Assembly: GCA_964016885.1 (NCBI GenBank)
Contig: OZ024741.1
Location: 22,630,001-22,694,000 of the forward strand
Direction of reading: 5' to 3'
Source of the DNA: Eledone cirrhosa
Lineage: Eukaryota
DNA: 64,000 nt
Positions 1 to 64,000 of this stretch are shown piece by piece; the stretch's first letter is position 1; every line of letters starts with the position of its first letter. The notes beneath the pieces are model-generated. The model worked only from the letters and a program-made list of their open reading frames with translations, ran no database searches and was not told the origin of the DNA. Position numbers and translations under genes: made by a program.

Positions 1-3000
1 ATGACAGTCTACTAGTGAAGTTGTTGACCTACAACAGTCCTACATATCCTTGGTAAGATGACAGTCTAGTAGTGAAATTGTTGACCTATAACAGTCCTAC
101 ATATCCTTGGTAAGATGACAGTATACTAGTGAAGTTGTTGACCTACAGCAGTCCTACATGTCCTTGGTAAGATGACAGTCTACTAGTGAAGCTGTTGACC
201 TACAACAGTCCTACATGTCCTCGGTAAGATGACAGTCTACTAGTGCAGTTGTTGACCTACAGCAGTCCTACATGTCCTTGGTAAGATGACAGTCTACTAG
301 TGAAGCTGTTGACCTGCAACAGTCCTACATGTCCTTGGTAAGATGACAGTCTACTAGTGAAGTTGTTGACCTACAGCAGTCCTACATATCCTTGGTAAGA
401 TGACAGTCTACTAGTGAAGTTGTTGACCTACAACAGTCCTACATATCCTTGGTAAGATGACAGTCTACTAGTGAAGATGTTGATCTACAACAGTCCTACA
501 TGTCCTTGGTAAGATGATAGTCTACTAGTGAAGTTGTTGACCTACAGCAGTCCTACATATCCTTGGTAAGATGACAGTCTACTAGTGAAGTTGTTGACCT
601 ACAACAGTCCTACATATCCTTGGTAAGATGACAGTCTACTAGTGAAGCAGTTGACCTACAACAGTCCTACATGTCCTTGGTAAGATGACAGTCTACTAGT
701 GAAGTTGTTGACCTACAGCAGTCCTACATGTCCTTGGTAAGATGACAGTCTACTAGTGAAGTTGTTGACCTACAGTAGTCCTACATATCCTTGGTAAGAT
801 GAGAGTCTACTAGTGAAGTTGTTGACCTACAACAGTCCTACATGTCCTTGGTAAGATGACAGTCTACTAGTGAAGTTGTTGACCTACAGCTGTCCTACAT
901 ATCCTTGGTAAGATGACAGTCTACTAGTGAAGTTGTTGACCTACAGCAGTCCTACATGTCCTTGGTAAGATGACAGTCTACTAGTGAAGTTGTTGACCTA
1001 CAACAGTCCTACATATCCTTGGTAAGATGACAGTCTACTAGTGAAGTTGTTGACCTACAGCAGTCCTACATGTCCTCGGTAAGATAACAGTCTACTAGTG
1101 AAGTTGTTGACCTACAGCAGTCCTACATATCCTTGGTAAGATAACAGTCTACTAGTGAAGTTGTTGACCTACAGTAGTCCTACATATCCTTGGTAAGATG
1201 ACAGTCTACTAGTGAAGTTGTTGACCTACAATAGTCCTACATATCCTTGGTAAGATGACAGTCTACTAGTGAAGCTGTTGACCTACAACAGTCCTACATA
1301 TCCTTGGTAAGATGACAGTCTACTAGTGAAGTTATTGACCTACACCAGTCCTACATGTCCTTGGTAAGATGACAGTCTACTAGTGAAGTTGTTGACCTAC
1401 AGCAGTCCTACATGTCCTTGGTAAGATGACAGTCTACTAGTGAGGTTGTTGACCTACAGTAGTCCTACATATCCTTGGTAAGATGACAGTCTACTAGTGA
1501 AGTTGTTGACCTACAACAGTCCTACATGTCCTTGGTAAGATGACAGTCTACTAGTGAAGTTGTTGACCTACAGCAGTCCTACATGTCCTTGGTAAGATGA
1601 CAGTCTACTAGTGAAGTTGCTGACCTACAGCAGTCCTACATATCCTTGGTAAGATGACAGTCTACTAGTGAAGTTGTTGACCTACAACAGTCCTACATGT
1701 CCTTGGTAAGATGACAGTCTACTAGTGAAGTTGCTGACCTACAGCAGTCCTACATATCCTTGGTAAGATGACAGTCTACTAGTGAAGTTGTTGACCTACA
1801 ACAGTCCTACATGTCCTTGGTATGATGACAGTCTACTAGTGAAGTTGTTGACCTACAACAGTCCTACATATCCTTGGTAAGATGACAGTATACTAGTGAA
1901 GTTGTTGACCTACAGTAGTCCTACATATCCTTGGTAAGATGACAGTCTCCTAGTGAAGTTGTTCACCTACAACAGTCCTACATGTCCTTGGTAAGATGAC
2001 AGTCTACTAGTGAAGTTGTTGACCTACAGCAGTCCTACATGTCCTTGGTAAGATGACAGTCTACTAGTGAATTTGCTGACCTACAGCAGTCCTACATATC
2101 CTTGGTAAGATGACAGTCTACTAGTGAAGCTGTTGACCTACAACAGTCGTACATGTCCTTGGTAAGATGACAGTCTACTAGTGAAGGTGTTGACCTATAA
2201 CAGTCCTACATATCCTTGGTAAGATGACAGTCTACTAGTGAAGTTGTTGACCTACAGCAGTCCTACATGTCCTTGGTAAGATGACAGTCTACTAGTGAAG
2301 TTGTTGACCTACAACAGTCCTACATGTCCTTGGTAAGATAACAGTCTACTAGTGAAGTTGACCTATAACAGTCCTACATATCCTTGGTAAGATGACAGTC
2401 TACTAGTGAAGTTGTTGACCTACAGCAGTCCTACATATCCTTGGTAAGATGACAGTCTACTAGTGAAGTTGTTGACCTACAGCAGTCCTACATATCCTTG
2501 GTAAGATAACAGTCTACTAGTGAATTTGTTGACCTACAACAGTCCTACATATCCTTGGTAAGATGACAGTCTACTAGTGAAGCTGTTGACCTACAACAGT
2601 CCTACATGTCCTTGGTAAGATGACAGTCTACTAGTGAAGTTGTTGACCTACAACAGTCCTACATATCCTTGGTAAGATGACAGTCTAGTAGTGAAATTGT
2701 TGACCTATAACAGTCCTACATATCCTTGGTAAGATGACAGTATACTAGTGAAGTTGTTGACCTACAGCAGTCCTACATGTCCTTGGTAAGATGACAGTCT
2801 ACTAGTGAAGCTGTTGACCTACAACAGTCCTACATGTCCTCGGTAAGATGACAGTCTACTAGTGCAGTTGTTGACCTACAGCAGTCCTACATGTCCTTGG
2901 TAAGATGACAGTCTACTAGTGAAGCTGTTGACCTGCAACAGTCCTACATGTCCTTGGTAAGATGACAGTCTACTAGTGAAGTTGTTGACCTACAGCAGTC

Positions 3001-6000
3001 CTACATATCCTTGGTAAGATGACAGTCTACTAGTGAAGTTGTTGACCTACAACAGTCCTACATATCCTTGGTAAGATGACAGTCTACTAGTGAAGATGTT
3101 GATCTACAACAGTCCTACATGTCCTTGGTAAGATGATAGTCTACTAGTGAAGTTGTTGACCTACAGCAGTCCTACATATCCTTGGTAAGATGACAGTCTA
3201 CTAGTGAAGTTGTTGACCTACAACAGTCCTACATATCCTTGGTAAGATGACAGTCTACTAGTGAAGCAGTTGACCTACAACAGTCCTACATGTCCTTGGT
3301 AAGATGACAGTCTACTAGTGAAGTTGTTGACCTACAGCAGTCCTACATGTCCTTGGTAAGATGACAGTCTACTAGTGAAGTTGTTGACCTACAGTAGTCC
3401 TACATATCCTTGGTAAGATGACAGTCTACTAGTGAAGTTGTTGACCTACAACAGTCCTACATGTCCTTGGTAAGATGACAGTCTACTAGTGAAGTTGTTG
3501 ACCTACAACAGTCCTACATATCCTTGGTAAGATGACAGTCTACTAGTGAAGTTGTTGACCTACAGCAGTCCTACATGTCCTTGGTAAGATGACAGTCTAC
3601 TAGTGAAGTTGTTGACCTACAACAGTCCTACATATCCTTGGTAAGATGACAGTCTACTAGTGAAGTTGTTGACCTACAGCAGTCCTACATGTCCTTGGTA
3701 AGATGACAGTCTACTAGTGAAGTTGTTGACCTACAACAGTCCTACATATCCTTGGTAAGATGACAGTCTACTAGTGAAGTTGTTGACCTACAACAGTCCT
3801 ACATGTCCTTGGTAAGATGACAGTCTACTAGTGAAGTTGTTGACCTACAGCAGTCCTACATGTCCTTGGTAAGATGACAGTCTACTAGTGAAGTTGCTGA
3901 CCTACAGCAGTCCTACATATCCTTGGTAAGATGACAGTCTACTAGTGAAGTTGTTGACCTACAACAGTCCTACATGTCCTTGGTAAGATGACAGTCTACT
4001 AGTGAAGTTGCTGACCTACAGCAGTCCTACATATCCTTGGTAAGATGACAGTCTACTAGTGAAGTTGTTGACCTACAGCAGTCCTACATGTCCTTGGTAA
4101 GATGACAGTCTACTAGTGAAGTTGTTGACCTACAGTAGTCCTACATATCCTTGGTAAGATGACAGTCTACTAGTGAAGTTGTTGACCTACAACAGTCCTA
4201 CATGTCCTTGGTAAGATGACAGTCTACTAGTGAAGTTGTTGACCTACAACAGTCCTACATATCCTTGGTAAGATGACAGTCTACTAGTGAAGTTCTTGAC
4301 CTACAGTAGTCCTACATATCCTTGGTAAGATGACAGTCTCCTAGTGAAGTTGTTGACCTACAACAGTCCTACATGTCCTTGGTAAGATGACAGTCTACTA
4401 GTGAAGTTGTTGACCTACAGCAGTCCTACATGTCCTTGGTAAGATGACAGTCTATTAGTGAATTTGCTGACCTACAGCAGTCCTACATGTCCTTGGTAAG
4501 ATGACAGTCTACTAGTGAAGCTGTTGACCTACAACAGTCCTACATGTCCTTGGTAAGATGACAGTCTACTAGTGAAGTTGTTGACCTATAACAGTCCTAC
4601 ATATCCTTGGTAAGATGACAGTCTACTAGTGAAGTTGTTGACCTACAGCAGTCCTACATATCCTTGGTAAGATGACAGTCTACTAGTGAAGTTGTTGACC
4701 TACAGCAGTCCTACATATCCTTGGTAAGATGACAGTCTACTAGTGAAGTTGTTGACCTACAACAGTCCTACATGTCCTTGGTAAGATGACAATCTACTAG
4801 TGAAGTTGCTGACCTACAGCAGTCCTACATATCCTTGGTAAGATGACAGTCTACTAGTGAAGTTGTTGACCTACAACAGTCCTACATATCCTTGGTAAGA
4901 TGATAGTCTACTAGTGAAGTTGTTGACCTACAGTAGTCCTACATATCCTTGGTAAGTTGACAGTCTACTAGTGAAGTTGTTGACCTACAACAGTCCTACA
5001 TGTCCTTGGTAAGATGACAGTCTACTAGTGAAGTTGTTGACCTACAGCAGTCCTACATGTCCTTGATAAGATGACAGTCTACTAATGAAGTTGCTGACCT
5101 ACAGCAGTCCTACATATCCTTGGTAAGATGACAGTCTACTAGTGAAGTTGTTGACCTACAACAGTCCTACATGTCCTTGGTAAGATGACAGTCTACTAGT
5201 GAAGTTGTTGACCTACAGCAGTCCTACATGTCCTTGGTAAGATGACAGTCTACTAGTGAAGCTGTTGACCTACAACAGTCCTACATGTCCTTGGTAAGAT
5301 GACAGTCTACTAGTGAAGTTGTTGACCTATAACAGTCCTACATATCCTTGGTAAGATGACAGTCTACTAGTGAAGTTGTTGACCTACAGCAGTCCTACAT
5401 ATCCTTGGTAAGATGACAGTCTACTAGTGAAGTTGTTGACCTACAGCAGTCCTACATATCCTTGGTAAGATGACAGTCTACTAGTGAAGTTGTTGACCTA
5501 CAACAGTCCTACATATCCTTGGTAAGATGACAGTCTATTAGTGAAGTTGTTGACCTACAACAGTCCTACATATCCTTGGTAAGATGACAGTCTACTAGTG
5601 AAGTTGTTGACCTACAACAGTCCTACATATCCTTGGTAAGATGACAGTCTACTAGTGAAGTTGTTGACCTACAACAGTCCTACATGTCCTTAGTAAGATG
5701 ACAGTCTACTAGTGAAGTTGTTGACCTACAACAGTCCTACATATCCTTGGTAAGATGACAGTCTACTAGTGAAGTTGTTGACCTATAACAGTCCTACATA
5801 TCCTTGGTAAGATGACAGTATACTAGTGAAGTTGTTGACCTACAGCAGTCCTACATGTCCTTGGTAAGATGACAGTCTACTAGTGAAGCTGTTGACCTAC
5901 AACAGTCCTACATGTCCTCGGTAAGATGACAGTCTACTAGTGAAGCTGTTGACCTACAACAGTCCTACATGTCCTTGGTAAGATGACAGTCTACTAGTGA

Positions 6001-9000
6001 AGTTGTTGACCTATAACAGTCCTACATATCCTTGGTAAGATGACAGTCTACTAGTGAAGTTGTTGACCTACAACAGTCCTACATATCCTTGGTAAGATGA
6101 CAGTCTACTAGTGAAGTTGTTGACCTACAACAGTCCTACATGTCCTTGGTAAGATGACAGTCTACTAGTGAAGTTGTTGACCTACAACAGTCCTACATAT
6201 CCTTGGTAAGATGACAGTCTACTAGTGAAGTTGTTGACCTACAGCAGTCCTACATGTCCTTGGTAAGATGACAGTCTACTAGTGAAGTTGTTGACCTATA
6301 ACAGTCCTACATATCCTTGGTAAGATGACAGTCTACTAGTGAAGTTGTTGACCTACAGCAGTCCTACATATCCTTGGTAAGATGACAGTCTACTAGTGAA
6401 GTTGTTGACCTACAGCAGTCCTACATATCCTTGGTAAGATGACAGTCTACTAGTGATGTTGTTGACCTACAGCAGTCCTACATATCCTTGGTAAGATGAC
6501 AGTCTACTAGTGAAGTTGCTGACCTACAACAGTCCTACATATCCTTGGTAAGATGACAGTCTACTAGTGAAGTTGTTGACCTACAGCAGTCCTACATGTC
6601 CTTGGTAAGATGACAGTCTACTAGTGAAGTTGTTGACCTACAACAGTCCTACATATCCTTGGTAAGATGACAGTCTACTAGTGAAGCTGTTGACCGACAA
6701 CAGTCCTACATATCCTTGGTAAGATGACACTCTACTAGTGAAGTTGTTGACCTACAACAGTCCTACATGTCCTTGGTAAGATGACAGTCTACTAGTGAAG
6801 TTGTTGACCTACAGCAGTCCTACATGTCCTTGGTAAGATGACAGTCTACTAGTGAAGCTGTTGACCTACAACAGTCCTACATGTCCTTGGTAAGATGACA
6901 GTCTACTAGTGAAGGTGTTGACCTATAACAGTCCTACATATCCTTGGTAAGATGACAGTCTACTAGTGAAGTTGTTGACCTACAGCAGTCCTACATGTCC
7001 TTGGTAAGATGACAGTCTACTAGTGAAGTTGTTGACCTACAACAGTCCTACATATCCTTGGTAAGATGACAGTCTACTAGAGAATTTGTTGACCTACAAC
7101 AGTCCTACATATCCTTGGTAAGATGACAGTCTACTAGTGAAGCTGTTGACCTACAACAGTCCTACATGTCCTTGGTAAGATGACAGTCTACTAGTGAAGT
7201 TGTTGACCTACAACAGTCCTACATATCCTTGGTAAGATGACAGTCTACTAGTGAAGTTGTTGACCTATAACAGTCCTACATATCCTTGGTAAGATGACAG
7301 TATACTAGTGAAGTTGTTGACCTACAGCAGTCCTACATGTCCTTGGTAAGATGACAGTCTACTAGTGAAGCTGTTGACCTACAACAGTCCTACATGTCCT
7401 CTGTAAGATGACAGTCTACTAGTGAAGCTGTTGACCTACAACAGTCCTACATGTCCTTGGTAAGATGACAGTCTACTAGTGAAGTTGTTGACGTACAGCA
7501 GTCCTACATATCCTTGGTAAGATGACAGTCTACTAGTGAAGCTGTTGACCTACAACAGTCCTACATGTCCTTGGTAAGATGACAGTCTACTAGTGAAGTT
7601 GTTGACCTACAGCAGTCCTACATATCCTTGGTAAGATGACAGTCTACTAGTGAAGTTGTTGACCTACAACAGTCCTACATATCCTTGGTAAGATGACAGT
7701 CTACTAGTGAAGCTGTTGACCTACAACAGTCGTACATGTCCTTGGTAAGATGACAGTCTACTAGTGAAGGTGTTGACCTATAACAGTCCTACATATCCTT
7801 GGTAAGATGACAGTCTACTAGTGAAGTTGTTGACCTACAGCAGTCCTACATGTCCTTGGTAAGATGACAGTCTACTAGTGAAGTTGTTGACCTACAACAG
7901 TCCTACATGTCCTTGGTAAGATAACAGTCTACTAGTGAAGTTGTTGACCTATAACAGTCCTACATATCCTTGGTAAGATGACAGTCTACTAGTGAAGTTG
8001 TTGACCTACAGCAGTCCTACATATCCTTGGTAAGATGACAGTCTACTAATGAAGTTGTTGACCTACAGCAGTCCTACATATCCTTGGTAAGATGACAGTC
8101 TACTAGTGAATTTGTTGACCTACAACAGTCCTACATATCCTTGGTAAGATGACAGTATACTAGTGAAGTTGTTGACCTACAGCAGTCCTACATGTCCTTG
8201 GTAAGATGACAGTCTACTAGTGAAGCTGTTGACCTACAACAGTCCTACACGTCCTCGGTAAGATGACAGTCTACTAGTGAAGCTGTTGACCTACAACAGT
8301 CCTACATGTCCTTGGTAAGATGACAGTCTACTAGTGAAGTTGTTGACCTACAGCAGTCCTACATATCCTTGGGAAGATGACAGTCTACTAGTGAAGCTGT
8401 TGACCTACAACAGTCCTACATATACTTGGTAAGATGAGAGTCTACTAGTGAAGTTTTTGACCTACAACAGTCCTACATGTCCTTGGTAAGATGACAGTCT
8501 ACTAGTGAATGTTGTTGACCTACAGCAGTCCTACAAATCATTTGTAAGATGACAGTCTACTAGTGAAGTTGTTGACCTACAGCAGTCCTACATATCCTTG
8601 GTAAGATGACAGTCTACTAGTGAAGTTGACCTACAACAGTCCTACATGTCCTTGGTAAGATGACAGTCTACTAGTGAAGTTGTTGACCTACAACAGTCCT
8701 ACATATCCTTGGTAAGATGACAGTCTACTAGTGAAGCTGTTGACCTACAACAGTCCTACATATACTTGGTAAGATGAGAGTCTACTAGTGAAGTTGTTGA
8801 CCTACAACAGTCCTACATGTCCTTGGTAAGATGACAGTCTACTAGTGAAGTTGTTGACCTACAGCTGTCCTACATATCCTTGGTAAGATGACAGTCTACT
8901 AGTGAAGTTGTTGACCTACAGCAGTCCTACATGTCCTTGGTAAGATGACAGTCTACTAGTGAAGTTGTTGACCTACAACAGTCCTACATATCCTTGGTAA

Positions 9001-12000
9001 GATGACAGTCTACTAGTGAAGTTGTTGACCTACAGCAGTCCTACATGTCCTCGGTAAGATAACAGTCTACTAGTGAAGTTGTTGACCTACAGCAGTCCTA
9101 CATATCCTTGGTAAGATAACAGTCTACTAGTGAAGTTGTTGACCTACAGTAGTCCTACATATCCTTGGTAAGATGACAGTCTACTAGTGAAGTTGTTGAC
9201 CTACAATAGTCCTACATATCCTTGGTAAGATGACAGTCTACTAGTGAAGCTGTTGACCTACAACAGTCCTACATATCCTTGGTAAGATGACAGTCTACTA
9301 GTGAAGTTATTGACCTACACCAGTCCTACATGTCCTTGGTAAGATGACAGTCTACTAGTGAAGTTGTTGACCTACAGCAGTCCTACATGTCCTTGGTAAG
9401 ATGACAGTCTACTAGTGAGGTTGTTGACCTACAGTAGTCCTACATATCCTTGGTAAGATGACAGTCTACTAGTGAAGTTGTTGACCTACAACAGTCCTAC
9501 ATGTCCTTGGTAAGATGACAGTCTACTAGTGAAGTTGTTGACCTACAGCAGTCCTACATGTCCTTGGTAAGATGACAGTCTACTAGTGAAGTTGCTGACC
9601 TACAGCAGTCCTACATATCCTTGGTAAGATGACAGTCTACTAGTGAAGTTGTTGACCTACAACAGTCCTACATGTCCTTGGTAAGATGACAGTCTACTAG
9701 TGAAGTTGCTGACCTACAGCAGTCCTACATATCCTTGGTAAGATGACAGTCTACTAGTGAAGTTGTTGACCTACAACAGTCCTACATGTCCTTGGTATGA
9801 TGACAGTCTACTAGTGAAGTTGTTGACCTACAACAGTCCTACATATCCTTGGTAAGATGACAGTATACTAGTGAAGTTGTTGACCTACAGTAGTCCTACA
9901 TATCCTTGGTAAGATGACAGTCTCCTAGTGAAGTTGTTCACCTACAACAGTCCTACATGTCCTTGGTAAGATGACAGTCTACTAGTGAAGTTGTTGACCT
10001 ACAGCAGTCCTACATGTCCTTGGTAAGATGACAGTCTACTAGTGAATTTGCTGACCTACAGCAGTCCTACATATCCTTGGTAAGATGACAGTCTACTAGT
10101 GAAGCTGTTGACCTACAACAGTCGTACATGTCCTTGGTAAGATGACAGTCTACTAGTGAAGGTGTTGACCTATAACAGTCCTACATATCCTTGGTAAGAT
10201 GACAGTCTACTAGTGAAGTTGTTGACCTACAGCAGTCCTACATGTCCTTGGTAAGATGACAGTCTACTAGTGAAGTTGTTGACCTACAACAGTCCTACAT
10301 GTCCTTGGTAAGATAACAGTCTACTAGTGAAGTTGACCTATAACAGTCCTACATATCCTTGGTAAGATGACAGTCTACTAGTGAAGTTGTTGACCTACAG
10401 CAGTCCTACATATCCTTGGTAAGATGACAGTCTACTAGTGAAGTTGTTGACCTACAGCAGTCCTACATATCCTTGGTAAGATAACAGTCTACTAGTGAAT
10501 TTGTTGACCTACAACAGTCCTACATATCCTTGGTAAGATGACAGTCTACTAGTGAAGCTGTTGACCTACAACAGTCCTACATGTCCTTGGTAAGATGACA
10601 GTCTACTAGTGAAGTTGTTGACCTACAACAGTCCTACATATCCTTGGTAAGATGACAGTCTAGTAGTGAAATTGTTGACCTATAACAGTCCTACATATCC
10701 TTGGTAAGATGACAGTATACTAGTGAAGTTGTTGACCTACAGCAGTCCTACATGTCCTTGGTAAGATGACAGTCTACTAGTGAAGCTGTTGACCTACAAC
10801 AGTCCTACATGTCCTCGGTAAGATGACAGTCTACTAGTGCAGTTGTTGACCTACAGCAGTCCTACATGTCCTTGGTAAGATGACAGTCTACTAGTGAAGC
10901 TGTTGACCTGCAACAGTCCTACATGTCCTTGGTAAGATGACAGTCTACTAGTGAAGTTGTTGACCTACAGCAGTCCTACATATCCTTGGTAAGATGACAG
11001 TCTACTAGTGAAGTTGTTGACCTACAACAGTCCTACATATCCTTGGTAAGATGACAGTCTACTAGTGAAGATGTTGATCTACAACAGTCCTACATGTCCT
11101 TGGTAAGATGATAGTCTACTAGTGAAGTTGTTGACCTACAGCAGTCCTACATATCCTTGGTAAGATGACAGTCTACTAGTGAAGTTGTTGACCTACAACA
11201 GTCCTACATATCCTTGGTAAGATGACAGTCTACTAGTGAAGCAGTTGACCTACAACAGTCCTACATGTCCTTGGTAAGATGACAGTCTACTAGTGAAGTT
11301 GTTGACCTACAGCAGTCCTACATGTCCTTGGTAAGATGACAGTCTACTAGTGAAGTTGTTGACCTACAGTAGTCCTACATATCCTTGGTAAGATGACAGT
11401 CTACTAGTGAAGTTGTTGACCTACAACAGTCCTACATGTCCTTGGTAAGATGACAGTCTACTAGTGAAGTTGTTGACCTACAACAGTCCTACATATCCTT
11501 GGTAAGATGACAGTCTACTAGTGAAGTTGTTGACCTACAGCAGTCCTACATGTCCTTGGTAAGATGACAGTCTACTAGTGAAGTTGTTGACCTACAACAG
11601 TCCTACATATCCTTGGTAAGATGACAGTCTACTAGTGAAGTTGTTGACCTACAGCAGTCCTACATGTCCTTGGTAAGATGACAGTCTACTAGTGAAGTTG
11701 TTGACCTACAACAGTCCTACATATCCTTGGTAAGATGACAGTCTACTAGTGAAGTTGTTGACCTACAACAGTCCTACATGTCCTTGGTAAGATGACAGTC
11801 TACTAGTGAAGTTGTTGACCTACAGCAGTCCTACATGTCCTTGGTAAGATGACAGTCTACTAGTGAAGTTGCTGACCTACAGCAGTCCTACATATCCTTG
11901 GTAAGATGACAGTCTACTAGTGAAGTTGTTGACCTACAACAGTCCTACATGTCCTTGGTAAGATGACAGTCTACTAGTGAAGTTGCTGACCTACAGCAGT

Positions 12001-15000
12001 CCTACATATCCTTGGTAAGATGACAGTCTACTAGTGAAGTTGTTGACCTACAGCAGTCCTACATGTCCTTGGTAAGATGACAGTCTACTAGTGAAGTTGT
12101 TGACCTACAGTAGTCCTACATATCCTTGGTAAGATGACAGTCTACTAGTGAAGTTGTTGACCTACAACAGTCCTACATGTCCTTGGTAAGATGACAGTCT
12201 ACTAGTGAAGTTGTTGACCTACAACAGTCCTACATATCCTTGGTAAGATGACAGTCTACTAGTGAAGTTCTTGACCTACAGTAGTCCTACATATCCTTGG
12301 TAAGATGACAGTCTCCTAGTGAAGTTGTTGACCTACAACAGTCCTACATGTCCTTGGTAAGATGACAGTCTACTAGTGAAGCTGTTGACCTACAGCAGTC
12401 CTACATGTCCTTGGTAAGATGACAGTCTATTAGTGAATTTGCTGACCTACAGCAGTCCTACATGTCCTTGGTAAGATGACAGTCTACTAGTGAAGCTGTT
12501 GACCTACAACAGTCCTACATGTCCTTGGTAAGATGACAGTCTACTAGTGAAGTTGTTGACCTATAACAGTCCTACATATCCTTGGTAAGATGACAGTCTA
12601 CTAGTGAAGTTGTTGACCTACAGCAGTCCTACATATCCTTGGTAAGATGACAGTCTACTAGTGAAGTTGTTGACCTACAGCAGTCCTACATATCCTTGGT
12701 AAGATGACAGTCTACTAGTGAAGTTGTTGACCTACAACAGTCCTACATGTCCTTGGTAAGATGACAATCTACTAGTGAAGTTGCTGACCTACAGCAGTCC
12801 TACATATCCTTGGTAAGATGACAGTCTACTAGTGAAGTTGTTGACCTACAACAGTCCTACATATCCTTGGTAAGATGATAGTCTACTAGTGAAGTTGTTG
12901 ACCTACAGTAGTCCTACATATCCTTGGTAAGTTGACAGTCTACTAGTGAAGTTGTTGACCTACAACAGTCCTACATGTCCTTGGTAAGATGACAGTCTAC
13001 TAGTGAAGTTGTTGACCTACAGCAGTCCTACATGTCCTTGATAAGATGACAGTCTACTAATGAAGTTGCTGACCTACAGCAGTCCTACATATCCTTGGTA
13101 AGATGACAGTCTACTAGTGAAGTTGTTGACCTACAACAGTCCTACATGTCCTTGGTAAGATGACAGTCTACTAGTGAAGTTGTTGACCTACAGCAGTCCT
13201 ACATGTCCTTGGTAAGATGACAGTCTACTAGTGAAGCTGTTGACCTACAACAGTCCTACATGTCCTTGGTAAGATGACAGTCTACTAGTGAAGTTGTTGA
13301 CCTATAACAGTCCTACATATCCTTGGTAAGATGACAGTCTACTAGTGAAGTTGTTGACCTACAGCAGTCCTACATATCCTTGGTAAGATGACAGTCTACT
13401 AGTGAAGTTGTTGACCTACAGCAGTCCTACATATCCTTGGTAAGATGACAGTCTACTAGTGAAGTTGTTGACCTACAACAGTCCTACATATCCTTGGTAA
13501 GATGACAGTCTATTAGTGAAGTTGTTGACCTACAACAGTCCTACATATCCTTGGTAAGATGACAGTCTACTAGTGAAGTTGTTGACCTACAACAGTCCTA
13601 CATATCCTTGGTAAGATGACAGTCTACTAGTGAAGTTGTTGACCTACAACAGTCCTACATGTCCTTAGTAAGATGACAGTCTACTAGTGAAGTTGTTGAC
13701 CTACAACAGTCCTACATATCCTTGGTAAGATGACAGTCTACTAGTGAAGTTGTTGACCTATAACAGTCCTACATATCCTTGGTAAGATGACAGTATACTA
13801 GTGAAGTTGTTGACCTACAGCAGTCCTACATGTCCTTGGTAAGATGACAGTCTACTAGTGAAGCTGTTGACCTACAACAGTCCTACATGTCCTCGGTAAG
13901 ATGACAGTCTACTAGTGAAGCTGTTGACCTACAACAGTCCTACATGTCCTTGGTAAGATGACAGTCTACTAGTGAAGTTGTTGACCTATAACAGTCCTAC
14001 ATATCCTTGGTAAGATGACAGTCTACTAGTGAAGTTGTTGACCTACAACAGTCCTACATATCCTTGGTAAGATGACAGTCTACTAGTGAAGTTGTTGACC
14101 TACAACAGTCCTACATGTCCTTGGTAAGATGACAGTCTACTAGTGAAGTTGTTGACCTACAACAGTCCTACATATCCTTGGTAAGATGACAGTCTACTAG
14201 TGAAGTTGTTGACCTACAGCAGTCCTACATGTCCTTGGTAAGATGACAGTCTACTAGTGAAGTTGTTGACCTATAACAGTCCTACATATCCTTGGTAAGA
14301 TGACAGTCTACTAGTGAAGTTGTTGACCTACAGCAGTCCTACATATCCTTGGTAAGATGACAGTCTACTAGTGAAGTTGTTGACCTACAGCAGTCCTACA
14401 TATCCTTGGTAAGATGACAGTCTACTAGTGATGTTGTTGACCTACAGCAGTCCTACATATCCTTGGTAAGATGACAGTCTACTAGTGAAGTTGCTGACCT
14501 ACAACAGTCCTACATATCCTTGGTAAGATGACAGTCTACTAGTGAAGTTGTTGACCTACAGCAGTCCTACATGTCCTTGGTAAGATGACAGTCTACTAGT
14601 GAAGTTGTTGACCTACAACAGTCCTACATATCCTTGGTAAGATGACAGTCTACTAGTGAAGCTGTTGACCGACAACAGTCCTACATATCCTTGGTAAGAT
14701 GACACTCTACTAGTGAAGTTGTTGACCTACAACAGTCCTACATGTCCTTGGTAAGATGACAGTCTACTAGTGAAGTTGTTGACCTACAGCAGTCCTACAT
14801 GTCCTTGGTAAGATGACAGTCTACTAGTGAAGCTGTTGACCTACAACAGTCCTACATGTCCTTGGTAAGATGACAGTCTACTAGTGAAGGTGTTGACCTA
14901 TAACAGTCCTACATATCCTTGGTAAGATGACAGTCTACTAGTGAAGTTGTTGACCTACAGCAGTCCTACATGTCCTTGGTAAGATGACAGTCTACTAGTG

Positions 15001-16180
15001 AAGTTGTTGACCTACAACAGTCCTACATATCCTTGGTAAGATGACAGTCTACTAGAGAATTTGTTGACCTACAACAGTCCTACATATCCTTGGTAAGATG
15101 ACAGTCTACTAGTGAAGCTGTTGACCTACAACAGTCCTACATGTCCTTGGTAAGATGACAGTCTACTAGTGAAGTTGTTGACCTACAACAGTCCTACATA
15201 TCCTTGGTAAGATGACAGTCTACTAGTGAAGTTGTTGACCTATAACAGTCCTACATATCCTTGGTAAGATGACAGTATACTAGTGAAGTTGTTGACCTAC
15301 AGCAGTCCTACATGTCCTTGGTAAGATGACAGTCTACTAGTGAAGCTGTTGACCTACAACAGTCCTACATGTCCTCTGTAAGATGACAGTCTACTAGTGA
15401 AGCTGTTGACCTACAACAGTCCTACATGTCCTTGGTAAGATGACAGTCTACTAGTGAAGTTGTTGACGTACAGCAGTCCTACATATCCTTGGTAAGATGA
15501 CAGTCTACTAGTGAAGCTGTTGACCTACAACAGTCCTACATGTCCTTGGTAAGATGACAGTCTACTAGTGAAGTTGTTGACCTACAGCAGTCCTACATAT
15601 CCTTGGTAAGATGACAGTCTACTAGTGAAGTTGTTGACCTACAACAGTCCTACATATCCTTAGTAAGATGACAGTCTACTAGTGAAGCAGTTGACCTACA
15701 ACAGTCCTACATGTCCTTGGTAAGATGACAGTCTACTATTGAAGTTCTTGACCTACAACAGTCCTACATGTCCTTGATAAGATGACAGTCTACTAGTGAA
15801 GTTGTTGACCTACAACAGTCCTACATATCCTTGGTAAGATGACAGTCTACTAGTGAAGTTGTTGACCTACAGCAGTCCTACATGTCCTTGGTAAGATGAC
15901 AATCTACTAGTGAAGTTGTTGACCTACAACAGTCCTACATATCCTTGGTAAGATGACAGTCTACTAGTGAAGTTGTTGACCTACAGTAGTCCTACATATC
16001 CTTGGTAAGATGACAGTCTACTAGTGAAGTTGTTGACCTACAACAGTCCTACATGTCCTTGGTAAGATGACAGTCTACTAGTGAAGTTGTTGACCTACAG
16101 CAGTCCTACATGTCCTTGGTAAGATGACAGTCTACTAGTGAAGTTGTTGACCTATTCTTCATCAGCAGTCCTACATATCC
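1..16180. repeat. 57-bp tandem satellite array, ~283 monomers, running off the left window edge
   Basis: Consensus ATGACAGTCTACTAGTGAAGTTGTTGACCTACA(A/G)CAGTCCTACAT(A/G)TCCTTGGTAAG recurs at 1, 58, 115, 172, 229 ... 1141. The consensus has stops in all six frames. The last monomer (~16125-16180) is degenerate. Confidence 0.99.
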
Positions 16181-16748
16181 GTGGTTATTAACTTTTTCTT
16201 CATCAGCATTTCATTTAACATATGGTTTTTCATGCTTGCATGAAATTTTGCCCATCAGTTACTGCATCCTTCTAACAGTGAGTTGCAAACACAAAAATCA
16301 TTTCTATACCATCTGTTAAATATCTACCTGTGTTTCGCTATCTAAACACATCATCATCACAACAGTAATAACAAACTTAAATGTCTAATGTCTACTACTA
16401 TGGATTACTCAACAACCATACATGGTTCCAATGCAACATTACCTACACTATATCTCATACTTCATAACTAATATTTACCTTAGTGCACCTTCTTTACACT
16501 TTCATTCAACATTTATATTGTCATAACACTAAACTTTACATACATCTCTGCACTCAGGTTTATTTATTTATTTATTTGCATTCCTGAGGCCATGCTGGGG
16601 CACTGCTACAATTTATTTCATTGCATCTTCTTGATTTTACTTTACATTGGAACTTCTTTCTTTCTCTCTTTCTTTTTTTTATCTCTCCTTCTTTCTTTCT
16701 TTCTCTCTTTCTATCTCTCTCTCCCCTTCTTTCTTTCTCTTTTTCTTA

Positions 16749-16863
16749 CTGGAGCAACATGAAATAAAGTGTTTTGCTCAAGAACACAACACACAATCCA
16801 GTTGAGGAATCGAACCAACAACATCATGTCCAACACACTTACCACTAGGCCATGTGCTTCCAC
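16749..16863 (-). mobile_element. tRNA-derived SINE, family B (partial)
   Basis: ctggagcaacatgaaataaagtgttttgctcaagaacacaac...gaatcgaacc...accactaggcc. The reverse complement has A/B-box-like motifs. Similar copies lie at ~18995-19110 (+), 21700-21835, 30050-30150, 30333-30450, 46890-47039 and 48855-48925. Confidence 0.75.
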
Positions 16864-17481
16864 AAGGTCCCCATTTAGACTTCAGAATACCAAATTGTTA
16901 TACCATTAGAATCTTAGCAGTGTATTTCCTTTGTTGTTCTTAGATCAATTTTGCTTTTCTCTTCTCAAAATCTTTTCATAATTTTTCTCCAACTAATCCT
17001 ATAGAAAATCGCTGTTAAACACAGATGATGATGATGATGATGATGCTGATGATGATATAATCACAAAAAGATGGTGGTTATTTTCACTTTTCAAACATCA
17101 CATAGTAAACTAACATTTCATGACCAGATTTCTAATGAAAAACACTGCCTAAGCTGGTGTTTGGAGCATAACTTAACCCATTTTCTTACATAAAATTAAG
17201 ATAGGTATTTAGCTAAATATAAACACTTTAAAATAAACAGCTAGTATCATTAGAACCAAAGGCAGTTTCAGGGGGTTTGGTATGAAAAGGACTAAACCAC
17301 CATAACCAACCAAACATAACTCTCATTCTGAGAAGATTGCAATATGTCATTTTTTTAAATCCAATCTAAAGACAAAATAGAACTGTTATCTAATCTAAAT
17401 AAATATAACTGACATTTCTTTATATATTTGGCCTTTATTAAGAAAATATTTTAATTCTCATAAATCCGACTGATTGAAAAC

Positions 17482-17860
17482 ATGGGTAATAGTTGTAATT
17501 GTATTCAAACCACTTTTGAAAAAGTGGTTGCACCTTTAAGCAATGTGAAGCGATCAGATTCTTTTGTAGAGGATATTGAATTTAGACTGGTAACAAGCAA
17601 TTATTATCCAAGTGACCATCAGACAGTGCCAGACAGTTGCATATGCAAAGATATTTGGCTAGACAGTGGCACATCCAGAGATATTTGGCCAGACAGTGGC
17701 ACATCCAGGGATATTTGGCAAGACAGTGGCACATCCAGAGATATTTGGCCAGACAGTGGCACATCCAGGGATATTTGGCAAGACAGTGGCACATCCAGGG
17801 ATATTTGGCAAGACAGCGGCTCATCCAGGGATATTTGGCAAGACAGGTTTCTTTATAAAG
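17482..17860 (+). CDS. Possible first coding exon: MGNSCNC... N-terminus followed by (DSGTSRDIW[P/Q])n repeats; function unknown
   Basis: ATG in context aaacATGG, then ~50 open non-repetitive codons and a 30-bp repeat. Candidate splice donors at 17847 (cag|gtttct) and 17861 (aag|gtaatg). No homology recognised, and the repeat is open in several frames, so coding status is weak. Confidence 0.3.
17631..17846 (+). repeat. 30-bp minisatellite, ~7 copies
   Basis: Unit agacagtggcacatccag(a/g)gatatttggc(c/a) starts at 17661, 17691, 17721, 17751, 17781 and 17811, plus a degenerate unit at 17631. Confidence 0.95.
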
Positions 17861-17875
17861 GTAATGTGACAGTTA

Positions 17876-18184
17876 TAATTTTACTGGTTGTCTCTGTTGA
17901 TTTTAAAAAAACCCAGAATTAATCATTTAGTTTACATATTGAGACCCCAACCATCCTATTTATTTTATAACATATGGGATTTCTAGTAATGTACTTTTTT
18001 TGTCATGTATAATGTTTTTTAATGTCTAAAGAAAATTAATTGTCACAGGAATGCTACCACTTAAAATAAAATTTCGCCGGAGATAGATTAGCAAAATTTA
18101 ATAAGGATTGGAATAAGTGCGGGGGATGAAAAAATTTGAAAAATTAATATGTGGTGTGGGTTGGTTATTCAAGACCCGAGAGTA
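17876..18184 (+). mobile_element. MITE family C (TA-flanked, imperfect TIR TACTC..GGGTC.CAAATAAT), left end missing
   Basis: Body (gtttacatattgagaccccaaccatcctatttattttataacatatgggatttctagtaatg) is shared with 35785-36073 and 45109-45476. Ends in agacccgagagta. Confidence 0.75.
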
Positions 18185-18288
18185 CATATCCTGTCATCTT
18201 AGTAAATTTAACAAACTCAATATCTATTTGAACTATACTATCACCTCAAACTTTCTATCCTAATAACGTAAAAGTAAATTTCTGTAGC

Positions 18289-19462
18289 TACTCTAGGGTC
18301 TTGAATAATGCCCTCCACTACCGCTTATTCATTTTTCAGATTTTTCTCCAACTCCCCCACTTATTAAATTTTGCTAATCTATCTCCGGTCAAATTTGGTA
18401 GTTGTAGCATTCCTACAACAATTAATTTTCTTGAGACATTAAAAAAATTATACATCAAAATTTCACAACCCCTTGACATCTATTCTATAGTGTTCAATAA
18501 AATGTTACTTAATCTTAAATACTTCATATTGAAAAGGAAATGAGACTGTAGGATTTATATATTTTCTTGATATTATGGTTTCTTATATAGGCACAAGGCC
18601 AGCAATTTGGGGGAAGGGGAAAGTCAAATAAATCGACCCCAGTCCGTGACTGGTACCTTATTTTATCGACCCCGTAATGATGAAAGGCAAAGTTAACCTC
18701 CTCGGCAGGATTTGAACTCTGATCATAAAGGGTCATAACTCTTTGCCCGCAAAGCATGGCGTCAGACCCTCTACCGATACTACCAATCTGTTGCCCTATT
18801 TTCTTGATATAATGAAATGATTACAGGATTACAGGCAGGAATAACATCTGTCAGTGTTCAAACTTTTCTATGGATATTAACATTGAATGTAAAGTGTCTT
18901 CAACCAGGAATGAAAACAAATTTTAGACTTAGTTCATCAGATTACCTCTTGTTCTATCATACTAAAGTAGATGTATATATTGGTTAGTATTTGATAGGCC
19001 AGCAGGCTCTAATGGTCAGGGTACTGGACTACCATAAAGTCATAAGTTTGATTCCTGAACCAGGCAGCTTGTTGTGTTCTGAATGACAGAACTTTACTTC
19101 ATGTTCCTCTATCTGCCAAAAGTTGTGACTAGAAGATTGTATTAGCAATGGAACAATGGAAGCACTGCTTTCTTGGTCTGATCTGATGATCAACTCCTTT
19201 TTTCTGCCAGGAGTTGTGACTAGCAGATAGTATCAGCAATGGAAAACCAATGGAAACACTGTTTCATTGGTCTGATCTGATGATCAAGTCCTTTCTTCTG
19301 CCAACATTTGTGACTAAGAATATTAATACTTAAAATAGAATTTTCCCTAAGATAGATTATCAAAATTAATAAGTGAGGCAGTTGGAATAAGAGCGGGACT
19401 GAAAAAACATCTGAAAAATTAATAAGCGAAGGAGGGAGGGGGGAATTCGAGACTTGAGAGTA
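18289..19462. mobile_element. Family C-like termini in inverted orientation enclosing SINE insertions
   Basis: 18289 tactctagggtcttgaataa...aattttgctaatctatct is the reverse complement of the family C right end, and 19330-19462 is another right end (...gagacttgagagta). SINEs at 18575-18797 and ~18995-19110 and a ~98-bp tandem duplication (19121-19318) lie between them. Confidence 0.5.
18575..18797 (-). mobile_element. tRNA-derived SINE, family A (longer variant)
   Basis: The minus strand reads tggtagtatcggt (A-box-like)...gagttcaaatcc (B box)...ctttgcctttcatc..ggggtcgataaaataaggtacc...ggccttgtgcc. Confidence 0.85.
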
Positions 19463-19464
19463 GT

Positions 19465-20345
19465 GCAATTAAAGTTCTGCTCGGACTTCCCAGAAAAGAT
19501 TTGACTGAGACCAGTATCGCAGAGTTGATGTTGAGTGCTGCATGGTTGAAGTGGAGGTTGGCGCTGCGAAAGCTGGGACGCTCGTCCTTTCAAGGAACCC
19601 TTTCCAGTGCATTTTACATGTGAATGGAATTCCAATGAAGCAGGTAGAGAAGTTTAATTATCTTGGAGCTGTGTTCATGAGTAATAGAAGACAGTTGGCT
19701 GAATTAAGTGCAAGAATTGCAGGAGCTGGTGCATTAATGTGCCAGCTCCAGCATCCAGTAATAAGAATAAGGGAGGGAGGCATAAAATCCAAACTCACTA
19801 TCTTCAATTCAGTATTCGTGACAACCCTATGGTCTTGGGTAATGACCAAAAGAATATGATCGCGAATACAAGCAGCTGAAATGGAGGTTCCCCAAAGGGT
19901 TTTTGGAGTAATGTTACTCAATAAAGTGCATAGCTTGGAGATCAGAGAGTCACTCTATTTAGAGTCGCTACTTCTCCGAATGGAGAGATCACAGGTCCAA
20001 TATTATGGGTATGTTGTTAGAATGTCTCAGGAAAGAATCACTGGATAGATTTTACAGGCAAAACCAACTGGCAGGAGACCTAGGGGTAGACCCCGAGCAA
20101 AATGGTTGGATAACACCCATGAGCTTGGCTTGCTTGGGGATCTAGCTGGATCAGTTGGAGATTGTTACTTCTGACAGGACCTGCTGGAAGGAGTGTTTGA
20201 GGACTCTGCCCCCCACGACCCTCTCAGGAATAAGTGGTAGAAGAAGAAGAAGAAGAAGAAGAAGAAGAAGAAGAATGTAGAAGAAGAAGAAGAAGAAGAA
20301 GAAGAAGAAGAAGAAGAAGAAGAAGAAGAAGAAGAAGAAGAAGAA
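19465..20345 (+). pseudogene. 5'-truncated, degenerate RTE-clade (Expander-like) LINE 3' end with (GAA)n tail
   Basis: Translation QVEKFNYLGAVF...ELSARIAGAGALM...KSKLTIFNSVFVTTL..WVMT..IQAAEM matches the RTE RT C-terminus. A GRRPRGRPR motif lies near 20070. (GAA)n runs 20240-20345. Confidence 0.85.
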
Positions 20346-20599
20346 TTTAAAAACAGCAACTAATGTGTTGTTTTACACAAAAGAACTATTGTTAATATGG
20401 CATATTTATTACCAGACACACCCTAAGTTTCAAGTATATAGAATATATTTAGCTTAATATACATAGTTTAGAATCATCTTTTAACCCTCTTCATATCAAC
20501 ATACCTGTTGCTATGGGATACACAACAGCTTCTTTTAAAATCTTTTTCCTTATATTAAATCTTCCATCATAATTTTCTCTTTTAAAGCCATTTTACTTA

Positions 20600-21200
20600 C
20601 TGTATTTCCCGGTGCCAAAGACACTTCATCCCCGACGACGCACCCTAATTTTGACAACCAAAAATTAAAAAATAAAAATTGTTTCTACTTTTGGCACAAG
20701 GCCAGCAATTATTCCAGTATATTACTGGTACTTTATTTTATCGACTCCATAAGGATGAAAGGCAAAGTTAACCTCGGCGGGATTTGAACTGAGACCATAA
20801 AGGGCCGTAACTCTTTGCTGCAAAGCATGGCGTCCGACCCTCTACCGATACTGCCAATCCACCGCCTTTTAAAAAAAATAATTGTTTCTACTTTAGGCAC
20901 AAGGCCAGCAATTACCCAGTGCATTACTGGTACTTTATTTTATCGACCCCGTAAGGATGAAAGGCATTACTGGTACTTTATTTTATCGACCCCGTAAGGA
21001 TAGTCAACCTCGGCGGGATTTGAACTCAGATCGTAAAGGGACGTAACTATGCTGGAAAGCATGGCGTCCGACCCTCTACCGATACTGCCAATCCACCTTT
21101 TAAAAAAAATAATAAACAGCCTTCAGTCACCAGGACGCATGGTAGATTTTTGAGACTTATTTTAGGAAAAAAGTAGCGTCTTTGACGCTGGGAAATACAG
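20600..21200. mobile_element. Tc1/mariner-superfamily MITE with TA target duplication, containing two nested SINE A copies
   Basis: TA|CTGTATTTCCCGGTGCCAAAGAC ... GTCTTTGACGCTGGGAAATACAG|TA, giving ~23-bp imperfect TIRs. SINE A copies at 20678-20867 and 20878-21097. Confidence 0.8.
20678..21097 (-). mobile_element. Two tandem SINE family A copies, the second with an internal duplication
   Basis: aattgtttctacttt.ggcacaaggccagcaatt...gatttgaact...cctctaccgatactgccaatccacc occurs twice. The segment gcattactggtactttattttatcgaccccgtaaggat is duplicated at 20921 and 20964. Confidence 0.9.
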
Positions 21201-21299
21201 TATATTAAACTTTCCATCATAATTTTATGAACGTTTTGTTGAGTTATGTTCCAGACATTAACTCTCTGTGACCAAATCTCAAACATCCGAGAACAATGC

Positions 21300-21598
21300 C
21301 AGCAACAGTCAACCACTGAAGACTAAATCTGGCAATGCAGGCTACACTGGTTTGGTGACATCTGAAGGATGAGCACTGGATGACTACCACACCAACTTTT
21401 GTCATGACAGCGACCCATGCACTGGAGAATCCAGTGCAGTGCACCAAAGAAAGCATAGGTGAAATAAATCATCATCTTCAGAATCCATCATCCAGAGGCA
21501 CCCACTACAGTACAATGGCTGAGAGGACAGACTCTCCCAATCACTGCTAGGGATAGAAGACAAAGAAGAAGAAGAAGAAGAAGAAGAAGAAGAAGAAG

Positions 21599-21633
<35 letters not shown>

Positions 21634-21634
21634 C
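21300..21634 (+). mobile_element. Degenerate LINE-like 3' end with (GAA)n(CAA)n tail
   Basis: A reverse-oriented homolog at ~40593-40848 shares acttttgtca.gacagc, catgcactggagaatcca.tgcagt.caccaaagaa and gctagggatagaaga. Confidence 0.6.
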
Positions 21635-21905
21635 TTCATCATAAAATGTTATTTTAATGAATCAGGTCACCAGTCCATCACAGGGTTAAACCTCCAGCTA
21701 CTGCTGGTACTCATTTTCAGCTGAATATACTGGAACAACTTGAAATGAAGTGTTTTGCTCAAGAACACAACCCAACCTATGAATCAAAGCCATGATATTA
21801 TGGTTGTACCCTTACCACTAGCCCACTTGTCTCCATACCTGAAAAATCTGACAGGTCCCTAGTCATTGCAGAACACCTAGGCTTTCAACTAGTCGGTCTT
21901 ATGTA

Positions 21906-22092
21906 TAATTGTTTCTACTTTTGGCACAAGGCCAGCAATTATCCCAGTGCATGACTGGTACTTTATTTTATCGACCCTGTAAGGATGAAAGGCAAAGTTA
22001 ACCTCGGAGGGATTTGAACTCAGATCATAAAGGGCCGCAACTCTATGCTGCAAAGCATGGCATCCGACCTTCTACCGATACTGCCAATCCAC
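21906..22092 (-). mobile_element. SINE family A
   Basis: Full-length match to the other family A copies. Confidence 0.9.
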
Positions 22093-22607
22093 TTATGTCT
22101 AATACTACCTTACATAATGACTAATTGTTTCAGAGTTTTATGAATAGTTGATTGAAACAGTTCTGGAACACAACTGGTATTTAGTTTCTGACTCCCCAAA
22201 ATGATGAAAGGCAATGTTGATCTAAAGAGGATTGAACATAAAATGTAACCAATAACAAACAGGAGGAGGAAAGTAAATACTCTAGGGTGATTAAACTAAC
22301 ATCATTAGAGTATAATTATATTGAAAACAAACAAAAAAGAATCTATCCATCTGTATCTATCTATCTACCTATCTACCTATCTCTCTTTACGATGGACACA
22401 TGTGCTGAGCTCGCTCGGTAAGTTTTTGTTTAAATTCATACGGAAATTGTAAACTGTAAACTTTCATTTTTGTACCATTTTGTAGAGGGACTGCCAGGTC
22501 AAATTTTGATCTGGTCGGTCTCTCAAAATATTCTGCGCCTTTGGGCGAAATAGTATTGTGAACATTTTATCTTTCGAAAAACTTCGAAAAACCCTATTTT
22601 GAGAAAA

Positions 22608-24465
22608 ATGGCTGAAGCATCTTCACCATCAATCAAAGAAGGAAAGGGGAAGTCATACTCACAGCTTCCCCCTGCCACTGTCACAGCAGCAGATGCCAAA
22701 GGCAGAGGTCAGAGAGAGGAAGAATTGTCTTCACCTGTTGACCGACCACTCGATGTAGCCACAACTACACAAGAATTTGAAAACAACAACAACAACAACG
22801 ACAACAACAGCAACAGTAAAGACAACAAAAACAACAACAACACAAACGTCACAAGTATCCACACACCAAACGAGAAAGACAACAACAACAACAAAGATGA
22901 AAACAACTCAAACGACGAGAAACAAAACAATACTAAAATCCAAAGCGAAAACAAAATATCTTTTGCACAAACGGCTAAATTATCAGTCGCGTATGTGCTT
23001 GAAGATATTTCAAAAGCAAAAGAAATGCTGGAAAAAGCCAAGAAATATGTATCTTTTGGCGAAAACGGTTCGTTTTCTATACATTCACCTCCAGAACTAA
23101 AAAAACAGACGGAATTACGAACTGTCGTATTCCGAACAATTTTAAATAAAACAAAAAAACCAGCGCAACCATCTCAAGCTGAAATTCAGTTAGTCTTGAA
23201 AGACGCGATGAGAGACATCAATTTTATACAAAAGGATAAACTCTATGGGAGTTTATCCATATTGATGAAAGACGAATTGGCGGCGAAAAAATACTCTGTG
23301 TCGCCAATTCGTTCCACACACTACACCTTCTTCCCCACCTACATGGGTAAAAAAACCCAGAGGATATGGATAACCACCATCACCCCAAACATAAACTACT
23401 GGTGGTTACTAACCGGTTTCCTCAATTTAGACGAGGACAACCTCGTTTCAATAGGGAAGGCATCCGGCGATGCGTTCAGTGGAACGAGCATCGAAGTTCT
23501 GACCCAAATAAGGCCAGAATGCATCGCCCAAATCCCTGAGCGCGTCATGCTGGATGACCGTACCCACCTCAACATTATTGTGGAGGGTAGGCGTCCCTCC
23601 TGTTACCTCTGTGGCAATAGAGGTCACCTGAGGGCTGCCTGTCCACAGCTCACACAGAAAAAAATACTGCTACCAACACCAACACCACCCCAACAACAAC
23701 AACAAAAACAACCACAACAACAACAACAACAACAACAAAAACCAACAACACCACCACCACCACAACAACAACAACAACAAACACGTGAAAAAATAACACA
23801 GAATACTGTCCCACCCAATCCCTCCCCACCCAAAACAAATACAAAAACACACACCGCAAACACTACCAGAAAACATACCCCTCCCACCCAACAAGGAAGA
23901 CGAACCCCTTTCGTCGCAAGACGAAAAAGATCCCTTACCAACAAGTAAAAAGAAAGAAGAGGAGACGCACCACAGACACACATGTTAACTTTAACCCCCC
24001 CCCCCCAAGAGAACACAAACTACACACAAACACCCCTCCCCGTCACACAACACTAACTGCTACACAAAAAAAGACCTTACAATATACATACATGAACATA
24101 GACAACAAAGAATTACGGAAAACAATTTCAGCAAACCCTTCGGTCCAAACTGAAGGGCCAAACTTTATAACTGCTGTGGGACTACCTCATTTGAAAATGA
24201 TAAAAGTCCCAATGCACTTGTACAAAACACTGAAAATAAATTTCACGGAGGACGTGGGCCCCCCCCCCCCTGCGCCAAACCAATCAACCGCGTCCTCCTA
24301 AAAAATTCCCCCCCCCCCCACCCAGACACCCACTCAACCACAAACACCCCAACCCCACAACACACCGATGCCCCTTCACTTCCACAAACCACCACCCCAC
24401 CCAACAACCCATCCCCAACCAGCATGGAAATTGAGCGGCCCGTTTCCCGGGACGCAGAGAGGTAA
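22608..24465 (+). pseudogene. Tx1-like ORF1 (gag-like nucleic-acid-binding protein with zinc knuckle); open to 23948, C-terminus frameshifted
   Basis: MAEASSP... with N-rich and P/Q-rich linkers and the motif VEGRRPSCYLCGNRGHLRAACP (CX2CX4HX4C). Fragments continue across C/A homopolymers to MEIERPVSRDAER* ending at 24465. Confidence 0.8.
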
Positions 24466-24489
24466 GTGCCTTTTCTCTTTACCACCAAC

Positions 24490-27400
24490 ATGGCTGTGCT
24501 AAGAGTAGGGTGTCTAAATGAGCGTGGCCTGGGCTCATCTTGGAAGCAAGCAATGCTTCTAAATGACCTCAGGTCACAATCTATAAATGTGATGGTTATC
24601 TGCGAGGCCCGGATCAGCAACATGCGGCAGCTAGCCCCCACCTTTGATGACTTTGAGATGCACGCATCTCTCTGTCAGCCCGGAGGTGGGGGTGGGGTTG
24701 TCATTCTGCTGCAAAAACATATGGGCCTTGCAACACAGATAGTTCACTTGGACCCAGGGGGTCGACTGGTGGTGCTGGACCTTGGCAGTGGTGAAGGTAG
24801 AGCCTTTAGGCTGGTAGCCGCATATGCCCCTTTTGGGACAGAGCGGCCCGACTTTTTCCAGCGTCTGGAGTCCTTTCTAGGGACGTCCCGTTCCCTGCTT
24901 TTAGTGGGGGATTGGAATGGTATCCTGGATGCACGTTGGGACTATGCAGGGGCATGTCCCGATAGAGAGGGGTGCAACAGCCTCAAGGGGTTACTCGGCC
25001 GATTTGACCTGGCCGATAGATTTCGACTAGATTTTCCGACGGTGCCAACCTGGTCTTGGTCAAATCGCAGCGGATCATCTAGGTCGTACCTAGATAGATT
25101 TTTAGTTAGAAATAAGGACAGGGACTTTTTAAGTTGTCCAGAAATGCTCATGGTTGGCTATTCAGACCACAAGTTGGTGACCTGCATGGTCAACCTTGAT
25201 AGAACGCATAGACAGGGCCCCGGATACTGGAAGCTCAACTTGTCCTTGCCGGCAAGTAGAGCCTACAGGGATCGGATTAGTACGTTAGTTAAGGAACGGT
25301 TGACTGGAGCGATCGTCAACAGCAGGTGGTGGGTATCTCTAAAGAGAGAGATTAGAGTAGTCTCGATAGAATTTAGTAAGGTTCTAGCTGCGGATAGGAA
25401 TAGGAAGGAAAGGGAGCTAATAGATAGAGTAGAAGAGGCAATTAGAAGCGGCGACGTGGCCAGAGTGCTAGCGTCGAGAACGGCTTTGAGCCAGCTTTCG
25501 ACGCCAAGCACGAAGGCTGCGTTGTCCGAAGTAAAATACGTGCTCTAGGGAACGAGGGGACCAAAGCTGTTAGCTGGGCCCGAGTGACAGAGGCCAACAG
25601 TGGAACTAAATCTACCATCCGGTCTTTGCGAGACCTGGATGGACGGGCGATTCTTGAGCCTAAGCAGATGTGTGAGGCTTTTCAAAGGCACTTTGCCCGA
25701 CTGTTCGGGAGGGGCGGGGAGCTGGTTGGGAACGTGGACTTCGGTCCATACCTCGACGGCCTGCCGCGCCTCTCGGACAGGGAGGCGAAGTCCTGCGAGG
25801 AGCCGATTTCGGCCGCGGAGATAGAGGACGTGCTGAGCCAATGCGGCAAACGCAAATCCCCGGGTCTCGTTGGTCTTCCTTACGAATTATATCTAGCTAT
25901 GCCGGACTTGTTCCCCGATCTCCTCGAGGCGGTCTACTGCAACTGGCAACAGAACGGAAGAATTCCCTGTACTGTGACCAAGGGCGTAGTCATGCTAGTG
26001 AGGAAGGACGAGAACAAGGGGGACGAAATAAGTAACTTCAGGCCCATAACTCTGCTAAATACAGAGTTACAGATTTTGGCCAAGGTGTTAGCAAAGAGGT
26101 TGGTGCTTGTCGTGGGCAACCTGGTGGGAGATGCGCAGACATGTGCTATCCCGTCCAGGTCCATCCACGACAACCTCCACCTCATGCGATACATCATAGA
26201 GAGGGTTGGGAACGAACCCGGCTTTGGTGGGGCCCCGATCAACTTGGATCAATCTAAGGCGTTCGATAGGGTCGACCATGGTTACCTGGATGCGGTGCTA
26301 GCGGCGGCAGGCTTCGGACCCGTTTTCAGGGGCTGGATCAATGCCATGCACAGCAGTCGCATCTGCTCTAGGGTCAAGGTGAACGGCTACTTCTCGGAGC
26401 CGTTCGAAATCGCGCGGTCCATCCGACAGGGGTGCCCTCTCTCCTCCCTTCTGTATGTAATGACTCTAGAGCCACTGCTGCGGAAGTTGGAGTTGTTGCA
26501 GGGCATCCCGTTGGAACCGGGATTGCGGAAAGCGGTGTCGGCCTACGCCGATGACGTAACAGTAATGGTGTCGACGGCCTCGGAAATCGGGGCGATCGGC
26601 ACCTTACTGGAGGAGTACGAAAGGTTTACAGGGGCTAAGCTGAACCGGGACAAGTCGATCGGTCTGCAACTCGGCACGTGGAGGAGAAGATCGATGCCCT
26701 CCGATGGTGTCGTCGGGCGCTAGACGGAGGGCCCGGTGAAGTTACTCGGGGTCTGGTTCTGACCAGACCTCCAGGTGGAGAAGAACTGGGGTGAGGTAAT
26801 GAACAGGGTGTTTGCACTGACCCAGAAGTGGGCCGAGTGCAAACTGTCCCTGAAAGGTCGGACGGAGGTAGTGAACACTTATATAGCGTCCGTCATCTAC
26901 TACCGCCTGACCGTCGTGCCTTGCCCAAGGGAAACGCTTGCCAATATGGAGCGCGCACTCTTCCAATTACTTTGGAAGAAGCGCCCTCCTATGGTGAGGA
27001 GATCCATCTGCTGCCAACAACCTTCGAAAGGAGGGCTGGGAATGCCGTGGTTGATGATACGTAAACACGCATTAAGGCTACGGCACCTCCAGGTATTCCT
27101 CACCGGTCAACCGGTGTGGGCTCCGTTTGTGAGGCGAGCCTTTCCCAGACTCGTCTCACTCACCGAGCTGCAATCCTGGGTCAAGCAAAGACCGAGAAAA
27201 CTGGGCGCCTGGCACACCGAGTGTGCTCAGGCGCTCGCGGCTCTCTGGCAGGCGGACCCGGCTGTCAGTGAAGAATCCACCTCGTCATTCTATAGAGGGC
27301 TCATGCTTAGCAGGTGCGACAACGCCCTCAGAGAAGCCCTAGGCAAGACGAACTGGCCAACCTGTTCGGTAGGACATTCAGCCCGGGACCCATGGATAAC

Positions 27401-27918
27401 TTCCAGAGGTCCCTGGCCTGGCAGTGCTACCGAGGGGCTCTGCCCGTTCGAGAAAGGCTCTACAGACACGGTCGCCGGGTAGGGACTCCTCGAAAAAGAT
27501 CTGTCCCACATGCGTGTACGACGAGGAAACCGTTGCACACGCATTGGTACAGTGCTCGGGCATTGCCGATCTGTGGGGCTATGTCGAACGACTGCTGTCA
27601 AGGGTGGGACCGATCCAGTTGACCACCGAGTCTATTGTAACGATCAAGCCGCCTCCCCTCTTCAAAAACGAAGGAGAGGCGGTGTTTCTGTGCGTAATAG
27701 CCATGGCGAAAGAGGTTGTATGGTGGACGTGTCTGAAAGGACTGAGGTCAGACACCTTTCTCTCTGGCCAACAACTAGTCCGTTCCTTCCGATATCATTT
27801 CGGAAGAAGGATCAGGATGGAGAGAGAGGTGCTGCACCCCAGCCGTTTTTATGAAAGATGGGTGAAAGTGGCGAGAATGGCCCGTGTGAATGGGCCTTCA
27901 CTCTACATCAGACTATAG
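24490..27918 (+). pseudogene. Tx1-like ORF2 (AP endonuclease + reverse transcriptase + C-terminal CCHC finger) with frameshifts and nonsense codons
   Basis: Motifs LRVGCLNERGL, VGDWN, YLDRF, YSDH, GPGYWKLN, FRPITLLN, LDQSKAFDRV, RQGCPLS, YADD and CPTC..ETVAHALVQC. Frameshifts near 25500, 27345 and 27480. In-frame stops at 26721 (TAG) and 26760 (TGA). Confidence 0.93.
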
Positions 27919-28184
27919 GTGAGGAAGATGAAAGATCAAAGGAGCACCCCGTCTCTGTGCCCCTGAGGAGAAGGGTTGCACACTTTTTTCAGGGGTGTGT
28001 GCGACCCCCCAAGGCGCCTCCTCACTATTGAGGATTTTGTTATTAAATTTATTTTGGTTATATTTTATATTTTATTTTTATATTTTGTTATTGCCTCCTC
28101 CTTATTGAAGACGCCTTTTTATGTAAACTCCCTCCATTGTACTTGTCCCACTTTTTGATGCCCTGGTGGCAAATAAAAAGAAAG

Positions 28185-28810
28185 TTATCTATTTATCTAC
28201 CTACCTATCTATTTATTTATCTACCTACCTACCTATCTATATATCTACCGACCTATCTATTTATTTATCTACCTACCTACCTATCTATTTATTTATCTAC
28301 CTACCTACCTACCTACCTATCTATTTATCTACCTACCTACCTACCTACCTACCTATCTATTTATCTACCTACCTATCTATTTATTTATCTATCTACCTAC
28401 CTCTCATTGTTAAAGATTTTATGTAAAACCCCCGTCGTCACGTCTTGTAATGTCTCATTTTTGTACGCCCTTGTGGCAAATAAAGAAATATATCTACCTA
28501 CCTACCTACCTATCTATCAACCCATTTGTAATGCCGCCCCACTATTGGGGATTTCGATTATTGAATTTGTTTGTTAAACATTTTTTTTTACACGATTGTA
28601 TGTAAAATCCTCGGCATATGTCCTTGTATTGTCCCCTTTTCTTGTGCGCCCTTGTGGCAAATAAAGAAATATATCTATCTACCTATCTATTTATCTATCT
28701 ACCTACCTACCTACCTAGCTACCTATCTATCTACCTAGCTACCTATCTACCTAACCCCCACTGTCACGTCTTGTAATGTCCCATTGTGACAACTAAAGAA
28801 ACATATCTAT
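28185..28810 (+). repeat. (TATC/TACC/TATT)n microsatellite interleaved with three short Tx1-like 3'-end fragments
   Basis: Fragments at 28401-28489, 28519-28670 and 28753-28801 share gtc(c)ttgta.tgtc...gcccttgtggcaaataaagaaat (degenerate in the last) with the main element's 3' end. Confidence 0.85.
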
Positions 28811-29201
28811 CATCCTGTTTCTTACTGAGCCCGTTATGTTATTTGAGCAGAATATAATTTATTGACAAATTAATCATATGCATTACACCTTGAACAAGCT
28901 ATTTACATAAGGTGTAACTCTTTCCAACTTGTGGCCGATCAAATTCCCTGGCTTTTGATATCAATCTGCCTGAAACCATCCCTGGTTCTATGCTACAATG
29001 CACTTTACTATAAAGTGTTTAGATTTATCTAAAACCTTTATCCTGGAAGTTAACTCTTTTGATACTCAACCACCTGAAGCTGTCCATAATTCTGTAATTT
29101 AAAGTGTTTATATTTATCTAAAAACCTTCTATCATAATTTTACATAAGAATCATTAATTTATGTTTCAAACACCAGCTTAATAATGAGGAATTTAGTTGT
29201 A

Positions 29202-29427
29202 TTAACCCTGGCCAAAACCTGTTCTGGTTCTATGAAATAAAGCCACCCATTTTAAAAGTTTGCAATTTAAATTAAAATCTTCCAACATAATTTTATATAA
29301 GAACCTTACTTTAAGTTACTATCTTCATAATGAAATAATTAATAACTTTATTAAATCCCTCAAAATTCATTATTAATTAATTGAAATGGTATGTATTTCA
29401 TTAGAAATGCAGTCATTAAAAGATTAA
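29202..29427 (+). mobile_element. Non-autonomous element family D with TTAACCCT...(AGGG)TTAA-like ends (piggyBac-like, tentative)
   Basis: Homologous to 43181-43697 (reverse, SINE-interrupted) and 46455-47240 (interrupted). TTAA/CCC termini are typical of piggyBac, but no transposase is seen. Confidence 0.5.
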
Positions 29428-29588
29428 AAAAACCAACACAATATCTGTAGTAAAGTAGGAACTGCTGAGCCCTAAAGTGTTGTATATTAACATCTTAGCT
29501 AGGACTGTAATATTTATAAGGCTAACAAGGTAGGGGGTCCTGTAGGGATTAAAATGAAAATAAAATAAATTGCATTTATCGCTGACAC

Positions 29589-30012
29589 CCATGTAGGTTT
29601 AACTGGCTTCCCATGTAAATTTAGCTGGCCTCCCATGTAGGTTTAACTGGCTTCCATGTAGGTTTACTTGGCCTCCCATGTAGGTTTAACTGGCCTCCAA
29701 TGAGTTTTAGCTGGCCTGCCATGTAGGTTTAACTGGCCTTCCATGTAGGTTTAGTTGGCCTCCCATGTAGGTTTAGCTGGCCTCCCATGAGGTTTAACTG
29801 GCCTTCCATGTAGGTTTAGTTGACCTCCCATGTAGGTTTAGTTGGCCTCCCATGTAGGTTTAGCTGGCCTCCCATGAGGTTTAGCTGGCCTCTCATGAAG
29901 GTTTAGTTGACCTCCCATGTAGGTTTAGCTGGCCTCCCATGAGGTTTAACTGGCCTCCCATGTAGGTTTAGCTGGCCTCCCATGTAGGTTTAGTTGACCT
30001 CAAATGAGGTTT
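29589..30012. repeat. 22-bp minisatellite, ~19 copies
   Basis: Unit cccatgtaggttta(g/a)(c/t)tggcct, with 2-bp deletion variants. Confidence 0.95.
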
Positions 30013-30774
30013 CTTGGGTGTTTTAATAACAAGGAGCTCCTGTCTTATCATGAAAAGCAATGTGAAATGAAGAATCTTGCTCAAGAACACAATGTGTTGT
30101 TCCTGGAATTGAATACACAACCTTTTCATTGTAAATGCAACATCCCTAACTACTTGTGGATCATAGGATGTGTACAGTTTGCACATTTAGTCACAAAGTT
30201 AGCTTATAAACCATTTATGATTACATAAATTTGATAAAGAAAGATAAAGAATGATTGACTTTCATCAAATCGGACCGAGGAAACAGTGTTTCCAATTGCT
30301 AATATCTATTGGTCGCAACTCCAGGTAGAAGGAGCAACATGAAATAAAATGTCTTGCTCAAGGACATAACGCATCACTCGGGGTGGGAATCGAACTCACA
30401 ACCTCACGATTGTGAATCAAATTCTCTAACCACCCAGCCACACGCCTTCATAAAGAAAGATAACAACAAAATTAAGTAATGAGAAAAGGGGGAAGGGTTA
30501 AAGAAGGGCAGATCTGGTTGTATGGGAAAGTAGAGGCTAGGTTAAGATAGGTAAATTTTTTTATGTAGTGGCGTGAAAGATTGAAGTGCTAGTGTGGGTC
30601 CAATATACCTGCAAACTTAGGGTTTTGTCCATGGATATGACCCTGACATTAGTACCACATTCCTTATTGAGATTTGTTTGTCATTTGATGTCAAAATATA
30701 TATTCATATACACTCACAGATATATCACTGCCTTGAGACTAACCATAAAACTGCTACTGTTACTACAATTATTT

Positions 30775-30945
30775 CCACCATCACCTTCTCCATCACCACC
30801 ATCACCTTCTCCACTCCACCACCACCACCTTCTCCACCATCACCATCTCCACTACCACCTTCTCCACCGCCACCATCACCTTCTCCACCACCATCATCAC
30901 CTTCTCCGCCACTACCGCCTTCTCTACTTCCCCCACCTCCACAAC
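30775..30945. repeat. CCA/CTT-rich low-complexity tract
   Basis: ccaccatcaccttctcca-type degenerate trinucleotide repeats. Confidence 0.85.
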
Positions 30946-31460
30946 TAACTTAGGAATTGTTGATAAGTAATTTATGATGCTAACATTGTTGTTGTTTTTA
31001 CTACTACTACTACTAATAATAATATTACCATTGCTGTTCTTCAATTTTTACGTACATTGTCTGTTAATTCTTTAATAAGTACAAAATTACTTTGTTATAA
31101 TTTACTATATCTTTAAATAGTTGTTAAGGGGTGGGGAAATAAAACTGTGTGGCATTTATTCCATTTGAAGGATTTAAACCAATTTAATGAAAAAGAAACA
31201 CTTCAACTTGCAATTTTTTTTTTTAAGTATGACGAAAATTTATTATATATTAAATGACGTTACAAATGGGAGTGAAAATATAAACACTTGATATATACAA
31301 AGCATATAAATAAATTTACAGTAGAAATCAAAATAATATCACTTCTTCACCTTTTTTTGCAAGCTTACATGAATGATGCGCAATTTTCCAAATTCTGGTT
31401 TAGTGATCGCCTCTTTCGTCAAATTTATAAAAGATGGAAAAATGTTTGTAAGACATTCAT

Positions 31461-31590
31461 AATAATTGTTTCTACTTTAGGCACAAGGCCAGCAATTATC
31501 CCAGTGTATTACTGGTACTTTATTTTATCGACCCCGTAAGGATGAAAGGCAAAGTTAACCTCGGCGGGATTTGAACTCAGAATGGCAAGG
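31461..31590 (-). mobile_element. SINE family A, 5'-truncated
   Basis: aataattgtttctac...gatttgaactcag. Confidence 0.85.
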
Positions 31591-31599
31591 ATAATAATG

Positions 31600-31664
31600 A
31601 TTTCATTTATTGGCCACAAGGGCCGACATGTAGGGGACAATACAAAGACAGTGGGGGTTTACAA
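31600..31664 (-). mobile_element. Short Tx1-like 3'-end fragment within (ATT)n
   Basis: The minus strand reads tgtaaacccccactgtctttgtattgtcccc...gcccttgtggccaataaatgaaat, matching the 28401-28801 fragments. Confidence 0.7.
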
Positions 31665-32964
31665 CAATAATAATAATAATGAAATTATCATGTTTTATTG
31701 AAGAATTCAAAAGGCATAAATGAAAGGAAAAAGTTTATGAGTTAGGAATGAAAACCGAGCCGCAAACTCGGTTTTTTACAGGGCTTGCCTCAATGTCGAA
31801 GGTAGAGAATAACTTTAAAATAAAAATGATAATAAATTTATGGTTTTCAAAGACAAATAAACAACTTATATGGTGGTGGTGTTGGAAATAATTGTAGTAG
31901 CAGTTGTTTTTTGGAGTTTGTTGTTGTTGGTAGTTGATGTTATCTATATTTTTATATAGCTGCTAATGGGATATATTAGCGAACAGAAGTATTCAATAAT
32001 GAAAGTATTTAAATGAATAAATAAATAACAAGAGAAAAGAGAGAGGGGGAGGGGAATATTTTTAATGCCTTTTTATTTATTTTAACTTCAAAATTGTCCG
32101 ACAAAGACGCGAGGAAGCTATGATTTCTGAACGAATCTGACCGTCTTCGCCACCACCACCAACTGGACGGCATGGGGGGAGGGGAAGTGTAAAAGCAAGT
32201 GCCCCTTCTGTGTAGCGGCAGTTTCTATTCAGTAGCATTGTTACTCGGCTAATGGAATGTTGTATTGTCCACTCTCCATGATAATTGAAATAGGTGAGTT
32301 TAAAAGAATATTGTTATATTTGGGGGAGGGGGGGTCACGCTGTATTTACCAAACCAAAACATCGCCACTTTAAAAGAAGTTTTATTTACATTTTTCTCAA
32401 CTATGACCAGACGGGCGAAAAAAAAAACTACAGTATATTGAAATAGTTGCAAACAACTTTTATTATTTGCTAGAAATACTAAAGATTACTTTTAAGAAAA
32501 TACATGCTTTTAAAAAATACTTTTGTCTGTATATTTAGAACATATTTATGTAAGTTTTAGTATACCTTTCTACTAATATTATTTGTTTTAAACAGTTAAA
32601 GAAAAAAAAAAAACATGTTTCTCGTTTTAATCCTGTCTCCGCCACCAAATTTACCTGATATAACACTCCGCCCCGTATATTTGAGCATCTCTTGTATCAA
32701 AGTTCGCGCCTTCCTTTGCTAGTAAATGAAAGTCTATCATATAGTACTTTATTTAAATATGATAAAAATCAATATTCAACCTTTTCGACAACGTTTTCCC
32801 CTGATAACGTCTCTCTCTTTCTTACGACACATTTTTTGACACTTACCTGTTGTACTTTCAACTAAAACATTATCCTGACATGCTAGAAATAACAGCCCAA
32901 ATCTCCCTCAAATCACACCGCAGATCATACTATCTTTAAAAAATTTGACAACGCTATTATATTA

Positions 32965-33238
32965 TGAGGGTCGGCTAAAAACGTTTGTAGTTTGACCAAG
33001 ATACTCTCATGGAATGACCAAATGGGGTTTATACTTCAACATAATCCCTGAATCCCTGGAAAGAAACAATGTAGTTATTAATAAGAAGAGTTGAAATTAA
33101 TAATAAGAATAGTTGAATAAGAATAATAAGAAGAGTTGAAATTAATAATAAGAAGAGTTGAAATTAATGCAAGTAAGATTTCGCAGCACTAGCATCACTC
33201 ATCCATAGTCAGCCTATGAACTTTTCAGCCGATCCTCA
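32965..33238. mobile_element. Mariner-like MITE
   Basis: TA|TGAGGGTCGGCTAAAAA ... TTTTCAGCCGATCCTCA inverted termini, with internal aataagaagagttgaaattaat repeats. Confidence 0.7.
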
Positions 33239-33849
33239 TGTAAGATTTCACAGCTGGAACATCACTCGTTTATAGTCAGCCTATAAACATCGTATATAAA
33301 ACGACAGTATGGTCTTAGCTGGAACACCTTTGATATAAGGCTGACCCGGAGCTAAATATAATCTAGAACCAGTGAACTTAGTATCACCTTTATTTGCTCC
33401 TGTGCAACACACCGCTAAATTGAAACTATATTAATGTCTTTAACCCCTTAATCCAGTAATGCATAAACGTAAATTTTTATCCTACACTAAATAATTCAAA
33501 TGATGGAAAATCTTTTATTCACAGTTGTATAAAAAATATAATAATATAATGGTTACAGAACGAAAAGATATAATATATACAAAGCAGGTAATACCTGGGA
33601 CCACATACAACAAAAGGCAGGCGAAAGGGGTGGACAAACGAACCGCTAACAGAGATACTATAGCGAGGAGCACTGTTGTCTTTTTTTAAATAGAAAATAA
33701 ACAGTATGCCTGAAGAAATCAAAAGGTTTCCTAGAAAGTTAATGTTAAGAGTATTTAAAATTGAAATAGAAATTCTGTATTGTAAACAAGATCTTTTTGA
33801 CTTACGAAACATTGATAAATTTGTAAACGTGGTCGCCGCAATGCAGATA

Positions 33850-33957
33850 ACTATAGTAATAGTTGTACATTATTCTATGTACTATACATGCACCTTTGAT
33901 AAGTTGTAGTGCACCTGAGCACTGCACACAATAATTTCATTATTATTATTATTATTT
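33850..33957 (+). mobile_element. LINE-type 3' end with (ATT)n tail
   Basis: gtagtgcacctgagcactgcacacaataatttc(att)n: a short stem-loop followed by a microsatellite tail. Confidence 0.45.
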
Positions 33958-34485
33958 TTATTATAAATATAGATTAAGTCGAATTAATCGGGTAAAGATC
34001 CGCGTACGTCTCTGTTCACGTGATTTCTTGTCTCTTGGAGTGCTGTACTAGATTTATTCAACTATTATCTATACCTGTCAACTAGTATTATAGTTAACTG
34101 CAGTGTGACGACTATATTTTCAAACTTCGTATTGTATAACTTACTGACTTGTGTCGTAGACTTAGAGGTAAACACGAGGGGAAGAGAGAGATAGCTTTCC
34201 ATTCTCACTCGTAGCTATACAACTTAGACTTTTAAGGTATGAAAGCTATGACTTATATTTTCCCTTCCTTTCAACTGAGCAAGGTTTCTCGACCATTGAG
34301 GAGAATTCCATGCAGCTGTTTGAACTGCTAGAAATATCAACCAAATCTCTCTTATTACAATCCCACTGCGTCAAATAGACAAAATAACTAAATATAGCTG
34401 TAAATATTTATTCATGTATACCCCATACCAGCTGAATCTAAAAATATGTAGCTGTACTTGGAAATATGTACAGCATATATATATA

Positions 34486-34517
<32 letters not shown>

Positions 34518-34548
34518 ATATATATAAATGAAAATAGAGAAATTAATG

Positions 34549-34588
<40 letters not shown>

Positions 34589-34817
34589 TCAAAAATAGAA
34601 GTATTACATCATAAACTCGTAGAAGATAGTACGATATATTAAGTTAGACGCCTTATTCAAAAGCGAAGCGTGCTCAATGCTTCATTGATTCTCCATCATA
34701 ATTTTGTGTGTGTATATATTATGGCGCGCGCACGCACGCACACGCGTGTGTGTGTTATGTAATTCCAAAGGAAAAGCAAAGGGGGAAAAGAGTGCTCTAT
34801 GTATAGAACAGAGCTAT

Positions 34818-35003
34818 TTAATTAGAAAGTGAACAACACAAAATATAACTACTCCATTACCAAAGGTTTCTGGATCACAGATAGAGATGTTATGGATAAA
34901 AGATATGAAAAAAATGTGTTATCGTATATATTATTATCGTCTGTGATCCAGAAACCTTTGGTAATGGAGTAGTTATATTTTGTGTTGTTCACTTTCTAAT
35001 TAA
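34818..35003. repeat. Perfect 64-bp inverted repeat with a 58-bp spacer
   Basis: 34818-34881 is the reverse complement of 34940-35003. Confidence 0.95.
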
Positions 35004-35075
35004 TTATATATATTTCGTCGGAAAGGTCCAGGAAAAAGGAGTGCTCTATGTAGGTAACAGAGCTTAATAGTTATG

Positions 35076-35148
35076 TGTGCCTCTCCGTTGTTCTGTCCTA
35101 CGCCATCTTGAAACAAGATGGCGTAGGACAGAACAAAGGAGAGGCACA
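35076..35148. repeat. 35-bp hairpin with a 3-nt loop and one mismatch
   Basis: tgtgcctctccgttgttctgtcctacgccatcttg AAA caagatggcgtaggacagaacaaaggagaggcaca. Confidence 0.95.
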
Positions 35149-35170
35149 AAAACAAAGAAAAGAATCCCCA

Positions 35171-35213
35171 GTCACTGAAGAGGTCACAGAATGTGTGACG
35201 AAAGAACTTTGAC
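35171..35213 (+). ncRNA. Hammerhead-ribozyme-like motif (minimal type I, PLE-style), imperfect
   Basis: gtca CTGAAGA g gtcac agaatgt gtgac GAAA gaactt tgac. Stems I and II can form; stem II has an extra G. Confidence 0.5.
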
Positions 35214-35366
35214 AATATATAAACAACCATCTGGTTGTGGAACCAACCAACCGGAAACTTATAAATTCCTAAATTTATTATAATAAATTGAAGTGAAAGC
35301 AACTGGTGCGTGTGTTTCTTATTGGCAACATGACCCTCCAAAGTATAACAATATATATATATATAT

Positions 35367-35541
35367 GGATAAATTTACGTGCTTACTTTGAAGAAAGGAT
35401 GCGAAAAATATGAAGTTTTACAAATATATACCATATGTCATATATATTATATATATATATATATATATGACATATGGTATATATTTGTAAAACTTCGTAT
35501 TTTTCGCATCCTTTCTTCAAAGTAAGCACGTAAATTTATCC
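35367..35541. repeat. Palindrome with ~78-bp arms and a (TA)n centre
   Basis: The arms differ at one site (tatg vs tacg). Confidence 0.95.
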
Positions 35542-35784
35542 TCCCCCAAAATAGGTTGCATATTGCGAAGCAGATTAACCCCCCAACACATCCTTATCAA
35601 CCGAGTACATGCATGTATATATGCATGCATACATGCAGGTATGTGCATATAGGCACATGTGTAAAAGTTCTGCTGTTGTGATGTAATAAGAACCTAGTTG
35701 TAAATGTGTGAAGCTGTAATAATGTATATAATTAATATAACAGTACACTTGTAATTATATTTTTGCACCTCACTTCTTCTCAGG

Positions 35785-36073
35785 TACTCACGGGTACCAA
35801 ATAATGGGGGTGGGGTGGAGGAGGGTCGGTAATGTTTCTAGGTTGTCTGTTTATTTTTTTCTAAAAAACCAGAATTCGTCGTTTAGTTTACATATTGAGA
35901 CCCCAATCCATCCTATTTATTTTATAACATATGGGATTTCTAGTAATGTACTTTTTTGTGTGTATAATGTATTTTAATGTATAAAGAAAATTAATTGTTG
36001 CAGGAATGCTATCACTTAAAATAAAATTTTGCTGGAGATAGATTAGCAAAATTTAAAACGAGACCCGAGAGCA
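35785..36073 (+). mobile_element. MITE family C (internally deleted)
   Basis: tactcacgggtaccaaataat ... gagacccgagag, with the shared family C body. Confidence 0.75.
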
Positions 36074-36260
36074 GGTTCACTATCATCATCATCATACGTC
36101 TGCTTTTCCATGCTTGCAAGGGTGGGACATTATATATTTATAATTCTTAGTTGCCACTTATATATGTTTACATGGTCATTTCATTTCACTTACAACACCC
36201 ATGATCTTGAGAAAGGCATAGATATCGCAACGCCCTTTTTATTTTTTAACCTAAGGTCCT

Positions 36261-36306
<46 letters not shown>

Positions 36307-36387
36307 AAAGGTAAACAGAAATAACACAATCGGTACAATATATGGAAGGGATATATTAGGTTAACGCTTGATATAGCAGGAAGAGCG

Positions 36388-36424
36388 TATTAACGTTTCG
36401 GATGCTAGTCCTTCATCAGAAGAA
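36388..36424 (-). ncRNA. Hammerhead-ribozyme-like motif of Penelope-like-element type
   Basis: The minus strand reads CTGATGA a gga ctagca tcc GAAA CG TT aat, with a palindromic stem III (AACGTT). Confidence 0.55.
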
Positions 36425-37237
36425 AGAATGGGAAATAAGATAAATTGAAGGGATTGGGGGGGGGGGGGGCTGAGAGAAAAGCATACTCAGTATGGGATGG
36501 ACATACAAAGATTGCATATCCTGAGACTCCAAAGAGTGTTTGTAAGGGAGCAAACCTTGACAATACAGCAAATATTTATTAGAATTGTATTTACTATGTT
36601 AATAACTTTCAGTAGAACTACATTTTCTTTTTCTTTTATACCCAGACCCATGGAATTTTGTAGTCTTGACAGGATTTCAGTTGTTTATAATTTGATACAA
36701 ATATGAATTACTTTATCAATCGTTTGATTGAATATTTAGAAATTAGAGATATTTTGGGCAGGTTGTACTTAATGGTAAAGAATTAACCAGCTTGGAAGTA
36801 TGTGGTCTGGCTAAAAACATTGAGTGGCAGTAGAGAAAGATAGGAAAAGATGCGGTGAGTTTATATCTGAGAATGTCTCGCAAATGATCACAATATGTTG
36901 TGATATATTCAAGGGTAGAGTCTTGCTAGTATAGATATATTGATGTTAGAATAATAGTGATGTTTGCTTGCTAAAGTGAATAAATCTCATGTCTTTGAAA
37001 AGGTTTACATAGTTGATCTTATCATAGTTTACCAGGAAGCTGGTGATGGTCGGTATTGGCAAATTAGTCCATAGAAGAGTTTGTAAAAGTCTAAAACATT
37101 TGATTCTTCACTTCTCTTTGTTATTGAACTTACCAAAAATTCCTATTAGTTTTTAAATATTGCTTCAAATCATTTATCTAGGATAGTGTTGTTGTTTTGT
37201 TCCCTGCCATACAGAAAGAGATAGTGCCAGGGTATTC

Positions 37238-38182
37238 AGTGTCCTAGGCTAACCCTACAATATATCCCTCCCCCTCCCTTTAGTGTCCTAGGCTAACCCT
37301 ACAATATGTCCCCCCTCCCTTACCGTCCTAGGCTAACCCTACAATATATCCCTCCCCCTCCCTTTAGTGTCCTAGGCTAACCCTACAATATGTCCCCCCT
37401 CCCTTTAGTGTCCTAGGCTAACCCTACAATATGTCCCCCCTCCCTTAGTGTCCTAGGCTAACCCTACAATATGTCCCCCCTCCCTTTAGTGTCCTAAACT
37501 AACCCTAAAATATATCCCTCCCCCTCCCTTTAGTGTCCTAGGCTAACCCTACAATATGTCCCCCCTCCCTTTAGTGTCCTAGGCTAACCCTACAATATGT
37601 CCCTCCCCCTCCCTTTAGTGTCCTAGGCTAACCCTACAATATGTCCCTCCCCCTCCCTTTAGTGTCCTAGGCTAACCCTACAATATGTCCCTCCCCCTCC
37701 CTTTAGTGTCCTAGGCTAACCCTACAATATGTCCCTCCCCCTCCCTTTAGTGTCCTAGGCTAACCCTACAATATGTCCCTCCCCCTCCCTTTAGTGTCCT
37801 AGGCTAACCCTACAATATGTCCCTCCTCCCTTTAGTGTCCTAAACTAACCCTACAATATGTCCCTCCTCCCTTTAGTGTCCTAGGCTAACCCTACAATAT
37901 GTCCCTCCTCCCTTTAGTGTCCTAAACTAACCCTAAAATATATCCCTCCCCCTCCCTTTAGTGTCCTAGGCTAACCCTACAATATGTCCCCCCTCCCTTT
38001 AGTGTCCTAGGCTAACCCTACAATATGTCCCTCCCTTTAGTGTCCTAGGCTAACCCTACAATATGTCCCCCCCCCCTTCCTTTAGTGTCCTAGGCTAACC
38101 CTACAATATGTCCCTCCTCCCTTTAGTGTCCTAAACTAACCCTACAATATGTCCCTGCCCCTCCCTTTAGTGTCCTAGGCTA
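37238..38182. repeat. ~37-48-bp GC-skewed minisatellite, ~22 copies
   Basis: Unit tagtgtcctaggctaaccctacaatatgtccctccccctcccttt, with a variable C-run. Confidence 0.95.
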
Positions 38183-38334
38183 CCATTACTGATGTTCCCC
38201 ATGTAAAATCTGACAAACGTAAATATTGAAACAAAATGTTCTATGAACCTATTTCTGTCTCCTACCCAACCCTTACTCTGCTTTTAGTTCAACAAATATG
38301 TAAAAAAAAAGGAAAGAAAAAAAAAAACTCACTC

Positions 38335-38430
38335 CAGTCACTTCTCTCCTCTCTAGCAGCTCCACAATTTCACCCAATTTACCTTTCAGGGTGCCAACAA
38401 TGAGGGTGGCAGTCCTGAGTTTTGTACCTT
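38335..38430 (-). pseudogene. Isolated fragment of an RTE endonuclease N-terminus
   Basis: KLRTATLIVGTLKGKLGEIVELLERREV compared with KLRVGTINVGSMKGRAGEIVEMLERKEV in the intact RTE at 52789. Confidence 0.75.
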
Positions 38431-38514
38431 GCCTGTTGTTATTTCCCTGGGTATAAGTTCTGTGTATCTGAAAGGGGAAAGTGTTGTACAATTGCTTGAT
38501 GACAGTCAAGCATT

Positions 38515-39785
38515 ATTGGCAGTATTGGTAGAGGGTCGGACGCCATGCTTAGCAGCATAGTTACGGACCTTTATGATCCGAGTTCAAATCCTGCCGAGGT
38601 TAACTTTGCCTTTCATCCTTACGGGGTCAGTAAAATAAAGTACCAGTAATACACTGAATAGTTGCTGGCCTTGTGTCAAATGTAGAAACAATTATTGAAT
38701 ATTTGTTTATATGACAATGTAAGAAAAATCAGTTACTTTTACGATAAAAATAAAACTAATTCAACTGACTATTATAGGCTGATGAACTGAGTTCATTTTG
38801 ATACTTCTTGCTTTGAACAAAGAAAATTACTGAGGTTGCATTTTTCTCACTTCAGTTCAAACTCACCCATGCATAACCTCACATGACCTTCTTGTCCATC
38901 TTCCTTCCCCAGCTCTCTCTGTCCTCCACCCCACCTTGTTCTGGAAGTCACCTAACCAAATCTCTTTATTAATAAGTCTTCATGTTTTTATTTGGATTAA
39001 GAAATTTTCCATAAGTTGTTCAGAATGTATGTGGCTCCCCAGATTTTAGTGATCACCTAGTTTGTCTATTACAGCGTGATGGTTACACATGCAGATCTAT
39101 TATCAAACATTTCAGTTGTAATCTTCCCATCATTGTGTCAAGTTGTCATTAGAGGGTCGGATGCCATGCTTTGCAGCAGAGTTACGGACCTTTATGGCCT
39201 GAGTTCGAATCCTGCTGAGGTTAACTTTGCCTTTCATCCTTACGGGATCAATAAAATAAAGTACCAGTAATACACTGAGAAAATTGCTGGCCTTGTGTCA
39301 AAAGTAGAAACAATTATTACCATTATTATATATTAGGGCAGCGGATTGGTAGTATCGGTAGGGTGTCGGACAACAAGCTTTATGGCACAGAGTTATGGTC
39401 TTTTACGTTCTGAGTTCAAACTCGCCAAGGTTAGCTTTGACTCTCATCCTTACAGTGTCGATAAAATAAAGTACCAGTTACAAACTGGGTTGATTTAATC
39501 GACATTCCTCTCCTTCCAAAATTGTTAGCCTTATGCCAAATGTAGAAACATTTATTATCCAATTCTGGGAAGGTAGTCTCACCCATAGAAGCTCCCTTTA
39601 TTTACTCAGCCTAATATAGAGGCCAGGAGGTCAATTGGAAGAGTCGTTAGAATATCGGATAGAATGCTTTGCAGTATTTGTTTCCACTCTCTGCTCTCTG
39701 AGTTCAAATCCCTCGGAGGTCAACTTTGTTTTTCATCCAGCCGAGGTCGAAAAAAAAAAGTACCAGTCAAGTACTGGGGTTAATT
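38515..39785 (+). mobile_element. Cluster of four SINE family A copies (~38515-38695, 39151-39318, 39335-39555, degenerate 39625-39785)
   Basis: Each copy contains a variant of gagttcaaatcc..gaggttaactttgcctttcatcc..gataaaataaagtaccagt. Confidence 0.85.
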
Positions 39786-41328
39786 GTTCCTCTGTATCTC
39801 TTTCTCCCATTCTTTCATTCTCTCTATCCCTCTCTGGAAGACATCTGCTGTATTGAGATCTAGAGAGGAGCTGAACTCCACCAGGTTTTAAAACACCCTA
39901 GAAACACTATCAATACAGTGCCCCTACCACCCTCAGGAGTTATAGGACCATACAATATAGAGGTCTCGGTAGACACCTAAAAGTATACTTCATGTTTTCT
40001 CAGTATCAAGCTAAATTTGCTGCTACATTTTTTTTATAAAGGTGAAATTCATTTGATCTTTACCTTTCATTTAACTCTAGGTCAACTTCAGACTAAGTAT
40101 ACCTGTAATTAAAGGTTCCTACCCTGACACTCCCACCCACCTCTAGGCATACTGTATTTAAAACCATCTTATCCCATGTCCTTTTTTAAAGGCAAGAAAG
40201 AATTGCTGGACAGATTTTATGGGCAAAACCAACTTACAGAAGACCCAGGGGTAGACCCCAAGCAAGAGGGTTGAATTTGAACTCATATTGTAATGTGCCA
40301 TAACTCTATGCCATAAAGCATATTGTCCAACGCTCTAGCAATATTGCCAATCCACTGCTCTTAAGTTTAACTTTCTATTAGTAACATCCCTATAGGTGTA
40401 TCAGTAACATTGTTTTATGATGTGAGCTGCAAGCATTTTGAACTCTGCCAAGAAAGCTCATTAGCTTAATGTCAAGTTTAGATTTTGATCACTTTCTTAT
40501 TTACTAGCTCAAAAATTCCAGTTGAATCAATGATATTTGGAACAATCCAGTTATTGCTAGTGATTCTCCATTCATTTTTCTGTATACCTAGCCTCTTCTT
40601 CTTCTATCCCTAGCTGGCGATTGGGGGAGGCTGTTCTCTCAACCAATACGCTGTTGTGGGTACCACTGGATGATGGACTCCGATGAAGGTTTTTTCTAGG
40701 TTTTTCTATCCAAGGCCCTGACCTTAGCATGGTCGAGGTCAAGGCACTGCAATTTCAGGTCCTCCTCAATTTGTTTCATTCATGTCTTCTTTGGTGTACT
40801 GCATTGGATTCTCCAGTGCATGGATCACTGCTGTCTTGACAAAAGTTACCTAGAGAGTTACAAGTTAAACAATTGGAGCAAGGTTTGAATTTCAGATGTT
40901 GTGGTCTTTATTCCAGCATCTTAATAACATAGCCACTCTATTCTTTTCAATTTCCTCGTTGGTAGGAAAAGAACAAGTGTTTGTATTTATTTCTCTTGTC
41001 CAGAATATATTAACAGTTAAATTTACTTCATATCTTTTATTCATTCTTTTTTTTATAGTTTATCCATTGTGTACTGTTCTGTATAGCTAACTTGTTCACT
41101 TTCCTCTAGATCAGCATGTTGCAGCTTAAAAATCTGGAACAGTAGTCTTGTGATTAGAATTTATGGTTTTACCAATAAGCTAACACTTGGCATTTATTTC
41201 AGCTTAGTAAATCTTTATTTTCTTTTGTTCAGTTGAGAATTAAACCAAGATAGTTTCATTGATATGTTTATTTTCTTAACTAGTTTTCCATATTTTCTTA
41301 TGTATTATCCATAAAGGTTTTATACACA

Positions 41329-41373
<45 letters not shown>

Positions 41374-41552
41374 ATATATAGAAATGGCTTCTACAGGACT
41401 AGAACTGTTTCATTTGAAAGAAACATATATATATATATATATAACTGTAGAGCAAATACTTATTATTAGCATCTGTGATAATATATTTTGTGTGTGTATG
41501 TGTATATATAGATAGATAGATTTCTTTGATAGATTGATAGCTAGCTAGGTGG

Positions 41553-42423
41553 TGAATATGTAAGATATTATGTGAGGTAAAGCCTTTACCGTGAAAATAC
41601 AATAGTATATATAGAGTAATGTAAATGTTGTGAGATATTATGTGAGGTAAAGCCTTTACTGTGAAAATATAATAGTAAATATAGAGCAATGTAAATGTTA
41701 TGTGAGATATTATGTGAGGTAAAGCCTTTACTGTGAAAATACAATAGTATATATAGAGTAATGTAAATGTTATGAGGTAAAGCCTTTACTGTGAAAATTC
41801 AATAGTAAATATAGAGTAATGTAAATGTTGTGAGATATTATGTGAGGTAAAGTCTTTACCGTGAAAATATAATAGTATATATAGAGTAATGTAAATGTTA
41901 TGAGGTAAAGCCTTTACTGTGAAAATACAATAGTAAATATAGAGTAATGTAAATGTTGTGAGATATTATGTGAGGTAAAGTCTTTACCGTGAAAATATAA
42001 TAGTATATATAGAGTAATGTAAATGCTATGAGAGATATTATGTGAGGTAAAGTCTTTACCGTGAAAATACAATAGTAAATATAGAGTAATGTAAATGTGA
42101 GATATTATGTGAGGTAAAGTCTTTACCGTGAAAATATAATAGTATATATAGAGTAATGTAAATGCTATGAGAGATATTATGTGAGGTAAAGTCTTTACCG
42201 TGAAAATACAATAGTAAATATAGAGTAATGTAAATGTTATGTGAGGTATTATGTGAGGTAAAGTCTTTACCGTGAAAATATAATAGTATATATAAAGTAA
42301 TGTAAATGTTATGAGAGATATTATGTGAGGTAAAGCCTTTACTGTGAAAATATAATAGTATATATAGAGTAATGTAAATGTTATGTGAGGTATTTAGTGA
42401 GGTAAAGTAATGTAAAGGGTTAA
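41553..42423. repeat. ~59-73-bp AT-rich tandem repeat, ~12 copies
   Basis: Unit gagatattatgtgaggtaaag(c/t)ctttac(c/t)gtgaaaata(c/t)aatagta(t/a)atatagagtaatgtaaatg. A single-copy homolog lies at 44743-44829. Confidence 0.92.
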
Positions 42424-42663
42424 AAGATACAATTCTAATATAAACACTTTCAATGTGTGGAGTTGAATGTGGAATTCAGTTCTTTTACAATTCGCTATTT
42501 GTTTATCAATAAAAGTTCCTTGCTTATGTCGGTTGTTTAAAGTTCTCAACACATGGTACCATTCATATGGCCCTTTTCTAAGATTCCAGTAATTGATAAA
42601 ACAATTTTTTGTCTTGTTTTGTAGAACAGCATACATTCATTGTGTAAATACTTGCAGTGAATT

Positions 42664-43164
42664 AATAATTGTTTCTACTTTTGGCACAAGGTCAGCAATT
42701 ACCCCAGTGCATTACTGGTACTTTATTTTATCAACCCTGTAAGGATGAAAGGCAAAGTTAACCTCAGCAGGATTTAAACTCAGAAAGTAAAGGACCATAA
42801 CTCTATGCTACAAAGCATGTTGTCTGATGTTCTCCCAATACTGCTAATCCACCACCCTTAGGAGTTTCTACTTTTGGCACAAGGCCAGCAATTACCCCAG
42901 TGCTTTACTGGTACTTTATTTTATCAACCCCGTAAGGATGAAAGGTAAAGTTAACCTCGGCAGGATTTGAACTCAGAATGGCAAGGGCCATAACTCTATG
43001 CGTCAAAGCATGGCGTCTGACCCTCTACCGATACTGCCAATCCACCGCCCTTATGCGTCAAATAATAATTGTTTCTACTTTTGGCACAAGGCCAGCAATT
43101 ACCCCAGTGCATTACTGGTACTTTATTTTATCGACCCCGTAAGGATGAAAGGCAAAGTCAACCT
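42664..43164 (-). mobile_element. Three tandem SINE family A copies
   Basis: Copies start at ~42664, ~42865 and ~43064; the last is truncated. Confidence 0.9.
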
Positions 43165-43295
43165 AATGACGGCTGGGTAGTTTAGCCTTTTCATAAACAT
43201 ATTCCTAATGAAATACACTCAATTTCAATCAATTAATGAAGAATTTTGAGGGATTTCCTAAAATTATTAGTTATTTCATTATTATAATAGAAACT

Positions 43296-43566
43296 AGGGT
43301 GGTGGATTGGCAGTATCGGTAGAGGGTCGGACACCATGCTAGGGTGGTGGATTGGCAGTATCGGTAGAGGGTCGGACACCATGTTAGGGTGGTGGATTGG
43401 CAGTATCGGTAGAGGGTCGGACACCATGCTTTGCAGTTACGTCTCTTTACGGACTGAGTTCAAATCCCACCGAGGTTAACTCTGCCTTTCATCCTTGCTG
43501 GGTCGATAAAATAAAGTACCAGTAATGTACTGGGTAATTGCTGACCTTGTGCCAAAAGTAGAAACG
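43296..43566 (+). mobile_element. SINE family A with triplicated 45-bp head and 18-bp target-site duplication
   Basis: The head (t)agggtggtggattggcagtatcggtagagggtcggacaccatg occurs at 43295, 43340 and 43385. The TSD attattataatagaaact is at 43278-43295 and 43567-43584. Confidence 0.9.
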
Positions 43567-44168
43567 ATTATTATAATAGAAACTTAAAATTCTTATACAA
43601 AATTGTTGGAAGATTTAAATTTGAACTGTTGAAAATGGGTGATTTTATTTCATTGAACCAGAGCCGGTTTTTGCCGGGATGGTAACTAAAGGGTTAATTA
43701 ATAAAATTTTAAGGAATTTACTAAAATTATTATTTCCTTATTCAGCTAGTAACTTAATATATGGCTCTTAAATAAAATTAACATTATCATCATCACCGTT
43801 TAACAACCATTTTCCATGCTTGCATGGGCTAGGCAGGTTGCCCACGTTATGAGACAAGTCTGGCCAATTGGCTGTGCTGTACCTTGCTCAAACAGAACTG
43901 TATTTTGGCTGGGATTTTTACAGCTGGATGCCCTTCCTAACATCAACCATGTGTACAGTGTGGAACAAAATTATATTAGAAAATATTATTTTAAATATGA
44001 ACCATTTAAAATTGGTTTTTTATAGAACCAAAGTCAGTTTTGGTCAGATTAATTTCAAAAGGGTTAAACATTAATTTAATGTAAAATCAATATTTTGGTG
44101 TTCAGGAATCCAAAGTTCAATGAAATTTGTTTTCTTCCTTCCTATTCCATTTGTTTTTTGATTGTTTA

Positions 44169-44550
44169 GTTTATCTATTTCTAAATGTACCAATATAAGA
44201 CTTTCTACTGGTGTTTAGGTGTTTATCTATTTCTAAATGTACCAATATGAGACTTACTATTGGTGTTTAGGTGTTTATCTATTTCTAAATGTAACAATAT
44301 GAGACTTACTATTGGTGTTTAGGTGTTTATCTATTTCTAAATGTACCAATATAAGACTTACTATTGGTGTTTAGGTGTTTATCTATTTCTAAATGTACCA
44401 ATATGAGACTTACTATTGGTGTTTAGGTGTTTATCTATTTCTAAATGTACCAATGTAAGACTTACTATTGGTGTTTAGGTGTTTATCTATTTCTAAATGT
44501 ACCAATATGAGACTTACTATTGGTATTTAGGTGTTTAGTTTATCTATTTC
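44169..44550. repeat. 52-bp minisatellite, ~7 copies
   Basis: Unit gtttatctatttctaaatgtaccaatatgagacttactattggtgtttaggt. Confidence 0.95.
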
Positions 44551-45108
44551 GTAGCCTTAATAAAATACACTCTATTTCAATTAATAAATAAAGAATTTAG
44601 AGTTATTTCACTAACATTTAAACCGGCTATATCCGGCCAGAATTCTCTCAGCTCTTTTTGTTCAAACCGGCTGTAACTGGCCACTCATACTGATATTAAG
44701 GTATTGTTCTAAAAATAAATAACATTGAAATCTCATAGATTTGATATTATGTAAGATAATTGTGAGATAAAGCCTTTACTGCAAAAATATAATAGTATAT
44801 ATAGAGTAATGTAAATACTAAAGGGTTAACATATTTGAAGATTTTAATTTAAATAGGAACCATTTAAAATTGGTGGCTTTGTTTCATAGAGCCAAAGTTG
44901 GTTTTGGCCTGACTTGACATAAAATGTATCTATATTCCTATAATAATACTTCTTGGTAAATTATTTATTTTACTAAGTATGACAGTAAATATTGTAGCTG
45001 TTGAAATGAATACCAGTGTATGACTGATACTTATTTGATCATACCTGGGAAAATTTAAACTCTGAATATTTAAACTATTTGTCAGCGTTTCACAACTTTT
45101 ACATTCCA

Positions 45109-45476
45109 TACTATTAGGTCCCAAATAATAGGGGAGGGGTTGGAAAATCGGTAATTTTTCTTGGTTGTCTATGTTGATTTTTTTTAAAACCAGCATTAGT
45201 CTTTTAGTTTACATATTCAGACCCCAACCCATCCTATTTATTTTACAACATATGGGATTTCTAGTAATGTAATTTTTTGTCATGTATGTTTTTTAATATC
45301 TAAAGAAAATTGTTGCAGGAATACTACCACTTAAAATAGAATTTTTCCAGGGATAGATTAGTAAAATTTAATAAACAGGATGGAGTTGAGTTGAATAAGA
45401 GTGAAGGGGTGTGTGGAAAAAATCTGAAAAATTAATAAGCAGCGATAGGGGGTCGATTATTTGAGACCCAAGAGTA
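45109..45476 (+). mobile_element. MITE family C, complete copy
   Basis: TACTATTAGGTCCCAAATAAT ... ATTATTTGAGACCCAAGAGTA imperfect TIRs with TA ends. Confidence 0.8.
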
Positions 45477-46537
45477 CATACCTCTATTGTTTATTTCATT
45501 TTTCTCCCAACTGCCCTTCAGATTATTTTCTCCTCTCCACCCCTTTCTTCTGGCCTTATCCTCTTCCCAACTCTTCCCTATCTTTCCATCTCACCTGTGT
45601 AATATTCTCTATTTGTTCTCTCTTCAATGTTCTACTTTCCGTTCTTAATTTTAACCATTCTCTAGTTTTCATTTCTTTCTTCCTCTCTATTGTTAACAAT
45701 TCTCCTACTAAATAGTTCAGTTTAGTGTAGAGAGTTTCTAAATTAGGTAGGTAGGTCAGAATGTTTTAAAACAAAGTGGCAACGCTGGTGGGGAAGTTCA
45801 GGTGAAGGCTGTTTGTTAGTAAAATTTTATTGAAAGGAAGAAAAAAAAAGGAAGAAATTAGAACTGACTGAAGAATAAATTTTCGTTGCAATCTCTTTTC
45901 AAACAATTTATTAGTGTAAGAAAATAAGAACGTCTGGGGTTACCCCTCACATGTTGTATGTTGGCTGAAAATAGAAACATAAGTTGTGCAAAATTAGCTT
46001 TTTTTTTCTATTATAACTCACATTTACCTTTTAACATGTCACCAGCACAACTATCATAACATTGTAACAGTGTAGTTCTTACTTAAATTTTTAACTTATT
46101 CATTTGCCTGCAAAAATATTAAGAGATATTCAAAAACAGGTATTTCATATTTAAAATGAACTATAAAAATAATAAAAAATTCTATTTTATGTATTCTAAA
46201 AGGTTGGCCCTGGATAAAAATTTCTTTCGCTGTTTTTTTCTTTTCTCTACGCCAGATGGGAAATATTAGCTGTCATTTAGACAATGAATAAATAATAGCT
46301 AAAAACATTTTCTTTTTTACTTTTAGAAAGATAAAATTTCACTTTCCATTTTGAAGTAATTACTTAATTTTCCACTCTTAGATTAAACTTCTGTACCAAA
46401 ATTGAACAGCTTATCTTTCTTCGTGGTGTGTGTTCTTTTAGCAATACCTTTTTATTAACCCTTCTTTTATTTAAACTACCTGAAACTAGAGCTGGTGCTA
46501 TGATACAAAGCTGTTTGTTTTAAAAAGTACTTATATT

Positions 46538-46649
46538 TATTTAATATAGAAAGGCTTCTACAGGACTAGAACTGTTTCATTCAGGCTTCCTGATGATTTT
46601 TCCCGAATGAAACAGTTCTAGTCCTGTAGAAGCTTTTCTATATTAAATA
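46538..46649 (+). ncRNA. Inverted repeat (45-bp arms) containing a hammerhead-like core, PLE-type
   Basis: Arms at 46538-46582 and 46605-46649. Core CTGATGA (46590) ...GAAA cagttc. A partial copy of the arm lies at 41380-41413. Confidence 0.5.
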
Positions 46650-46754
46650 TTTATACTCTGTTTTGTATTGAGTACCTTACTTACTGTGGTTATCCCCGAT
46701 TGAACTTATATATAATATATATATTATATATAAACTTATATATAATATATATAT

Positions 46755-46885
46755 CATCATCATTTCATTTCATTTTACGTCCGCTTTTTCCCTGCTTGCA
46801 AGGGTGGGACGAGAACTGATTCTGGCTTGAATTCTACAGCTGGATGCCCTTCCTAACACCAACCTCATTTACAGCGAGTGCTGGG
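46755..46885 (-). mobile_element. Short element sharing the RTE 3' end and (ATG)n tail
   Basis: catcatcat..tacgtccgctttt..gcttgca..gggtgggacg..ctacagctggatgcccttcctaacaccaacc. Also seen at 36083 (shorter), 43786, 48655 and at the 3' ends of the RTEs at 49372 and 53957. Confidence 0.75.
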
Positions 46886-47874
46886 TCCCTATCATCTCAT
46901 TTCTACAGCTGAGTAAACTGGAGCAATGAGAAATAAAGTGTCTTGCTCAAGGCAACAACACATCACCCGGTCTGAGAATTGAACTCACAACCTTTCGATT
47001 GCAAGGCCAATGCTCTAACCACTAAGCCATGTGCCTCCATATATATATATATATATATACATATATATATAATATATAAACATTCCATCGTAATTTTATA
47101 TAAGAATTCTTCAAACTCCAGCTTAATCATGAAAAATTTAGAAATATTACTAAATCCTTCCAAATTGTTGATGATTTTCAAAATTATTTGTAAATCACAG
47201 GTAATGTATTTCATTAGAAATCTGTTAATGAAAGTGTTAAGAAGATAACTAGAAAGTATGTTTGATATAAAATGAGAATGAACCAAAATAAAGTGCATGA
47301 ATTTCTCTTATTCAGGTAAATATTTGGAGAAAGCATGATGAGATTTGAACTGAACAAATCAGGTTATTTATACCAAGGTATTTATATATTTTCCAAGATG
47401 AGTATTTACTAGAAGTTTTGTTTGTTTTTGCTGTGTTATTGCTAATATTTTGGAGGATAACAAGACTAAACCACAGAACTAAAGGTATTGCAATATTTAG
47501 GATTACTGTCTCCACAGTTCGAATTCAACTGTTGCTGAAGTTGACTTTGTTTTCCATTCCACCAGAATTGATGAATCAAGTATCAGTAATATTCTGGGGA
47601 ATAACTTAATCTTAAAAACAAAAAATAAAAAACAAAACAAGAAAAATTGGCTTTACACTTATGTATAAAATCCTAACTAAATTTGAGGATTGTTTCCAGT
47701 TGTGGAGAAATATTTGTAGAATATATCGACAGCGGATTGAGGAGAATTTTTTGGGCTTCAGATTAAATATGTCATGGTATTTGTTCTGGCTCTCTGACTG
47801 CAAATCTTGGCTTTGCCTTTCATTCTTTCATGATTGATAAAGTATCAGTCCAGGGACAGTGGATCAGTGGAATT

Positions 47875-47888
47875 GTATATGTATAATG

Positions 47889-47919
<31 letters not shown>

Positions 47920-47922
47920 AAT

Positions 47923-47957
<35 letters not shown>

Positions 47958-48160
47958 ATATATATATATATATATAATATATATATGTATATATAATATA
48001 TATATGTATATATAATATATATATGTATATATAATATATATATGTATATATAATATATATATGTATATATAATATATATATGTATATATATATATATATA
48101 TGTATATATAATATATATATGTATATATATATATTATATGTATATATATATATATAATGT
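47875..48160. repeat. (TA)n-derived microsatellite/minisatellite
   Basis: atatatatgtatatataat repeats. Confidence 0.95.
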
Positions 48161-49079
48161 ATAAAAATCAATACAATATAATTACCTCAATACAATATAA
48201 TTACCTCATTACCAGAGGTTTCCCGAATGATGCGAATACGAAAGAAACGTCTTCATTCGTTCGTCAGACGAGGCAATATAAAACATGGGTAAATACTTGG
48301 AAAGTCTCATCAAGAAAAGCAAAAAAAAACAAAAAAGATATAGACAAATGAATTAGAATATGAAATATATAATAATCTTTCAAGAAATATAGTTAGGTGT
48401 GTGTATATGTATGTATATACGCTCACAGATGTGCATATATGTGTATGCACATATGTATACGTATTGTGAAAAAGTGTGCGTAAATATATAATTTAGGGCA
48501 AATGTATCTGTATGTCTGTAATCTACAGAGAGAATAGATACATCATAAGAATATGAAGGCACGCGCATAAACACACCTACACACACGTACACTTAGATGC
48601 GGAAGTAAAAGAGGTAAGGGAGTGTAATAATTAAAGGAAAGTATCAATCTCGATATCATCATCATCATCATCATTTTACGTCCGCTTTTTCCCTGCTTGC
48701 AAGGGTGGGACGGGAACTGATTCTGGCTTGATTTCTACAGCTGGATGCCCTTCCTAACACCAACCTCATTTACAGTGAGTGCTGGGTGTTTTTTTGCTGT
48801 GGCACCTACACAACCACTTTGCAGTGGAATGATAGGGACCCCAGTCTCTATCATCTCATTTCTACAGCTGAGTAAACTGGAGCAATGTGAAATAAAGTGT
48901 CTTGCTCAAGGAAACAACACATCATATTTATAAAAATGGAACAATAATTTAGAAAGAAAAAATTAAAGAAAAGAAGACAAAAAAGGTACATACATACACA
49001 CACACGTATATCTCACAAAAGAAACACAAAAATATACATGCTTATATACACACGCACACTTACACATCCATACGTTCGA

Positions 49080-49081
49080 TA

Positions 49082-49124
<43 letters not shown>

Positions 49125-49139
49125 GCGCACGCACGCACG

Positions 49140-49185
<46 letters not shown>

Positions 49186-49203
49186 CACACTCACACTCAC
49201 ACT

Positions 49204-49254
<51 letters not shown>
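49080..49254. repeat. (GCAC)n/(CA)n compound microsatellite
   Basis: Direct reading of the sequence. Confidence 0.95.
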
Positions 49255-49255
<1 letters not shown>

Positions 49256-49371
49256 TATTGACCTGTTTGCATGCACACGCATAAAAATGAGTAAGTAAAA
49301 AAGGGGGGAGAAGAAAAAAGGAACAAAACATAAAACCTAGATGTAAAAACACGGATATAAAGACACATACA

Positions 49372-52300
49372 CATCATCATCATCATCATCATCACCGTTT
49401 TACGTCCGTTCTTCCACGCTAGCATGGGTTAGACGGGTTGTCCTGTTGTGGGCAGTGTCTGGTCGGCTGACCATGCCTTGCTCATACAGGAACTGATCTG
49501 GCTTGATTTCTACAGCTGGATGCCCTTCCTAACACCAACCTCATTTACAGTAAGTGCTGGGTGCTTTTTCGTGGCGCCTACACGTCCACTTTACAGTGTG
49601 GGCTGGGTGCTTTTTTGCCGTGGCACCTCCATGACCACCTTGCGGGGGGGGGGGGCATATTGTTTATATGCTTCAGCATGTACCCATGGGAGGTCGGGTA
49701 CCCTGTATTACTGCGTGACGCCAGAAGTCACGGTCGTGTGTCATTGACTTTGAGAGGTGTAGTTGGGTAAGGTCGGCTTTTATCACCTCATCCCAAGTCA
49801 TCTTGGGTCTCCCCACTCCGCGGTTTCCTTCAACTTCTAGTGCTCTGCACCTTTTTATGCAGCTGTCATCCTTCATACGCATCACATGTCCATACCAGCG
49901 TAACTGCCTCTCCTGCACGCAGCATTTGATTCCTCTTATGCTCAGTCTCTCTCTCAATTCCTTTATGCTTTGTCGTTCACGTATATTACTGTTACACATC
50001 CATCGGAGCATGCAGGCTTCGTTTCTCTCTAATCTACGTAAGTCTTCCACCTTCAGCGCCCAGGTCTCACTACCATGCAACATCGCTGTTCGGATACACG
50101 CATCATACAGTCTGCCTTTCATTCTGAGGGAGAAGCCTTTTGCAGCTAGCAGTGGTAGTAGTTCCCTAAACTTCTTCCATCCCGTTCTTACCCTAGTTAT
50201 TGTACTTTCTGAGCACCCACCTCCGTTGCTAATTCGGTCACCTAGGTAGCAGAAGCTGTCTACTGTTTCTACAGGGCCATCCCAGAGATTGGTGGTACTT
50301 GTTTCCTGTGGCTGTTTGCTTGCTGTTTCAGCACAGCTGCTGCATGTGAATCCTACATTCTTAATTAAGCTTCCTGAGATCCCGCTACATCTCTTGTGTA
50401 CCCATTGTTTGCATTTGGGGCAGAGAATGGAGTTCCTACCTACACCTTTCCTACATACTGAGCAAGGCCATTTCCCTGAGGGGATCTGGGTTCTGTTTTC
50501 TCGTCTACTTATAAGGACCTTAGTCTTTGTCATGTTGACTTTGAGGCCCTTTCTCTCTAGTCCCTGGTTCCAGGTTTGGAATTTATTCTCTAGTTCTACC
50601 ATAGATTCAGCTATGAGTGCGAGGTCATCAGCATACAGGAGTTCCCATGGGCATCCGGTCTTAAACTCCTCCGTTATTGCCTGCAGGACTATGATGAACA
50701 GGAGAGGGCTAAGAACAGAGCCCTGGTGGACCCCAACCTGTACGCTAAATTCCTCGCTATACTCATTGCCAATCCTAACTTTGCTGACTGCTCCCCTATA
50801 CATGGCTTGTACCGCTTTCACAAGCCATTCATCTACTCCTAGTTTTCTAAGAGCCCACCAGATTACTGCACGTGGAACTCTGTCAAAGGCTTTCTCAAGG
50901 TCGACAAATGCCAAGTAGAGTGGCTTACTTTTAGCTAGGTACTTTTCCTGTAATTGCCTCACAAGGAAGAGGGCATCAGTGGTGCCTTTCCCTGGTACAA
51001 ACCCAAATTGCATCTCGTCTATATTCACCCGGTCCCTAATCAGCTGTGCTATAACTCTTTCTGTTACTTTCATGACCTGGTCCATCAACTTTATACCTCT
51101 ATAGTTTCCTCTATCTAGTGCATCGCCTTTACCTTTGTAGCAGTTGACAATGATGCTACTGCACCAATCTTTTGGTATGGCCCCCTCTAGTATTACCTGG
51201 TTAACGATACGTGTGGTTATAGTGTGACCTACAGACCCAGATGCCTTCAGCATCTCGGCAGCTATACCCGATGGACCAGTTGCCTTCCCTATCTTCATAT
51301 CTCTGATTGCCTTACTTACTATGCTGCCGCTGACTTGTACTGCTGGTCCCTCTATAGGGTCTACGTGGGGTAGGGTCTCTTCTTCCCATGCATTCTCCTC
51401 ATTTAGTAATCTATCATAATGACTCTTCCATGCATCTTTCTTCTCAGCACTTGTGAGGGCAAGCTCACCTTTATCATTCCGGATACACTTCTCTCCAATG
51501 ACATCACAACTATCTCTGACACACTGCCTCGCAATCTTGAATACCTCCTGTTTCTGGTCCTCACGTAAAACATGCTTGAATTTTCTATCCTCTGCTTCCC
51601 TCCTAGCTAAGTATACTTGTCGCCTAGCTTCCCTCTTGGTCTCTATGTAATGTACCCTGCTCCCCCCGTTCTTCCATTCTTTCCATGCCTGTCTCTTGGC
51701 CTTGACTGCTTCATCTACCTTATTGTTCCACCACCAAGTCACTCTCCTCCTGCTTGAGGTCTTACTCCAGCCACAAACCTCATCCGTCGCCTCTAGTAAG
51801 TTATTTTTTAGGAACTCCCAGTTCTCTTCTACGTTAAATGTCTCTATCTGTTCTTCTTTACTGTCGTAGGCGTTGAGTAAAATATCTTTAAATCTGTTAC
51901 TGGTTGAGGGGACTTTCAGCTTCCAGATCTTTCTTCTCCAGGTTGGCCTCTGTTTCAGGGCTCGTCTAGTTCTGACCGCGAGGTCGCTGACAACTAAGCT
52001 ATGTTGGGATGTACATTCCTCACTAGGGAAGGCTTTTGTGTTTACGACCGTCCATCTGTCACGTCCTCTGATGAGGATAAAATCTAACTGACTAGAGTGC
52101 TCCCCTGATCTATAGGTGATCAGGTGGTTGTCGGGTTTTTTAAAGTTTGTGTTACATATCGACATGTCATTGGCGTCGCAGAATTCTAGAAGTCTGAATC
52201 CTTCCTCATTCCTTGTGCCAACTCCATGGCCTCCATGTACTCTATTGAAGCCGTCGCAGTGTTTACCTACGTGTCCGTTAAAATCTCCTGCAATGATTAG

Positions 52301-53486
52301 GAAGTCCTTGTCGTCTGTTAGAGCAGTAGTGTGTATTAGGGACTCGTAAAACCTATCCTTAAGCTCGTCTGGCAGTCCCGATTGGGGTGCGTAAGCTGAT
52401 ATTATTGTGGTAATTGTCTTATTCAGGACTAGTCTGAGTTTAATGATTCTTGCATTTACCCTGTACACTGAGATTACTTTATCTACCCACTTGTCAGCTA
52501 ATAGTATACCTACACCACCCATCCCATCGTCATTTCCCACCCAGAAAAATTTGTAGCACTGGCTTTTTCCCAGAAGGACTCTAGCAGACCCTCCTCTCCA
52601 TCTAGTCTCTTGCACACAGCATACATCAACTTCCTTTCGCTCTAGCATTTCTACGATTTCTCCTGCTCTTCCTTTCATTGAGCCTACATTGATGGTACCA
52701 ACTCGGAGTTTTGGGCATTTGTCGACACTCGTAGGGGAGGGTCTCTGGGTTGGCGCTTCACGTGGGTGCTTGGTAGCTCGCAGATTCATATTTCATCTAT
52801 TGATTCAGAGTTGCTCGTGTATTCCCAGCTTCTACCCATAACGGTGGGAAAATTGAGGGCTAGAAGAACAGTGGTGGTGGGGTAATGGCAGGGTGTGTTG
52901 GGATGCGCCAGAGGAGGAGAGAGTTAGTTAGGCAGGTAGTAGCAGCAGCAGTGGAAATGGCATGCTAGGTTTGATTGGTCGAATAGACTATGGTGGTGTG
53001 TGGGGGTGGGGGGGAGGGAAATTGTGAGGTAGGAACTGAGGGTTGCATGGTAAATATCCAAGTTAATACTACATCAGTAAAATTAACAATAATAACGTCA
53101 TGAAAAACTACTAAGAGAAACCCTCGAAAATTTATCGCTAATACAGCAGGGAAAATTTAACGCTAATACAGCAGGGAACATCATAATATTAACGACAATA
53201 TGTAGGCTAAAATACCTTCGTAGATTAGATGGATGGCTGGAAAAATTGGAATCAGCTCTAGTGATACATTTTAGCAGAGAAGAATGGGAAAGTGTCTTAT
53301 CTCTTCAATATTTTCAGATTGAATGAATTAGGTTAAAGACAGGGTAGTAGCCTTAAAGAAGTGCATAGAGAGGGGGGGGGGGGTAGGAACTGAGGGTCGC
53401 ATGGTAAATAACTGAGAGAGATACAATAGGATTAGAATACCGCATGGTAAATATCCAAGTTAATAAGTTAATAAGTTAATAAGTTA
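49372..53486 (-). mobile_element. Apparently full-length RTE-clade LINE (5' boundary approximate)
   Basis: (ATG)n tail at 49372-49394, 3' UTR, single long ORF, and ~0.7 kb of upstream sequence with internal direct repeats ending at a TA/CA tract. Confidence 0.85.
49673..52789 (-). CDS. RTE LINE polyprotein, 1038 aa: AP endonuclease + reverse transcriptase + Cys/His (PHD-like) finger
   Basis: Uninterrupted ORF with VGTINVGS, CVQET, GDFNGH, LDF, YRGIKL, FVDLEKAFDRV, HQGSVLSP, YADD, CSVC..CPKC..HKRC..CSSC, YLG and GRPKMTW. Confidence 0.95.
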   Translation of the reverse strand: MNLRATKHPREAPTQRPSPTSVDKCPKLRVGTINVGSMKGRAGEIVEMLERKEVDVCCVQETRWRGGSARVLLGKSQCYKFFWVGNDDGMGGVGILLADKWVDKVISVYRVNARIIKLRLVLNKTITTIISAYAPQSGLPDELKDRFYESLIHTTALTDDKDFLIIAGDFNGHVGKHCDGFNRVHGGHGVGTRNEEGFRLLEFCDANDMSICNTNFKKPDNHLITYRSGEHSSQLDFILIRGRDRWTVVNTKAFPSEECTSQHSLVVSDLAVRTRRALKQRPTWRRKIWKLKVPSTSNRFKDILLNAYDSKEEQIETFNVEENWEFLKNNLLEATDEVCGWSKTSSRRRVTWWWNNKVDEAVKAKRQAWKEWKNGGSRVHYIETKREARRQVYLARREAEDRKFKHVLREDQKQEVFKIARQCVRDSCDVIGEKCIRNDKGELALTSAEKKDAWKSHYDRLLNEENAWEEETLPHVDPIEGPAVQVSGSIVSKAIRDMKIGKATGPSGIAAEMLKASGSVGHTITTRIVNQVILEGAIPKDWCSSIIVNCYKGKGDALDRGNYRGIKLMDQVMKVTERVIAQLIRDRVNIDEMQFGFVPGKGTTDALFLVRQLQEKYLAKSKPLYLAFVDLEKAFDRVPRAVIWWALRKLGVDEWLVKAVQAMYRGAVSKVRIGNEYSEEFSVQVGVHQGSVLSPLLFIIVLQAITEEFKTGCPWELLYADDLALIAESMVELENKFQTWNQGLERKGLKVNMTKTKVLISRRENRTQIPSGKWPCSVCRKGVGRNSILCPKCKQWVHKRCSGISGSLIKNVGFTCSSCAETASKQPQETSTTNLWDGPVETVDSFCYLGDRISNGGGCSESTITRVRTGWKKFRELLPLLAAKGFSLRMKGRLYDACIRTAMLHGSETWALKVEDLRRLERNEACMLRWMCNSNIRERQSIKELRERLSIRGIKCCVQERQLRWYGHVMRMKDDSCIKRCRALEVEGNRGVGRPKMTWDEVIKADLTQLHLSKSMTHDRDFWRHAVIQGTRPPMGTC

Positions 53487-53505
53487 TACATACGCATACA
53501 TATAT

Positions 53506-53542
<37 letters not shown>

Positions 53543-53630
53543 GTAGGAGGTGAGTTTTATTGTAGTACAATAAAGCAATGCAGATATCGGATAAGAAGCA
53601 CTCTACAGTTTGTAGGACTGGAGTATACAC

Positions 53631-53949
53631 AATATATAAGAACAAAAGATGGCCAAAAGAGCTCCATGTACTTCACCATGCGCACTTCAAAAACAAACAT
53701 CATCATGCAACAACATTTGTGTTTTCATCAGACAAAACAGGAAGACATGATATGAAGGCCAAAAAACACTTGTGGATAGTTCAGTTTTAAATGAACTGAA
53801 CTATCCACAAGTGTTTCCCAACCTTCACATCATGTCCTCCCGCTTCATCTGATGAAAACACAAACACCACTGCATGATGACACCTGTCTTTGAAATGCGC
53901 ACAACAAAACACATGGAACTCCTCCAACCATCTTTTGTTCTTATATATT
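53631..53949. repeat. 156-bp inverted repeat with 7-nt loop, hammerhead-like core and strand-polarised transitions
   Basis: Arms at 53631-53786 and 53794-53949 with no indels and 36 differences, all C/T or A/G in one polarity. Core CTGATGA (53849)...GAAA (53892). Confidence 0.95.
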
Positions 53950-53956
53950 ATATATA

Positions 53957-56900
53957 TCATCATCATCATCATCATCAGGTTTAGCGGCCGTGTTCCACGC
54001 TTGCATGGGTTTGGACGGGGGTTTTCCCACTTGAGGCAAGAGTGGTTGTCTTGCTCGCATAGGACTGTCTGGCGGGTTTTCTACAGTTGGATGCCCTTCC
54101 TAACACCAACCACATTTACAGTGTGGGGCTGGGAGGTTTTTACCGTGTTGCCTACACGGCCACATTACAGCGTGGACTGTCTGGCGGGTTTTCTACAGCT
54201 GGATGCCCTTCCTAACACCAACCACATTTACAGTGTGGGGCTGGGAGGTTTTTACCGTGTTGCCTACACGGCCACATTTACAGCGTGGACTGTGTGTTTT
54301 TTGTCGTGACACCTACACGATCTCATTTGTTTCGGCCTGGATGTTGTGGGACCAACATAACTTTACATTGAAAGGGGCGGTGTGGGTGGGGTGGAGGTGG
54401 TGGGACGGGGGGGTGTTTTGATAGAGATGCCTACTGACTGTAGTAGGTTTTTACTTTGTATTTAGGTAAGGCGGGTCTACTCTATTACTGAGTACCGCCA
54501 AAGGTCTCGGTCCAGTGACATTGTCTTGGAGAGGTGTAAGCGTGTGAGGTCGGAATTTATCAGCTCGTCCCATGTTTTTCTGGGTCTGCCTACTCAGTGG
54601 CTACCGTCTATCTTTATTGCCCTGCACTTTGTTATACAGCTGTCGTCTTTCATGCGCATCACGTGACCGTACCAACGTAGCCTTCTCTCGAGTAAACAAC
54701 ATCTGATCCCTCTTATTTCTAATTTTTTCCTTAGTTCGTTTATGCTTTGCCGTTCACGTATATTACTATTGCACATCCAGCGGAGCATGCAAGCTTCGTT
54801 CCTCTCTAGTCTGCGTATATCCTCTGCACACAATGCCCAGGTCTCACTGCCATGCAGCATTGCTGTTCGTATGCAGGCATCGTATAACCTGCCTTTCATT
54901 TTTAGGGAGAACCCTTTAGCGGCTAATAGTGGTATAAGCTCTCTGAACTTTTTCCATCCAGTTCTGACTCTAGCTACTGTACTTTCAGAGCACCCTCCCC
55001 CACTGCTGATTTTGTCACCCAGATAACGGAAGCTGTCCACTATTTCTATAGAACCCTCTGCGCAGTTGAAGGAGCTAGTATTTTGTGGGCACTTGCTGCT
55101 ACTTATTGCACCAGAGCACTGGCCACATGTAAAATCTATGTTCTTAGTTAGCTTACCTGTGATCCCACTACATCTTTTATGCACCCATACTTTGCATTTG
55201 GGACATAAAATGGAGTTTCTACCTACGCCTTTCCTACACACTGAGCATGGCCATTTCCCCGATGGGACCGCCGCCTTATTTTCTTTCCTACAAACTAGAA
55301 CTTTAGTCTTAGCCAGGTTAATTTTAAGGCCTTTTGATTCTAGGCCGTGCTTCCACGTTTGGAATTTCTTCTCTAGTTCGGTCATTGATTCAGCTATGAG
55401 CGTTAGATCATCTGCGTATAGGAGTTCCCATGGGCAGCCGGTCTTGAACTCCTCTGTTATAGCCTGAAGGGCAATAATAAATAGTAGGGGGCTAAGAACA
55501 GAGCCCTGATGGACACCAACTTTTACGCTAAACTCTTCACTATATTCGTTGTTAATTCTAACCTTACTGACTGTTTCTTTATACATGGCTTGTATAGCTC
55601 TCACAAGCCATTCGTCAACACCTAGTTTTCTAAGAGACCACCAGATAATGGAACGGGGGACTCTGTCGAAGGCTTTCTCCAAGTCGACGAAAGCTAAGTA
55701 TAGGGGTTTACTTTTAGCTAGGTACTTCTCCTGTAGTTGTCGTACAATGAAAAGAGCGTCTGTGGTACTTTTGCCTGACACAAACCCGAACTGCATTTCA
55801 TCTAGATCAATTCTCTCTCTGATTAGTTGCGCTATTACTTTTTCCGTGACCTTCATGACCTGGTCGATTAATTTAATGCCTCTATAGTTACTCCTATCTA
55901 GGGCATCTCCTTTTCCCTTATAGCAGTTAACGATGATGCTGCTACGCCATTCCTTCGGAACAACCCCATTCTGTACGACTTGGTTAACTATCCGGGTGAC
56001 CATGGTGTGTCCCACCGAACCAGATGCCTTCAGCATCTCAGCAACTATTTCCGAAGGCCCAGCCGCCTTACCCGTCTTCATATCTTTGATTGCCTTACTT
56101 ATTATACTACCTTCAACTAACACTGCTGGTCCCTCTATTGGATCGATCTGGGGGAGACTGTCTTTCTCCCATTTGTTCTCCTCATTTAGAAGCCTTTCGT
56201 AGTGACACTTCCAAGCTACCTTCTTATCAGCGTCGGTGATGGCAAGTATGCCATCATCGTTAAGTACACACTTCTCCCCGACAATATCACGGTTTTCCTT
56301 GACACATTGCCTGGCAATCCTGAACACCTCACGTTTTTGGTCCTCACGTTGTAGAACATGCTTGAACTTTCTTTCCTCTGCTTCCCTTCTTGCGAAGTAC
56401 ACTTGTCTCCTAGCTTCCCTCCTGGCCACTTGATAGTCTTCTCTACTTCCCCCATCCCGCCATACTTTCCAAGCCTGCTTTTTGGCCTTAATTGACTCCT
56501 CCACCTTACTGTTCCACCACCATGTTACTCTCCTCCTACCTACAGGCCTGCTCCAGCCACAGACTTCGTCTGCCGCCGTCAGCAGGTTTGCTCTCAGGAA
56601 TTCCCACTGTTCCTCTATATTATACGATTCTAATTGCTCTTCCTTACTGTCGAAAGCGTCAAGTAATATGCTTTGAAATTTATTTCTGGCTATGGGGTCC
56701 TTTAGCTTCCATATTTTTCTCCTGAGGATAGTCCTCTTCCGCTGTCTAGTACGTCTCGTCCTGACTATGAGGTCGCTAATTATCAGTCTATGTTGGGAGG
56801 TGAATTCTTCATGGGGGTGGGATTTAGTGTTAACAACAGACACTCTGTCACGTCTTCTGGTAAGGACATAATCTACCTGGCTTGTGTGTTCCCCCGATCT

Positions 56901-57486
56901 ATAGGTGATCAAGTGATTGTCTCGTTTTTTGAAGTTAGTGTTACAGATAGTTAAGTTATTTGCGTCGCAGAATTCCAGGATTCTGGAGCCTTCCTCATTT
57001 CTAGTACCGAACCCATAGCCTCCATGGATTCCGTCATAGCCGTCACAATGTTGTCCAACGTGACCATTTAGGTCGCCTGCAATAACTATATAGTCACTGT
57101 CGGTTATTTGGGAGGTAGCGAGCATCAGTGTCTCGTAGAATCTGTCTTTTATAGCGCGGGGCAGTCCGGATTGGGGTGCGTACGCAGATATTACTGTCAC
57201 CGTAGTTTTATTGAGGACAAGTCTTATTTTAATTATTCTGTCGTTCACTCTATTTACGTCTATTATCTTATCTGCCCACTTTTCTGCTACCATGATTCCT
57301 ACCCCACCCAACCCATTGTCATTTCCCACCCAGAAAAGCTTATAGCATCGTTCTTTACCCACGATGAATCTAGCCGACCCTCCCCTCCACCTGGTCTCTT
57401 GAATACAACAAACATCGACCTCCTTACGTTCAAGCATTTCTACAACCTCGTTAGAGCGACCCTTTAAGGTGCCTACATTCATGGTA
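53957..57486 (-). mobile_element. Second RTE-clade LINE, truncated at the very start of the endonuclease
   Basis: (ATG)n tail at 53957-53976 and a 3' UTR with a 112-bp tandem duplication (54062/54174). Homology to the 63001 copy stops at ~57486, where TA/CA repeats begin. Confidence 0.92.
54477..57482 (-). pseudogene. RTE polyprotein, open from ATG 57482 to a premature TGA at 54594-54596; frame continues VGRPRKTW...YSVIE*
   Basis: Same domain set as 49673-52789. The stop replaces the G of the conserved GVGRP motif. Confidence 0.9.
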
Positions 57487-57925
57487 TATATATATACACA
57501 TACACGCACGCACGCGCGCGCACATACGTAGTCGCTCATGTACATATATAGAAAGTATACACACATTAAGGCGTTCAACCACATTGATACAGGGTGTAAA
57601 AAACTTGAGGATAAGTAAGTACAAATATAAAATTGTAAGATTGGCTGCGTAAAAATAAAAAAATAAAAATAAAAATGAAAAATATATCTGGAGTGGAAAA
57701 CACAAATGACATGTGTAATCATTTAGTGAAGGAAATAAGGAAGTAAAAAATGGAAAGTGAAAATATTAGGTAAGTGAATCGGAGAATAAATGGGGGGGGG
57801 GGGTTATTGGTGGATGTGAAGTAAAAATAAAAATAAAAAATAAATATAAAAATAAATGAAATTAATGATAAGGATAAAAATGAAAGTAAGTCAGAAAGGG
57901 TAATTAAAAAGAGAATAATAAGAGT

Positions 57926-58354
57926 TTATGGAGGATAAGTATCTGAAAGTGTGTTAAGTTTATATGAGCTGGAAAGCAGGTGTGATTTCATGTGTGGGCA
58001 ACTGGTGAAAATTTCCGTCTTTGTGTTCAGGCAGGTCTTTGGTGATTTTAGATTTTGCAATATCCAATATTTTTCATATATGCAGAGCGTGCATTTTCTT
58101 GTTCCTCTAGCATATTCTTTAGATTGGTTCAAAATTGACCAATTTAATTTATATTGGATGCCTTGGTCTTTCAAATCCCAAATTCTGCTAGTCAGAGCTG
58201 TTGTAAATCTTTTTTCTGGATGTCGAAAGGATGCGACATGTGAGTAATAACGCGTTTTTAATTTGTCTTGCGTCATACCCACATATCGTTCACTGGTGGC
58301 TGGATGGTTGTCACTTTAGCTGCATATAGAATGGCTTTGGTGTTGCATTTACCT

Positions 58355-58356
<2 letters not shown>
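57926..58356 (-). pseudogene. Penelope-like element GIY-YIG endonuclease C-terminal fragment (Naiad-like motif pattern, tentative), 5'-truncated at (TA)n
   Basis: GKCNTKAILYAAKV..[frameshift]..RYVGMTQDKLKTRYYSHVASF..TALTSRIWDLK..WSIL..CTLCIYEKYWIL..LNTKTEIFTSCPH. Confidence 0.85.
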
Positions 58357-58414
<58 letters not shown>

Positions 58415-58554
58415 AAAGTTATATTTAAAATTGTTGGGTTACAACTAGTAAATATTTATAACTGATATAAAAGCACTCGACAAATATTTGGAGTATATTT
58501 ATAATATTAAATAAATGAAAACTATATTTATAAAACCATATTTATTTCATTATA

Positions 58555-58605
58555 TATATTTCGGGGATATCATATTAACAATATGCTATGCCTTCCTCAG
58601 ACAAA
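58555..58605 (-). ncRNA. Hammerhead-like motif with long stem II
   Basis: The minus strand reads CTGAGGA aggcatagcatatt gtt aatatgatatcccc GAAA tata. Confidence 0.4.
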
Positions 58606-60244
58606 ATACAATATAAACAGTTTTATAGATAAATAGATTCGACATACCGTTATAACACCGACTTGCATTTGAAGAGGTTAAGCTGGCAGTGAAAAAATTT
58701 TATACAGAGAGAAAGAAAGAGAGAAAAAAGAGAGAAAAAAGAAAGACAGAAAACGAAGAAAAGGAAGAAAAAGAAGAAATGCATGGAACAAAATATAGAG
58801 ATGGAAAGATAGATAAAGAGAAGAACTTCATGTAAAGAAACAGAAAGAGATATATATATATATATATAGAGAGAGAGGAAATAGAGATAGATACATATAT
58901 ATATAGAAAATTAGGTAGTGGGAGGTCATTTTGAGTAAATGTATCAATGATACATTTATTTATTTATTTATTTATTTAGCTCTAGTATTAATGTAAGGGA
59001 GATATATATAGAGAGAAAAAAATATAGAGAGAGAAAAAATAGCGAGAGAAAAAATTTAAAAATAGCCAGATATATTCGAGGCGTAAAAACCCTATGTCTT
59101 AATGTATTAGAATTCATAAACCTTCTACTATATTGTAAATATCAGTATTCCTGAATGAGACAAGTATCCATAGTGTGTGAAAATTAATTATCTTATGTTT
59201 AGTTTTTTAAAAAATTCATATGTTTATGTTATAGCTACAAACATCCATGCGAATCCATATTATCAACTCTGCAAACTCTAAGTTCACGGAAAACATTCTC
59301 AATGTGGTATAAAAATTTGAGTATACATATATGTGTATTATTATTCCTGTCTTTACTCTACAAGATTATCTATCAAGCAGAAATAGAGAGCAGATTTCAA
59401 TATACTAATAAAAATATATATCAGAAACAAAACAAAAATAAAAAGATAACAATAATAATAATAAGTAATAATAAAATAGAAAGTTAAAAAAATATTATGA
59501 AAGAATATTACATATTAAAAATATTACATACTAAAAAATATTACGTATTAAAAAATATTACGTATTAAAAAATTTACATATTAAAGATATTAAAAATAAA
59601 AATAAAAAATATTATAAAATACTACAATAATAAAAAATAAAAATAAACCACAAAGATCAACCCTTCAAAATTAATTGACAATATATTGCCAAGTTCATTA
59701 TAAGACAAAGCCAAAAATTATCTATCAAATCACATCTAGCAAAGATCATTTCAAAAAGTTTATGATGTCCAATTTGGTCTACATGTGTTCTTATATTTAA
59801 TATAGAAGTTTATCTAGTGTAAGGTTTATTCAAAATATTTGGAGCATCAGCTTTTAGGGTAGCTTAATTTTTCATGAGGAATGTTTAAATAAAAATAAAA
59901 TAAAAATAAATAAAAATAAACAATAAAAAAAGAATAAAAAGAAGGAATCAAAAATTTAGGAATCAAAAATTTATCGGCTAGTTTCCCATATAAATATAAA
60001 TCAAACTAAATATACTACATTTTAAATTTAAATTTATATTTAAACGTTGAGTTTAATCTATGTTTGCAACAACTGAATAAATTTGTCCGTAGATTAAGGG
60101 AATTTTTAGATTTTAGTATAAAGAATATCTCCTCTGCGCAGAGGTCACATGTCTCAGAGGATGAATTAAAAGGAATCCCCCTTGAGACTATATTCCAAGC
60201 CGTCGAATATCTAACGTTATCTTGCTTAAGTTGCCAGAGTACGC

Positions 60245-60444
60245 NNNNNNNNNNNNNNNNNNNNNNNNNNNNNNNNNNNNNNNNNNNNNNNNNNNNNNNN
60301 NNNNNNNNNNNNNNNNNNNNNNNNNNNNNNNNNNNNNNNNNNNNNNNNNNNNNNNNNNNNNNNNNNNNNNNNNNNNNNNNNNNNNNNNNNNNNNNNNNNN
60401 NNNNNNNNNNNNNNNNNNNNNNNNNNNNNNNNNNNNNNNNNNNN
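60245..60444. other. Assembly gap (200 N)
   Basis: Run of N. Confidence 1.
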
Positions 60445-60519
60445 CATTTTGAAGACCTAATCGCTATAGAATAGAATACGTCACGTATTACAATTAGATT
60501 CTCGATAAAAGCAAGGGAA

Positions 60520-60562
60520 GTAATCTACGCGTTTCATTCTCGTTAGAAATCATCAGGACTAC
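60520..60562 (-). ncRNA. Type I hammerhead ribozyme
   Basis: The minus strand reads gtagtc CTGATGA tttct aacg agaat GAAA cgcg TA gattac. Confidence 0.75.
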
Positions 60563-61168
60563 ATATCCAGTGCTTTTATCGAGAATGACACAGCTAGAGA
60601 CTTATAGAATACTTAGCTGTGTACAGGAACTGGTTTGAAAGAGCGGTTGCCGGTCCGGTAGAAATTAGAAATTGGAATAAATGCTCTGAAATAGCGATAT
60701 ATATGTGAATATAGACATAGAATATTCGAAAATATTCTGTATGTTTATAATAAACATTTTGAAGACCTAATCGCTATAGAATAGAATACGTCACGTATTA
60801 CAATTAGATTCTCGATAAAAGCAAGGGAAGTAATCTACGCGTTTCATTCTCGTTAGAAATCATCAGGATGATTTCTAACGAGAATGAAACGCGTAGATTA
60901 CTTCCCTTGCTTTTATCGAGAATCTAATTGTAATACGTGACGTATTCTATTCTATAGCGATTAGGTCTTCAAAATGTTTATTATAAACATACAGAATATT
61001 TTCGAATATTCTATGTCTATATTCACATATATATCGCTATTTCAGAGCATTTATTCCAATTTCTAATTTCTGCCGGACCGGCAACCGCTCTTTCAAACCA
61101 GTTCCTGTACACAGCTAAGTATTCTATAAGTCTCTAGCTGTGTCATTCTCGATAAAAGCACTGGATAT

Positions 61169-61211
61169 GTAGTCCTGATGATTTCTAACGAGAATGAAAC
61201 GCGTAGATTAC
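61169..61211 (+). ncRNA. Type I hammerhead ribozyme
   Basis: gtagtc CTGATGA t ttct aacg agaa t GAAA cgcg TA gattac. Stem I is gtagtc/gattac, extended by the 16-bp pair attctcgataaaagca/tgcttttatcgagaat. Stem III is palindromic. Confidence 0.78.
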
Positions 61212-61477
61212 TTCCCTTGCTTTTATCGAGAATCTAATTGTAATACGTGACGTATTCTATTCTATAGCGATTAGGTCTTCAAATGTTTATTATAAACATA
61301 CAGAATATTTTCGAATATTCTATGTCTATATTCACATATATATCGCTATTTCAGAGCATTTATTCCAATTTCTAATTTCTGCCGGACCGGCAACCGCTCT
61401 TTCAAACCAGTTCCTGTACACAGCTAAGTATTCTATAAGTCTCTAGCTGTGTCATTCTCGATAAAAGCACTGGATAT

Positions 61478-61520
61478 TTAGTCCTGATGATTTCTAACGA
61501 GAATGAAACGCGTAGATTAC
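61478..61520 (+). ncRNA. Type I hammerhead ribozyme (next repeat unit)
   Basis: Same core as 61169, 309 bp downstream. Confidence 0.75.
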
Positions 61521-61644
61521 TTCCCTTGCTTTTATCGAGAATCTAATTGTAATACGTGACGTATTCTATTCTATAGCGATTAGGTCTTCAAAATGTTTAT
61601 TATAAACATACAGAATATTTTCGAATATTCTATGTCTATATTCA

Positions 61645-62736
<1,092 letters not shown>

Positions 62737-64000
62737 CCAGAGGCCTATACTATCGCTTGCCTGGTTGCCTTTCGATATACGATATATGATGGATGGATGG
62801 ACTGCGGAATCCTGGAGAGTGGAGGTGAGAGAGAAAAATCTGGACGCTCAGCGACAATGCCAAAGATAAGACAAATTCACCCCTTGGACGAGAATGCGAG
62901 CACTCCTCATTGTTTCGACCGCGGACGGCTAACATAACCCCATCGCCCCCCGCCCCTCACCGCCCCCCAACCCCCAAACGCAATCCAAAACTTCAGAGTT
63001 GGTACCATAAATGTAGGCACCCTAAAGGGTCGCGCTAACGAGGTTGTAGAAATGCTTGAACGTAAGGAGGTCGATGTTTGTTGTATTCAAGAGACCAGGT
63101 GGAGGGGTGGGTCTGCTAGGTTCATTGAGGGTAAAAAACGTTGTTATAAGCTTTTCTGGGTGGGAAACGACGATGGGCTGGGTGGAGTAGGAATCATGGT
63201 AGCAGAAAAGTGGGCAGATAAGATAATAGACGTAAATAGAGTGAACGACAGAATAATTAAAATACGACTTGTCCTCAATAGAACTACGGTGACAGTAATA
63301 TCTGCGTACGCACCCCAATCCGGACTGCCCGGCACTATAAAAGACAGATTCTATGAGACACTGATGCTAACTACCTCCCAAATATCCGACAGTGACTATA
63401 TAATTATCGCAGGCGACCTAAATGGTCACGTTGGACAACATTGTGACGGCTACGACGAAATCCATGGAGGCTATGGGTTTGGTACTAGAAATGAGGAAGG
63501 CTCCAGAATCCTGGAATTCTGTGATGCAAATAACCTAACTATCTGTAACACTAACTTCAAAAAACGTGACAATCACCTGATCACCTATAGATCCGGGGAA
63601 CACACAAGCCAGGTAGATTATATCCTTACCAGAAGACGTGACAGAGTGTCTGTTGTTAACACTAAATCCCTCCCCCATGAAGAATGCACCTCCCAACATA
63701 GACTGATAATTAGCGACCTCATAGTCAGGACGAGACGTACTCGACAACAGAAGAGGACTATCCTCAGGAGGAAAATATGGAAGCTAAAGGACCCCACAGC
63801 CAGGAATAAATTTCAAAGCATATTACTTGATGCTTTCGACAGTAAGGAAGAACATTTAGAGTCGGACAATATAGAGGGAGAGTGGGAATTTCTGAAAGCA
63901 AACCTGCTGTTGGCGACAGACGAGGTCTGTGGCTGGAGCAGGCCTGTAGGCAGGAGGAGAGTAACATGGTGGTGGAACAGTAAGGTGGAGGGGTCAATTA
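62737..64000 (+). mobile_element. Third RTE LINE (same family as 53957-57486), 5' part, running off the window
   Basis: The frame from ATG 62857 has a TAA at 62935-62937, then stays open to 64000: FRVGTINVGTLKGRANEVVEMLERKEVDVCCIQETRWRGG...GDLNGH...QVDY...VTWWWN. Confidence 0.92.

Follow-up and report, generated by a model that had tools for sequence, protein, structure and literature searches.

The Hydra clade comprises Penelope-like elements (PLEs) of the C-terminal EN+ type, for which inverted, 5'-truncated insertions are usual (Craig et al. 2021, PMC8557442), and in the anole PLE two reverse transcription start sites bound a "tail" (Frangieh et al. 2024, PMC11167929). Transcripts of palindromic repeats, such as Xenopus Harbinger, are known to be hyper-edited as RNA, most strongly in octopus and frog according to the accessible text of Porath et al. 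2017 (PMC5625713). At the level of DNA, ADAR-type A-to-G hypermutation has been described for avian retroviruses (Hajjar & Linial 1995; Felder et al. 1994, as cited in the review PMC12925331), and APOBEC "DNA editing" for endogenous LTR elements (Knisbacher & Levanon 2016, PMC4866542; Zaranek et al. 2010, PMC2873906). The former of these screens, as set out in its accessible text, dealt with LTR elements, selected G-to-A over A-to-G changes and found 19 invertebrate genomes without signal (PMC4866542). A flow of A-to-I edits back into inherited DNA has mostly been argued by hypothesis (e.g. PMC12941027, in its accessible part), and our literature search, with incomplete journal coverage and without supplements, turned up nothing published on transposon copies that ADAR had edited and that became fixed in the germline of an animal.

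The insertion described here lies in a 64-kb stretch of Eledone cirrhosa DNA (contig OZ024741.1), referred to as the window. We consider it likely that this insertion is ADAR-edited PLE RNA that was retro-inserted into genomic DNA, and the analysis supports the overall reading of the initial annotation, which saw in it an ADAR-edited, reverse-transcribed dsRNA hairpin of a PLE. The features of the locus are the following.

53486..53540, no strand: (TA)n-rich target tract at the tail end; other copies are flanked alike.
53543..53956, minus (22,683,543-22,683,956 of the contig): the whole insertion, a hairpin with head-to-head layout derived from part of the pseudo-LTR of a Hydra-type PLE and flanked by the (TA)n tract and a short TA run; pseudo-LTR positions 1-254 align at 53543-53796 and positions 82-244, inverted, at 53956-53794.
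53543..53623, minus: unpaired 3' "tail" of the pseudo-LTR, ~81 nt, unedited (0/23 T changed against four loop siblings).
53624..53786, minus: sense arm of the hairpin, with 15 A>G on the minus strand.
53665..53747, minus: minimal hammerhead-like motif, with core halves at 53731-53725 and 53688-53685, a palindromic stem III and a cleavage triplet ending at 53677.
53787..53793, no strand: 7-nt loop; the same junction, one base different, occurs in six unedited copies.
53794..53956, plus: inverted arm, ending at pseudo-LTR position 82 (a recurrent internal end of the family), with 21 A>G on the minus strand.
53957..57722, minus: LINE, which we take to be RTE-like, whose trinucleotide 3' tail adjoins the inverted arm; probably outside the event, the same tail being found near TA tracts beside other copies.

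The inverted repeat reported initially, two ungapped 156-bp arms (53631-53786 and 53794-53949) around a 7-nt loop, was confirmed, as were its 36 mismatches (22 A/G and 14 C/T), all of a single polarity and without transversions. The full repeat is wider, with 163-nt arms spanning 53624-53956, and includes an extra change of the same type at 53630, whose partner base is 53950. Every mismatch can pair as G.U on the minus strand only, and the minus strand folds into an uninterrupted hairpin with G.U pairs at -247.5 kcal/mol, compared with -178.3 kcal/mol for the plus strand of the same 438 nt. Among 180 arms from 86 unbiased loci of the tail-pattern list, the maximum of any one private substitution type per arm was 4; the same strict count gives 12 and 20 for the window arms. 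The mismatch cluster in the window is far above chance.

Copies of the interval 53541-53956 are numerous in the source genome (3.0 Gb), mostly between (TA)n tracts, in a similarity search of which the best 40 of 861 candidates were scored. A 42-nt piece of the unpaired tail has 9,079 exact genome matches (4,521 forward and 4,558 reverse), and 38 of the 86 loci sampled from this 42-mer list have the head-to-head layout. Locus L067 is an intact parent, in which direct pseudo-LTRs at 540-798 and 4249-4508 enclose a single 808-aa frame; its orientation corresponds to the minus strand of the window, which is therefore the sense strand. All four Hydra-clade marks as defined in PMC8557442 (DKT for DKG, the CxCX5C linker, and the C-terminal CxxC and CxH) are found in the L067 protein, which has RWI, not RWK, at the likely position of the N-terminal RWK motif, and RT catalytic-type and GIY-YIG-like motifs are visible by eye. 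A Pfam search of the parent ORF gave no match. Atlas look-alikes of the protein score 0.95-0.98, and among the members of lower-ranked Atlas clusters GIY-YIG is present in 26-50% and RVT_1 in 18-77%. Both the aligned copies and the edited loci have (TA)n target flanks. By its layout and motifs, the parent is a young, high-copy, presumptively autonomous Hydra-type PLE (EN+).

The PLE origin proposed for the hairpin thus held, the hairpin being part of the pseudo-LTR of an identified PLE with the minus strand as sense, and the accompanying label of retrozyme proved unneeded, the unit being a head-to-head fragment of an autonomous element's pseudo-LTR. A retrozyme, in the accessible text of bioRxiv 10.64898/2026.07.22.740005, is a non-autonomous tandem or circular-RNA unit bounded by ribozymes, which a fragment of an autonomous PLE is not. 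Six unedited copies match the loop junction of the window to one base and have 4-11 differences from it other than T>C; no exact unedited donor of the window hairpin was found among these loop-junction copies. At the six loci the tail stands on either side of the same 7-nt junction. At the hairpin centres of L002, L005, L007 and L190-L195, the tips differ in small deletions about a palindromic midpoint, and two forms exist, flip and flop, each the reverse complement of the other.

A hammerhead-like core in the PLE pseudo-LTR, also proposed initially, is indeed present: the core halves around stem II, stem I and an NUH triplet can all be identified, and the motif is intact in 93 of the 98 motif matches at the unbiased loci. 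A constrained fold of the sibling L191 contains stems I and II, and stem III is absent from the monomer fold; the palindromic 6-mer of stem III could pair in a dimer. Because an Rfam search with the window region and the intact pseudo-LTR found no hammerhead and no other credible family, and because stem III is unformed in the monomer, we keep to the label hammerhead-like. The claim that editing struck the ribozyme core stands, with the correction that two edits rather than one are involved (53685 and the cleavage-site base 53677). Within the 160-bp duplex, ribozyme folding would hardly be possible regardless of edits.

The surroundings in the window are rich in retroelements. Two long open RT-bearing LINE frames of ~1,040 aa, presumably RTE-like, flank the hairpin (49673-52792 and 54594-57722, both minus), and an inverted LINE copy, 94% identical, reaches the window end (56489-57486 versus 63003-64000). 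We do not favour a 3' transduction by the adjacent LINE, whose tail is also found beside TA tracts at other loci. At 22554-27918 (plus) there is a LINE of a different type, nearly complete, its ORF1-like, endonuclease and RT frames split by frameshifts. The region 60015-60524 (minus) and 60445-61653 holds the C-terminal part of another endonuclease whose motifs resemble those of Hydra-type PLEs; it is broken by a 200-N gap and neighbours an 836-bp palindrome, 99.5% perfect, and further inverted copies. This region could be a further inverted PLE insertion, or else a tangle in the assembly. Two other palindromes had been put forward as an internal control. One (34815-35006) has mixed mismatches and the other (35367-35541) is nearly perfect and centred on (TA)n, so that both lack the one-polarity pattern as claimed, but neither matches the hairpin's pseudo-LTR, and the proper control is therefore the PLE family itself.

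Comparison with this family gives the direction of the changes. Against 28 other family copies the window shows 36 T>C changes plus ten other differences, most of which are subfamily variants or loop positions; against four loop siblings with the tail on the same side, 36 of the 38 differences are T>C and 2 are other bases. At the changed sites the family carries A on the minus strand (T on the plus strand), mostly in 27-28 of the 28 copies, which bears out the A ancestry assumed at the outset. With the four loop siblings as reference, the duplex has 36 of its 119 T sites changed and the tail none of its 23 (p = 0.001), and the sequence outside the duplex, named in advance as a check on the reading, is thus unedited.

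The changes also follow a neighbour rule. On the minus strand, A>G is found at 35 of 79 sites after U or A and at 1 of 40 after C or G (p = 5e-7), and the rule is equal in both window arms (sense arm: U 9/17, A 6/18, C 0/10, G 0/7; inverted arm: U 10/18, A 10/26, C 1/14, G 0/9). Summed by 5' neighbour, the changes number U 18, A 16, C 1 and G 0 with the 28 copies as reference and U 19, A 16, C 1 and G 0 with the four loop siblings, close to the initial tally. A>G change within a duplex, with U or A preferred as 5' neighbour and G avoided, is the established pattern of ADAR hyper-editing, and the window changes bear this signature. Adenosine-deaminase (PF02137) matches are present in the genome on three contigs; the best of these exons is ADAR2-like (E = 3e-102) and retains intact catalytic motifs. 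We infer that ADAR was the responsible enzyme. All 12 deaminase matches lie on the contig plus strand, probably by chance.

The initial annotation had envisaged a one-off edited insertion, an expectation overturned by 15 further clearly hyper-edited copies. The genome was searched with ten motifs, each needing two or three such changes; one motif had no genome match, and the searches yielded 16 distinct loci, 15 of them with clusters (the window counted) and one, L097, without. L097 was dropped as a hyper-edited copy, having only 3 changes. Ten further similarity matches contributed L120, a clear case, and L114, whose 4+4 mirrored changes were classed as weak and left out of the 16-locus total. 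This total is a lower bound, and the substitution-cluster control covers the fetched loci rather than the whole genome. Edited copies are nevertheless rare, since 0 of the 86 unbiased tail-list loci are hyper-edited and none of their arms exceeds 4 changes of one substitution type. Pooled over the 16 loci, changes in the duplex region comprise 375 of the T>C or A>G type and 29 of other types, and those in the tail number 12, of which 3 are T>C; the set of edited sites is particular to each locus. Pooled rates by 5' neighbour (sense/antisense arms) are U 0.71/0.92, A 0.56/0.66, C 0.17/0.33 and G 0.27/0.22. No diffuse low-level ADAR signal was found in ordinary copies, where T>C in the duplex amounts to 2.4 per 1000 sites, with 0 of 965 after U, and A>G to 6.4 per 1000, without clear avoidance of G.

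The edits occur in three arrangements. In the first, both arms are changed on one strand; by strict count this group includes the window (12+20), L083 (28+37), L089 (10+19), L081 (33+22) and L094 at C3:162.26M (13+16). A template of this kind held both arms, which implies that an existing hairpin was transcribed and then reinserted. The edited strand runs tail-first at L081 and L094 and tail-last at the window, L083 and L089. In the (TA)n flanking L081 and L083, every interruption is a C on the plus strand, which would suit co-editing with the hairpin, but unedited loci look similar.

In the second arrangement, the same changes appear mirrored in both arms: 7/7 at L085, 10/10 at L095 (C6:77.06M), 9 shared at L120, 11 shared at L126, 4/4 at the weak L114, and 70 T>C common to both arms at L178; L084 has one mirrored site and its remaining edits in unpaired sequence. 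All loci of this pattern are A>G on the sense strand, and for the clearly mirrored ones this amounts to 6 of 6 (p = 0.03, calculated by hand). Arm-to-arm conversion of a copy of the first type would yield either polarity, suggesting instead that both arms of the mirrored copies were probably made from one sense RNA or its cDNA. L178 (C1:346.296-346.298M) is a 2.7-kb palindromic insertion of an older subfamily, in which mirrored hyper-editing extends over at least 720 nt, far past the standard hairpin. Its edits are missing from 23 relatives (0-3 each) and follow the same context (62/135 with U or A versus 8/52), and its arms are set apart by 24 further substitutions as well as several indels (~92% identical). 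That 70 private edits are common to arms which diverged later favours their residence in inherited DNA.

In the third arrangement, one arm is edited or the edited copy is partnerless (L092, L104, L129 and L096, and an inner antisense fragment of L110). The edits of L104 (C4:294.27M) lie at pseudo-LTR positions 158-245, with none out to 521, and its local partner covers positions 1-102 only; because they are beyond the reach of that partner, the edited duplex must have existed at the donor locus and not at L104. In the partnerless copies L104, L092 and L129, edits are found only where the family's standard hairpin pairs. Neither the second nor the third arrangement can come from editing of the locus's own transcript, which again favours edits in DNA. 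The insertion at L110 (C23:11.67M) consists of three parts, two unedited arms and, enclosed by them, an inner fragment with 6 antisense edits, a layout that suggests template switching between RNAs.

We therefore propose a mechanism in which a pre-existing head-to-head PLE hairpin would have been transcribed elsewhere in the genome, the transcript folding into a duplex of ~160 bp that ADAR would hyper-edit from A to I. The edited RNA would then be reverse-transcribed, most likely by the PLE's own RT, target-primed at (TA)n; inosine would be read as G, and the edits of both arms would become fixed on one DNA strand. The PLE RT is accordingly the presumed maker of the window copy. A second route may account for the single-arm copies, a sense RNA being edited while paired and copied once, and in a variant of it the same edited sense RNA would be copied into both arms of a new inverted repeat, giving the mirrored copies. 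The window copy would be inherited, the event having presumably taken place in the germ line or early embryo, and we regard the insertion as a dead by-product rather than a gene for a functional RNA. With somewhat less assurance than for the window copy itself, we think it probable that ADAR edits repeatedly enter inherited DNA via PLE retrotransposition, with hairpins remobilised as dsRNA templates from either strand and both new arms made from one sense RNA.

Of the alternatives, the one that survives best, although we regard it as improbable, is an assembly artefact, with edited RNA reads or systematic long-read palindrome miscalls entering the consensus. The window haplotype was not recovered in four public sequencing runs (X1, X2, X3 and X5), which possibly come from other individuals and were searched with a read filter active and the LINE side skipped as repeat. 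The share of the window's words found in any public run did not exceed 0.19; shares of 0.12-0.19 are too low to count as evidence, and that no RNA run was listed says nothing about expression. Read depth was 0 at 53813-53846 in X1, X2, X3 and X5 and at 53660-53676 and 53847-53880 in X2, X3 and X5, where these holes prove nothing on absence; a single-copy variant reaches a depth of ~10 in X2. Run X1, whose kind is not on record, does place contigs in edited bins, and its loose ends carry further edited variants, with C-runs in place of T-runs. Apart from its edits, the window copy shows hardly any private change; it is thus possibly young, and it may be absent from other individuals. A 200-N gap ~6 kb from the hairpin also suits an artefact, as do the mirrored copies if taken alone, which would fit a second-arm error; nanopore reads are described as failing in the second arm of inverted duplications (PMC7229812), although the errors in the accessible text are miscalls and skipped bases, not one transition type. 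Second-arm error would not, however, produce one context rule on one strand in both window arms, nor edits at the partnerless L092, L104 and L129 or in the unpaired parts of L084 and L095. None of the 38 unbiased hairpins is affected, and the arms of L178 share their edits though only ~92% identical. The asymmetric copies with T>C on the contig plus strand number 8 of 10 (8:2, p = 0.11), a skew noticed post hoc; with L084 and L178, since reclassed as mirrored, still included, it was 10 of 12 (p = 0.04). The opposite contig polarity, A>G on plus, does exist at L094, L129 and all mirrored right arms. It is because the skew is unexplained that we do not rate the artefact reading lower still.

A burst of reverse-transcriptase errors without RNA editing, e.g. 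from nucleotide-pool imbalance, would also give transitions arising around retrotransposition, as seen here, and such bursts occur in retroviruses. We hold this to be very unlikely: the same enzyme copied the tail and left it unaltered, the changes at L104 end at the family's duplex boundary, and the 5' neighbour rule is that of ADAR.

Adenine deamination at the DNA level during integration, in an RNA:DNA hybrid or a fold-back cDNA, has just as little in its favour. In vitro, ADARs can act on the DNA strand of an RNA:DNA hybrid (PMC12925331, in its accessible text), and a single-stranded fold-back DNA would likewise have both arms on one strand. A hybrid, however, would span the tail and the region beyond position 258, both of which are unedited, and deamination of first-strand cDNA predicts the reverse polarity, while the single-arm and mirrored copies are all A>G in the sense. 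Finally, G/C ancestry with C>T deamination, or selection of G.U pairs in a functional hairpin RNA, can be set aside almost entirely despite the G.U compatibility of all mismatches on the minus strand, given the T (plus strand) of the family at the changed sites, the separate site set of each edited locus and the origin of the element as a fragment of a young high-copy transposon. Editing of the APOBEC type (sense G>A, G/C ancestral) likewise disagrees with the sense-strand A of the family.

If ADAR-edited PLE RNA was indeed retro-inserted, the loci offer a concrete, PCR-testable set for RNA edits in inherited DNA, and the edits serve as single-molecule barcodes that tell which RNA strand was copied and whether one or two templates went into each PLE inverted repeat. 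It is implied that ADAR meets PLE RNA in cells that pass on their DNA; editing there can destroy the core of the hammerhead and may perhaps restrict the element. How general this is could be shown by a scan of the repeats of other animal genomes for one-polarity A/G clusters.

The locus resembles known PLEs in its parent (pseudo-LTR-ORF-pseudo-LTR), (TA)n targets, hammerhead motif, inverted truncated arm and one-sided tail, and the ends of the window unit are the recurrent pseudo-LTR ends 1 and 82, recalling the start sites of the anole PLE (PMC11167929). It differs in a tail of ~81 nt compared with 30-40 nt, and in its editing, of which the accessible texts of PMC8557442 and PMC11167929 make no mention; the mirrored edits bear on how the inverted arm of PLEs arises, a question left open in those texts. 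As in the RNA hyper-editing of PMC5625713, self-folding repeat transcripts are the prime ADAR substrates, but the edits described there are in RNA over unedited DNA, whereas here they are in the assembled DNA. The avian retroviruses are alike in that RT copied hyper-edited RNA, and in an inverted-repeat region with nearly half its adenosines changed (PMC12925331, in its accessible text); those viruses are exogenous, while the present element is an endogenous PLE of non-LTR type, edited at no fewer than 16 loci of a reference genome, one of them an old, diverged copy. With the APOBEC fossils of PMC4866542 and PMC2873906, as far as their accessible texts describe them, the locus shares deaminase footprints in the form of clustered, strand-biased changes in genomic retroelements. 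If our reading is true, such copies would be for ADAR, in an animal genome, what edited endogenous retroviruses are for APOBEC: those fossils are G>A from cytidine deamination of the single-stranded cDNA of vertebrate LTR elements, whereas the changes here are A>G, confined to duplex RNA, and in a PLE.
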